Origin: Schizochytrium sp. TIO01
Lineage: Eukaryota; Protista; Bigyra: Labyrinthulomycetes
Direction of reading: 5' to 3'
DNA: 64,000 nucleotides
Assembly (NCBI GenBank): GCA_004764695.1
Contig: SMSO01000032.1
Location: 2,604,001-2,668,000 of the forward strand
Every line of letters begins with the position of its first letter. Positions within the stretch are counted from its first letter, which is position 1. Positions 1-64,000 of this stretch are shown piece by piece. The notes under the pieces are model-generated. The model ran no database searches, was not told where the DNA came from, and saw nothing but the letters and a program-made list of their open reading frames with translations. The position numbers were made by a program, and so were the translations under genes.

Positions 1-1403
1 GTGTCTTGGCGCAACAACAAAATTCCGCGGTACGTAAGTAATGCTTCTCCAAAACTCTTATTCCAGACGCCTGTCGATTGCCTCGAAAGTACTTATGCTT
101 GCTGCTCTTCAAGTCTAGAAGCGTCTCTACCCTTCGCAACTTGCGTACGAATCGCGTACGAATGCAATGCACAAGTTTGAGTAATGCAATGTTCTGTAAT
201 TCAATATATAAGGCTCTGGGAGGTGGGCTCACGAGCGGACTGGAGTCTGTCTACGCGGCTGATGGGGCGCGACTCGCTCTGCGCAGAGCGTATCCAGGGT
301 CCGGGCGGTCGCCGCCAGCTGACACAGGATGTTGCGGAGGGGGGCAATGCGGTTTTGGCGCTGGCGTTCGTGCAGAGCCGAGCAGAGGCGCAGCGAAATG
401 GGTCAGAACGAGATTGAAAGCTGTCGGAGAAAGAAATAGCAGCTTCAAAGACCTTTTTATCAATTTCTCCTCTCTTTTCAGTTCTTGAAGAAAGACGTTT
501 TATCAGAGGCTCACTAGAGGGACTTACCAGAAAGGCTAAGGGTGTGTGCTAGAATGGTTTTCTAGAGTTGTGGCGGAAATCGTGTGGAAAATTCGAAGTA
601 CTTGAGAACTCCGACGCAAACCTGCAGAGAAGGAACCTTAGGTCTGATAGAGCACTTCTGCAAAATATTGGCTCGATCCATGGTGTTTGGAGCAAGTTTT
701 GACGCATCCTTCGCCTTGCTCTGGGGGCGACTGAGGATTTTCATTTTCAGTTAATTACACTTTCTCTTTCAGTCTTTTTCCATTTAGTTTATACCATAAA
801 TCATACAGAATTAACAAAAGTGAAAAATGAAAAACATATGAACGAGCCAACCCCTGAAAACCTGGAGGATGATGATGCTTTCGCGTGGACTCATTTCCCC
901 ACATTTCGATGACGCCCCAAGCACCGTCATCAAAGCCCCCAGCCCTTAGCAGCATTATTTTCAACTCCATGCGCTTATCCCAAGACAACGGAGCATTCTT
1001 TCTACATTATTTCACAACTCCAGTAGTCCTCGTACCACCTCCTGCTATGGCTTACTTAGGCGGGTACCTACGATTCTATAGAGCAACCAACTCATATGAG
1101 CCATTGAAAACAACTTAAAGAGCAGCAAAAGAAAGAAAAGCGATTCAAGTTCTTCCTTCCTTCATTCCATCCTTTCTGCAAAACCCAAAACTTCGGACTT
1201 CTTTGCGGAATTCGATGCACAGCTCACCGGACCTCGCATGGCGCGGGCCAAGACAGCGTCGCGGCGATGATCAAGGGCTCCTCCTCCTCCGCTGCTGCTG
1301 CTGCTGCGCTGCTGCGTGAGAAGCCTCCAGTTGAAGCTTGCAGGGACCACTCACGGCTACTGACCTCCAGAGCTGCAGCAGTTTGCGCTTCTTGTAGCAT
1401 TAC

Positions 1404-1596
1404 AAATAAATAAATAAACAAACAAACAAACAAACAAACAAACCAAACAAACAAACAAACAAACAAACAAACAAACAAACAAACAAACAAACAAACAAAC
1501 AAACAAACAAACAAACAAACAAACAAACAAACAAACAAACAAACAAACAAACAAACAAACAAACAAACAAACAAACAAACAAACAAACAAACAAAC
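1404..1596. repeat. (AAAT)3(AAAC)n tetranucleotide microsatellite, about 45 units
   Basis: Directly visible, with one interruption near 1443. It explains the spurious FVCL-repeat ORFs. Confidence 0.98.
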
Positions 1597-1756
1597 CATG
1601 GTTCATTGTGGCGTTGCTGATGCCCGGATTGCAGAGCTTTGCCAAAGACTTGCCAAAGATTTGCCAAACCCAGGAAGGATCAAGGGCATTTGATGGACTC
1701 TCCGAGTTGGCGTTTGCCACTCTAAATCAGTTCTGCAAACACAGGAGTTTTGACCT

Positions 1757-1842
1757 CGCAACTGCAATCTTTGGTTGAGTCATCAAAGGAACTCCAATGC
1801 GCAACTGCAATCTTTGGTTGAGTCATCAAAGGAACTCCAATG
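1757..1842. repeat. Perfect 43-bp tandem duplication
   Basis: cgcaactgcaatctttggttgagtcatcaaaggaactccaatg occurs at 1757-1799 and 1800-1842. Confidence 0.95.
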
Positions 1843-3755
1843 AGCGATGTCGATCAGGCTAAACAAAGCATTTTAGCGCAACCACTGTACTTTCTTTTGC
1901 CCTTAGGCGTTTTAGCTTTGCACGTGCGAATTGCGGTTTTGGCGATGGCCTCAGTCATCTCCGTGGAAGCGTGTAATTTTACTCTACTAGGAGAGTGCAA
2001 ATTTCGAGCTCAATGAAAACAGAACGGTTCCTAAATGGAGCTATTCTAAGTAGCAATATGGTTAAGTGAAGCAATGAGATTAAGTAAAAATAAAGTTTGA
2101 GAAGAACAGTAGCGATAGGATTAAGCTGCAAATCAAAAAGTTTAAGAAGAACAGTATGTATAACACATTAAGTTAATAAGTAAGATTAACTTCAATAAGA
2201 AGAGCATGAGTGAGTAGAACAAAGTCTGTAAGTAACATTGAAGCGTAAAAAAGGAACAGTATGAATACATAGCTCGTAACTAATAGCACAGCTATTCAAA
2301 AAACAGCCGCGGTAGGAAGCTTTTCATATATTTTCTTAGATAATTGTTCTTACATCATTTAGAATGCATCCTTTATGCCATATGCAGTTGTAAATAAAAA
2401 ACAGGCTATAAACTTACCTCCTCGAGAGATAAAATAAAACAAGAGTTTCTTGCATGCTCAATCCTAAAATATGAATTAAAGCGACACCTGAAACACAGAA
2501 TCTTCAATTGGAAACACAAACATCAACAAAACAAACGATACGAGTGATTGGGTAACGTTAAATATGATTCCATCAAATTTCTGAATAAATTAAACAGAAG
2601 CAGGGGAGTATCTACTTATATCAAGGTGCTAACTTGTGATTCTCAATTATTCAATTTTTCTTGAAGCCTTTTTGGACACCTTTTAGGCAAAGCGACAAAG
2701 TCGGCAAAGGACATTTTCCCTTCATTTCTGGGGTCTTATCAATGCGACCACACTGCCTCTTATGATGAAGATAACATTTATAGATCGCTCGCTCTATATC
2801 GAAGCTATATTGTACCGCTGGCCACCTTGGTTGATTGTTCTTACCCTAAAGGAGTTCGTGGTTTCGATTTCTCGTAGGTACATCTGCACATGAACAATCA
2901 ACACGATATGATAATGAAAAGGGAACACGTCGCATATGATGGAGGTTGGTAGAAACCAAGTTGCGGCCTGGTTCGTTACACGCATTCCGGTGCCAAATAA
3001 AGGATTTAAGAGCGACGTCGTGTTGAGAGTGCTTCTCTTTATCTACTATACATAGAAACAGCAAACAAGAGTTTCTAGTAAGGCTAATCTACGAAGCTAC
3101 AATAGAAGATTGTTTGCTTTTCCCGAGATAGTGCTTTTCTAACTCGACTGGCTAAGGAATCAGCCACTGGGCACTAGACATTGCTATCATGGTAGGTCGA
3201 TGCTGCGTGGTGATGATTCTGATTTGCTAATATTTTAACTGCCTAGGTTAATGATGGCCGAGGTCTTTTATTTCTAAAATCCAAATAGTTAAAGTTTGTG
3301 TGTTAGTTCAGGAAAAGCAAAGCGATAGCACTCGACTTCTCGACTGCTAGCATTTGTGGGAAAGCGCGTCATAGAACCTTGGTAGCACTATTTATCAACC
3401 CCCACCTCTAAAAAGTGCACCCGGTTTGTCTGCTCTCAACCTGGAGCTGGCTGCGAAAGGCAAAACAGGACATGGACCACATGACCACGTTTTGCGTAGT
3501 TGAAATACCACGGTTCAATTTCAATTGCAGGACTTCTATTTACGCGCATGAGAAGCCAATAGACCAAGAATCTAGATGTGGCGGAGCCATGGACAAGCAG
3601 GCAGTTCTAAAAGAAAAAAAAGAAGACCAAAAACAAAGAGCAGTAGATGCCTCTTTTTCAAGGAAATCGAAATAGAGAAGTACATACACAGGGTGTAAAT
3701 CTGCTTTTGAGAAGGGCGACCTCTCGAATATGTTCGAAAACAGCTACCGAACAGC

Positions 3756-4991
3756 TCAAGATGGTGGAAGTGTTGTGTTTTGTCCGGCTCGTAAATTACG
3801 AACTTCACGTATAAGAATTCGCTTGTCAGCCTGGAACTTTTGTTCTGCTTCCGCAAGCGCTTTCTGTGTAGCCTTCAGTTCCTGTTCGAGTTTTGACGCC
3901 CGGGCTCTTGCTAAAGAGACATCTGTCTGCAAGGTAGCTACGCGAGATTTGTCATATTTAGATGCATCAATCTTAGTTTCTGCTTGTCGTGCCTGACGTT
4001 CCAAACTTGCTACACGTTCATCTAGAAAAGTAATTATCTCTTTATCTGCAGCAATCTGCATATGAAGTCTCTGGTTCTCAGAAGCTGCTGCATCAAGCGC
4101 CATTTCTAGATCCTTCGTGCGCTGCGTTTGGACTTCCTTCGCATCCTGCGTAGCCTCCAGCTGTGCCTTGAGATCCTCTAGAGCTCCCTCTTTCTCCACC
4201 ACCTTCTCCAGCGCAGATCCAAGCCGTTTCTCCAATGCTAGTGCCGCTTTGACTCTTCCATGCGAGTCGTTGCCGTCATCCGTAGTTTCCCGCGTAGCCT
4301 CAGATTTTCTGCGCCCCAACCCAAAGCTCCATCCTCGCGTTTTCTGTTCTACAACTCCCGCTCCGATGCCTTGGGCGCCAGAAGCTTCACCATTAGTGGC
4401 ATTGCTTTCTACCCTGTTCTTTGAGAGGTCTCCCCGTGTCGAGACCTCACCTGACGACTCAAATGACGCCGAGTTGGAACCCTTCGATGCCGTTTCCGAA
4501 GACTTCGCCTCTAGCCACATGCGCTCCTGGATGTCCTGCTGCACTGCTAGGAGGGCTTCAACCTGGTCCTTGAGTGCGGCCTCAGAAGCTCTGGCTGCCT
4601 GTAGATCGCGATCTTTCTCCTCTACGGCAGCATTCTGGGCTCTGGCAGCGTTGAGGTCAGCTCTGAGGCGGTCCCGGTCTGCAGAGACAGAGGCCAGTTT
4701 GTCCATCTCGGCGTGCATGGATGCCTCCAAAGCCTGGGCAGAACGCCTGACGGAGGCAAACGTCTGGCGCCATGCGGCACGCTCCGCCTCGGCCTCGCCC
4801 AAAGCCAAGCGTAGAGAGTCCGCCTGAGCGAGAGCGAGCCGCAGGGCACGGCCCAAGGTCTCGGCGCGGGCATCGCCTTCCTTGGCAGCAACTGCATCCA
4901 CCAGATCCCGCACGGCTGCACGGACCTCAAGAGCAGCGGCGGCAGACTCGAGAGCCTCCGCGGCGCGCGCAACGAGCTCGCCGGCATCCAT
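3756..4991 (-). CDS. Coiled-coil protein of unknown function (about 411 aa)
   Basis: Long GC-rich ORF with A/E/L/R/K heptad composition in two blocks separated by a S/G-rich linker. First ATG at 4991 (MDAGELV); the track start at 5027 is a TTG. Confidence 0.8.
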   Translation of the reverse strand: MDAGELVARAAEALESAAAALEVRAAVRDLVDAVAAKEGDARAETLGRALRLALAQADSLRLALGEAEAERAAWRQTFASVRRSAQALEASMHAEMDKLASVSADRDRLRADLNAARAQNAAVEEKDRDLQAARASEAALKDQVEALLAVQQDIQERMWLEAKSSETASKGSNSASFESSGEVSTRGDLSKNRVESNATNGEASGAQGIGAGVVEQKTRGWSFGLGRRKSEATRETTDDGNDSHGRVKAALALEKRLGSALEKVVEKEGALEDLKAQLEATQDAKEVQTQRTKDLEMALDAAASENQRLHMQIAADKEIITFLDERVASLERQARQAETKIDASKYDKSRVATLQTDVSLARARASKLEQELKATQKALAEAEQKFQADKRILIREVRNLRAGQNTTLPPS

Positions 4992-5735
4992 TACAGACGC
5001 AAACGCCTGACCATTGCCGAGCGTCAATTCCGGTTTGCACCAGAGTCAACATCTTCCTGTGCACTTCTGAGAAATGAAGAAAAACGAGGTTGAACTAGTA
5101 CCTAGATCCTCGAAGTTTGAAACCATACTGCCAAGCCCTGCGAAGGTTTCCAGAGCTGCAAGGTCTTTCGAATGCCTTTGCATCTTTATCGTTAGCCATC
5201 CTCGAAGTTCATTTTACAGATCCCTCAACTCCAAACTTTGACGATGAAATTCAAACTTCAAAAATCCAATGTAAAAATTCAAATCTTTCTTTCAAGTTCT
5301 TTCGAAAAATAAAAACAAAGGAAAAAACAAACAAAAAGCAATCTCGAATTGGATTCTAAACTTCAAATTCCGAGGTCCTGGCCTTGAAGCCTTTCAGAGA
5401 AACCACTCCGGGCGTCTTCACCAGCTAGTTCCACCACCTCCGCCAGTCAGTTTCGAAAGCTACCTGCTGCGCCCGCTATCTTCAAACTCCCCATTTGCTT
5501 TCTGCAGCTTGAAACCCTTGAAAACCTGGTCCATCGAAGAACGCATACTAGTATGCGATTTGATTCCTCGCTTGGCTCAAGGAGTTCCACCAATACTTGG
5601 AGGAGACCAGAAACAAGCTCAGCCTGAGCAGAAGACGCGCTCAAAACAAAGCAAGTTTTGTGCGAAACAAACTTGTTGTGCGGGCGGGACGTGCTAGGGC
5701 AGTGTGCTAAGCAACTGTCACGCTTTCTCGAAGGA

Positions 5736-7416
5736 ATGAGCGATGTGGGTGGTGGAGGGCTGAAGCCCGTGCGCCGCGAAGCACATGTGGCGAACGTGTT
5801 TGCGGGAGAGGACGTGAGCACGAAGCGACAGAAGGTTGATGGTAACGATCAAGTTCCTAACTTGCGTACGGGAGGAGCGAAAACATTAGAGGAGGTTGAG
5901 GTAGACGTGTTGCACAAATGCGAGGACATTGTCGTGCTCGACAAACCCGCAGACTTTAGACTTGATGGTGACTTTGCTGTGACCGTGGAGAAATTCGTGC
6001 AGAAAATTATCCCGGAACCGGAAAAAAGACCTCGCTGGATCCACCAACTCGATTTTGCCACATCTGGTGTGCTTGCAGTAGGCCTCTGTAGACGTGGCGC
6101 AGGCAATACAGCCAAACTATTTTCGCAGAGGCTCACCAAAAAGTACTACGTTGCTCTTGTTCGGGGAAGGTTGCGGCCGGCGTTCCCGAAACCGGGAGCT
6201 GACGGAAGCAGGCCACTAGCGCTAGCAAGAAATGAACAACCTGAAGTTCCAGTTGCTGCTGCTTCTGCTGCTTCCACTGACATAGAAGATGAGGTAATTC
6301 ATGAGGACTTTAGGTTTGCAACAGGGAAGGCATCCTTAAGGATACGAGAACGCTGGGAACGCGTTGACACGTTCGGTCTTGAGGAAGCCAAGGGTGTCGC
6401 CGAGACTAACAAGGGTTCACTTTTAGAGCGCCTCTTAAGGGAGATGTATGGACCCGTATCGGCCGAGGGCTTCCTCCCAGTGTACGATGTGGAAGGTGCG
6501 ATTGCAGAACCCGACAAAGATGACTTCCGCATGGTCATTGACAACTCCAATGGTCGCGCATCTCGAACCCAGGTGGTACCAGTTGCATATGGGCATGTCG
6601 ACGGTGAAGAGGTCACCAAAGTTGTCTTGAGGCCAATTTCTGGGAGGAGACACCAACTCCGTCTTCACACAATGCACATGGGCTTTCCGATTTTGGGAGA
6701 CGCAACATACGGGTAAGTTATATCTTCTCTTTGCCAAATTAATTATGTATAGATACATAAAGGTGTATTAGCTCTTACACTTGATGTTTAAGTGATTATC
6801 CCAGCTATTCTCGTCTATTGGTGGGCTGAAATACCCTATAACTTTGTTGGGGCTAATTTGTCGAGTTGGAAATGTGGTTACGATTAATGATGAACCTCAA
6901 AAGTCTAATTGTATGGCTAACGTTCTTTTGATTATTGTTTCGAATTTATCAAATTTGTAAAACAGACCTGTGTTTTGCGAGGCCACCTCGACTGTCGACG
7001 ACGCCTTTTACATGGTACCAGCCCGCATGTACTTGCATGCGCTCCGCTTAGATCTAAATTTTGCCAAAAACGAAGGCAAGGTAAGATATGTAAGTTTCTT
7101 TTCATCCCTTTTTTTCCATTCACAAGATTATATATGCTCACAAGATTTTTATTTTTTTGTTGGAATACTGGAATACTGACCAATCGCGCTATCGCGCATC
7201 AACTCTTTGCATTCTCAATTTGCACAGAAAGACATTAAGAATTTTCTGGGTGGCAAACTCCAAGACCTCGTCCTCGAGACTAAAGACCCTTTTCCTCTCA
7301 ACAACAAAAACAAAAATAATGACAACAAGAGCATTCGGGGTGACATCACGCACAGCCAAGTCCAGTCTGATAATGCTCCTGAAGCGAAAGACGCAACTAA
7401 GCCTGCTTCTTCCTAA
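5736..7416 (+). CDS. RPUSD1: RluA-family RNA pseudouridine synthase, RPUSD1-like (3 exons: 5736-6712, 6966-7080, 7228-7416)
   Basis: Motifs [15 protein letters not shown] (catalytic Asp, HQLD variant of RPUSD1), KYYVALVRG and [21 protein letters not shown]. Introns GTAAGT(6713)..AACAG(6965) and GTAAGA(7081)..CACAG(7227) keep the frame and restore the RMYLHALRL motif and terminal DPF. Confidence 0.9.
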
Positions 7417-7773
7417 GAGTAACCATGAATTATAGTTAACTGTTTCTTCTTTTACCCTTTTACTTCTTTTATCTCTTTTCAATGATATAACTTTTAAATA
7501 TTAGAGTATCATACTATCGATGATGATGACTTTCTTTACCCACAGGTAAAAAATGACCGTTGCCGTTCCAGAAGTTCGTTTGATAAATATATGAGGATGA
7601 TGTCCCACGAAGGAATAATTGAGACAGAACGGATGTTCTGCTCTTCTGGTCTTCATCGTTGCTAATCTGATTTATAGCTCAAACATAAGATTCTCGCCAA
7701 GGAATTCACGCAGATACGGCAGTCGGCCTAACCTTCCTCAAACAGCGTTCCACGCACGTATGCCTCATTAAAA

Positions 7774-10700
7774 ATGCACGCAACTAGTGTGGCGGGCTCG
7801 CCAGCTTCTTCACGTGAGGAGCTCGATGAAAACCTTTCGTTTGGCACGAACAGCAATGTTGTTCCCTGGAAATCTTCACACCAGATCCACGGTCACCGAC
7901 GGCCAACCTCTGTTCCTGTATCGCTTGGTAGAAAACGATCTCTGCACCAATCCTCTGCGACTTCCCTTACCAAAGGCAGCAACAAAGCAGACAAACATAG
8001 CAACAATAATCATGGTAGACGGGGTACTCGGGTCCTGGAGGTCTGCGGCGCCCAAAGTTCCCACCTCAAACCTCTTCTACAAGTCTTAGAGAATCAGGGC
8101 TGGGTCCGAAGTTTGTCACGAGGGGCTCAGGGAGGAAGTAGGCTTCCTTCGGCGCTCTCACTACGCTCATGCACCTTATTTTTGACTGTAGAAAATCTCC
8201 CTTCTTCGCATCTATTGACCCGTAATCGGCATCTATTTCATAACCACTTTGAGCGAAACTCCGAAATCACTACTAAACAATCATTAGCTCAAAACCTCCA
8301 AAATTTGCACTGGAACCATGGCGTTAATGCTCATCACCTTTTCCCGCGGTGTTACACTTTGCACGATGAAGCCGGCAAACTTAATTTTAGAGACGACTAT
8401 CGCCAAACATCAGCTGCAAGTTTATTACGCAGCATTGTTGAAGTGGGCGATGATGCTCTGCGCAATGTTGATGACCATACCCTGCGCATGGCGCTACATA
8501 TTTGCGATGAGCGGGTTGGAAGGCTGGTAGGCCAGGTTGCCCGCGCACGACGATTCTCTGATTCAGAATGGGATCGTCTCTTGTCTGCAAGTCTACATAT
8601 CGCAACGCTTGAAAGTGATTCCGCGACCACCCAGCGTATCGCTGGAGCAGATGCGGAAAAGGGATCTCTTCTTGCTAAAGCCCAGCAGCTCGTAAACCAG
8701 CTTGCTCGTCTCGATCCTCAATGGTCATTAAATGGAAGGAGAAATATCTGGATAGTGAAGCCTGGCGATAAAAGTAAAGCAGCAGCGATTTTTTTGCACA
8801 ATGATCTCAGTCTTATTGAAGCGCATGCAACGAGAATGGGAGGAGCACGAATTGTGCAGAAATATATTGAAAATCCTCAGCTTGGTCCTGGGCATCGAAA
8901 GTTCGACTTACGGGTCTGGGTCCTTGTTACCTCCTGGGAACCTCTCGAAGCCTGGATCTATGAACCGTTCTACTGCCGTGTCTGTCGGGACACATTTTCA
9001 TTAGCCCAGTCAAGCTTCGAACGCAAATCAGTGCATTTGTGCAATGCGTCAATCCAAGGACCTGGGTCTATCCTCACTATGGATGATTTGATTACACACT
9101 TGCGATGCGAGGGACTGATTGCTGATCAGCAAGCTCTTGACCACTTCATTTCTTCAATCCATCGTGCCTGTCGTCTAGCGCTTCAAGCGGGAGTTCATAA
9201 AGTTACCCCTCGAGATCGCTCGTTTGAGGTGTATGGTGTCGATTTGCTGCTGGATGAAGAGTTGACATGTTGGCTACTTGAGGTTAATCTCTCACCAGGG
9301 TTTGGGAAACATGGAGAAGTATTTAGCAATATGGTCAAGAGCATGTTTGAAGGAGTACACGAAATTGTATTTAACCGCCAAAACGATGGAGTGCATTCCG
9401 CATATGACCTTGGCTGGAGACTTTTACAAAGTTCATTGTTCATAGATCACCAATGCAAGGGTCCTGGTCCTGATAAAGTGAGCAACAACAGTTACAATCC
9501 ATCCAGCGAAAAGGATACTTACAGCTCTCACAAAAAGTTAAGAAATCATGGAATTCATCAAAATACGCACTTTGAAACGCCTTCCAGACCTGAAACTGAT
9601 AATGATGATCTATACTCATTTGATGACGTTAAATGTCACCCTTATGTGGACACCGGACTAGAGTCAGCCTTTGGGCCATTCACCCCATATCATGCTAGTG
9701 ATTCAAATTCGTATGCAAAGAGTGTTCAGGTGCAAATGGAAAGAGAGTATCCATCGTCTCAATTTGTCACACCTGGAATCCGGCTCTTGTTACAGGGAAG
9801 GCGAATGCCAAGGCGACAGATGTCGCGCCTTGATCTGATATTTCGCCATGCCCAAGCTTTGGAGACCATCTCTCGTTTCATGACTTACTGTAAAAAGGTC
9901 TGGCCATTCATAAAGGAGCTCCGAGAGTTGGCGTCTATTAAAATTACAAAGACCTGCCGCCTTTTTCTTGCGTGCAGGCTAGTGCAAGCTATAAGAAGAC
10001 GAGAAAAGGCAGCTCTTAAACTGCAATGTCTCATGCGGATGGCTGCAGCAAAAGTCGTTCTATCCAATCGAATATATGCAAGATATGTGACATGCGCTTC
10101 CTTCATACAAAAATGGTGGAGAAAGCGCACGCTTCAATACCGTCAATCCATACAACGAATATGTTTGCATAGCTGGATTGCTCGCAATAAAGCAACGGTA
10201 AAAGCAGCTGGACGCTTGCAGGGCTTCTGGCGAGCTCGGAAATGTGTTCGCCTTATTCGATCTTCCGTTCAGACTCATAGAGCCTTAAAACAGTTACAGG
10301 CGATTGTAAAAGCTTGGCTTGTTAAGCATCAAGCTCAACAAACCTTGTCCTGGAAACGCATGCACGCTTCGAGGGTAAGTATCATGCGCAATATGCTTAC
10401 TAGACATCAGGCAGCTACCCTCATTGCAAACTCTTGGGCAATTTACAAATCTCGACGCTTTAAAGCAGCTACGCTGATTCAACGATTTTGGCGTATTAAT
10501 ACTTCTAATCGTCGAGAGCGGGCTACTTCATGTATTATCAAATGGTGGAGAAGACAGAAGCACCTATCGTCTCTAAAAGCATCGCTTGCTTTATTTCATG
10601 CTCGATACGGTCGTCTGATGCATGCGCGCCGCCGACGAGCAAGTGCGACTATTCGAGACTTTGTTCATGAATTTGTTATTTTACGTCAACCATCTCGATG

Positions 10701-11181
10701 CCAGATCATCGTTTATGAATCGCCCGAAACCCAGCAGCAAAATGTATTGACTAATGCTATCACGAAATCTCGTCAGCAAGAACGTAAAAAACGTGCCCAT
10801 GCTCGAGCCCAACGTGAGCGTAGTAAAAGGTTGTCTCAGAATCGGCCTAGTATGAAACTTCCTACTTCACGGAAGATGAAACTGCAACGGGCTGAAAATT
10901 CAAACAAAAACTCTAAACCAAAGCTTGAATCAGATAAAACTGCTCGATTACTGCGTTCGCTGGACACTCAACCGAAGACATCGACAAGAGCAAAGGGAAA
11001 TCAAAGGAGTTATACAAATCAAGTAGTAAATGGACTACCAAAACCACGGAGCAAAAAAACGAATGTAACAAGAACTAAAATTGACACTTATAGAGCCCGG
11101 GAGGAAGAGCTATGTGTACAGCTTTGGCGACATTCAACGCAACGTCCGCAACTCCCGGATCCCTTAAATTTAGATTTGTAA
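7774..11181 (+). CDS. Tubulin-tyrosine-ligase-like protein (TTLL3/8 glycylase-like) with C-terminal IQ-like repeats
   Basis: NHF..N.EITTK, FPRCY, NIWIVKPG, VQKYIENP, RKFDLRVWVLVT, HLCNASIQ, FEVYGVDLLLD..WLLEVN.SP. IQ-like motifs include LQCLMR, IQKWWR, LQGFWR, IQRFWR and IIKWWR. Confidence 0.9.
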   Translation: MHATSVAGSPASSREELDENLSFGTNSNVVPWKSSHQIHGHRRPTSVPVSLGRKRSLHQSSATSLTKGSNKADKHSNNNHGRRGTRVLEVCGAQSSHLKPLLQVLENQGWVRSLSRGAQGGSRLPSALSLRSCTLFLTVENLPSSHLLTRNRHLFHNHFERNSEITTKQSLAQNLQNLHWNHGVNAHHLFPRCYTLHDEAGKLNFRDDYRQTSAASLLRSIVEVGDDALRNVDDHTLRMALHICDERVGRLVGQVARARRFSDSEWDRLLSASLHIATLESDSATTQRIAGADAEKGSLLAKAQQLVNQLARLDPQWSLNGRRNIWIVKPGDKSKAAAIFLHNDLSLIEAHATRMGGARIVQKYIENPQLGPGHRKFDLRVWVLVTSWEPLEAWIYEPFYCRVCRDTFSLAQSSFERKSVHLCNASIQGPGSILTMDDLITHLRCEGLIADQQALDHFISSIHRACRLALQAGVHKVTPRDRSFEVYGVDLLLDEELTCWLLEVNLSPGFGKHGEVFSNMVKSMFEGVHEIVFNRQNDGVHSAYDLGWRLLQSSLFIDHQCKGPGPDKVSNNSYNPSSEKDTYSSHKKLRNHGIHQNTHFETPSRPETDNDDLYSFDDVKCHPYVDTGLESAFGPFTPYHASDSNSYAKSVQVQMEREYPSSQFVTPGIRLLLQGRRMPRRQMSRLDLIFRHAQALETISRFMTYCKKVWPFIKELRELASIKITKTCRLFLACRLVQAIRRREKAALKLQCLMRMAAAKVVLSNRIYARYVTCASFIQKWWRKRTLQYRQSIQRICLHSWIARNKATVKAAGRLQGFWRARKCVRLIRSSVQTHRALKQLQAIVKAWLVKHQAQQTLSWKRMHASRVSIMRNMLTRHQAATLIANSWAIYKSRRFKAATLIQRFWRINTSNRRERATSCIIKWWRRQKHLSSLKASLALFHARYGRLMHARRRRASATIRDFVHEFVILRQPSRCQIIVYESPETQQQNVLTNAITKSRQQERKKRAHARAQRERSKRLSQNRPSMKLPTSRKMKLQRAENSNKNSKPKLESDKTARLLRSLDTQPKTSTRAKGNQRSYTNQVVNGLPKPRSKKTNVTRTKIDTYRAREEELCVQLWRHSTQRPQLPDPLNLDL

Positions 11182-11275
11182 ATTAGGAAATACACCACAA
11201 ACAAAGTAACAAACAAATTGAAATTTTATTTCATTGAAAATTGAAGTGGAAAAGTTAAAACATTAGTACAGCGAG

Positions 11276-12661
11276 CTATGACTTGCCTGTTGGGGTCACA
11301 GTAAGAGATTGAAGCTCATGCGGTGCTGGTCTGAGGACGTCACTTTCGTTTTCGTACCCAAGGTTAGCACTAGGCTTGTTGTGTGCATGTGATGAGAGCA
11401 AAATTGCCCTTTGAGATGAATAATTTGCAGGGGTTGCAAAATTGTCATTGTTGGAATGGCCATCACGGTGTTCTGAGCCAACGTATAATGACTGTGGAGA
11501 GCTGGAAAAGGGCTCGAGGTCTGCATACGTTAGGGAGTCTGTATCCCTCGAGGAGGAGGATGGTTGCGGAGAAAAGGTGAGCAACGCATGATGTTGGTGC
11601 TCGTGCTGATGTTGATGATGTTGGTGCTCTCGTTGGTGGATGCTCTCCTCTGAACTTTGCAAAGTGGTTGTTGTAGTAGTTGTCATTGTTGTAGTTGTTG
11701 TTGTTGTTGCTGCAGCGCTTCCTACTGTGTGGAATGTACGATTGACCACAGGTCCATCTCTAGCATGAGAAAAGGGAGGTGTACACGACATTTTCTCGGT
11801 ATTGGGATTGATAACAAGAGACAGATCTAGCGGAGACAACGATCCATTTGCTTGCGGGTCGGTGTTTCGCGCGATGTTGGTTTGCACTGATAATTGAAGC
11901 TCATCACGCTTAATTTTGTGAGGCGGGGCTTCAAGTATTGAAATTGTTGAATTTCTTGGACTGAGGTTGGTATGGCATGCTTGAACCTTGCGTTTCTCCC
12001 CACTGACAGTCGCAATCTGTACGTCAATTTTCTGTGCTTGTACATTATCTTCCGATGGGAATAACGCTTGCCCAAATCGAGAAGTTGGTTGTACAAGTGA
12101 GGGCGAAAATGATAGGTCATTCGATGCGCGTGGCACTAAATCTGTACTTTTGAGTCCTGTATCACGTGAGCACATTGAATCAACCGTAGTTTCATCAGAG
12201 GCATTCGTATTGGTCCTTGTAATTGTAGATGTGCTAGCAAAGGAGGGAGCACTTTGTAACTCCATTGAAACATCTTCCTGGTGTGTATTTTCAAGAATGC
12301 TAGGATCTGTTCCAGAGGAATACGAAGAGATTTTGGAAAGTTTTGGCATTGGAAGGGCTAATGAGACGTGTGGATATGCACGTAGAGAGGCCAGCGCCTC
12401 TGCTGCAGTTGGGTCTCCGCGTGGAGTGGGAACCTCCGGGACTGCTGAGTCATCATTTGCTATCGGACTATGCGAGCCCATATGAGGCGAGCCATTTGTG
12501 CTCCGAGGATGATGAAAGCCACTCTCAAGGCTTGGAGAAGCATGCATGAATTTGGGGGATACAAGACCCTCTTCTCCATGGGATCCATAGCGCCGCACAG
12601 TTCGGGGAGTCTGCAAGATTTCAGGCGCTGCTGATTCTTGATGATAATGTTGTTGTTGTCG

Positions 12662-12692
<31 letters not shown>

Positions 12693-14317
12693 TGTTGCTG
12701 GTAAGGAAATCCCTCTTGGCGGGGTGAAATTTCATTTGATGAAGTTTGCCCAATAGCATTGGTTGATATAGACAGCGAACCTCTTGCCCGAGCTGCTGTT
12801 GCAGCAAGCCTTATGCTCCTTAGCGACTTGATTGGGGTGGCACGTGGAGCTTGACCAGAGTGTCCAGTACAAGTTGTGAGGGGTGAAAGATATTTGGAAA
12901 TGGGGATTTGGTGTCCATGCCGCGATCTGGGCCGGTGAGAAAGAGACCCCGCGGAGGAAACTTCACGAACACTATTTGATTTCACTGGGGTGCCCTGTGT
13001 TAATTGTTTGAGACGCATACGGACTGTTGTTTTAGTGCGACCGTTAAAGTGTCCAACAATTGCAGGCAGGTCATCCTTGTGTTTACTGTACAGTGCTAAG
13101 AGTTCCGAATCTTGTTCAGGAGTCCACTCTCTAGCCCGGCTGCGCATGAGGGACTTAAACCTTGTCTTCACAGCATTTTCAGTTCTTCCAGCAAAATGGA
13201 CTTTAATTTCTGCCCACCTATTACCCATGTCTGCATGAAGTTGCAAGAGATGCTCATCTTCAGCCGGAGTGAATGGGCTACGGTTAATTGCAGGATCCAA
13301 GTTAAGCTTCCAGCGTTCTCGGCATTGCTTCGGGGTCCTACCCACAATTTTGGAGGCAATCTCCTTCCACGCAGACAGCTTCTCCTCTGATACGAGGTAT
13401 GTCAGTCGTTCGTCCTCTTCTGGTGTCCATGGTCCTTTGATGAGGCCTGGGCGCAACACTTTATTCCAACGCTGCAGACATTGTACATGGTCACGTCCTG
13501 GAACAAGCTCAGCCACGCGTTTCCAATTACGGGCGCCGATTTGCTCTACTGCGCTACGCAAATCTTCGTCTTCCTCATTAGTCCACTTCGTGGGAACCTT
13601 GGCTTGTTTGGGAATGTGATAGTCGTCCATACTCATTTCATCGTCACTAGCGATCTCGAAGTTGCTTTCTTGCAACTCAGTCTGGTTAGGACTATTAGGA
13701 TTTCGAGGCTCACAAGGCTTATTGCTCGCATCATGAGTGTTTATGTTCTCTAGATCCAGTTTAAGATTAGGATTCTTTCGGCTCGGAGACCGCTTCTGAA
13801 TTTGACCAAGCGGGCTAGTCGCTGTTGTCATTTCGTCAATGAAGAGATGCGATCGATGAGCATCTTGGCGATTCATTGTTGAACAGTAATTCTCTTTTCG
13901 GTCAGTATCACTATTATGTGTCCGGAATGAACCATGTGCCGGAGACCTTGGGGAATAAAGCTCCATTTCTCTTCGACTTGTCTGCATGCTGGAAGGAGAT
14001 TGAGAGGTATGCATACCGGTGTACTTAATTGGAGTCGAGTGTAGATCTTCTATAGACCTCAGCCGCCCCTTATCATACCGCTTGTTGAATCCATGCCTCC
14101 TAAGCGTTGATGGTGCTGCCTTTTCGTAGATATCTTGTGCGCTGGTCACTGCATAAAGAATTCGTGCGGAGGTTTGCTGCAAGAGTTCCCTATCCTGGCC
14201 AGGAAACGCATCCTCTAGAATCCTTAAAACAACATCCTGTCGTCGCTCCTCATTTGTTCTCCATTGATTCTCCGCACCGATGCTCTGACCCTGCGTGTCG
14301 GGAGTATCTTCGTTCAT
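11276..14317 (-). CDS. MYB transcription factor, R1R2R3 type plus a degenerate fourth repeat
   Basis: KWTNEED..NWKRVA..GRDHVQCLQRW; GPWTPEED..WKEIA..GRTPKQCRERW; PFTPAED..GNRWAEI..GRTENAVKTRF; then EWTPEQD..GRT. PolyQ, polyT and His tracts. First ATG at 14317. Confidence 0.92.
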
Positions 14318-16807
14318 ATGTGCTGGCCTTTGTCTTTCTGTCTGCCCAGCCAGCGCCAGCAACAGCAGTACAAACCAAGTCTGCTATACTTCGAAGCCTG
14401 TTCGCCAAAACTCCAAAAGCCCAAAACCAATCTCCAGCAAGGTCGTGCTTTGGGCTTTAACCAAAGCACCTGTGTCCTTAAGCCCAAATGTACCTCGAGA
14501 ACTCGCCAGCAGAAACGGATTCTCGTGCCACTCTTGGCACTCGAGCCCTTGTGCGCCAAATACGCTAAGACTAGACTATGCCAAGCTAGGACTCCGCTAT
14601 TATCGGCGGCTGCTCCGCCTTGAAAAAGTTGGGCCTGGAGTCTCTAACCACGGGAGGACCTGCGAGCGGGGCGCAAGGATTCACGATGACTCTCACAGAC
14701 TTCCAAAGGACGGGTCTGCAAGCTTTGTCGCGACTTTGAGACACACAAACCTGCAATATCTCGTCTCGACTGGGTCCTAAAGTGAATGACCTGGAAACGT
14801 AAAATGGGCTCCACTTTGCAAAAGCACCGTTGCAGACGTAGCGAGGCCAATTCAAGTCAGGCGGGGCTGTGAGCGATTGGTGGCTCCCAGGGCACGGCGG
14901 GGGGGGGCTCCGGGAGCGCCAGAGAAGCCGCCGCAGCGCTATGGCAGCAAGGGCTTTGGGTTTATGGCCTCAGTGGAGCCAAGCGCCCAGTCACATATTA
15001 TCTTCCAAAATAGAACAGAAAGGAACGCGCCTTCTGGGGCCCCAGCCCGACCAAAAAGGTACAGAAAGCGCCACAGAACTGGAAATCATCCGTCAAACGC
15101 ACACACACTGCAGCATCAAGTTTCACAAGACTGCAGTTGCAGTCCGGAATCAAAAGCAGCTCAAAATCTCACTGCCGATGCCGCAGAACCTGAATTTCAC
15201 TGCGTTAAACCGCCCAACGAATGGGGGGACGCCTACCAGGAGTCTCGGGACAGCCTTTGAGTGGGTACGTATGATCTTCCACAAAGAAGGAGAAATGAAG
15301 GCACAAGTGTGTTTCAAGATGGCGCGAAGAAGATCAAAGGTTCGTGGAGGAGCGCCATGCCTTGATCATGATCCTGCCAGATCATGGGCGAGGGGAGGCG
15401 ACCTTTGATCGAAGCTCTGACAGAGCGGAAAACTGTTTGAGGAAATGAATTTGGTGTGGGTTACAGTGATGGTTGTATGGTCTAGAGCGTCTTTGGTGCT
15501 GTGAAGGAATGAGTCTCAGTCTGGTTGTGAACAGCACGTGTGGGGCCTTTCGTTTGAGTTATTGCCTTCGCGCTCGGAGAAACTCGTTGATGCTTTGCAT
15601 AAGTCCATCGCTCCGCCAAGCTGGTTCTAAGAATAAGCAGTCTTGATTCCTACTGCCAGGTGCTAACATCAAAATCCAAGCTTTCTACATGCCTACCTGC
15701 CCTCACGAGATCCCCTCAGGCAAAGCTGGAGCGAGAACTTTGAAAGGTCAGGCCTATGGCAGCGTGAAAACCAGCGCTTATTACGGTGCAAAGGCTTTTT
15801 GACGCTGGCTGTGATCGATACCTTAGCTCGTCCCGAAAGCTGATGCCATCCAGCTGAGCGAGTTCCCAAATTTAGCAGCTTGAGCCCGCCATCTCGTGCA
15901 CTAGCTGTCTCGTGTCCGCAGAGCTGGATACAGGGCCCATCAAGGCAATATCCTCGAGTAATTCAATTCATCGTGGCGATTGCCCAGATCCGTAGCCAAG
16001 TAAGCCCTCATTGTAATAGCATGCGTGGTGCCAAAGCTTCTTTGCCTCTTAAGGGTGTGTACCGATCTTTCCAACAACTCCATCTCCAACGTCGAAAACC
16101 GGGCTCATCCATCTTCTCGCAGCCGTCGGTCTCGGCGCTGAAGGGTGTTCTTCCTCGCCGACAGCCTCCAAGAGCGGCGCATTTGGATTTGCATGTCAGG
16201 CGGTATGGTGCCTTGGCTGGAGTTTCGAGGCTCGCGAGGTATGATGATGCGATGAGGATGGGATGCGATGGAGATGTTAGTCAAGGAGTCCATTGAGGCG
16301 ATGGTCCACCCACCTCAGACCGCCCGTCTCCGTCCGGGCCGGCAGGAACGGATGCCGCTCGACTACAGGAGCTGCCATAAGTGGGGGGACCGGGGCTGCC
16401 AACGGGGGCTTGCCTGGGGTAGCGCAGAACCCTTGAGAACTTCAGATGTCTGTATCTTTGTTGTAAAACGAGGACTTTGTTGAAAAAAAAAAGGGAAAGA
16501 AAGAAAGAAAGAAAGAAAGAAAGAAGATACTCAGTAGGCCTACCTACTGCTTATCCAAGGAAAAGTATTTCCTGTTTTCCTTTTAAGTTGAGGCTACCTG
16601 CGGCTAGTGCTAGGTAGCACTAGCTATGAACTGGGTTGATCAAGTAGCTGAAGGATATCTTTGGGACAGACATTGTCCGGCATTGACAGAACCGAATTGG
16701 TGACTGGAGCACTTCGCTGTGTACTTGTGCACGATAGTCAGGATCTTGGGGACTACTTCCGTGGAGTTGTTCTATCGGCACCTGTTGAGTTGTGAGGTTG
16801 CTGCACG

Positions 16808-17326
16808 ATGGTTTCTGGAGATTCACCGCGATGGGAAAGCCTCAACGCCATAACTTTTGCTACCCCGGATATGGCGGCTTCTATCAAGTTCTATCAAAGC
16901 CTGGGACTTAAACTCACGTACGGAGGACCGAAATCGCCTTTTTCTACTCTCGGTCTGGGCGGAGCTGATAACACTTTGCATGTGAACCTTTTCAAGCCTG
17001 ATCAGGACAAGATCGATGCCGAGTCATGGGGACGAGTCATTATTTATGTGTCCGATGTGGACAAAATGGCGGAATTAGCGAGGAGCTCAGGATACAAACC
17101 GGAATTCGATCCCAAAGATGCGCCTTGGGGCGAGCGCTACTTTCACATTCGCGATCCCTCCGGGCATGAACTCTCATTTGCAAAGAAAATCCAGGGACAC
17201 CGGTTCTGGAACCGCAAGGAGATCCAGCCCACCTTTGATGAGATCCTGTCTGCACATGGCAAGAAAGCCATGATTGCATGTGCTGCTGGGGCTGCTGCTC
17301 TGCTCATTTGGCAATCACGTTGTTAA
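16808..17326 (+). CDS. VOC / glyoxalase-bleomycin resistance family protein with hydrophobic C-terminal tail
   Basis: AITFAT.DMAASIKFYQSLG, WGRVIIYVSDVD, P.DAPWGERYFHIRDPSGHELSF; intronless. Confidence 0.9.
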   Translation: MVSGDSPRWESLNAITFATPDMAASIKFYQSLGLKLTYGGPKSPFSTLGLGGADNTLHVNLFKPDQDKIDAESWGRVIIYVSDVDKMAELARSSGYKPEFDPKDAPWGERYFHIRDPSGHELSFAKKIQGHRFWNRKEIQPTFDEILSAHGKKAMIACAAGAAALLIWQSRC

Positions 17327-17974
17327 ACTATACGTGTCTATTCTAGAACACAGCGCTTCTTACCCTGGAATAACATGCTGAGTGCTGACGAAATAAATGT
17401 TACCTCAATGACACGAGAAAAGCATTTGTCAGTGTCACTATACATGAAGCCAGATGTTTTTAATATACCCAATCCTAATTGGTCCAAGAGCTGTATATTG
17501 TTCCGTCGCCCTTTTCTTTGCAGAAAAGATTCACTTCCTCCAGACCTCTCTAATAAATAATTCAAGATTGTCGGCTTCACTATATTTTACTATTATAGCG
17601 AGCTTAGCTCTTCATTTATATGTTTGTGCTCCCTTGCTTCAGATCAACATATTTGAGCTTGCCCAAGCTTTATCTCTAGAGATTGTTCAAAGTCGCGAAA
17701 CGATAGATAACCACTCAAGATGTATATTGAGATATTTATGATCCAAAGGGTGTTCTGTCTCTTTCGCTAGGGCCAGTAGATGGAGTATCGATAAGTCAAC
17801 CAGTGCTATCACTAAAAGGTCAAGAGTTGTAGGCGAGGCGCAAGGCATGATGAATAAGATGAAAATTGAAAATCTAAGCAGTGAAAGATAATGAAGTAGC
17901 GAAAGAACAGTGTTTACGTTTTTTTATGGGAGAGTATGGTGGTGGGGCGGATTTGGATGTGATAAAGTTTCTTA

Positions 17975-18601
17975 TTAGTGCACGATGCGGTAGGTGACAT
18001 AACGGCCTGCGGTCTCACTGGAACGAATAATCTTGACAACCTGACCGCGGCGCAGACCGAAGTAGCGTGTGATAGGATCCGTCGTGTACATACGCGGCAA
18101 TTGCGAGTCTTTGAGGTTGTAACGAATGAGGAGCTGACGCTTCTCGTCGTCGGAAAGGACCTCATGTTTGGGCACCAACTCGTGCTCGGTAATGTCGACG
18201 AGGAGCTCAGACTCCTTGAAGACCTCAATGTAAAATAGAGGTGCGGCCTCTGCCAGGGCCTTTTTGGCGAACGGAGAGATGTCCTTCTCGACAACGAGAA
18301 TAGCGCGTTTCACATCTTGCTCCTGCATCTGGTCTGCGTAGGTAGACATGCTCTTGACATCAACCTTTTCCTCCTCAGGGAAGAACACGAAGATGCGGTC
18401 ATTCGGGTCATCCTTCTTAGCCGCAAGCATCATCAGTTTCTTCTTGTCCACAGGGTAACCAAAGGTACCCTTGAAGTCCTCAAAGTTCATCTCTGCGCTA
18501 CTCACGAGGTATTTACGGTTCCTCAACATCTTGTTGATCGTGTCGCGAGCGCGGTGCAGGCGCCATGCCCGCTTGTGGTTGGGATCCGCTTCATCCTCCA
18601 T
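17975..18601 (-). CDS. RPB5: RNA polymerases I/II/III shared subunit RPB5 (POLR2E)
   Basis: ELLVDITEHELVPKH, QLPRM..DP..RYFGL.RGQVVKIIRSSETAGRYVTYR; 208 aa; biased codon usage. Confidence 0.98.
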   Translation of the reverse strand: MEDEADPNHKRAWRLHRARDTINKMLRNRKYLVSSAEMNFEDFKGTFGYPVDKKKLMMLAAKKDDPNDRIFVFFPEEEKVDVKSMSTYADQMQEQDVKRAILVVEKDISPFAKKALAEAAPLFYIEVFKESELLVDITEHELVPKHEVLSDDEKRQLLIRYNLKDSQLPRMYTTDPITRYFGLRRGQVVKIIRSSETAGRYVTYRIVH

Positions 18602-19309
18602 CTTGATTAAAAGCCTGTGGACCTTTGAAAGAAGTCTTCCACGAATGTATCCTCAAACTAAATCTAGTGTTGCTGGTACACCTCCAACGCAACGAGCTTC
18701 ACGAATAAGGCTTCGTTTGTCTGACTGTCACGACGAAGAAGCTGTCTCAGCTGCCCGATGAGCCGCTGATCCAACTGCCGATACGGCGACTACTCTAGCA
18801 GCAGCTGCAAGAGTCAACGATTGGGGTCCCTCAATAAGGACTCCGACTACGCGCCTTCCCTCCAGCACACGCGCGAGCCTAGCCAGCAGCGCGAACGGAG
18901 AGGATTCACGGCTTGGCGTCGTGTTGATGGCACTCGAGCTTGCCGGCGATTCGCTGGCTTCGGTGGGGTACTCTGTAATATATAATTAACCGAAACCCCA
19001 AACTAAATTCACATTAACATACGACTCGGATGTTTAATAAGTATACTATACCCCCCTTGCTAAAATCTCAGTCAAGTTGACCAGACCTCTAGTGCGTAGA
19101 AAACAGCCATTCGGCTCACCATTAGGCGGCAATTTATGATTACCAAGCGCAGTTCGGAGCCCTCTTTGGACTGCGTACTTTTGATTTTTGTAGAGGCTTC
19201 AAGTGTGGCTTACGGTCTGCCAAATTTTGCATGTACGAGACAATCCCTAAGACGTTTTAATCCATCAATAAGAGGAAGAAAGCCCTCAAAATTCTGTCGC
19301 AGGGGCCCA

Positions 19310-19320
19310 TTTCGCGCCAA
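19310..19320 (+). promoter_or_regulatory. E2F-like site TTTCGCGCCAA in the RPB5 divergent intergenic region
   Basis: Matches the E2F consensus TTTSSCGC; identical to one half of the palindrome at 42286. Confidence 0.35.
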
Positions 19321-19844
19321 TTAAAATGCAGAAGTGCTGACGACCACCGCGATGGCACTCAGGCCCAACTTGAGCAGCATTGACAAGGTCTGAGCCAAGT
19401 GCCACAGGATCGGCGGCGTCGGCGTCCGGCAACTCTATGTTCCCTTTGTTCCCCATACTTAATGGGTGGTGGAGGTAAAAACAAGATTTATTTATTTTTC
19501 GTACTGCGATTTTGGTTGCTCTAAAACTGTGTGTGATACTGTGAGTTTTGACACCATCGTCATCGCGTTCTTTTTCAAGATGGTCTCCGAATGCCTGCTG
19601 TTGAGGCAATGGGAGAGTGCTCACCAGTCAGCTATTGCAGGTGCTCTTGCTGATCAGCTTGCAGCTTGTTGGAGCCTTGGAATGCCACTGCTCACCTACT
19701 TTTACAGCCTTTGCGTAGTATCAACTTTCAACTTACAAGTGAGTTATAGAGCCCTTGAATGGAGGTTATAGACTATCAAAGTAGAGTATTGCCACCCTAA
19801 CGGGCGATGAGCTTTTCTGCCAATACTTCACTTTCGCGCTTTCT

Positions 19845-19895
19845 GTTATACTATCCATAAGCGAGTTATACTATCCATAAGTGAGTTATACTATA
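19845..19895. repeat. 20-bp tandem repeat, about 2.5 copies (gttatactatccataagYga)
   Basis: Directly visible. Confidence 0.85.
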
Positions 19896-20642
19896 CCTGC
19901 TAATGACGACCATTGACTTGATCTACTACCCTACCAGTCAGCTACCCTTAACTAAGTCACATTTGCTCCCTGTCTCATCGTTGGCTTCACGCTGATTTCA
20001 AGACGCCACAACGTATTGCGACCAGCGCGAAAATCAAATAAAACTCGGACACCTTCTGGCACACATCTTGAACTAGGCATCTGAGGGGCTTTGGACACCT
20101 CTTGTGCCCTTTTCGGAATAGGTTTCCACGTTGACCATGCCTCTTGAAGAACAACTGTGGCTAGGACTGCCTAGCCCCCAAGTAGAAGGCAATTTCTAGC
20201 TATCTATAACGTGTCATTGGGATGGAAAGCGAGTTAAAAGGCTATTCTTCGCAGCCATAGTTAGTAGTTTTACCTATGTCTCACGATATTGAATTTATTA
20301 TTATTGCTATTATTGCTGTTGTTGCTATTATGTTATTTATTTTTAATGAAACAAATGTTAGTTAAAAAGAAGAATGAGAAATTTTCTAAAAATTCAAATG
20401 ATGATTTGCACGAATGCAAACTCTGGGAGTAGGACCTTCTATGAGGATCAGTAGGAGTGGATAAGAAAGGAGTCTGTCTGAGTGGATTCATAGCGACCAT
20501 AGTAAAATGTGTGGAAGAAGAGGAAAGCGGCGCTGCAAAAGAGAACGTGAAGAGTGCAGCGCAGCGAAGAAGCAGCAAATCGGGATCGCGACCTGCATTG
20601 GCGTTGAGCCGTCCAGGTAGGAGGCGGGCAAAGGCAGGGAAA

Positions 20643-23600
20643 ATGCTAGCTTCAACGATGCGCAGGTCGCTATCACGCTACCAGGTGGGAGCCGCGGTAC
20701 TGGCGACGCAGAGATTGGCGGTGACGCCCACGACATTGCCCACGACGATGGTCCCGCAGAGATTAGCAGTGATCTCAGGGCGGCAAGACCTATTGCTAAT
20801 GCAGGTAAAGATGACAGGGATTTCACAGAAGTTTTCTACTACATCACGTAAACGTTCATTAAAGGCATCAAAGTTCAAAGCCAAATCAACAAAAAATTCA
20901 TCAAATGAACCTCAGAGCAAAAAGTCAAAGGAAAAGCTGAAGAAGGGAAAGGCAAAGCAGGAAAAGGAACAGCAGGAAAAGGCAGATCGCTTAAACAGAA
21001 AACTGAGCAAATTAAAAGTCAAAATAAAACCTCAAAATCACCCTAGCCCAGAGACTTCATTGAAATCAATTGAAGGAGAGATTGCCGAATTAGCAGAAAT
21101 GGACTCAAATGTCGTAAAGCCTGAGGCTCCATCAGCAAATGCTGCGATGAAAACTACCAAAGATAGGGATTCGGACCTCTGGGGAGAACCTGTGAATGAA
21201 TCAAAACTCGAAGCAAAATCTGTAGATGCCAAAACAAAAGCAGAAGTAGAAACCACCACGACAGAAGCTAATGCTCAAGCAAAAACAGACTCTAAGGTGA
21301 GATCGGAAGCAGATGTTAAAGTAGAAGACGCTAAAGCCAAGTCAGGAACCGAAGCAGATACTAGCGTGGAGGCAAAAGCAGAGCAAGAAGCTAGCGATAA
21401 AGCTAAAGCTAAAGCAGAGAAAAAAGCAAGACATGAAGCAGAACTAGAAGCGGCAAGACAAGCTAAAGCTAAAGCTAAAGCAGAGAATATAGCTCAGGCC
21501 AAAGCTAGAGTAGAGAAAAAAGCAAAAGCAGATGCAGAGAAAAAAGCAAAAGCAAAAGCAGATGCAGAGAAAAAGCAAAAGCAAAAGCAGAAGCAGAGAA
21601 AAAAGCAAAAGCAAAAGCAGAAGCAGACGCAGAGAAAAAAGCAAAAGCAAAAGCAGATGCAGCAGCAAGACAAGCTGACATTAAAGCTAGGGCAGAGAGG
21701 ATTGAAAAATTTGAAGCAGAAGAAGCGGCAAGAAAAGCTGAAGAAGAATTGTCAAAAGTGGGGAAAATATCTGAAACAACAACCTCTGGAAGTCAATCCG
21801 GTGCTATGCCTCCCAATGCATCAGATAGTAAAGCTGCGACCCTGAAATTTTCAACAACAGCGACGTTTCCAAGGTCCTCTAACGCTAACGCTTCGACCTC
21901 TCAATCTGATGGGGCAGAACACCAAGATATCACGATGCAGGATTATCTTCGCAAACATACATCTATGAATGGCGAAAAACTTATGACGGCCTTCCCAGCC
22001 AAAGATCATGTTTTACAAAATTGGGGGCCTTCTGGGCTGGGACCCGAGTCAAATCTCAAGAATGAATCTCAATCAAGATTCGAATCTACATTCCGTAACC
22101 TCATTGCAAGTATCCCTCTCAGCCCTGCGGAACAAGAAGACGTGAGCCAACTTTACCAGACATATGTTGATTCCACGAAGCGCAAGGATACTCTTATGGC
22201 TGAATACAAAAAGGCCTCAGCTGTTCTGGACCTCGCTTCTCAGCAATACATGGAGGCCTCTCGTTTTAAAAAACGTCTGGAATCTTACCTTGAAGAAAAT
22301 GACATGCTTCATCAGCTTGCGAAACACCAACTAGAAAAATTGTGTTCCCCTCGCACGGGTCGCTTCCAGAACCATCAGTCTTTCGCATATCCAACCTTAG
22401 AAGAGCGTGCAGCGCCGAACCCATCTCAGGATAGTCAGGAGGGTGATTCAACCAGTAATGGAGACAGCGCCGACAGGAAAGGCCCTAAGTCTATGTAAGT
22501 GATTCGCTGAAGCGCATTGTTGCAAATATTGTATACTTTTTCTTTCAATGTAATATAGATGAACTTCCTGATTATTCTCACGCAATTTTCTTCAATGTGT
22601 TATTTGTGTTTATATTCCACATCTATGACTATATACCTGAGCAGGTCGCGAGCAGAGGTTGAAGATTCGGAGAGTAACATCAAAGTCGGCGACAATTTTA
22701 ACATTCCGTTTCTTTCACAGAGTGCTAGCGACAACGGGATAGCATCTCCTAAAATTGCGTTCCCATTGGAGCGTGACACATTTCTATCCGAATATGCTGG
22801 ATTCAAAAATCCATTCTCAAATACAAGTGAAATGTCTTTCCATCGGATTCACATGATGTACCGGAAGCGCTGATTCTGGATCAAATGGTTTCTGCAATCC
22901 CGATTGACTTACAACCAGGTTCTCAGCTGAGATTATTTCGAAACCAACAAGAACCTGATTTGTCAATCGAAACACTTAAAGCTGAAAGAAGTCGTCTTGA
23001 AAGTGCTGCAGAGGTGGTGGGTGTACACTTCAAAAGAAGATTGGATACTCATGTTTTTCAGCGTGAAAATTCGGATGGTAAGAAAACCATAGATAAACTC
23101 ATTATACGAGATCTAATTAGGCCAATTTATCGAGAAGATCTTGCAGAGGTCATACCTGACATAGTGAAGTATGCCGACCTTTCATTCGAGCATATGGTTA
23201 ATCATCCCTTCGGCTCTTTAAGTGGATACTCTAATGAACGAGAAGAAAAAGTACAGAAAAATATTATCCGGCGAATGATCCGGGCTGGGTGGATTCCTTT
23301 CCTCGAAGAATACGCTGTTAAATTCCTCTCCGAGGAGATGACATTTAAAGCAAGACGCACTCGTCGTCCACAAGAAAGAGCTCATATGCTTAAGGCCTTC
23401 AACAGACTCCGAAATCACGTGGCTGGCGATCTTGTCTTTTTAAAACAAATGCCAGATAGTGACTATGACTCGCCGTCTTTTGTTGCCCTTGCTGTTGAAG
23501 TAAAAGCTTTGAATGACAGTGCAAGTGGAGGGTCGTCAAAATCACAGCTGAAGCTATTAGGCTTACAACGCTACCGATACGGAAATGCCATGAAAAAATT

Positions 23601-23781
23601 ACTAAACCCACTATACGTTCCATGTGTTTATGGCATTGGTGTTTATGGACTTCACTCTCTGCTTGATGATGAATACAATTTCTTTCTCTTGCCAGATGAG
23701 GATTTGCCGTCATGGTTTCTGCTTACTCTCCCTCCAGAGTGGCTTCGAGGCCACACGAGTATGCATATGAAGACAGATTAG
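20643..23781 (+). CDS. Putative single long mitochondria-targeted protein (K/A/E repeat stalk plus unknown C-terminal domain), interrupted by two -1 frame breaks and one intron
   Basis: ATG 20643 begins an R/S/L/A-rich, nearly acid-free presequence-like segment. An A5 run instead of A6 at 21570-21574 breaks an EKKAKAKA repeat. Intron GTAAGT(22495)..GCAG(22644) is in frame. A second break at about 22829-22870 joins the 22885-23781 ORF. Confidence 0.65.
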
Positions 23782-26368
23782 CATTTTGTGGATGCCTATT
23801 AGGACTTGTTGAAGATACTTCATATGAGATAAGTATGTAATTGGTTCATGGAAGAATATGAGTTTTTCAAAGTTGTCGTGGGACCCTTGAAAGTAGAATT
23901 GAAAAGAAAGAAAACGGGTGAGGCAATTCTGACATTTAAGAAAAGGCATTCAATCCCACACAAATAACATGCGCCTTCGCGTCTTTCATAGGTGGACGCG
24001 GAGCTTCCCAGCGACTTCTCAGAAAGTTCATCTCAGGACGAATTAACAATGAGATGCGAGAATTGCTATACTTCGACCCTTAGCCATTCTCCAATGATTG
24101 TTTATTATTTTATTTTTTAATTTAAAGTAGCGCAGATCGTGCTTGCATTTTTTGTTGGACTCATGACCCATGCTGCTGCGAAATACTCATTACTGTAGCC
24201 TCATCAAGGTAATGTTTTTTCTCAGCGCATGGCAAATTTGGAATACGCTTGGACAGCTCCTTGACGCTACTTAAAGCCGTATGTTGAACTTAAGAAAGAA
24301 AACAAGGTTTTTAAAGAAAGGTTGTAATATCGTTGCAGAGCAACTTAGCCACTGATCTGGTCAGGGTAATGGGATACCTGGCTTTAACATATCTAGCTTT
24401 CGGGATGGTAATAGACAGATGAAAACTGATAACAGTACATTTACAAAATCACAAATCACTCGATTAACTCCTTGTCACAACCTGAGTGTACCTCCATAAG
24501 AAATCAGAATGAATTAAAAACGCAACTCGAATCTATAGCATAAGGACAGCTTCTATTCCTATAAAAACAATGGTTTTTAGCAGTAATGTTAGAGTACCCA
24601 GTGTATTTGCGTGGGCATTTGATGGGTGCCGCTGTAACACTTTCACTCGCTCAAGCTTGGCCTCCAGGCGCCCTTCAAGTTAGCTGGCTGTTTCATTCCT
24701 GCGAGGCTGATGAGTTCAACAATTTTGAAAAACATGCTCAATGTATGTTATCCTTTTCGTTGTCTTTCTTTTTTAGGACGTGGCTTTGGGCAAAACTTGT
24801 TTATAAAAAAGGAAAAGCGACAATGACCAAACGTCAAATTAAAGGACACATTTTAGTTCCAAATGAAAGGTGTGCACCGGATATGGAAACACTATCTAGT
24901 CATCTCAAAGGTAGCAGTGGACATGCATTTGATGCTTATCTATTTAGAACAGCCGCTTCAAGCGATTTCTTTCTGTTGGGTTTCTAAATAAGCCTCATAG
25001 GCCACAGAGGAATGAAGAAGATGCAGAAGCAGAATCAGAAGAAGAAGGCATAGAAGAGCGAGACTGGCATCTTTAGGTTCTTCGTTTTTTCAAAGAAAGA
25101 ATGCTCTTGACGTCCCGTCTTATAATTACAAAATTCTAGAGTAGAAAAATAAAAATGTTTTACACGTGCCTCCAACTCCCCTTCATTTTGACATGTCCCT
25201 AGTACAACTACATCTCGGACTCTCCACCTATTTCAGAAGCTGCTTGAGGAAGTCGTAAGTTGAATTGATCGCCATGACGGCAATCCTTTGTTAATTTTTG
25301 TCTGAAGGTGCCTTTGGTACCGTGTGCACAAGCGGGAAATCAATGCATGATGAACATAATAGGTACTATTCAGTAACTCCTAATTGCACATAAGTCCTGC
25401 AAGCTTTCGTTTTAAATTTAAATTTAATTTTTTAATTTTAAATTATATATATCATATTATATAGGCCCTCTATGTAGGCCTTTAAGTAAAAACTAAAAAA
25501 ATCAAGAAAACAATTGAAAACAAAAAATAAATTATTCTAAAAAATACAGAGTAATTATTCACGTTTTTTGAACTTCATCAAGTGGACTCCAACATATGAT
25601 AAATAGATAGTTTGTGTCTATTCTTCGGAGTCCTTTGTCAATTGCGCGACCGAGCTTTGCTAGGTTGGATAGTCACGAGCACACGGTTTTTAAAGCGTGG
25701 ACAGCGACCTTCTTTCGTAGGTAACTGACTCGCTAGTTAGTTGGCTTAACCGGGTTCATCAACAGGGTCCGATTCAGGATCATCACTAGGTTTGGATCGT
25801 TTCCATTTCTCTCTAGACTAGTCAGTGCGCACTTCTCACGCGCACACCTGAGGCTGGCGCATCGCCAACACCTGCTGGCCCTGTCCTAGCATTGTGAAAA
25901 ACTGCTCAAGCAACACAAAAAGAGGGGGCGCCAGAGCACCTTGCGAGAAGCTTCAGTTTCGTTCACTTCACAACCTTCGCAAAAGTATTTTTCTGCACGT
26001 GCTCTCTCTCGAGAGCCCGTCGAATACAAAAATACGAAATCAGCGCTAAGATTACTGGTAGCAAACCCTTGTAGGAGTACTTCTCTGGAGTTGATTGATT
26101 ATCGTCACTCACACTCTGTTTATGAAAAGAAAAAGTGACTTCTTCGCACATCATCTTCGAGGGAGGGCCAGCAGACAAGCAACAGCGGGCTGCTCGAAGG
26201 GTCGGAGTGCGTGCGCATTTTACTGACGAGTGGGTTTACAAGCACGGAGCGGGAGCTCGTTGAAAGCCGGGGTGAAGCGAGCGCTTGACTAATTGCAGAA
26301 GCCAGCAACAGAGAAGTGAACAGGTTCTTGGTGTTGTGGCTGGGTGTGTGCCCGCTCGGCTTGTCACG

Positions 26369-28144
26369 ATGCCTGCGCAGGATTTGACGAAGGCGAAGCC
26401 CGTCTTGATGGGCGAGTTGTATAAGCTAGCGACCAAGTCAAAGAGAAACTGGAAAAAACGATACGTAGTGCTCTATCCGGACTGCATCAAGTACTACAAA
26501 AAGCAGGGCGACGCAACTCCCCGAGGCGAGATTCCACTCACTGCAGAACATTACGTCTCAGATCTTAACAAGGATGCCAAGGGCAAAGAGTTCACATTCG
26601 TGGTTTCTGATTTCCTGACTTCCGTGCGCCTTGCTGCCGATGATGCCCAAACCTCTGATTTTTGGAAAATGGCCATTGCCAAAATCATCAGCAATCTCCA
26701 GGCAAAGGAGAACTGGTATCAAGTAGCAGCAGCCGTACGTGAGCGCTCGCAATCTGAGCGTATGCGCGACCAGGAGGAGCGATTGAAGGCTTATAAGCAG
26801 AGTGTTGGCGACACAACTCAGTTGACCCGAGAGGAGGAAGACATTCATATTGCCCACTTCCTGGCTGATGAGGCTAAAGCTGCTCTATCAAATGCAGAGC
26901 GCAATCTTCAAGACGCAGAGGAGCAGAATCTCCCCACAGACATCATTGAGAGCTTACGCCAAGAGTGTGTTGAAGCAGAAGCTCGCTACTCGAGAGCCCA
27001 GGATGCTGAACAGGAGGCAATTGCAGCCAATGAACAGAAAATCGAGGAGGAACACCTTGAAGCACAACGAATTGAGGATGAGCGGATCCGTGCCGAAGAG
27101 GAGGAGCTTGAACAGCAGCGTCAGCTTGAAGAGGCTCGAGAGAATGCGCAACGAGAGCAGGAGCGTCTGAAAGAAGCTGAGCGCGTTGCTAAAGAGAAGG
27201 CGCGTCGCGCACGAGAGCTCAAGGCGCGTCGCGATGCTGAAAAGCAGGCCAAGGCAGAAGCAGAGGCTGAGGCGGCACGTGCCAAGGCAGAAGCTGATGA
27301 GGCCAAGGCTCGGGCACGAGCCGAGGCCGAGGCCCATGCGCGTCTCGAGGCCCAAGCTCGTGCTGAGGCCCAAGCTCGCGCCAGGGCTGAGGCCCAAGCT
27401 AAAGCTCGTGTGGACGCCCAAGCTAAAGCTCAAGCTGCAGCTGAGGCGAGACGTGCTCAAGCTGAAGCAGATGCCGCGGCTAAAGCAGCAAAGCGTCTTT
27501 CAAGTCGTAGTACACGTAGCGGCGCTTCTGATTCTGCCGGTGCTTCAGAGAGTCTCTTTTCCCGCTTTACACGCCGTATCAGCGTGCGTAGCAGCAGACC
27601 CGAGGAGACCTCTGCAGCTGCTGATTCGGAGCAACAGCAAGGTACTCCGGCTGCTTCTGCTTCTGCCTCGGTTGCTGGTGCTGGTGCTGACCTTGCCTCC
27701 GCCGCTACACAAGCTCTGAGCTCTGCCCGCTCGGGAATTGCTGCGCGGCTTATGCAGTGGCAGGAGAAAATTGAGGGTTATCAGGAAAGCCAAAGTAAGA
27801 ACGTCTTCTCTGGCTCTTACGAGGAAGCCCCAAAGATTTCTCGCGATGATGAAAGCTATGGTCATGCAGTCCCAGGTAGTAAGAGTGAAGCTCGCGCCCT
27901 GGCAGCTGCTGCCTGGGTTGTGAAGGAGATGGACAAACTTTGTGCTGTCATTCGTGATAACGGACAGGTCGCTAGCGACGGTACCGTGACAATCACCTTT
28001 GGTGAATTGTTTATCATTTATCAGGATATTTCTGATTCTCTTGTTGGTATTCTCATGCGTGCCAAAAAGTACAAGCGTCTTACATACGAGGGAGACATGC
28101 TCTTCCAGGGATTACATGACAATGTGGTCATCACCCTGTTGTGA
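26369..28144 (+). CDS. PH domain + coiled coil + STARS/ABRA-type Costars domain protein
   Basis: PH: GELYKL..KRNWKKRYVVL...YYK...PRGEIPL...FWKMAI. C-terminus TFGELF..Y..ISD.LVGILMRAKK....YEGDMLFQG.HDNVVITLL is the Costars signature. First ATG at 26369. Confidence 0.92.
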   Translation: MPAQDLTKAKPVLMGELYKLATKSKRNWKKRYVVLYPDCIKYYKKQGDATPRGEIPLTAEHYVSDLNKDAKGKEFTFVVSDFLTSVRLAADDAQTSDFWKMAIAKIISNLQAKENWYQVAAAVRERSQSERMRDQEERLKAYKQSVGDTTQLTREEEDIHIAHFLADEAKAALSNAERNLQDAEEQNLPTDIIESLRQECVEAEARYSRAQDAEQEAIAANEQKIEEEHLEAQRIEDERIRAEEEELEQQRQLEEARENAQREQERLKEAERVAKEKARRARELKARRDAEKQAKAEAEAEAARAKAEADEAKARARAEAEAHARLEAQARAEAQARARAEAQAKARVDAQAKAQAAAEARRAQAEADAAAKAAKRLSSRSTRSGASDSAGASESLFSRFTRRISVRSSRPEETSAAADSEQQQGTPAASASASVAGAGADLASAATQALSSARSGIAARLMQWQEKIEGYQESQSKNVFSGSYEEAPKISRDDESYGHAVPGSKSEARALAAAAWVVKEMDKLCAVIRDNGQVASDGTVTITFGELFIIYQDISDSLVGILMRAKKYKRLTYEGDMLFQGLHDNVVITLL

Positions 28145-30672
28145 GTTCTGTGATATAATTCCGCATGTTCTCGTCACTAAGTCCTCTATCCCTATGCTTC
28201 CCCCCAATTGTTTTGTCCATTTCTAATTTTCACTTTGACTCGCCTGCTATGAAAGTATTCTTGGGTTGAAATAATACATGCAAGTATTTCTCTGCTGCCA
28301 AGTCACGCGAGTGACGCAGGTCCTAGCCTCTCATTCCTAGCATTACATTGCAACAAACAAAGATATGTCTTTTGTAAGCAGTATGGTGAAATCCTAATTT
28401 GGGTTTTATGTCTACCATTGAACGATAATATATACAGTTCCATCAATCATTACGTTTTTTACATTTTCTTCTCTTCTTCCATCCATTTTTAAAAGTCGCT
28501 CTGGTGCAAGAACTGTATGTAGTAAAGGCAGAGACAAAATACATTGTTAAAGATGACCATGCCGTCTGTATTGCGTTGCCTAAAGGAGCCTTTAAAGCTA
28601 GCAATGAATCAGCTTAACTTTGTACCGCACAACTGTCGATATTCCGCTCAGGATTATTTCTCCCGTGCCTGCTGATCCAGATGTACACAGCAACAACCAT
28701 TGGTTGGAATTGATTCGAATCTGGAAGACCAAGATACCGGTTGAAACTTACACAGCGAGCATTCGCATCATAAGTGTTGACCGTCAGCATAATAGTAGTT
28801 ATTTCGAAAATTAAAAGGCCGGATGCCCTATTATTTAGTCAATGTACCACTTTCACAGAGTCTATGTGCCTTGACGGTATTGATGGGTATTGATGGTGTG
28901 ACAGTCACTTCCATGAACATCACTAGCTGTATAGTATCGTGTTCTTCATGCATGCGAAGCGTGGAGGCATATATTTGTAAATCTCTTCTTCACCGATCTA
29001 ACCATACTCTGAAGATGCGGTTCGCCATGTGCAATGGCCTCATTGTCACGGTGAATGCGTCGAGTCTTAGTTTTGTAATGCCCAGGTACACCTGAGTATC
29101 TAGGTACATGAGAATCGGGTGCTGTGTCTCTAGAGCTAGCTAGCTATACCTCCTTATTTATTTACTTAAATACAAGATGTTACGAGCATTAGGTGCAATT
29201 TCTCGTGGCGCTCGTTCCCGTCGCCTTCCGCAGCATGCCTGGGATCCTAACAAGTTCCATTTGAGGCCCTTCTTTCGTGGGTAGTTCGGGCTTAACATGT
29301 ATATTCTCCATTCATCAAAATGCGTACCCGATTGTTCTGTTCTTTGAAGTATCACAAGAATATGCGTAAATATAGTGGAGTAAAGGATGCATAGCGCTGG
29401 TCTGGTAAGGTGGAGTCCACGGATGCTGACGGTGTGGTCCTGCGCGGCGCCAAGGTGCCAGAACAGTCCGCGTGAGGCGTTGAGTCTCGGATATCGGCGC
29501 ATAAGCGAGTGCTCCGCACCGTTTATGATGCGAAAGTGGCTCAGGGCAGAGTTTGCGGCCATAAACCACCTTCCCCGCGAGCCTTTCGAGGCCCCTTGCG
29601 TGGTTGCGATTGTCTTGGCGCCGGAGTGCATTGAGGTCGGCTCTGGGGCCGCTAGCTCTGACTAGCCCAAACTAGTAAGAGTCCAATGGTGGCGGAGGTC
29701 TCTTGAAGTTTCCAACTTTCAATAAAATTCCAATAGTTTTTTAAATAAAAAGAAAATAAAACTTTTACAATTGAGTTATATGGCTTTAAAATTGTTTTAG
29801 TCTGTCAGTCAGTTGTTCATACGATAGAGAGAGAGAGAAAGAGAGAGATGAAACAGAAAGAAAATGTAAAGAAAAGCATTACAATTGATCCATCCAACGA
29901 TGCTGCTACGAAGAAAGCATCCGTCATCCTCGAATACGTGCAGCACGAGAGGCTTCAGAGCCTCTGGGGCTTGGCGAACGCGCTTCGTTTGAGCCAGGTA
30001 CGGCTCTGAAGGCAATCGATGCCAATTGCAAATAGTACAGGGCTGCCGGCAGAAAAGTCAGAAAGCTGGCACTGCTGGCACTCCTAGAAGATGTGATTAC
30101 CCGAAACGGTAGTCTCCCGAAACCTCATACTCTTCCATTAAAATCAGGCCAATGAGAGTAAACGGTAAGTGTAGATAGTGGACTCCTATGCCATGAAGGT
30201 GGAGTAGGGAGATTGATTGAGATTGAACATAGTCGAGTTCGTGAAGATGTCGAATGGCATTTGTAATAGAAATGCGAGATCTATATTGGTCTTTTTGGTG
30301 CCCTGCGATGCCCACAGCACCGGTGATGGACTCGTAAAGGCCTAAACTGCAGCACATGTAAGCCTCGAGATGAATATGGCTTGAGAGGAGTTGAAATCGA
30401 AAGAATCTTAATCACTGTTGTAGTACAATTGGGGTAGGCGCTTATTAGTAATAAGGTAGTGTTACTTTAGTTTTAACTTTTTTTTAAAGGAAGAAAAACT
30501 ATTGAGAAAATGAAAATGTTATTAAAAAGTGGAAAACCCTTAGTTTTCTGGAGCACAGTAAATCAAGGTAATTCGATCAACTCAGCAAACTGCAATCGCC
30601 TCCGGAGGTTGATCTCTCGTTTGATCGATCGTCCCTGCTAACCCCTCCACCACTCCCGCCTCCGGCAACACG

Positions 30673-32229
30673 ATGAGCGCGACTGGCGAGTTCGTGACCG
30701 GCGCCGTGGCCGGCGTCGCAGCTGCCGTGGCTAGCATCATGCTCGTGCAGCAGCGCAGCAAGTTCTTCAAGGCTCTTGGCCTCGCCAAGAAGCCCGTCTA
30801 CACCTCCACCCGCGGATTTGCCGGTAAGGATGGCAAGGGCCTTGACTTCGAGAGCGCTGTTCTCGCCGGTCTTGGTGAAGATGGTGGTCTCTTTGTGCCT
30901 TCCTTCTTCCCGCAGGTCTCCCCGGAAGTGCTCGACTCGTGGTATGGTCTTGACTACCAAAGCCTCGCCTACGAGCTCATGTCTCTCTACATCCCTGAGG
31001 ACCAGGTTGAGCCCGCTAAGCTCCGTGATATCATCAACCGCAGTTACGCTACCTTCCGCCACGAGGAGGTGACCCCGGTTGTCCGCACCGGCGCCGAAGG
31101 CGAGGGCCCCAAGGTTCTCGAGCTCTGGCACGGTGAGACCTGGGCCTTCAAGGATGTCGCTCTCTCCTTCCTTGGTAACATGTTCGAACACTTCATCACT
31201 CGTCGCAACTCGCTCGTGACTGTGCTCGGTGCCACCTCTGGTGATACCGGATCAAGTGCCATCCACGGTCTTCGTGGCAAGAAGGGTGTCGAAGTGTTTA
31301 TCCTTTACCCGGAGGGCCGCGTGTCACCTATCCAGGAGCTCCAAATGACCACTGTACCCGAAGAGAATGTTCACTGCCTTGCCGTTAAGGGAACTTTTGA
31401 TGACGCTCAAGCGATTGTGAAGGCCATGTTCCGTGACGCCTCCGCCCGTGAGCAGTTTAACCTTGGCGCTGTGAACTCGATCAACTTCTGCCGTATCCTT
31501 GCTCAGATTACCTACTACTTCTACAGTTACCTTCGCATTGTGCCCAAGGGTTCTGGCCAGAAGATCTCCTTCTCTGTACCCACCGGAAACTTTGGAGATA
31601 TCCTTGCTGGATACTACGCCAAGCGCATGGGCCTCCCTGTAGACAGACTTATCGTGGCCACCAACGACAACGAGATCGTGCACCAGTTCTTCTCCCGCGG
31701 CGAGTACTTCAAGCCCGAGGCCGTCATGCAGACTCTTGCCCCATCCATGGATATCTGCGTCTCATCTAACTTCGAGAGGTTCCTGTACCACATGCTCGAT
31801 GACGACTCCGAGGCTCTTCTGGAGATGATGAACAACTTTGAGTCCACCGGAAAGCTCAAGGCTGACGAGGACTTTCTTCGCCGCTCCCAGGCGGAGATGG
31901 ACTCTGCCAGCCTCTCGCGCGAGGAGATCCTCAAGGTCATCAAGGAGAACTACGAGAAGCACCAGTACCTCCTCGACCCTCACAGTGCCATTGGAGTTGG
32001 CGCCGCCGACAAGGTCAACGTCACCACCAGCCCTGTGGTCTGCCTTGCCTGCGCACACTGGGGCAAGTTTACCGATGCAGTTGGCCAGGCCATTGGTGAG
32101 GAGGAGCTCGCCAAGATCCCGTACCCTGAGCTCCTTGAGCAGCTCAAGGCTCTGCCCAAGCGCAAGACCATCCTCGACGCTACCAAGGACGCCGTGCGCT
32201 CTGAGATGTCCAAGTTTGTCAAGAAGTAA
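30673..32229 (+). CDS. THR4: Threonine synthase (fungal/proteobacterial class) with N-terminal hydrophobic extension
   Basis: YTSTRG, GL..DGGLFVP, LELWHGETWAFKD (PLP Lys), ATSGDTGS, AVNSINF.RI.AQ..YY, FSVPTGNFG, DPHSA. Highly biased codons. Confidence 0.97.
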   Translation: MSATGEFVTGAVAGVAAAVASIMLVQQRSKFFKALGLAKKPVYTSTRGFAGKDGKGLDFESAVLAGLGEDGGLFVPSFFPQVSPEVLDSWYGLDYQSLAYELMSLYIPEDQVEPAKLRDIINRSYATFRHEEVTPVVRTGAEGEGPKVLELWHGETWAFKDVALSFLGNMFEHFITRRNSLVTVLGATSGDTGSSAIHGLRGKKGVEVFILYPEGRVSPIQELQMTTVPEENVHCLAVKGTFDDAQAIVKAMFRDASAREQFNLGAVNSINFCRILAQITYYFYSYLRIVPKGSGQKISFSVPTGNFGDILAGYYAKRMGLPVDRLIVATNDNEIVHQFFSRGEYFKPEAVMQTLAPSMDICVSSNFERFLYHMLDDDSEALLEMMNNFESTGKLKADEDFLRRSQAEMDSASLSREEILKVIKENYEKHQYLLDPHSAIGVGAADKVNVTTSPVVCLACAHWGKFTDAVGQAIGEEELAKIPYPELLEQLKALPKRKTILDATKDAVRSEMSKFVKK

Positions 32230-32821
32230 TCGCACACACCCTTAATTTTTTACTTTGCAAATGATCTGAAGACTGCACGGCCAGGGTTGTCGCTTGTGAG
32301 CTAGAAAGCTTGCCATGACAGCACATTGGAATCGTGACATCTTTTATCTATACATGTTCGTTGAACTTTTTTTTCCCCTTTTCTCTGGTTTCTTCGTTTC
32401 ATTTGTGAAAGCAATGCACGTTTTCTTTGCCGGTTTTCCGGTTGCTCGGTGATGTTGCAACCTAGCACTTTGCATATAATAATTTTCATTACTGTTGTGA
32501 CCAAGATGGGTCGAACGAAATTCAAAAATCCTTAAAATTGTAGCGAGAAAAAAAAAAAAAATTGAGACACCGGAGCATCCTTTAAAATTAAAAATAGAAA
32601 AATGCACATCACAATAAATAAACTGAAGGGAGAATGAAGCAAGCACATTCACTCAACTAAGGGCAAAGTTTCGGGGAGAGTTTGCGAACGACCTATCATC
32701 AGTAAAAAATAGAATATTAACACATTGAGAGATCTAGACAGATGAACTTAAGTTTTTACTCTTTTTTTGGTAGGGATTTTATGTAAGGGTCTGTCTACAA
32801 ATTTACGACCAGAGATTTTCA

Positions 32822-33910
32822 TCAAACCACCGGGAAGCTGCAGCAAGTTGAGATGGCGCACATGTTTGTGCCTCGCTCAAGCTTGAAGTAGCCATCAGCT
32901 CCCCACTCAGGGCCCCAGCTGTTCTTAATAATCCAGTAAGGTGTGCCGTCATCCTCAACCCCGTATCCAACAGCTTGCACCGCATGATTCACATCACTAG
33001 GTTTAGTACCGCAGTTTGATGCACTGTACACTCCCGAACTGTACAGACGAAAGTCTGACATGACTTGGAATGCGACAGCAACGGGGCCACTATGAGCCAC
33101 AGCAGCGGCAAGGGAAACCTCGTCGTAAGCTGTGATATTGATGACATCCTTTACCTGAGCAAGTTTGGGTGCAGACTTGTTGAAGAAGCACATGGTGCCA
33201 TCCTTGCCCTTGTAAGGATACTCATCCTCAGTCTCAAGACCTCCATTGTAGTGAATGTACTCGAAAGCCTGGGATGGAAGACCGCCGCTGCAACCATGGT
33301 TATCGTAGGCCTGTGCACAGTCTACAAGCTGTTGCTCGGAAAGAAGCACGTGCTCGCCCTTGTACAGCGCAAGGTGGCTTTCCAGAGTTCCCGTAGTGCT
33401 AAAAGTCCAGCACGATCCGCACTTCCCTTGGTTTTTAACCTTCGAGACAATGCCCTCCTCACGCCAATCAACGTTCTTCGGCAGCGTATTGAGGCTACCA
33501 TCATGACGCCAGGCTTTGGGTCCGTGCCAAGTTGCAGAGCAACCCTGTTCTTTCATGAGGTAGTCGCTCTCGAACTCCTCGGGGGTCATATCTGCAAACT
33601 GGTTTACCTCCAGTGTGTAAGTAACGTCGTCTCGAGCATTGTGAGCTTTCACGAGTGCTACGCTTGTGCGCCAAATGGCCTGACGATAGAGAGCCTCTTC
33701 TTCAGTTTTGTACTCCTTGCCGTGGAAGTTCTTCCACATGGAGAAGAGTTCTTCGTGCACCAGGGATTCGCTAGCCTCTTGAATATTGAAAGACTCAAAA
33801 GCAGTCTGAACGGTTGAGTCACGGAGAATCGTTAAGTCTGCTTTTCCAAGTACGGAAAGGTTCGCAAGAACCAGGACTACGCCCAAGATCATCCAAGTTG
33901 CTCGCATCAT
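32822..33910 (-). CDS. CTSH: Cathepsin H / aleurain-like papain (C1A) cysteine protease with signal peptide and I29 prodomain
   Basis: QGKCGSCWTFS (catalytic Cys), VNHAV (His), YWIIKNSWG (Asn), NQFADMT prodomain, QGCSAT mini-chain motif, GGLPSQAFEYI. Confidence 0.93.
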   Translation of the reverse strand: MMRATWMILGVVLVLANLSVLGKADLTILRDSTVQTAFESFNIQEASESLVHEELFSMWKNFHGKEYKTEEEALYRQAIWRTSVALVKAHNARDDVTYTLEVNQFADMTPEEFESDYLMKEQGCSATWHGPKAWRHDGSLNTLPKNVDWREEGIVSKVKNQGKCGSCWTFSTTGTLESHLALYKGEHVLLSEQQLVDCAQAYDNHGCSGGLPSQAFEYIHYNGGLETEDEYPYKGKDGTMCFFNKSAPKLAQVKDVINITAYDEVSLAAAVAHSGPVAVAFQVMSDFRLYSSGVYSASNCGTKPSDVNHAVQAVGYGVEDDGTPYWIIKNSWGPEWGADGYFKLERGTNMCAISTCCSFPVV

Positions 33911-34503
33911 CTTGTCAAAAACTATTTCTGCTCTCGTCTCCTACTCTTGAGTTTGGAAATGAGCAGCAGGACAAGTGAAGTTCTCCACGGGACTCAACAA
34001 GGTCCGCAATAGGCACAAGGTATCTGCTCAATCAACACAGTTTCGGTTTTGCCTGTGCAGGTTGTATCTAGCTTGCAGTCTGCAAAGATCCACACTACCA
34101 GGTTCTATTACCCAAAAAGAAGAAGATGAAGAAGAAGAAGAAGAAGCAGTACATAGGTACTATGAAAAGGGGGTCCGACACCCAAAAAGTAAAATTAAAT
34201 AAAGAGGTTACAAATTCGGAAGGAACTTCAAAGAACATACACGCAAAAAGTCCATCAGCCAGCATTTGTATCCACGAAGATCTTCTTCTTTTTGCTCCCT
34301 TCTAGCATTTATCGGAGTCATTGCCTACGCCCCAAAAGATTTCAGCTCCATAAGTGGCTGCACATGTCTCGTAGTTTTATGAAGATCATAGGTAGCAATC
34401 AGTTTGAAGCAACAAAGAAAAGTCATTAATCAGTTCCCAGATCGTTCCACAATTTGTGGAGCAGAGAAGATCATCAAAATGACTTTGCAGATGGTCCTGC
34501 GAT

Positions 34504-36291
34504 ATGCACAGGTGCAAGCGATGGTGGCGCAACAAGTGTGTCTCGAGCGTGCTTTTGGTTCTTGTAATATCAATTGTTGGAACTCAAGCAGAGTTTGAGG
34601 ACTTTGATGGCCAACCACACGATGTTGTCCGCGATCCGAATTGGACAGAGCAACGGCGCTTAGGCTGGGAGCAGAAAAGAGGGGCTTGGTGGGCAGATGG
34701 TACGAAACATGCACAACTTATGGATACGGGTGGACTACGCATCGTGTGTTCTCACGTTTCTACTGCTGTCTATCAGTATATTGACCCTGTCACGGTCCCA
34801 TGGTTCTCAAAACATGGGTTAGATCGACTTCAAATTTCAGGAGATCTGTTAGCAATGAACGTGCATGAAAGTGATCATCTAATCACCGCTCCACAGGCAC
34901 TCGCGGGAGTACTGCTTATTTTACAGTATGACCAACGTTATGCATCTAGTGATGAAGTCCTCATAGAAGAGATCGACCTCGTGAAAATTGGTACAGGGCC
35001 GTTTGAGAAATCTCTGGAACTTTCAGGCGTGCGAATCGAGTCCCTAACACTTGCACTCACCTGCACAGGGTTTGAAGGAGATTACGCACTCGCCCATATT
35101 CAAATACGAGCTTTTCCTGGTGCGCACAATCGGGCAGATGAACCTGTGTTTAAATCTGAATTCATACCAACAATGAGTCCTGGTCAAGATGAAGTAAGGG
35201 AAATTGGCAAGTCTATGACGTCAAGCGAAATATCTTCGCACAAAGTCACTTTATGCTTGCACGCATCCCTCGACCGCCTTCAATTTGCTGCAGCAAGTAT
35301 CTTGCAATGGCAACTACAGCACTCTGGGAAAACTTGTATCGTTAGTCTTGCTTTGTGGCGAGACGACACTAGTTTGGAAAGGACACTTGAATTAGTTCAC
35401 AGAGCCTTTGCAAGCGAGCACATTGACCTCAGTAACATGTTGGTCATTGCTCAATTTCAACCGCGAGTACGAGCGGCGGGCGAAGCGTATCCAATCAATA
35501 CATTGCGAAACATGGCTTTGCGTGCAGTGAAAACAGAATATGTATTACTATTAGATGCAGATCTACTTGTCGGTGGAAACTTCGTATCCTCACTCATGCA
35601 ATCGATCAAATTCGTCAAGAGAGAAAATCTCGGGCCTTGGGCTTTTGTGATCCCTGCATTTGAAGAAGAAAAAGGCCCAAAGATGAAAGCTTCACGCGAG
35701 AACCTCAAAACATGCAAAGAAGCAGCTCAAGCACGAAACAAAGCACAATTGCGCGCCTTCGTTCGACGTGGGCTGATTGCTCCATACAAAGCAGTGCATC
35801 AACCGCGTGCACATGGTCCAACAGACTTTGATCGTTGGTTTCGTGAGCAAGGTGACTCTGGGCCTTATGAAATAGGCAGGAACATAGATGAGCAATTTGA
35901 ACCTTATATCATATTACGGGTGCGGGATGTGGAGTTCCTTCTTGCAGAGCACAATCAACAAGACAAACGACTATCCCATAGACTTTTCGATGAGCGATTC
36001 AAAGGCTATGGTTGGAACAAAGTAGCTATGATCGCCACCCTCGCTCAAAGAGGATTTCATTTCGTGGTTCTTTCAGAAACCTGGGTAATACATTGCGCAC
36101 ATGAAAAATCGGCATGGAGTCGTGCGTTTAGCTCAGATCCCCGCGAGCGCGCACGCAACCGTGCATTGCGGTTTAAATGGGCTGCCGATCTCAGAGTTCA
36201 GGATCATAATAGGGAAGTTTTATTGCGGCATAAGCAAGAGCATGGCAAGGCTGATGATAGCAACAAAGAATTGCTTACTTGCGATGCATGA
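34504..36291 (+). CDS. GT49 (LARGE C-terminal / B4GAT1-like) glycosyltransferase with N-terminal signal or anchor
   Basis: YPINTLRNMAL, LLLDADL (DxD), AFVIPAFE, HGPTDFDRW, FEPYII, FDERFKGYGWNK, F.VL...WVIH..H. Confidence 0.9.
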   Translation: MHRCKRWWRNKCVSSVLLVLVISIVGTQAEFEDFDGQPHDVVRDPNWTEQRRLGWEQKRGAWWADGTKHAQLMDTGGLRIVCSHVSTAVYQYIDPVTVPWFSKHGLDRLQISGDLLAMNVHESDHLITAPQALAGVLLILQYDQRYASSDEVLIEEIDLVKIGTGPFEKSLELSGVRIESLTLALTCTGFEGDYALAHIQIRAFPGAHNRADEPVFKSEFIPTMSPGQDEVREIGKSMTSSEISSHKVTLCLHASLDRLQFAAASILQWQLQHSGKTCIVSLALWRDDTSLERTLELVHRAFASEHIDLSNMLVIAQFQPRVRAAGEAYPINTLRNMALRAVKTEYVLLLDADLLVGGNFVSSLMQSIKFVKRENLGPWAFVIPAFEEEKGPKMKASRENLKTCKEAAQARNKAQLRAFVRRGLIAPYKAVHQPRAHGPTDFDRWFREQGDSGPYEIGRNIDEQFEPYIILRVRDVEFLLAEHNQQDKRLSHRLFDERFKGYGWNKVAMIATLAQRGFHFVVLSETWVIHCAHEKSAWSRAFSSDPRERARNRALRFKWAADLRVQDHNREVLLRHKQEHGKADDSNKELLTCDA

Positions 36292-36676
36292 AGTGCTGAC
36301 GCTCCAGAAGATACCTGTGGCGAGACATAGCCTCGTTCATATCCATCTGGGAAAGAGGGCGCTTGTCAAGAATAGAGCTTCCACCTTCGACCCACTCACC
36401 ATTGCGGAACACAAGTCGAGATCTGCCTCCTGTGGACGAGGACGAGGTTGACCGGCCTCCACGAGGAGTGACGATTTTAAGGTAGCCGAGTTTAGACTGG
36501 GCTACTTCGAGAAGTTCACGAATCTTTTCAGGGCTCGCCTCGGTCCGATTTGCTTTGAATTTCTCCCGGATCTCATCCATTGCGCCTGCCCTTTGGGCCT
36601 CGGGAAGACGCTTGGCGCTCTGCAGCAGCTGCCTGTAGACGCGGAAAATGACATTTCTTCCGGAATCTACTGACAT
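36275..36676 (-). CDS. LYR-motif (Complex1_LYR) mitochondrial protein
   Basis: VYRQLLQSAKRLP...EIREKFKANR......I..LL..A is the LYR/F pattern. ATG at 36676. Confidence 0.85.
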   Translation of the reverse strand: MSVDSGRNVIFRVYRQLLQSAKRLPEAQRAGAMDEIREKFKANRTEASPEKIRELLEVAQSKLGYLKIVTPRGGRSTSSSSTGGRSRLVFRNGEWVEGGSSILDKRPLSQMDMNEAMSRHRYLLERQHFMHRK

Positions 36677-39600
36677 GATGTTGTAAAACAAACTCTCAAA
36701 ACACAGCAGAAGAACTTGCTTCAAACTTGTGGACTGATGTTCGATGCCTCGATAACAACAGTGGTCTCAAGCTTCTTTAGTTTACTATGCGATGGAATAC
36801 GAGCGACCGCAAGCTTTGGAATGTTTCTTCTTAATGAAAGTGTACTTTTACATTAGCTAACCTGCCGTACGAAGTATAAGGCCTAGTTACATATTATTCT
36901 GTATACTAATAGGGTCCTAAGTAGCACCTACTTAATACCTACTACTGCCTTCGGAGGAAGGAAAGAACAACTCTGGATTGTCATAGTTTCGAATAGAACG
37001 TTCCAAATACCCTGCAGAATTCAGGTTAATTTATTCACGGCGATCCGGATGCTTCGTTTGGATTTAGAGTCCAAATCATGCACAAATTTATCTCAGCGAC
37101 CACAAATACATTGTTTGATAGCTAAATTTCAACATGATTGTGGAGTCTAAGCGTTCTCATTGATCTAAAGATAACTTTTCCAAGGTGAAATGCCTCCAAA
37201 TGAACCTCATTTGTATAATCATGATGTTCAGCCATTATCACGACGGTTTCCTTGAGAGAATAAGTTTACACCTAATTGTAAATGTACCATGCATGGATAG
37301 AAGATAACTCAAATGTTCCATTTAGTTACTTTGCGTAATCTCAACTTTCAAAATCCGAGAGTAAAATAAAGAAGGCTAATGATGCAACTAGACTTGTTTG
37401 TTGTATGTATGAATGTAAGCTAATTTAGATATAGAGCATCATATTGCACTCAGCTGCGGCAAGCATCTGCAGGATATACTTATTAATTGATGCGCTCAAT
37501 TTACCTAGTTGGTTACAAGATCCTAGTTTGTATATGCTGGCTGCTTAGTATTTGAGGTGCTCAGAAATAAATTTCGATATCACGAAAGAGGTGCTCGCTC
37601 TGTGATTGCTAGAACCTTTCCTGGTGATGCCATTTTTGTTTTGTTCTCTCGATTTATTCCTAAAGGGTATGCACCAAAACTTCAAAGTCGCCAGCAAACG
37701 TCAACCTGTGTTGCGCAAAAGCGGTCTAATTTTACTTGAGCCCTTTTGAGTTAACTTCGCGAAAATGCATAGGGACCTTTCACGATTGAGAAAGAAAAGT
37801 TATCGTCATTTGAGGCAATGGATGAATGTAAAGACCGATGTGCAAAGTTTTGGGAGCGGGAGTCGGAAGCTGCTATTGCCCCACACGCGAAGAGAGCCAT
37901 CAGAGTCCAGCTTTTTATTTTCTAGGTCATAAAACCTAGCAAGCCAGCCAGACTGCTCCACTCGTGGCACTACAAGACAATATTTTCATCAACAAACTCG
38001 GAGACCTTGTGCTAAATAATTGAATGTTTGATGTTTTGCGAGCTTTATCTGTACGCACTGGCCTCCATAGTTACTGCACTCTCCTCTGCTATGGCAGGAT
38101 GTGGTGGACTGTCTAAATACGATGAACCCATTGAGTAAACAGGGTACCTAGCTAGGTACTACAGGAATGCTCGACTTGATATGCATGCAAGCGGATTGGA
38201 TAATTGAGTTGGGTGCGATGTAAAACAATTCGCCACGTCTTACGTCTTCAACTGCTCGCTGCCAGCATTGTGCTTGAGTTGAGTTTGCCCCCACAGAGGA
38301 ACCCCGCGAAGATAGAGGAAGAGACACGTGGTAGCGAAATGCTCATTGCATTGTCCAATGGCATTACATGGAGCAGCATTACATAAGTTTCATTGTTTAT
38401 ACGATTGTTTTTTAGTCACAAACAATTAACTAATACCTAAAAGACTTAAAATCTCTCAGCTTTATTTTAAGAAAACACGCCTGCATTGCAGCTGGCATTG
38501 AAGACCATCTCCGCGCGTGCAACCAAGTCTCTATGTACGGCACAGCCTTTCACGAAAGGCCGGGCTAAGCGGCTTTGAGGGTGTGCTCATGAGAGATCCA
38601 GAACGAGTCATTCGGAGGTTAGGCACTGAAGAAGGAGCCCACAGAAAATAATCTGGATTCGTCGCGAATGTTCGAGGGACCTCAATCGACCCAACAAAAC
38701 AGAACAGAGCGAACATTTTGGTAATTGCAAAATAAATAAATAAATAAATAATTAATTAATTAATTAAACAAAAAACTCAACAACGCAGTGAAGAAAAGGT
38801 AAAGGAAAAAGAAGAAGTAAATAGTTGCGAAAAGAAGACCGAAGATGACGTAAAGAGGGCAAAAGAACCCGAAGAATCAAGCAGCAGGAAAACCTATATA
38901 TACATACGGCCTATACTTACATACATGCAATACATTCATACAATACATACATAAATGCATAAATGTAGGCATCTACTCATACCTGTCCGTGCCTATTGGG
39001 CGCGTAGCTACTCTTACGTTGTAAAAAACCTGAGGCGGCAGTGGTGTTTATGCAGTCAGTCAGTGATTGAGTGAGTGAGTGAGTGAGTGAGTGGGGCAGA
39101 ATATATGGTTTTAGAGCAGTGGCGAAATATCGAATCAAAGCAATACTTTGCTGTTATTGAGCACACATGCTGCGATGTGGGCCATCCGAACTAACTGCAA
39201 TATCCCTCTTTCGTATGGAGCTGCGTGAAGAAGCACCTCCGAGTCTTCTCAGGCTGCCGCGAACGGCGCTTGGTGCTGAGCTCTGGGGCCAATTACAGCG
39301 AGAAAATGAGCAGCCAGTGGTACTGTTTAAGTTAGATGGAGGCATAGGCGAACAGCCCCTCCTACTACCGAGACATACAAACTTTTAATAAAGTTATGAT
39401 TAAAATGGGGATGAAGAATCGAATAAGCCACCTTCTACATTCCCTCATTCGCCGGTCCAAGGACAAAGTCGCAGAAATGCCTCCAATGGTCTGAGACAGC
39501 GATGGCGAGGTTTCCACATTTGCTTCGAGCTGAAAGGGACCAACGGGCGCTTGGTTAGCGCGTATGAGAATGATTAGATTCAATGCATGCAATTTCATTG

Positions 39601-40266
39601 TATCTGTGAATAAGAGAGAGAGAGAGAGTCTTTTATGAAGACAAAAAAACTCATTTGGAAAATCATAGAAGAAAAAAAAGAAGCGGAAAAGATTATTTTA
39701 ATGATTCAATTTGTGCTTAGTTAGCGAATGATAAGCAATGATAGAGGAGGCGAAGAAACCCTTGCACAGCAGCCGCTTGCTCGAAGCAGAGCCTGATTTC
39801 CAAGGTACGTGCTTTGCTCTCGCGGCGAGCGTGGCGCCGTGGTCCACAACAACGTTGCGCAAGAGCGAGCCCATAGCTCTTGCGCTGCTTCACATCCCTG
39901 CTTGAGTGGCCTCCCGCGGCTGATAGAGCCCTGCGCTGTGCAGAGCACGAGTAACAGCCAACTCGTGGTGGCTTGTACTTTTGCATAGATTAGTGTAGTA
40001 CATTGTGCTCATATTGAAGGCTTACTTGGGCAGGCAGAGCAAGCCGAGCAGGATGTGGGTAATCGCCACGATCATGATTGGGGTGCTAGCGTATGGGTGG
40101 ACAAGAAAACTGACATAAAGGCTTTGTGTAATATGGATTGCTGTGGTTGGTTTATGTGTTTGTCGCTATGACTTGCACCATCTATTTGGTCCTGGTGGCC
40201 CGCGACGTTGGCAGCAAGGACTAGACTCATTTAGAGGAAAAGACTCAGATTTCTTTTACAGAAAAA

Positions 40267-41201
40267 ATGATCGCCACCAGCGCTCTCCTTATGGGCCGCA
40301 TGGCCCTCCGCACTGCCCGCGGTAAGTTAAACATTAACGTTACGAAACGTGAGGTTTATTACACCTTGCGGATAGTATTGAGCTTCTAAGCAAACTAGAA
40401 ATAAAGCTTCAATGTACTCAGAGCGCCATCTTGGATATTGAAGACATACGCCGCATGCTTAGGACTCAAGGTTCAAACTATAACCAGCGAGACAAAGAAG
40501 GTGTTTTCCTATTTATTACAGGCAACTAACGTTGGTTACTTTTCTTCGTGTGTGTTTCGAATTACAATGATGAATATGAACATTTCCAATATATAGTTGC
40601 CGCTGTGGCCCAGCCCCGCATGATGGGCCTCCCCACCGTTGCTCGTGCCATGTCCACCAACTCTGGCAACAAGCTCTCCAGCTTTATCCAGCTCGAGATC
40701 ACCGAGGAGGAGGAGATGCAGCGCGAGAAGGCCCCCATTGAGGAGACCCTCGGTAACTCCCCCTTCAAGGTTGATGCCAAGGGCACCACTGAGTCCTACT
40801 GCGTTCTCAAGAACGGCAACGCTACTGTTGAGTTCCAGGTGTCTGACCTTGAGCACAGCGAGGACGACGAGGTTGCTATCCCGTTCGAGGTCATCATTGA
40901 GAACGCTACCCTCAAGAAGGAGATGATCTTTGACTGCATCGCCAAGCGCACTGATGACGACTCTGAGGGTGAGCTTCTCCTTGAGAACGTTGTGGTCAAG
41001 GCCACCGGCAGCGAGGACGGCGCCTACTCCCCCAGCTTCGTTGAGCTCAACGAGGATGTTCAGGAGAGCTTCTTCGACTACCTTCAGGACCACGGTGTCA
41101 ACACCGAGTTCGCTGAGATCGTCCTTCAAATTGCTGAGGACCGCGAGCAGGACCTCTACATCAAGTGGCTCCGTGAGGTTCGCGCCTTCGCCAAGAACTA
41201 A
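40267..41201 (+). CDS. MAM33: Mitochondrial acidic matrix protein MAM33/p32 (C1QBP) family (exons 40267-40321, 40597-41201)
   Basis: Spliced N-terminus MIATSALLMGRMALRTARVAAVAQPR is a presequence; intron GTAAGT(40322)..TATAG(40596). Acidic body with L...IQLEI.EE, YSPSF.ELNEDVQ..F.DYL...GV, EQ..YIKWL..V..F. Confidence 0.92.
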
Positions 41202-42285
41202 GCCTGTACTAGCTTGTCAGCTTGTTCAGCAAGCCTATATTATGAAGGTTTTCTGATCAGCTTTTTGCGTATCGTCTGATGCGCAGATCGATGCAGGGGC
41301 ATTTGTCCCCATGGCCCGTCATCTGCGTTTTTTTCTGAATCTTTTCACATCTCATTTCCATACTAAACAAATCTCTCTTTTCCTCGTTCCTACGTTAGCC
41401 GTTCCTATTTCTTGCTCTTAGTTTTCTAGTTTCCTCTCAAAACTGTGTACAAGAAAGATACAATCTACCTTGATCAAGGCGACTACTCTTCGATTCCAAC
41501 TTACAACATTGAAACTCCTCTGATTGTCTCTCAGTGTGCTGCAGTACCTGGTCAATCTTGGTAACAAGTAGGGGATTTTCTCTTGTTAATACAAAGTTAT
41601 TGAATCTGGATAGTTTTCTTATTTTAAGACTTCAGGTTTGTCTTTACTTTTTATTTTCAAATGAATGTCGCAACAGGTATATGGAACCGGAACCTGCGAT
41701 TTATCAATTAGTGGCATCGCTTCCTTCAATATTTTGGAGAGGATTATATGCTGCAGAAATCCCACTTCGAATTTAATCCGTACTCCATTACTTTAACCTC
41801 AGTCATAATACACCTGCTGAAAAAGTCGACTTATCTCGTGTTTTCGGCTACCAGATTCATTGTACCTCCAAGCATTGCGAATATATAAAATCTAAAGTGA
41901 TGATACTTTATAATTCATCCCGCTTAAGCCTAGCAGTTTACTTTTGATGAATACTAAACAGTACACTATTCGGTACTAGATTTTACAGCTTCATATACTC
42001 CGTTTTGATTCTTGATTTTCTGAATTTTTTGTTTTTTGTTTTTTAAATTAAATTTTAAGATGTGGGTCTCCGCGCCGTAACGGATCAATTCCTATCATAC
42101 TAATTAACTGGATTAACTTTGGCAGTGAATATATAAATAAAGTACACACTTCATTTAAAGGGTTGTTTGGATGTTGATTCTCATGCCAAAAGGACCATTT
42201 TTATCACCACTATATATTCATGGCTTTATATTCTTAGACTGATTGGCTGGTGTCTTGGTAAACGCTGTCGTGGAGAGATACACAT

Positions 42286-42311
42286 TTGGCGCGAAACCGG
42301 TTTCGCGCCAA
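42286..42311. promoter_or_regulatory. Perfect 26-bp palindrome TTGGCGCGAAACCGGTTTCGCGCCAA made of paired E2F-like sites
   Basis: Perfect inverted repeat 90 bp upstream of ATG 42401. Each arm resembles the DHFR-type TTTCGCGCCAAA element; another TTTCGCG follows at about 42318. Confidence 0.65.
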
Positions 42312-42400
42312 CTCACATTTCGCGAATCTAAAACTTTACCTCACGGACAAAGCACAAAAGCCAAGAAGCAAACTTCAAAGGTTGCATCTTTCCTTGAAAG

Positions 42401-43792
42401 ATGGGTGCAGGAAGCTCCGTAGAGTACGGAAAGCAACAGCGACGCAAGTCGCTCGTTAGCAAGGAGGGACGTGTCCGTCAGTCGATTCTTCTCACAGACG
42501 ACCCTAAAGCACTCAAGTATGTGCCTCAGCATGACCATGCGACAATGCCAACACTCACGGAAAGTGATGATGATGATGAAAATGAAGAAGGGCAAGAAAT
42601 ACCACCCAAAGACGCTGTGAAGCAGGGCTCGACCACTGCAGTGGCTGATAAAGCTGCAGTCAAACAGGTCGAACTCCATATCTTTCAGGTGCAGATTCCT
42701 CATGGTGTCTTACCTGGAGGAACATTTTCCGCAGTATGCAACAATCGCTACGTGAAGATTGAGGTCCCTGAAGATTGCCTGCCTGGTGACTTCATTCAAA
42801 TTGATTTAAGTGGCGTTGACGACCAGCCTGCTTCTTCCTTGGATGGCTTCACAAATGACTCGCCCGAGCAAAAATTAAGACGTGCAGCAGCTCTCTTTAT
42901 GAAATATGATGTCGATAAGAACTATTGCATTACAATGGAGCAGCTCGAAGCCTTATTGGTCACGGAATTTAAGTTTCTGGCGGGATCAGAGGCATGCAGG
43001 TACGAAATGTCATATGCTGATGTCGACCACTCACGGTCATTGAGCTTTGACGAGTTCTGCCATTGGTTGGAGCACCTGCAAATTCGATTAGAACTGAAAC
43101 GCTTGCAAGAACAACATCACAAACTTGACGTGAAGGGGGCTGAGAGCACTGGACCAAAAGAAGATGGCAAGCTCAAAGAATTATTAGAGGAGCAAGCGCG
43201 TTTGCGCAAGCAGGCTGAAGATCAAATGAACGCCTTCATGCTTGAGATAGAAGTTCTACGCAAGGAGAAGGAACGTCTTGAGGTGTTCAAAAATAATTAT
43301 GTGGAAGACTCAGATGAATATGCAGAGTTGACCAACTTTGAGATCCGAAATGATGCTAAACTTGCTAAAATGGAGCAACACCAACGTGATAATCAGGCTA
43401 TGATTGAGAAGATGAAGGCTGATTATATGGTTTTGCAAAACCAACGTGAAGAGGATGAACAGGCTCAGAAAGAAGCGCAGAGGAAGAAGCTTCATGCAAA
43501 AATGGAAGAAAGGAAACGCCAAAAGGCCCACAAGGATGATCATTCTGGTGAAAAAGGTGACATTGTTTCTACAACACAGGAGGCATGCGATACAAAACAC
43601 ACAGCCAATACTAAACCATCAAAGCATAGCTCTGGTGAGAGCTCACCACGACCAGCACCAGTGGCTCCACCGCATGAACTTGAATCTTCAGAAGATGCAG
43701 GAGATAATATAAGTTCAGCACGTGCACCGAATGCAGCTATGGGACCTACTGATGAGGATCCAGACACCGCTATGCCTCCTCTCGAGAACTAA
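42401..43792 (+). CDS. Putative N-myristoylated EF-hand and coiled-coil protein
   Basis: MGAGSS (MGxxxS); EF-hand pair DVDKNYCITMEQL and DVDHSRSLSFDEF; E/K/Q coiled coil; two V.(I/V)P....PG repeats. Confidence 0.85.
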   Translation: MGAGSSVEYGKQQRRKSLVSKEGRVRQSILLTDDPKALKYVPQHDHATMPTLTESDDDDENEEGQEIPPKDAVKQGSTTAVADKAAVKQVELHIFQVQIPHGVLPGGTFSAVCNNRYVKIEVPEDCLPGDFIQIDLSGVDDQPASSLDGFTNDSPEQKLRRAAALFMKYDVDKNYCITMEQLEALLVTEFKFLAGSEACRYEMSYADVDHSRSLSFDEFCHWLEHLQIRLELKRLQEQHHKLDVKGAESTGPKEDGKLKELLEEQARLRKQAEDQMNAFMLEIEVLRKEKERLEVFKNNYVEDSDEYAELTNFEIRNDAKLAKMEQHQRDNQAMIEKMKADYMVLQNQREEDEQAQKEAQRKKLHAKMEERKRQKAHKDDHSGEKGDIVSTTQEACDTKHTANTKPSKHSSGESSPRPAPVAPPHELESSEDAGDNISSARAPNAAMGPTDEDPDTAMPPLEN

Positions 43793-44498
43793 GCAAGGGA
43801 GTACATTTATTACTGGTGTATCGATTTTGCTTTGCTGATGATTTATAGTTCATTATTGAAACTCATTGTAGATTCCTGACTTTGTGCAGTGTGCTCAATA
43901 GTTATTTGTCTAATCGTGTACACGTACTCATGAAATCAGATTTGAATGAATTTAAATTTTAAAAGGGTAGGCGAGCAAATTCTGTGTGGAAAAATTTCTA
44001 CTTTTTGTACAAGCTCATCGTTATTGTTTCGATTATTTTGTGTTCTTCAATTGTTTTAAATTCATATTACAATACTCCCAACTGACCATCATTTTATTTC
44101 AACATGTTGACAATGTTTGGCTGATTGATACTTTCAAAATGTAGTAGCAAGAAAGAAAATAGGTCTTCAGTTATTTATTAAGGTGTCAGATGCATAATTT
44201 CTGCAATTTACATTGTGCATAAGTAATGCAGCAAAGCAAATCCTTTAAATTAGGCAAATATCAGGCGATTTGTCAGGCATTGCAAAAGAAAAACAGACAA
44301 AGAAGGGTCATATGTAGACCCAAAGTCGTAAGAAGAAATATCCTCGTAGATTGACACGGATGGTCTCATTACCATAACTAGATAGATGATAACTGCATAC
44401 AAAACATTTTCGTGAGGATAGTACGTACCCCTTGAACACCGAAGTGTATAGAGCTGGTACTGCTGTACCTAGTCATGTTTCGTTTGTAGATTCATAAC

Positions 44499-47400
44499 TC
44501 AAAGAGAGGGCACTGAGGATTCTGATGTTTGACTAGTTCCTCTCCTCCGACCCTTGCTTTTAGTTTTCCTAGATTTAATGTGTTCTAAAGCTTCAGACTT
44601 CATAACACGATTGATACGCATACGTGCCGACCAGACGGCAGCCATTGCAGCACTCTTAAATTTGCGACGGAGGTTGAATGTTTTCATACGCTGCTGGGCT
44701 TCACCAAGGTCGGGCGCTTCATGCGTAGTATTATGGACGATGTCAAGATGCGTGAGCCAGGGGTGCTGAAGAATTTCTGCAGTAGTGATGCGTTTAGTCA
44801 TCGACACCGTCAGCATCTGGGTGATCAGGTCCTTTGCATCATCAGAAATATGCCCCCAACTATCTTCAGGAAAATCGAACTGGCCTGTCATGACCTTTAT
44901 GATTTGCATAAATCCTTCAGGGAAAGGCAAGTAGCCACAGAGTAGGCAATAAAGCAGGACTCCCATGCTCCAAACATCACAAGCAGGAGTATACTTCATT
45001 TTGTTGACCTCAGGGGCTGAATAACCCGGAGAACCAATTCGCTTGTCCTTGTAAGGGTCTTGGTCAGGATAATCCATGAGAAAGGCCGTACCATAATCGG
45101 CAATCTTCACTGTTGAGTAAAAAGACTGATCTGTGAAAATCACGTTCTCAGGCTTGAGGTCACGGTGCACAATACCAATATGGTGAAGATCATGAATAGC
45201 ACGAATCAAGGTACGGAACAAATGAGCCGCGTCTTGCTCGGTATAGTGGCTGCGTGCGACAATGCGCTCGAAGAGTTCACCACCATCAAGCTTTTCCATG
45301 ACAAGGCAGGTTCGTGGCGGTTCAGCAGCAGTACAAACAGCGTAGAGGTGCACCAGGTTAGGATGAACCGGGAGTTCCTCTCGGATCTTACGCATGACGC
45401 GAATCTCCCACTCAAAGTTTTGCACACGGCGTTCATGATCGGTCATCACCTTTTCAAGTTCTTCATTATTGTGAGCGTCCTCATCCTTGTCGTCATCACT
45501 GCGTTGAGGCGTCCGTTGGCTGACTGATTTGGTATTCATACGGTGTTTGGCAGGTGACATTGGCGGTGAGGCAAGATCATCCTCATCGATAGTCTCATCA
45601 GTAGGTACACGACGCATGGATCCCCCATAGACGTACGAAGTGTAGCGTGACCGGGAAGAACCCCCTTCTTCGCCAACAGACATGCTTTCAAAAGAGGATC
45701 GCTTTGACACACGATTAGACAAGCGTTTCACAAATGAAGAGGCGCGCTTTGCAGCCGATGCAGTGAGGCTGCTTCGTTGGTCAGAGACAGTTTCACCAGC
45801 TTTGAGAAGCATGATCTTCACAGCAACCTCCGTGCCAGATCTACGATGAATCGCGGTGTAAACGTTTGCAAATCCGCCTTCGCCAAGAAGATCGCGAAGT
45901 TCAAACTGCTCCTCCAAGGGTCTGCGATCCTGCAATGGCTTCCATAGCTCTTCAGTCATAGTGAGAGCCCTGGAGAGATGGCGTCCATTTGCAAAGGCGA
46001 TTGCACTAGGCGTGCGGTCCCCAGAGAAGCCCTGGTGCTTGAGCACGACTTCGCGTTGGTGCTCATTGTGATGCCTGTCACTGGGGTGCCTTTGGTTGCC
46101 CTCATGGCGGCCCTTTGAGCGGTGTTTCTTCTTCGACTTGGAGGAACTAGTCCAACCCATCACCGCTCCAACATCTAGTAGCGCTCTCACAAAATCCTCT
46201 GCTTCTTTGCTATTTTGAAGCTGTTCTCCGGCTAACCACTTCCTTGAGGAGGAGGATGTCGAAGACGCTCCCGAGGATCCTGATGAAACCGACGACGCTC
46301 CCGACCTTTGTGAGGAGTCTGAGTTTGCCCTTGGGCGTGTGCTCGAGCCCAAGTCTTCCCGCGAGTCTTTCCTCAGCCTCTTCTCTTCCTCCAGCTCAAT
46401 CCCCGCCTCGTCTTGGTTTCTTTCAAGTTCTGCAGCAACCTCTCCACCAACCTTTTCGGGTTCTGCTTCTGGCCGGCCTCCGCTCAATTGCACGTTGTTC
46501 TTGTTCTTGTCCTTGATGCTGTGGTCAGCAGCCGCGCTAGCACTGCTAGGTCCACCGTCACGTTTTTGATAGCGATCTGCTTCCTGGCCTGCTCCTGCTA
46601 CTTCTGCTCGCACGCCCTTTTCCGCCGAGCAAACCGAATTTGCATCACCTGCAGCTCTATCGTTATCGCTAGCCAGCCTCCCACCAACAGCGGCCTCTTC
46701 TGCTGCTGACTTGAAACTACCTTCACACGATGATTCCTGATCACTAGGATCTTCTTCTCCATCGCCTTCTTCGTCGTCTTCGAAGTCTTGTGCACCTCTG
46801 TAAGTTCCTGCGCCGCTACCGTCGCCGCTGCTACTCCAAACGGTAAGCAGGGTCTTACTCGTACCACCTTTGCTGCCAGAGGGGCTAGGACCACCGCTAC
46901 CGTATTCGCTAGCAGGCCCCACAGCCGCCCCTCTCACGTGCTGTGATTCGTCGCTCTTTCGTGCACAACTTGAGAGCTCTTCGTCTTGGCCGACCGGTGC
47001 GGGTTCCCCGCCCTCGCAGGAACTCCCTCGTTCGCCATTCGAGCCTCGCACACCCCGGTCTGCTGCGGGGAACCCTCTGGGAGGAGGTGTGGAGGGCCCT
47101 GTGGGGGGATCTGCGGGAACCCCAGGCGCCTGGGCGTCTGCGCTGGCAGGCGCCAACTTCGAGATCGTAGATCCCGCCGGGGCGTGCGCCAAACCTGCGC
47201 CAGGCGCCGTGGGTGCAGCGCCCACCAGTGGTTCTTGCTGACCGGCGTATTCGCCCCCGGCAGACACGCCTGTGGCATCCAAAACATGCCCTGGAGCGAG
47301 GCCCGTACCGGCACGTGCGCCACCTCCGGCGCTTGACATAGGGCCGTAGCTAGGCGATCCGGTAGGACTAATTAGCGCGGGGATGGTCTCGCAGGGCACA

Positions 47401-47951
47401 GAACCCGATGAAGAAGACGACGGAGAAACAACAGGCGGAGGCACGCCTTTCGAGGCCTCGGCGCTGTCGGTCTGCGAGGAACGGAGGTCCACGGCGGCGG
47501 ATGATTTGAGATCCAGCGGCACCTGCCTCGAGGTAGCGCCGTTTTGGGGCTTTGAAGCTGCTGATGGAAGTGACGATGGATTTGGGGCGCCATCTTGGTG
47601 AGTTCTAGCAGCCGAGTTTGAGCGAATCGCGCGTGAAGGATTGGGACGAAAGATGTAAGAGCGGGCCTCGAGAGGCGGGGCAACGGCCACAGAAGGGTCT
47701 CTGGGGAGAAGGTCTATGACCTGGACGCGCACGCCGTCCTTCACGCCACCCAGCACCGTTGTTGCGCCGGGCAGGATCTCGTGCACGGCCTCCGGCTGCC
47801 ATTCAAAGGCTGATGCGGACTCTCGCGTATGCCACTGTAGGATAGCAGGCCCGCGCGTACCACGGACGAGGCGAATCAGGCGCTGGCGGCCGCAAACCTC
47901 CGCCTCGCCCTCAAACAGCGCGCCAGAGCTGGAACGGGGTGCGCCGGACAT
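44499..47951 (-). CDS. CAMK-group Ser/Thr kinase (CCaMK/CaMK-like) with long N-terminal extension
   Basis: LGEGGFANV, VAVK, HPNLV, GGELFERIV, HRDLKPEN, DYG, GSPGYSAPE, CDVWSMGV, HPW, and CaM-binding FNLRRKFKSAAMA. First ATG at 47951. Confidence 0.93.
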   Translation of the reverse strand: MSGAPRSSSGALFEGEAEVCGRQRLIRLVRGTRGPAILQWHTRESASAFEWQPEAVHEILPGATTVLGGVKDGVRVQVIDLLPRDPSVAVAPPLEARSYIFRPNPSRAIRSNSAARTHQDGAPNPSSLPSAASKPQNGATSRQVPLDLKSSAAVDLRSSQTDSAEASKGVPPPVVSPSSSSSGSVPCETIPALISPTGSPSYGPMSSAGGGARAGTGLAPGHVLDATGVSAGGEYAGQQEPLVGAAPTAPGAGLAHAPAGSTISKLAPASADAQAPGVPADPPTGPSTPPPRGFPAADRGVRGSNGERGSSCEGGEPAPVGQDEELSSCARKSDESQHVRGAAVGPASEYGSGGPSPSGSKGGTSKTLLTVWSSSGDGSGAGTYRGAQDFEDDEEGDGEEDPSDQESSCEGSFKSAAEEAAVGGRLASDNDRAAGDANSVCSAEKGVRAEVAGAGQEADRYQKRDGGPSSASAAADHSIKDKNKNNVQLSGGRPEAEPEKVGGEVAAELERNQDEAGIELEEEKRLRKDSREDLGSSTRPRANSDSSQRSGASSVSSGSSGASSTSSSSRKWLAGEQLQNSKEAEDFVRALLDVGAVMGWTSSSKSKKKHRSKGRHEGNQRHPSDRHHNEHQREVVLKHQGFSGDRTPSAIAFANGRHLSRALTMTEELWKPLQDRRPLEEQFELRDLLGEGGFANVYTAIHRRSGTEVAVKIMLLKAGETVSDQRSSLTASAAKRASSFVKRLSNRVSKRSSFESMSVGEEGGSSRSRYTSYVYGGSMRRVPTDETIDEDDLASPPMSPAKHRMNTKSVSQRTPQRSDDDKDEDAHNNEELEKVMTDHERRVQNFEWEIRVMRKIREELPVHPNLVHLYAVCTAAEPPRTCLVMEKLDGGELFERIVARSHYTEQDAAHLFRTLIRAIHDLHHIGIVHRDLKPENVIFTDQSFYSTVKIADYGTAFLMDYPDQDPYKDKRIGSPGYSAPEVNKMKYTPACDVWSMGVLLYCLLCGYLPFPEGFMQIIKVMTGQFDFPEDSWGHISDDAKDLITQMLTVSMTKRITTAEILQHPWLTHLDIVHNTTHEAPDLGEAQQRMKTFNLRRKFKSAAMAAVWSARMRINRVMKSEALEHIKSRKTKSKGRRRGTSQTSESSVPSL

Positions 47952-48925
47952 AGCGGATATCGATGGTTTGCTCAAACAGGAGCCGGCGACAACATCAAAC
48001 TGGCTGACCTTGTTCCGTTCTATTCCTTTCCATTCTGTTCCATTGTGTTCTGTTCTGTGTTCCCTTTCTTCGAGTCCTTTCTTTCTTTCTTCCTTTCTTC
48101 AAAGGTTTCTCTCTCTCAAACTTTCTTGCTAGCTTCTACCTCGTAGAGCTTAAGTAGCCTAGCTCTAGCTAGAGGTACCTAAGTACAATCCACTTATGAT
48201 CTTGTGAATGATCCGCATCATTCCAAATGTAGAAATGAAAACGACGACGTCCCGCTCTATATATGGCGGCGTCCTGGACATCGTACCCCAACACATGTCC
48301 AGGCTTCAGCGTGGAGGTGCGTTTAGCTAGGAAGGCGTTGTGATACCTTCAATCGGTTGATGAGGCGGAGGAATTGCTACCTACTACTGCTTAGAGGATT
48401 GAGGGTTGCTTTGTAAATCCTGATTTTATTTTTATTATTTTTATTTAATTAAGTTAAAAATTAATTTTTTAACTAAAATTAAAACTTTTAATTTTAGAAG
48501 AAAAAATTAAAATCTAACTACCCCTGGTAAGTGGAAGGACCAGAAGCTGCTAGTTGCGTTGTCTGCTTGAGTTCAATAAACGTATCTGTACAATTGCAAA
48601 GCCAACATGTATATCGTCAAGTCTACGATATATGCGCTCGGCTTGCTCTCTCTGCTGAATACAGGTGGCGTGCTATTGTTGGCAGGATGGCAGATCGAAA
48701 TTCAAAGATTTCTGCTTCTCGCTGTGAACTGCAAAACACGGAAGGCATCTGTGAATGGTTTTTAGACAACTAAAATGGAACAGAGCCTTGTTAGTCTGCA
48801 TTACATAGTGAGAAAGGAGGGTGGTTCACTACGGTGTACGTCTATACTGCTATCCAGGGATCGTTTCCAGATAGAAAAAGATAGAGGTGATAGACAACAG
48901 CCTCTAGTAGAACGTCACTTTGGTT

Positions 48926-50194
48926 CTAGTCTGTTTCCGAAGAGGGCGAGTCCTGCGAAGATTCTGGTTTACCCTGAAATGTAAGATTGATTTCGGACAG
49001 AAATGAAATAACCTCGCGATCGATTTGGTCATGCAAGGTCTGCAAAAAGTCTGCAAAAGGCACAGAAATGCAACCTTGTGTTGCAACTTCGATTTCCTTC
49101 TTCAGAGTCGAGAGCTCTTCTTTTCTGGTATCTTCAGAACCACCACTATCCGCGACCTTGCCGATACTGGTACTGCTCAGAGAAGAGGAGTGACCGCGAG
49201 AGCCTTGATTAGACTTGAGTTTCTCTTTAGCTTCCTTGCTTGTGACAGATGTCTTCTCTACGACATTCATAATCATGACCTTAAGAGCATCCAGGTTAAG
49301 TAGACTTTCCTTGGAGTTAGAATAGCCTCGCTGCATTTTGTTGGACGATTCACTAAATAGTCCCGGGCGGGAAACACGAACCTTGCTCCGCTCTTTGAGA
49401 TGCGCTTCATCACTGCTCTGGTCCTGGCGCTGCGATCTCCGCGCATATTTTTGCCTCCCTTCATCCAGGGACTCAGACGAGCGTTTTTGTCCCCGAATCA
49501 AAGAGGGAGAGGAGGAGGGGGCACGACCTCTTGGTGATCTCAATACATCGCTACTGTTGTCCTCCTTTTGTGAGTTGCCTTCCTTCGACATCTGCCTCAA
49601 AGACTCTCTCGTAGACCGCTCAGGAGGCTGGCTCTTAACATTGGAATGTTGGTCCTTCTCTGAGTCCTGCTCGTCATTGTTATTGTCTTCCTCAGACTCG
49701 GCGCGGGGAAAATTCAATTTGGCAGCCAATCCATGGAGGTCATAAGCTGCTTTATCGTAAGCTCGAGCCGCAGCCGCTTCATCGCGGAAAAGACCTAGGT
49801 ATGTGGTATGACCTTTATGCTTAATCTTGGCTCGCCATGAACGACTGGGCTTATCCCATAGAACACCACGGTATTGGGATGTCCCTCGTGATTTTCCATC
49901 TCGCTTAGTCAAATACTGAAAGGCGCCAGGGGGGGCGTCCTTGTAGTCAGCGAGCGGAAAGTTCAGACGAAGCTGCTTGCCAGCATCCGGCTGATTTAGT
50001 GAAAGCGTAGCTTTGTCATATGCACGGGCAGCTTCGATTTCGCTGTCAAAGTAGCCTACGTGCGCAGAGTTCACTTTGCAGCGCCATGTGTTGTTATTTC
50101 GGTCCCAGCTTACGCCACGGAACTGGCTCTGTGGGATACCATTCGTTGTTTTCCGTTGCATCCAAAGTGCTTGCTGGTTTGGCATCAATATCAT

Positions 50195-50226
<32 letters not shown>

Positions 50227-50337
50227 GGTTTGTATTTAAAAATGAAGCCAAAGTGGAGTTGAAGTTCGGAATTTGCAGCATAGAAGGTGGTGCAAGGTAA
50301 TAAACGTTGCTTGCCATCTGGTTTTGTTGGTCCACAG

Positions 50338-50377
<40 letters not shown>

Positions 50378-50744
50378 GGTGGTGCTGCTGGTGCTGGCCT
50401 GATGAAGCATTAAATTTTGAAATCCAAACGGAAAAGGATTACTTTGCTGTTGCTGTTGCTGTTGCTGTTGTTGCCATTGTTGTTGCCATTGTTGTTGCCA
50501 TTGTTGTTGCCATTGTTGTTGCCATTGTTGCTGCTGTTGTTGCTGCTGTTGTTGCTGCTGTTGTTGCTGTATTAGCCAGTGATATAACCACACACAAACC
50601 CAAGTGAAGATTAAAAAATTAAAGAGTCCAGTTAGAAAAACCATTGATCTTGTTGTCCAAACTTTGGCAATACACTTGACCTTGTCACCTTTAAGGAGAA
50701 GAGAATGGAAAATCCATGCTCAGAACTTACGTTGTTGTTATTGT

Positions 50745-50791
<47 letters not shown>

Positions 50792-51189
50792 TTGTTGTTG
50801 TTGTTGCTGCTGCTGCTGCTGTTACTGCTGTTATTGTTGTCATTGTCACCACTACTAATAAAGTTGTTGTTGTTGAAGTTCGGATTGTGATTATTGTTGG
50901 CGCTGCTGTTGTTACTACCATCGTTGCTGCTATTTCTGTCTATTGTACCACCGCCTGCGCCGAGTGCGTTGCTTAAACCTCCGCTGGCACCCTCAGTGCC
51001 CGGATTGGAGTTTGGAGGCGGCATCCCAGAGACCAGAGCCGGAGATGGGATGGTGGGCTGCGCCATGGCGTAGTTGCCAGCAAGGTTCTGCCCAGGCATT
51101 CGAAGCGTCGGCGGCTGCCAGGGTCCATTTCCTTCATTGCTCCCATTCTCAGAGCCATTGAGCACGAACGGAAAGAAAAGGTTATTCAT
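48926..51189 (-). CDS. Transcription factor with two AP2/ERF domains and polyN/polyQ N-terminus (exons 51189-50731, 50566-48926)
   Basis: SQFRGVSW..W...VGYFDSEIEAARAYD..LNFP and SQYRGVLW..WRAKI..YLGLF..AAARAYD..HG..AKLNFP. A phase-0 intron GTAAGT(50730)..ATACAG(50567) joins the two track ORFs. Confidence 0.9.
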
Positions 51190-52564
51190 GAAAGCGATGC
51201 CGCGCCGCGGGCCTTGAGCGAGGAACCCGGGCCCCGGCCGGGGTGGACTCGGCTAAGGAAAGGGCTTTAAAGGAGCCCCCGCTGTTCGATGGTGTGTGGG
51301 TGCGTTTTGCGATGTATACCTCTGCTACGCGCTGGCAATCAAGAGTGACTACAATGCATCTCTCTTTGCCCCTCTCCCTCAGTCCCCGTAGCGGACCCCG
51401 GCGGAGGAGCGCTGCGAGGGCGAATTGGGGGCTGCCAAAGCTGCAAATCCTAGAACAGCCGGCGCCACTCTGCGAACTGCAGCTCAGAGTCTCGAAACAG
51501 CGACACTATTTTTTTTTCAGGATGCGGAATTCTTGAATTGGCGAACGAAGGAATGAACGAATGAATGAATGAATGACCCAAATGTGACGAAGGCGCGATG
51601 AATCAGGCGCAGGGAGGCACTGCGAGGCCAAGGCCGCTTCGAGGCTGCCTCGGGGCCGGCGCGGGATCAGGCTCAGGCGAGAAGGCTGCCGGAGGCTCGT
51701 GCGGATACGCAGACGGCCGGATACGACGTCAAGTGGGTCTGGAGGGCAGAGGAGGTTTTGCTTTTAGAAAGCAAGCGAGAAAGAGAGAAAAACTCGAAGG
51801 CGGCAAAAGAAAGAAGAGAAGCAAAATCAAAAAGAACGAACTAAACAAATCAAATAAGGAGAGAGAAAGAAAGAAGGCTTTGAACAGGCAGAGAGTTACC
51901 ATAAATAAGCATGCTGATTTTACGCTATTACGCTTTGGGGGGAAGGGCTGAGAGGGTTGCCATAATGAACGGGAAGCCGAGCAGGTTTAGAGGATAATAG
52001 GCCTGGTTTGTGAGGTACCCAGAGAATATGCAAAGGCAGAAAAGACCAGAGCTACGCAGCTTAGCAAGGTCTCAGATCTTTTTAGGAATATATATTTTAA
52101 TAGCAAGAAACTAAGGAACACTGGGCACAACTAACTAACTCAGAGGAGCAGGGGCATTGCGGTGTGCTTTGGGATGCCCCCTCTGGCACACAGCTGTTTT
52201 TTAAATGGAAGCTTGTGAGGGAGTGCAGAAAAATCTATCTGTCGCAGAGGGGCTGAGAGGGCAATGTTTGGGCACAGTGGAGTAGAGAGGGTGGAGAGCT
52301 TCGTTTCCTTCTTCTTCTGCGTGTTCTATTTTCATTCAAGTGCTCTCGCGTGGAGACTCCTTTCGGGCAGAAATGTCGATCAAGATACTGCTCTCCATTC
52401 AATTCCTTGATAAGAGAAAGCTGAGATCCTCGGTACGCGTGGCTTTAGCCTCTCTTTGGATTGAGAAGCAGTTTCCTCGACTCCATCAATTGCCACGAAG
52501 GTGGAGATGAGCGATCCTTGCTGACAAGAATGAGCGAACGACATTTAACCCATCAAGCATTCAT

Positions 52565-53004
<440 letters not shown>

Positions 53005-53229
53005 AGAAATATACAAATAGCCAAATTGATCAATGAAACGCTTCGAGTCCAGGGCGGTGTACTCTGCCGAAGCAAAGCAGAAGAGCTCTTAGCGAACGAA
53101 GCGCGAATAGATTTGATCGTTCATCCGTTTGTCGTGGATGTTTTAGAGGGCATGCATGCATGACCCCTCCGTCCTTTGCTTGCTTTCTTTCCTTCTTTCT
53201 TCTCTATTGCATTCATTCTTTGACACATA

Positions 53230-53800
53230 AATTGATCGATCGATACATAGATAGATACATAGATACATAGATAGATACATAGATACATAGATATTCATTC
53301 GTTGTGCTCGAGCACTCGCTCTGGAGCACGCCTCGCAGGCCCGTGGCGATGGAACAGCTCAGGGCCTCCCGATCGTGCGTCCGTTTGCTCGTCTCGCTCG
53401 CTGGCGTACGAAGCCCAAGCGTAGGCACGAAGAAGAAGAGGTCCTCCTCCTCATATACATACACACATATATATCGAGGCGCGAAACCATCGCGGAGCCA
53501 CGAAGGCTCAAGCTCCCGGTTTACATATGTGTATGTACATAAATAGATAACCCCGGGACACCATACGAGCTGGCTGGCTGCACGGCTGCAGGCGACGAGA
53601 CCGGAGACAGGTGCGTCGATCGGTCGCTGGCTTGGCCGGTTGAGCTGTCGATTGATGGATTATGATTGATTGATTGATCGATCGATCGATCGATCGACTG
53701 AGTGAGTGAGTGAGCGATTGATTGATTGAGCGATTGTTTGGGTGAAAGAAAGAGTGAAAGAAAGAGTGAAAGAAAGAGTGAGTGAGTCAGGCAGTGAGTG
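53230..53800. repeat. Mosaic of short tetranucleotide repeats (GATC, ATAG/ATAC, GATT, GAGT, GAAA)
   Basis: Visible at 53233-53290 and 53660-53800. Confidence 0.85.
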
Positions 53801-56800
53801 AATGACTCCGCGCAGCGCAAAACAGGCGCAGTAGAGCCTCGCACGAAGCGTGGCTGGGCGCAGAAGGCACAACTGCGGGGCTGCCTGAGAGTGGCGCGGC
53901 GTGCTGCTTTGCGAGGAGAGACAGCTAGCTGTGTGCGATGTGCTGCTTGGGTTATGGAATCTAGGTAGCTAGGTAGCTAGATTGTGATCGGCGGTGACGA
54001 AGGCAGGAGCGGGAGGGCGAGAGCACGAGGCAGCACACAGAGGCGAAGGCCAGCAGGCCGCAGCTCGCGCAGCTTGCGCAGCTCGCGCAGCTCGCGCAGC
54101 GTAGCTTAGCGTGTGCAGCTGTGCTGGCGCCTGGGGAAAGAAGTCCACAGCCGGGCTCGAGTCGATGCTGCTAGGAGATGCAGCGGTTAGAACCGCAGTT
54201 CGGGGAAGGCATACGCCTATTTAACCACATACCGCGAAGTCCACAGTGCCGTTCGCAGGCCTGCGATGAAAGACGCGGGCTCCAGCACAGCTCAAGGTGG
54301 TCAGTACCTAGGCATTGACTGCTCGCGAGGAAAGGGAAACAGAGACTCCGAAAGGCTTCTTCAGGGACCAAATAGGTATATAGGTATGTGTGTATGTGTG
54401 TATGTTTGTAGATCATGAAAGAATGATTGACTTTGGGTTGCAACAGGTTTCCTTTTCTTGCTTGCCCTTTCCTTGGTTGGTCAACCTACCTCGAACATAT
54501 ATACATCACAAATATACATACCTCCAACTGCCGGCGAGAGCCGCCGAATACACTACTACTACCTACTAAATTATTCAGGTTGACCTTGCGCGTTTGCTTA
54601 GACATGAATAATGAAGTGAGGTAAAGACCTCCTAAGCATAAGTTATGTAAACTGTCTCTTGCTGAAGAGAAGTGCAGGATATGTAAATGAAATGGCAATT
54701 TATAGAAAATTGTATATTAGTTTAGTTGTTACCATCGATGGAGGCGAAGGCACTTAAGTACCTCCCTACCGCGGAGCTTTCAAGGATTAAAAATATAAAA
54801 GACGTCAATGATAACAGTACACGACAGCAATCTGCACAATTTGCTGTTCCTCTTTCTCTCTGGTGTTTCTAAAGGAGATACGCATGTAATATATTATTGA
54901 CCCCAAAGTAATATGTGGGCTTTGCAGTGTCGATGGTCCTTACTGAGATTTGCTTTTTTGTGCTGTTCGGAGATTCAAGATAGCTTGATCAGTAGCACGA
55001 ATATTTTAGACTTAAATTTCGACATAGTATCTAATGCTCGTCGCCAATAGATGCGCGAGTGGCGCGATGCTTCTGCGATGCTTTCATGTCGCGCAAGCAG
55101 ACTTACACAAAACCATGGTTTTAATTGACCTTTGTCTACAGCTTTGCCTCTGACTTTACCTTTGCTGCAACTAGCCTTATAAGACAATCAGGCAGAGAAG
55201 CATTGTTTATGGGTGTTCTTGAATACGAGTTTTTGAGAAGATAGTCGTATGGATGGCTTGCTTGATGTATTCTTCTCTCTATTTTTTTTGTAAAAAGATC
55301 CCCCCCCCCAAAAAAAAAATGGCAGGGCATTTATTCGACCGTGACAACATTCAACAAATGAAGCTAGAAACCATAGCAATCGACCTCGTCGAGGATATTT
55401 TGGCAGAGAGATGAATCTGGCCAGCTTCGAAGTCGACTATGCAGATGAATGCAAGATGCTGGAGAAACTTTGGCTTTAAGAGTCGACCATTGCTGATTCT
55501 GCAACTCAACGAACTCCAAGATACACTGATCTTTGTTACAGTAAGGAGACTAGGGCAAAAGGTCGATCTCTACTGGATAGAATTGAAGAGGCCAGCGCTG
55601 AGATCTCCAATCGAAGGAACTAGTGGACAAGACATTGCTAGAGTTATTGGCGTCCCTTTGTAGAACCCTCGAAGACATAGGGCTTACAATCGAGCATGTG
55701 TAGGCAGCCAGAGTCATGTGGCTGCCAGAGTCCAAGAATCAAAAGTGTGTCTACACATTACCTAGATTCAAGTATGGTGTAACTTGAATCGATGGATGGG
55801 TAGGTCGAATTAACCTAACCCCATCAGTCATCTCTCACACTGTTCAAGAATGTCTTAGCCGCCTTAATTAGTACATGAATCCATCTGTCCTGGAATTCAT
55901 TACCCGGACAGCAGTTTGCTAACTCTTAAATCAACCTTCTTAAAGCCTTCATCAAGACCCTTGCCTTCATCTTTACAGTCAACCGCAAGCTGTTTAGAAT
56001 CATCTTTCAGCAGTTAGGTTAGCTCATCTCTTTAACCATAAATTTTAATTTCACCAAGCTTCACTATGGCGAATATATACGCCCATCTTCATTTCTCAAC
56101 AATCTTGAGTTCATAACAATCCATCTTGTTGTCTAATTTTGATCGCATGTAAGTGCTATGTTCCTCAGGGCTTATGATCATGATACCTTCTTCGCAAGTC
56201 CCATCCTTCCCAGCAACCTTTTATTAAAGGTTTTCTTCCGCGTTGCAACCAAACATACTAGACTCTAGGTACAATCTCATGACCTCTTCAATCAAACTCT
56301 AGGGCTGTGTCCAAGGTTCGTAAAGCTACAACACTTCAGCTTCAATCATAAGTAAAAATGAGATTTGCAAATATGAATCCAATACTATTTGCTATTTATT
56401 TTGTGGGTCGCAATGATACTATAAATAACACAATTTCGTTAGAAGTTTAAACCAGGGAAACATGCAATTAAGCCAACACCCAAGCTGCGCGCGCACATAG
56501 CCCTTTAAAAAAAGAAGAAAAGAAAACTGCTGTTGAAGACTTATTGAAGGTGTGGAAACAGATACTTTTGCGTTAGAATTTAGAAACAAAAAAATCCGTA
56601 CATCTGTATTCGCATTTAATGGGCACCTTTAAAAGAAGAGAAAATCAGAGTGAAAATGTCATCTCTTAAGCAGCTTGCAAGCTTGGATTCCGAAGCTTCT
56701 CCAACTTCTGTGGGCTTTCAATATGCTCATGAATATATTCTAATAAAATCACAAGTTATCTCTGCAGATTGTGTGAAGTTAGAACAGGTGGATCTTTACT

Positions 56801-59596
56801 TTAGTTCAGACCCAATATGCATACATATATTTTGATCATATCTGTGCAAATTGTAAACAGCTTCATGAGCGAACTCTCAGGTCCAAGGCAATGATTTGTA
56901 GTATTTTGGTGAGCGAGCGTCGGGTGCCTTCGGACCTTTCCTTCATGTACAACAGTTCTTGCAACTAACCCCTAATGGGCACTAGGCGTACATAGGACGA
57001 CCGCCGAAGTCCTATAGTTTCTCAAAATAACAGTCACAAGAAAGTAAATAGGTCATTGATTTGATGAAAAAAATCATCGTTCTGAAGCTTAGAGATCACC
57101 TGTTTCAGATCACTTTCCCAGTAGTCGCTGCGTGTAATTACCTTGTCCTTTCATTTCTTTGCTCTGCTGAAATAGAATGTTCTTGCAAGCCTATTTCTGG
57201 AGTTGTCAAGAAATCTTGCAAAAGGCTGACTTCTGAGTGTACGAAAGAATCTCGACAAAAAGCTTAATTCAGGGTTGCTGAAGAACATGTGGAATTCCAG
57301 GAAATCGCACTTTCAAGGAGAGCTTGGAATTCGAAACGCCATAACTGACAATCAACAAGACTTCAGACTAGCGCATAGAAGGAAGATATAACGAATGGAA
57401 ACTGCGAGCGACTTTAGGGATTGACTGTCATGGAAACTAACAATTGTGCTATATTACGTGCTCGTTCGCGCAGAGTCGAAGCGTTGGAATTACTACTGTG
57501 GCACTTACTGTGGTCACTGCTGGAGGATTTACTGCGGATTCCCATCATTCAAGCTGACAGAGTAGAGTGCATCTTTTGCAGTTTGCTAGTTTGCTATTTG
57601 CTTGCATCTGTTTAGCCTGCTTGATTGTATACTTTCTTTGAGGCTGAGGTTGTGCTCGACTCTGGGTACACACCGACCCAGCTGGCCAAATAGCACCTTC
57701 TTCCTACTTGCTGCTGACAAGTACGAACGAGCGCAACTCTCAATGAGTTTCAACCACCCATTTTTAACCCCTCTGCGTGGCAACCATTGAATGGTTGATT
57801 ACCGAAGACATGGCTGAGCGTTGGCAAGTGCAGGACACTGCAAACTCGCGAGAGCTGATGATTTGTGGATCAACTTGTGGGGATCGGTTTGTAACATGTT
57901 ATGAGGAATTCCCTCGCTCGTTCGTCCGCTCACTCACTCGCCCGAGGCTACGGCGGCTGATGAGGCTTGGTAGCAAGTGCTTGGGCGCGTGGATCGTCTC
58001 TGCTAGTCATCGACATCATTGCAGCCACCATTGTGGATTGCACTACTATATCTACTACATGAGGAAACCTCCCACAAGTGCTACGAAGATTCTGCTCTTC
58101 AAGGCGAATGAACTACAGCCTCCAAACCGCGCCAAATGTTGAAATAACGGGTCAATGGTTGGGCCATAGAGATCGGCTTCGGAGTCGGTGTGGATTCAAG
58201 GTTGGACGCAAATATACGCACGTGGGGAAATCTTAAATTTCCTGCCAAAGCACCATCAATCGCTATTGAATTCAAGTCAAAAAACGTTTTCTGTGCGTAC
58301 CACCTGCAAGTTGACAAATTGCCACTGTGCACAAATTCCTTTGATTGGCAAAGAATAAGCAAAACTGAGAAACCATACTCGCTCCTGTGCTTGAATATAT
58401 ACTCTAAGCGCTTTGCTCAAGAAAGAATTGCATTTAGTTCTGGAATACATAAACGAAGGCATATATTGCAACATTGGTCACATCTAGAAAAGGGGATTCA
58501 GAATGTATGAGCATTGCCTTTCATTGCTCGCAGATCTTCGAGATGCACAAGCAGCATCGATTAATTTTTCCTTCGAAAGAGGAAATCGGCGAATGCGTTG
58601 ATCCAATTTACGTGTAAATTCGAGATGTCTTGGTAGTTTATCTCATGGCATATGTTGATCAAATCAAGGCAACGCAGCTTTCTTGGATCATTATTCCAAT
58701 GAATAGGATTTCCTAAAAGAGTTACTTAGGGAGAGAGTAATTCAAACTGCCGCATCTCAGTTGCTTTATTTATAATCATTTTCTCCTTGTCATCAACGTT
58801 GTGACTAAGTACCAGAAATTCTTCACTTTAGTCGAGCGATATCATTGAAAATTGGGGCTGTGTGACGATGTTTAAAATTGTTTTCTCACTATCTCCAGCT
58901 CGTTTAGGGTTTTGCGAACAAGAAAGAAGAAAGTAGGGAATATATGTAGCACATTCGAATGCCAGAAAATGTATCTTGGGGTCTTCACAACTTGTCCGTT
59001 CTCCTTGAAACAAAATTTTGCAGACGGAAGCTGCATACATACCTACTTACGACGGGCGTTACTCAATATCTAAAATACAACTCTGCACAAGGCAGCTGCA
59101 AGGCTGAGACAATCTACATTCACGCAGAAATTTATATTGTAGCATCGGAATAAAAAAATGAGCGCAAAATGCAATGGCTTCAAGTCATCATTGTTGTCAT
59201 GCGCGCTTAATTTATTCGATTAGACCCTTCCCAAGTCACTACTGTTACCTACCTAAATAGTAGCCACATAGACATGGCTAAAGGAGACTTTGAAGAACGG
59301 AACAGAGAACACGTCTTTGCTAGAAGTCACTAGAAACACAATAGAAGCTTATATATTAAACAAGACTGCGGAAAAAGCTGCGAAAAAGAGACAGCAGCAA
59401 ACCTGCAGTTCACAAGCTCTGAGGCTCATTCTCGACGCGGGGGTTCGTCTGAAAGAGGTCCTTCTTGCGCAGAGGACGCCAGAGGGAAACTATAGAAGCC
59501 CATAACGGCGTCCTAAATCAGCGTGGTCTTTAGGCTTTCTGCACTTGGAGCTAGATCGGCTGGGGAACTTTCTCTCACTAATCACGTCGGCAACCT

Positions 59597-59640
59597 CTTC
59601 TTCTTCTTCTTCTTCTTCTTCTTCTTCTTCTTCTTCTTCT
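59597..59640. repeat. (TTC)n microsatellite upstream of PHAF1
   Basis: About 14 units visible. Confidence 0.95.
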
Positions 59641-59812
59641 TTTGTTTGCTCTTTTTATCTTTCTTCATCTGAGCAATACCGTATTTGTCGCGTTGGGCAT
59701 TTTAATACAACTTCATAGCTGGTTTGGGAACTAAACTGGCAGACAGGAAGCGTGATTGAGTCTCGGATCTTATTAGCAAGCGCCACAAGGTCGAAATAAC
59801 GATATCAAAACC

Positions 59813-61366
59813 ATGGAAATCGTTCCAGGAGAGCGTGTGGGCAGTTTTGTGTTGGGCATGGGTGTCAATGACGCTCTAACGCTCCTTCGGCAACAATTTG
59901 TCCCCCAAAGACCTCGTGTTCGCGTGGTGTATGCCCCAAAGCACCCACTTGAAAAGGATATCGTTCTTCGTGTGGAGGATTTAGGAATGCAACTGCGTTT
60001 CGAGCCGACTACTCAGCGGCTTGTAATGATTGATATCTTTGATATTACGAAACTCGGCCTTTCCTACGCTGGGACTCACTTTGGTGCTCATGACGTAACT
60101 AGATCCAAGTTTCTGAATCTATATAAGGTTTTTGGGCCTACATACCCCGGCACTCTGGAACGGAACCTGGGTCTCTATTTCCTACGATACGTAGGCATCT
60201 GCCTCATGTTTCCCATCCCGATGCAGTTTCAACACCTTTTCCACAACGAGTCCAAAGACCTGCCCCTCGAACTCCCTGACGGCAGTTCACCACCTGTACA
60301 AAGACTCATGATTTTCTCTGGAAATGATGAACGTTCGCCAGATCTTGTTACGAAGCCTCGCGGAACTGACATTCCAGTATTGCGCCCGGAGATTACTCTC
60401 ACCACGCTCTCTTCAGTGTATCTCGAGGAAGTTCGTTTTCGAATTGGGGACCCAGCACAAGGTGCCCCGACGCAAATTCTCTTTCCACAGCGCAGCCGGA
60501 AATTAGAGATAGGATCCTCTGTTCAAGATGTCATTTATGAGCTCGGTGAGCCCTCGCGTGTTTATTTTAAACAAGATAAGCGAATGCAAATCCACGCCAT
60601 CGAAGATGCATCATCCTCGAAGCTGGCGTCCCCTTTATCAGCAAATCCAGCAACCAGCTCAGGTTCAGGTGTACAAAAGGATAGTGCAGCGAAGGACTCT
60701 TCAACTGGAAAATCGAAAAAGTCAAAGCGGGGTAAAGGCGAAGCGGCTACCTCTAAGCCTGCCGGTCCGGACGACTCTGCTCGACGTGCGCAGACATCAG
60801 TTGCGAATGGAAAAGCTGAGCGCTCACTTTCATCCGAATCGTCATCTACAGACGAGCGCAACTCAAACTACCGCCCAGAATCGCCTAGCCTCTCAGGTGC
60901 GTCTGCTACTGCCGCACGAATGCAGCGTGATGCTGAGGCTTGCTTTGAGCCCAAGGACTACTTTTACAACTACTTTGACTTGGGAATTGACATACTCATC
61001 GATGGGAAAACTCACCTGGTGCGTAAGGTTATCGCCCATACAAATTTCCCAGGCCATGTAGGCTTTTCTCAGTACAACAAATGTGACTTTAGGGTTATTT
61101 ACAGCAGAAGTAAGCAGCAGCAGCAGCAGCAGCAGGCTCAGCAACAACAACAACAATCTCGCGCAGGCAAACGAGAGGACGTCATTGTGACGCCGGACAT
61201 GCGCTTTGCTGATATTCAGACCTTGCTCGGGCCCTGCGGTCGTCCAATGATCCATGATAGTGGGGTAGCAGCTAATCCTTTTGGAGCGTCCTACCTGTAT
61301 GCTTATCCGGGGTGTGTTTTTGAAGTCATGCGAAGTGGTTATGTGGCTGCTATCACCATTTTTTAG
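59813..61366 (+). CDS. PHAF1: PHAF1 / UPF0183 (C16orf70-like) protein
   Basis: VPG..VG.F.LGM, LRFEP..QRL..I, FGPTYPG, DYFYNYF.LGIDIL.DG..H.V.K...HTNFPGH..F..Y.KC.F, NPFG....Y.YPG.VFEVM. Confidence 0.92.
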   Translation: MEIVPGERVGSFVLGMGVNDALTLLRQQFVPQRPRVRVVYAPKHPLEKDIVLRVEDLGMQLRFEPTTQRLVMIDIFDITKLGLSYAGTHFGAHDVTRSKFLNLYKVFGPTYPGTLERNLGLYFLRYVGICLMFPIPMQFQHLFHNESKDLPLELPDGSSPPVQRLMIFSGNDERSPDLVTKPRGTDIPVLRPEITLTTLSSVYLEEVRFRIGDPAQGAPTQILFPQRSRKLEIGSSVQDVIYELGEPSRVYFKQDKRMQIHAIEDASSSKLASPLSANPATSSGSGVQKDSAAKDSSTGKSKKSKRGKGEAATSKPAGPDDSARRAQTSVANGKAERSLSSESSSTDERNSNYRPESPSLSGASATAARMQRDAEACFEPKDYFYNYFDLGIDILIDGKTHLVRKVIAHTNFPGHVGFSQYNKCDFRVIYSRSKQQQQQQQAQQQQQQSRAGKREDVIVTPDMRFADIQTLLGPCGRPMIHDSGVAANPFGASYLYAYPGCVFEVMRSGYVAAITIF

Positions 61367-62368
61367 AGTCCGTGGCTACATCTTCTTTTTGTATAAAGCT
61401 GTGAGAGGCTCAGATTCTCTCAACCTCAAATTTTCTTTCAATTGAAAGTTTTCAGATAGTTCTTTTCAGGGTCAACACCTATATCTTTTCAAATGTTACA
61501 GCGACCCCACTCGGTTCAGCTGTCATTTTGCATTAAATGCTTGTATATATTCTCTTGTAAAAAGTAAACATTCTGTATATATTGGTAGACAAAAGGAATT
61601 GGATCCTTCCTATGTGTAAGCAACAACGATTGATTTCAATCAGAGGACTACTCTCCGCCTCATTAAACTTCATCTGACTTGTACTTCGTACTCTCTTTCT
61701 TTTCTTTTCTCTTTCATACATGGCTCAAAAATGAATCATTCCAAAACAACTCGATCCTAGTAACCAAACAACCTTTTGTCTATTAGCTCTTCTTAATCGC
61801 TGACACAAGTTTTCCTCTTGCTCCAACCCTTCTCTTTAAAACGAAAAATTGGAAACATGAATATCATTGAACTTTGTATTTGAATGTAAGTATTTTAGAT
61901 CCGTGGGTAAACTAGAGAAATCGCCGTGTTGCTCACCCACAGGTGCTAGCTAAATTCTGCTTGGCCTCAAACTCTCTCTTTCTCCACAGGTATCTACCTC
62001 CACTGTCGCATCTTATTTCCCAAGATCATTTGCATATACAGCAAGAGAGTCCCCCGTCATGAATCCGTTGGAGGTGTGTACTCCTACGAGGATATAGAAG
62101 TAAGGCTAGAACTACTTACGTAGAACTCTCAAACCTACGGATGCGGCTCATTCCTGACATACGCTTGGAGTTGCGTGAGCGTTAATGAAGAAGTTTGTAC
62201 ACATTTCCGGAGTAAAGACTTCTTGTGACTAGCGTGCGACGAGCCTTGATACCTTGGTACACGCGGAGGTCGCAGGTAGCGGTTGCCGGGTGGCTTGGCC
62301 AAGCGCACGGCTAACGCACAGACCAACTTAAAGAACCCAGTGGATAAGAAAATTGCACAGAGCGGAAG

Positions 62369-64000
62369 ATGGTGAGCATGCTATCTCCGGGCAAAAGGCG
62401 TCGCTCACGGCGCGCTGTAGCTGCCACACCAGGTCCTGATAAGCACGAAAGTTTGAAGAATAAATCATCCTCAAGCACGTCATCGACATCGGACGAAAAG
62501 GCTGATACTGCTTCATTTGCGAAAACAAGTGCCCAGGATGGGAAACAGGGCACCAAGAACACGCAGAAAAGCAAAGCTAGAGAACCTGACGAAACGAAAC
62601 AAGAGATTTACTCGCCAACCTCTGAAGCAACTGAGATATGTTTTCATGAGGATGATGAAGAGGAGAATGATGAGGAGGATTCCACAAATGTTGAGTCATC
62701 CGGTGGCGATGCCGTGCTTGAGACATTAGAGCGAAAGAAAGACATTTTTGACCAGCTATGGAAAGGTATTGCGGAATTACAGAATGGTGAAGGTCAGTCA
62801 GCAAATGCTTGGAAAGAAAAACTACGTGAACTCAGCGAGGCTAAGAAGAGGATAACCACATTAAAACACGATAATGAGGCTCTTCGAAAAGATAAATCTG
62901 CGCTCGGTGCCGAGCGAGATCGTTTAGTATCTGAGACATCGCATCGGGAGAAGCAGAACACTCGTCTCACACTAGAGTTGTCAGAGCACCGTGAATCTGC
63001 TCAACGTATTATCCGCGAGCTTGAAGAGTCGCGAAAATCTGTACAGGCTCAATACAAGGATCTTAAGAACGAAGAAGAGACATTAAGACTGATTGCTGAA
63101 AAGAGAGCAGCTGACCTAAAAGAAACGAAGCGGCAAGCTGAGCTGCTCGGTTCAGAACTCAAAGACAGGGAGACACAATTAGCAGCCCTTGAGCCTGCAC
63201 GTATTAAACTTGAGGAGAAGGTAGCTCTGTTGCAAACACAGATCGAAACGCAACAAAAGAGTCACGAAGAAACTACGTCGCATCTGGCAGAATTGAGTCA
63301 AGAAAATTGGAGCCTGAAAGATAAAATTAAAAGCTTAGAAAATGATATTGAGAGCTCTCAAAAGGAGGTCGAGGAAACCAAAGCGTCATTGACTACAATA
63401 AAATCTGAGCATGATGAGACTCTGCAAGCTTTGCAAACTTCGCATGACGATCTTGCCGGGAAACTTAAGCGAACAGAGGAAAGAGCAGCAGAGTCACGTG
63501 AAGCTGCCGAGGAACACCAGAAGAAATTAGCAGAGCATGTCAAAACCTTGCAAGAACAACTTGGTTCAGCACAGGTTGAGTCCCAAGCTGCTCGCGCCCA
63601 ACTTCAAACAGTAGAGGCATCGATCCGTTCAACTAAAGATGATTGCGATTCGCAACTAGAGAAGATGCGCAACGCAATGCGACAAGTTCAAGACAAACAC
63701 TTGCAAGATGTAATTCGCTTCGACGATCAAAGAAAGAAACTAGAGGCTCAACTTGTTACAGAAGAAGCCCGCGTGGAGGAGCTGAACAAAGACTTCAAGA
63801 CAGCTAAAGAAGCGCTTGCTGCCGTGGAAGCATTGCGAGCAAGCGATCTGAAAGAGAGAGAAACATGGACTGCTGGAGTAGAAAAGGAATATGAAGCCAA
63901 GGTCACGGCTCTACTTGCTGAACACGCTACAGAAATTAACGATCTCAAAACTAAACTTGCCGAAGCCAAGGCGGCGATTCGAAACGAAGCACGCGAAGCC
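62369..64000 (+). CDS. Long coiled-coil protein, 5' part, truncated by the window end
   Basis: Read manually from ATG 62369 (MVSMLSPGKRRRSRR, NLS-like) through an acidic linker into continuous E/K/L/Q heptads with no stop seen. It is absent from the ORF track because no stop lies in the window. Confidence 0.85.
   Translation, partial: MVSMLSPGKRRRSRRAVAATPGPDKHESLKNKSSSSTSSTSDEKADTASFAKTSAQDGKQGTKNTQKSKAREPDETKQEIYSPTSEATEICFHEDDEEENDEEDSTNVESSGGDAVLETLERKKDIFDQLWKGIAELQNGEGQSANAWKEKLRELSEAKKRITTLKHDNEALRKDKSALGAERDRLVSETSHREKQNTRLTLELSEHRESAQRIIRELEESRKSVQAQYKDLKNEEETLRLIAEKRAADLKETKRQAELLGSELKDRETQLAALEPARIKLEEKVALLQTQIETQQKSHEETTSHLAELSQENWSLKDKIKSLENDIESSQKEVEETKASLTTIKSEHDETLQALQTSHDDLAGKLKRTEERAAESREAAEEHQKKLAEHVKTLQEQLGSAQVESQAARAQLQTVEASIRSTKDDCDSQLEKMRNAMRQVQDKHLQDVIRFDDQRKKLEAQLVTEEARVEELNKDFKTAKEALAAVEALRASDLKERETWTAGVEKEYEAKVTALLAEHATEINDLKTKLAEAKAAIRNEAREA

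Follow-up and report, generated by a model that had tools for sequence, protein, structure and literature searches.

Humans have two Costars genes, ABRA and ABRACL, and STARS/ABRA has been studied as a muscle stress-response protein. Some proteins link membranes to actin by carrying a lipid-binding domain together with a module that binds actin. ER/K single alpha-helices are known as spacers, as in myosin X. To our knowledge, the Costars module has not been recognized as the actin-binding end of such a linker.

The actin-binding regions of STARS have been mapped to residues 234-279 and 346-375, with ABD1 (193-295) as the higher-affinity actin site and ABD2 (294-375) as a folded domain (PMC4682817; PMC13364712 Supplementary Table 3). 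Residues 242-250 of human ABRA, VGNLKGRWQ, are a predicted short linear F-actin-binding motif (SFM) (PMC13364712 Supplementary Table 3). The ABRACL/Dictyostelium Costars proteins (~81 aa, PDB 2l2o) have the winged-helix Costars fold in common with ABRA and take part in regulating actin; for ABRACL, association with cofilin and a shift of the F/G-actin ratio have been described (PMC7922284).

Here we describe a gene from the labyrinthulomycete Schizochytrium sp. TIO01, located in the window (the whole stretch of DNA that was analyzed, 64,000 nucleotides). An earlier note on this DNA had read the gene product as an animal-type STARS/ABRA module fused to a PH domain through a charged, Ala-rich helical rod. 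The analyses below bear out the module type, the fusion, and the rod, and they place the gene outside the animal ABRA clade, so that the label "animal-type" does not apply.

Results

A complete gene for a four-part protein

The coding sequence is complete and lies in a single exon at 26369..28144 (+), with 591 codons followed by a stop codon (28142-28144). The reading frame is free of stops over 26285..28144 (+), its first ATG, at 26369, is preceded by in-frame stops, and the start is the same as in the homologues P0001 and P0006. The 591-aa product, in which the C-terminal sequence quoted in the earlier note is found exactly as quoted, consists of a PH domain (residues 12-107), a long helix (190-373), a linker (374-456), and an ABRA-type module (457-591).

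Across four other assemblies there are eight coding differences, seven of them synonymous and one a conservative replacement (V348A). A 24-nt indel among the assemblies keeps the reading frame; by comparison of reads and assemblies, the deletion, present in two other isolates (runs X4 and X9), was placed at 27383..27407 (+), in 18-nt/6-nt codon repeats of the Ala-rich helix, and tandem repeats are found at 27328-27378. Because seven of the eight coding differences are synonymous and the indel is in frame, we conclude that this is an intact gene under purifying selection. In the runs that were marked as possible RNA, the contigs at the locus (3.5-7.7 kb records) cross both intergenic flanks without joints, so these runs were read as DNA and not as evidence of expression.

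Assignment of the C-terminal module to the ABRA subtype

The last 76 residues of the protein (516-591; 27914..28141, +) form the Costars winged-helix core. This core matched Pfam PF14705 over profile positions 1-76/76 (E 1.8e-26, 92.5 bits vs. a cut-off of 24), and Foldseek returned 2l2o and 2krh at probability 1.00, with DNA-binding winged helices as weaker matches. When the two Costars structures were compared as references, the core scored 69.1 bits against ABRA (2krh) in a gapless alignment, whereas its alignment to ABRACL (2l2o), which carries two extra residues in the F-x-x-Y region, needed a 2-residue gap and scored 36.8 bits. In the reciprocal control, the small paralog L003, a separate ABRACL-type gene in the same genome, gave 79.1 bits to ABRACL (2l2o) and 30.8 bits to ABRA.

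ABRACL has neither other domains nor the block that lies upstream of the core in ABRA. In this protein that region comprises an N-terminal module helix (residues 457-477; 27737..27799, +), which carries I457-A-A-R-L-M-Q-W464-Q465 and was delimited from the AF2 module model (H4-30, pLDDT about 90) and from alignment to animal ABRA, and an ABD1-tail block (residues 478-515; 27800..27913, +) with N-V-F-S, S-Y-G, and G-S-K-S-E-A-R-A. An HMM made from 13 animal ABRA upstream blocks only matched residues 463-510 alone at 27.1 bits (E 1.5e-10 for one sequence), a significant match by itself, compared with 10.9 bits for the best of 2000 shuffles. Over the whole module, the alignment with vertebrate ABRA has 39 % identity across 147 residues (E 3e-32). 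From these sequence comparisons, the module is assigned to the ABRA/STARS subtype of Costars and not to ABRACL, upstream block included, as the earlier note had proposed.

The AF2 model of the module has a pLDDT of 91.4. The ABD1-tail block is ordered in it, in contrast to isolated animal ABD1, which has been reported to be unfolded (PMC4682817). Module residues Y50, G51, G56, and R62 are invariant across 54 sequences, and W464 is nearly invariant in the family. The SFM has conserved anchors at P1, P4, P8, and P9 on a helix; when the nine residues I-A-A-R-L-M-Q-W-Q are read against it, I at P1, W at P8, and Q at P9 agree, but P4 is R, with L at P5. The upstream block falls in a region mapped as actin-binding in STARS, and both mapped regions have counterparts here.

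The module thus has in common with vertebrate ABRA/STARS/MS1 the W-helix, N-x-F-S, Y-G, G-x-K-x-x-R-A, Y-x-x-I-S-D-x-x-V-G-I-L-M-R-A, and the terminal V-I-T-L-L. The two proteins differ in what precedes the module, which in ABRA is an N terminus of ~230 disordered residues and here is a PH domain and a long charged helix, and the AT-hook core G-R-P of Ms1 reads G-H-A in this protein. They differ also in their setting, since vertebrate ABRA is a muscle protein and the host here is a unicellular heterotroph.

The PH domain and the spacer

The PH domain is encoded at 26402..26707 (+). It matched Pfam PF00169 at residues 12-107 (E 3.4e-11, 44 bits vs. a cut-off of 25.1), and AF2 predicts seven strands and a C-terminal helix over residues 13-113 with pLDDT about 90. 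A K-Xn-(K/R)-X-R sequence in strands 1-2 is the signature of phosphoinositide-binding PH domains, and it is present here as K19 ... W28-K29-K30-R31-Y32-V33. The homologues P0006, P0013, P0001, P0108, P0032, and P0014 keep this basic signature; it is absent from the paralog L001, from P0007, and from the pelagophyte homologues, although L001 and the pelagophyte homologues retain the PH-like domain. The closest solved PH relatives are lipid binders (SWAP70/KIAA0640, PLEKHA4-7, cytohesins, and TAPP1), and the PH domain of myosin X is also near. These features suggest that the domain docks on acidic-lipid membranes by phosphoinositide-type binding. PH signatures are in general imperfect predictors of lipid binding.

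Two shorter helices (residues 128-145 and 154-185; 26750..26923, +) were predicted by AF2 between the PH domain and the rod, and the rod itself was modeled as one continuous helix of 184 residues (190-373; 26936..27487, +). The region is charged and Ala-rich, as the earlier note had described it (A 26 %, E 18 %, and R 12 % over residues 136-400). Within the helix, 46 % of residues are charged and 9 % are strong hydrophobics, hydrophobic residues take at most 3/10 of the heptad a/d positions, and there are 31 opposite-charge i/i+4 pairs, compared with 19 +/- 3.5 in shuffled sequences (maximum 30 in 2000 shuffles). By length, charge, i/i+4 excess, and lack of a hydrophobic seam, the sequence has the properties of an ER/K single alpha-helix, which would make it a stiff spacer with a length of about 27 nm. 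The final third of the helix is Ala-rich, unlike classical ER/K helices.

A classical heptad coiled coil was considered for the rod and set aside, because the composition and charge pattern of the rod favor a single helix. An Ala-rich helix of this kind might still pair as a coiled coil.

The helix is followed by a Ser/Ala-rich linker (residues 374-456; 27488..27736, +) that is predicted to be disordered (AF2 pLDDT about 30-35 over 375-448) and has A 27 % and S 19 % over residues 401-462.

PH-Costars proteins in this genome and in other protists

A homologous N-terminal domain was found in 17 of 152 proteins checked (150 listed cluster representatives and two more), and the Pfam PH profile matched 11 of 68 long Costars proteins. 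In the data surveyed, no other multidomain context of the module was as common as PH+Costars. Of the eight Costars genes in this genome, four are PH-linked; besides the gene described here, these are its paralogs L001, L004/P0108, and L005. L004 is split over two ORFs (L013) in the genome, its exons were scanned separately, and the transcript product, P0108, has 1010 aa. The upstream block is retained only in part in L004 and L005.

The same order of parts is found in these paralogs and in proteins of other protists, among them P0001, P0006, P0013, and an 837-aa protein of the pelagophyte Aureoumbra lagunensis (A0A7S3NLY4). All have an N-terminal PH-like signature (...H-Y-V-S-D...S-D-F...Y-F-A-A...W-M-H...), a helical middle, and an extended Costars module. 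They differ from the protein described here in the middle region, which varies in length and sequence (proteins of 406-1010 aa), and, in the pelagophyte branch and L001, in having no basic lipid-binding signature. Because the architecture recurs in relatives and in paralogs, PH+Costars appears to be a selected combination. It is therefore not unique to this gene, being carried by 11-17 cluster representatives and four genes of this genome, but our literature search found no paper that names both "Costars domain" and "pleckstrin homology." We conclude that PH-helix-Costars is a recurrent but undescribed arrangement of an old eukaryotic module.

Distribution and phylogeny of the extended module

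The extended module (upstream block plus core) is not confined to animals: a chytrid fungus and pelagophyte algae have it, as do many environmental proteins. A tree of the module (180 rows and 140 columns, most rows without taxon names) placed all 13 named animals in a single clade of 73 rows (SH-aLRT 94). This gene lies outside that clade, which also holds a nematode, a mite, and an amphipod; elsewhere the tree was poorly resolved. The upstream block and the Y..ISD..VGILMRA form, which the earlier note had taken as metazoan features, were present in 59 of the 107 rows outside the animal clade.

A search of the ESM Atlas with the module matched only chordate ABRA clusters, and the full-length query gave no usable match among its clusters of 50 or more members. 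Because only clusters of at least 50 members were searched, the chordate-only result does not reflect the range of the family. A full-length profile (19-sequence alignment) run against a 5.8-billion-protein database was uninformative, with P0001 the sole match listed and the 8000 candidates that were considered taken up by coiled-coil words.

Since the extended module is widespread outside animals and the animal clade excludes this gene, these data support the view that the module predates animals. The earlier note had left open whether it predates animals or was transferred; the former is supported, and transfer from animals is not.

A predicted complex with the organism's own actin

In complex predictions with the organism's own actin, used as a monomer, the module scored 0.66, compared with 0.00 for the best of 3 controls. 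Of 78 solved complexes, 51 reached the score mark that the actin complex passes, as did 2 of 108 mismatched pairs; in the eukaryote benchmark, it was reached by 39 of 65 solved pairs without a like complex among older structures and by 2 of 126 unrelated pairs. The runs agreed in at least 86 % of their contacts, and the partner pLDDT was at least 77. Solved structures cover no more than the isolated Costars core, so the passing score is not recall of a like complex.

The predicted interface lies on actin subdomain 1 and the hydrophobic cleft (residues 142-149 and 329-350), and invariant family motifs contribute to it, with predicted contacts from the ABD1-tail block as well; the N-terminal W-helix is outside the interface with monomeric actin. 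Conservation is higher at the contact residues than in the remainder of the module (2.9 vs. 2.0 bits, p = 8e-6), and it is higher also when the upstream block is taken alone (p = 0.002); this enrichment is not independent proof, since conserved residues also serve the fold. Because monomeric actin was used and the interface covers the cleft to which many G-actin binders attach, F- and G-actin binding are not separable in this model. The prediction supports binding of the module to the organism's own actin.

Discussion

We consider it probable, with some reserve, that this gene encodes a membrane-tethered actin-binding protein of four parts that links or recruits actin filaments to a membrane or locally stabilizes them there. 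In the proposed mechanism, the N-terminal PH domain would dock on an acidic-lipid membrane through its phosphoinositide-type basic signature, the ~184-residue ER/K-like helix would be a stiff rod that keeps the module some 27 nm away, and a flexible linker of ~80 residues would join the helix to the C-terminal module. There, the ABD1 tail (W-helix, N-x-F-S, Y-G, and G-x-K-x-x-R-A) and the Costars winged helix (ABD2) would act as one composite unit that grips actin subdomain 1 and the hydrophobic cleft. Because the PH domain carries the basic signature and the controlled actin prediction passes, the membrane-to-actin linker suggested in the earlier note is the most economical reading. Such a protein would resemble known membrane-actin linkers and myosin X in that a spacer joins a phosphoinositide anchor to an end that binds actin, and it would differ from them in having no motor, FERM, or calponin-homology domain, its actin end being a Costars module.

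The protein could instead regulate actin dynamics, with the module binding monomers or acting through cofilin and the PH domain only localizing that activity. The hydrophobic cleft in the predicted interface is the usual site of G-actin binders, and the cofilin association and F/G-actin shift reported for ABRACL (PMC7922284) point the same way, but the module is of the ABRA subtype, with counterparts of both regions mapped as F-actin-binding, and the genome retains L003 as a separate ABRACL-type gene; we regard this reading as unlikely. It seems improbable to us that the protein is a cytosolic or cortical cross-linker, in which the long helix would dimerize as an Ala-rich coiled coil bearing two actin heads and the PH domain would bind a protein in place of a lipid. 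Many PH domains bind no lipid, L001 and the pelagophyte homologues keep theirs without the basic signature, and the rod could pair through Ala at a/d positions; nevertheless, the low content of strong hydrophobics, the few hydrophobic a/d positions, and the excess of i/i+4 salt-bridge pairs favor a single helix, and the gene's own subgroup keeps K19 and K29-x-R31. We give very little credence to a nuclear DNA-binding role of the kind suggested for animal Ms1/STARS, with its AT-hook and ABD2. Costars is a winged-helix fold with DNA-binding proteins among its weaker Foldseek matches, and micromolar DNA affinity has been reported for extended Ms1 ABD2, but ABD2 alone shows no clear DNA binding (PMC4682817), the AT-hook core is altered here, and the PH domain and long spacer argue for a membrane context.

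A separate possibility concerns origin, namely that horizontal transfer brought the module in from an animal and that it was joined to a PH domain afterward. The nearest large ESM Atlas clusters are chordate ABRA, and a published account places extended forms only in animals (PMC4682817). The Atlas, however, covers only clusters of 50 or more members, and the animal clade that gathers all 13 named animals, together with the nematode, mite, and amphipod, leaves this gene out. Identity is 48 % to the chytrid protein and 52-59 % to the gene's closest relatives, which are non-animal PH-bearing proteins, compared with 39 % to vertebrate ABRA; homologous PH+Costars proteins occur in pelagophytes, and the neighbors of the gene are ordinary housekeeping genes. 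Taken together, these observations make such a transfer highly improbable.

The earlier note also mentioned the RhoA-MRTF-SRF output of animal STARS/ABRA and, for a labyrinthulomycete host, a plausible role in the ectoplasmic net. Nothing found here ties this protein to the RhoA-MRTF-SRF output: a six-frame search of this genome gave no SRF-TF (PF00319) match, that is, no SRF-type MADS box, and one marginal RPEL match (26.8 bits), although the lack of a match is no proof of absence. A specific role in the ectoplasmic net is unsupported, though not disproved, as the same architecture is found in a pelagophyte alga, and the paper on the A. limacinum zoospore-to-vegetative (ectoplasmic-network) proteome contains none of the terms "Costars," "PF14705," and "ABRA."

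The full module occurs in this stramenopile protist, in pelagophytes, and in a chytrid, beside a separate ABRACL-type gene, and therefore the extended module is old, and so is the division between ABRA and ABRACL. More tentatively, we suggest as a possibility that the extended Costars unit (~135 residues) is an ancient composite actin-binding domain common to stramenopiles, fungi, and animals and probably as old as LECA. N-x-F-S, Y-G, G-x-K-x-x-R-A, and the winged helix might together hold actin in a clamp at its subdomain 1 and hydrophobic cleft, and thraustochytrids might have expanded the unit into a PH-tethered, spacer-bearing family that organizes membrane-associated actin, possibly including that of the ectoplasmic net. 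If true, this would be the first model in structural terms for the grip of STARS/ABRA on actin. The predicted interface yields residue-level hypotheses for actin binding by a family in which no complex has been solved, and these can be tested by mutation.

On the evidence presented here, ABRA is one vertebrate-lineage use of an old extended module, and the PH-helix-Costars layout would be an undescribed way of tethering that module to membranes. With eight Costars genes, compared with two in humans, this organism is a good one in which to learn the role of the Costars family.

Integrity of the window gene and its neighborhood

The open frame of the window gene runs unbroken from 26285 to 28144 on the forward strand, and in-frame stops precede the first ATG at 26369, from which a 591-residue protein is read. 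Pfam places a PH domain at residues 12-107 of this protein (E 3.4e-11); residues 516-591 match the Costars domain over its full length (E 1.8e-26), and the C-terminal sequence cited in the earlier note is present exactly so. The locus is covered at 95-100% identity by genome-like contigs from four other public runs. Because seven of the eight coding differences across these runs are synonymous (the other being V348A), a 24-nt deletion found in two of the four runs is in frame, and per-base variation is ∼3 times higher in the flanks than in the coding sequence, we conclude that the gene is real and under purifying selection. Ordinary eukaryotic genes surround it (pseudouridine synthase, a tubulin-tyrosine-ligase-like protein, a Myb protein, Rpb5, threonine synthase, and a cathepsin). 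Two upstream ORFs, 20457-21845 (+, 462 aa) and 22885-23781 (+, 298 aa), had no Pfam match at E ≤ 1e-5.

The C-terminal module is of the ABRA type

When the last 154 residues were compared with all PDB sequences, they gave a gapless 69.1-bit match to the C-terminal domain of ABRA (2krh), versus 36.8 bits and a 2-residue gap for ABRACL (2l2o). The comparison discriminates between the two types, because the small paralog L003 scores the other way round (79.1 bits for ABRACL versus 30.8 for ABRA). For a second test, an HMM was restricted to the alignment columns that precede the Costars core in 13 named animal proteins (ABRA or ABRA-like), and the window protein minus its core was scored against it. 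The upstream block, residues 463-510, scored 27.1 bits (E 1.5e-10, single sequence), compared with a top score of 10.9 bits among 2000 shuffles, bearing out the proposal that the module is of the ABRA/STARS type, upstream block included. The window gene is a member of the Costars family, ABRA subtype, and is built from known domains.

The upstream block falls within a part of STARS to which published work assigns actin binding. The mapped regions are residues 234-279 and 346-375 (PMC13364712 Suppl. Table 3); the higher-affinity F-actin site is ABD1 (193-295), and ABD2 (294-375) is the sole folded domain (PMC4682817). A short linear F-actin motif has been predicted at human ABRA 242-250, VGNLKGRWQ (PMC13364712 Suppl. 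Table 3). The aligned I-A-A-R-L-M-Q-W-Q of the window protein fits it in part, at P1, P8, and P9 but not at P4. DNA binding like that of Ms1 is unlikely, because the G-R-P of the Ms1 AT-hook reads G-H-A in the window protein.

The module outside animals

When 1.84 billion cluster representatives were searched exhaustively by HMMER, the 154-residue module matched 804 proteins at E ≤ 0.001, 355 of them at E ≤ 1e-10. Most of the best 150 of the 804 matches cover the query from near residue 17 onward, and so take in the extended module beyond the core. Named non-animal holders are a 189-aa protein of the chytrid Batrachochytrium salamandrivorans (48% identity over 138 residues, E 2e-40), an 837-aa protein of the pelagophyte Aureoumbra lagunensis that also has a homologous PH-like N terminus, and partial Aureococcus and Pelagophyceae proteins.

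The 180 module sequences (140 columns) were placed in a maximum-likelihood tree by quick search, and many parts of it are poorly resolved; few sequence clusters carry names, and most non-animal rows carry no taxon. A single branch (SH-aLRT 94) sets off a 73-row clade that holds all 13 named animal sequences as well as a named nematode, mite, and amphipod. The window protein lies outside this clade and groups loosely with environmental proteins that bear a PH domain, with its own paralogs, and with the chytrid protein. Scored by regular expression, both upstream motifs occur in 27 of the 73 rows of the animal clade and in 59 of the 107 others; with the chytrid and pelagophyte holders, this shows the label "animal-type" given to the module in the earlier note to be wrong. 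That note had left open whether the module predates animals or was transferred. A recent transfer from animals to a protist does not fit the tree placement or the identities, as the window protein is 39% identical to vertebrate ABRA versus 52-59% to its nearest non-animal proteins among the matches listed. The chytrid and pelagophyte holders, and an animal clade without the window protein, point to a module older than animals; an old module, probably inherited vertically, fits these sequence data.

Costars paralogs and the PH-Costars architecture

A six-frame search of the genome (64 Mb in 37 contigs), with architectures taken from Pfam scans and alignments, found eight Costars loci. Only the window gene (PH, long helix, and full extended module) and L001 (430 aa, with an alignable PH-like N terminus under the Pfam threshold) retain the complete upstream block. 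PH and Costars domains are also combined in L004/L013, a spliced gene corresponding to P0108 (1010 aa), and in L005/L012, a 1028-aa open frame (PH 132-229, Costars 952-1026). Costars is N-terminal in L006 (616 aa read; CCDC53-like segment and Pro-rich tail) and L007 (547 aa read; long tail), L008 (277 aa) combines it with LIM, and L003 (82 aa) is of the ABRACL type.

The C-terminal 221 residues of L004 have an identical match in P0108, a 1010-residue MMETSP0958 transcript product. The header of P0108 gives TAXON_ID 87120, the basidiomycete Rhizopogon burlinghamii, whose digits are transposed relative to 87102, Aurantiochytrium limacinum. MMETSP0958-0961 are A. limacinum; the identifier is probably a metadata error for 87102 and could mislead taxon assignment. 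The L004 match makes it likely that the host is a labyrinthulomycete, as the earlier note supposed. L005 (G000:C31:7103331-7106417; L012:532-3618, +) is convergent with an actin gene, one of five identical copies, at G000:C31:7107315-7108433 (-), ∼900 bp away. In L006 (L006:1381-3228, +; G000:C31, near 6790639), the Costars domain is followed by a match to the C-terminal end of the WASH-complex subunit CCDC53 (29.2 bits) and then by the long Pro-rich tail; Costars with CCDC53 also occurs in one representative of the public set. The L008 ORF (L008:1150-1980, -; G000:C33, near 1326991-1327143) pairs a divergent Costars domain (24.8 bits) with a C-terminal LIM domain (34.2 bits), a direct fusion that is curious because the LIM proteins ABLIM-1/2 are reported to raise the binding of animal STARS to F-actin by interaction (PMC4682817).

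Among 152 proteins checked (the best 150 of the 804 module matches and two others), 17 had significant similarity to the N-terminal 135 residues of the window protein. Pfam PH was found in 11 of 68 representatives of at least 300 aa, and RhoGAP in two, LIM in one, and SH3 in one of the same set. The two RhoGAP-bearing proteins are long ABRA-type environmental sequences (alignment A3; best E 3.1e-12), and they tie the module directly to Rho by a route other than the animal STARS pathway already known. The PH-Costars fusion is old within the lineage and recurrent rather than a single event, because the N-terminal domain common to these proteins has its own conserved signature (...H-Y-V-S-D...S-D-F...Y-F-A-A...W-M-H...). 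We found no literature pairing the Costars domain with pleckstrin homology, and no mention of Costars in the protist literature searched. The PH-single-helix-Costars architecture recurs in protists and is, as far as found, undescribed.

Predicted anatomy of the window protein

Modeled by AF2 from a 19-sequence alignment (mean pLDDT 74.7), the whole protein has a PH fold at residues 13-113 (pLDDT ∼90), shorter helices at 128-145 and 154-185, a single unbroken helix at 190-373, a disordered stretch at 375-448 (pLDDT ∼30), and then the C-terminal module; fusion of the module to a PH domain through a helical rod, as proposed earlier, is upheld. The long helix is 46% charged with 9% strong hydrophobics, at most 3 in 10 of its heptad a/d positions are hydrophobic, and it contains 31 opposite-charge i/i+4 pairs versus 19 ± 3.5 in 2000 shuffles (maximum 30). 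By pattern it would be an ER/K-type single α-helix, with a predicted span of ∼27 nm at 1.5 Å per residue. Its Ala-rich final third differs in length between isolates; an in-frame 24-nt length polymorphism lies at 27383-27407, in Ala/Gln/Arg codon repeats. Positions 27483-27503 and 27672-27689 match short high-depth contigs from elsewhere, and GC-rich Ala-codon words therefore recur in highly covered sequences.

The closest solved relatives of the PH domain are lipid-binding PH domains. Its K19 ... W28-K29-K30-R31-Y32 is the classical phosphoinositide-binding signature, which is kept in the nearest relatives and missing from L001 and the pelagophyte branch.

Predicted complex of the module with actin

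Modeled alone (54-sequence alignment, mean pLDDT 91.4), the module forms a helix at residues 451-477, an ordered loop bearing N-V-F-S and S-Y-G, and a long helix starting at G-S-K-S-E-A-R-A, followed by the winged helix. Foldseek against the PDB matched only the core (2l2o and 2krh) and found no solved structure of the upstream half or of an actin complex.

Actin of this organism (376 aa) is encoded by five identical copies (487.8 bits each; C36:63614, C31:7107315, C30:5328134, C30:1633472, and C8:31573), and the genome also holds several divergent actin-related genes. In a controlled complex test of this actin with the 144-residue module as partner, the score was 0.66 versus 0.00 for the top of three controls, with contact agreement of at least 86% between runs and partner pLDDT of at least 77; because monomeric actin was used, F- and G-actin binding are indistinguishable by this test. 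The mark is passed by 51 of 78 solved complexes and 2 of 108 mismatched pairs, and in a eukaryote benchmark by 39 of 65 solved pairs without a like complex in older structures and 2 of 126 unrelated pairs. The prediction supports binding of the module to the organism's own actin.

The predicted contacts on the module (N-V-F-S, S-Y-G-H-A-V, the K-S-E-A-R-A helix start, W-V-V, Y-Q-D-I-S-D-S-L-V-G, M-R, and D-M-L-F-Q) are the invariant motifs of the family. Contact residues average 2.9 bits per column versus 2.0 for other residues (p = 8e-6), and the enrichment holds within the upstream block alone (p = 0.002); conserved contact residues serve the fold too. On actin, the predicted contacts fall in subdomain 1 (17-32 and 82-101) and the hydrophobic cleft (142-149 and 329-350). 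The W-helix lies outside the predicted interface.

Cellular role

From the basic PH signature and the predicted complex with its own actin, we infer that the window protein likely acts as a membrane-to-actin linker, as had been suggested. A link to the ectoplasmic net is unsupported: the same architecture occurs in a pelagophyte alga, and Costars is named in neither the proteome paper on the A. limacinum ectoplasmic network nor the supplements searched. Nor can the animal Rho-MRTF-SRF output be assumed. The genome search gave no match to an SRF-type MADS box, which is not absence, and the sole RPEL-repeat match, at G000:C34:977669-977737 (-) in a 444-aa open frame, is marginal (26.8 bits, E 4.4e-4).

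The predicted interface provides a structural model, open to testing, for how the family may bind actin, and the window gene corrects the published picture of Costars family evolution.
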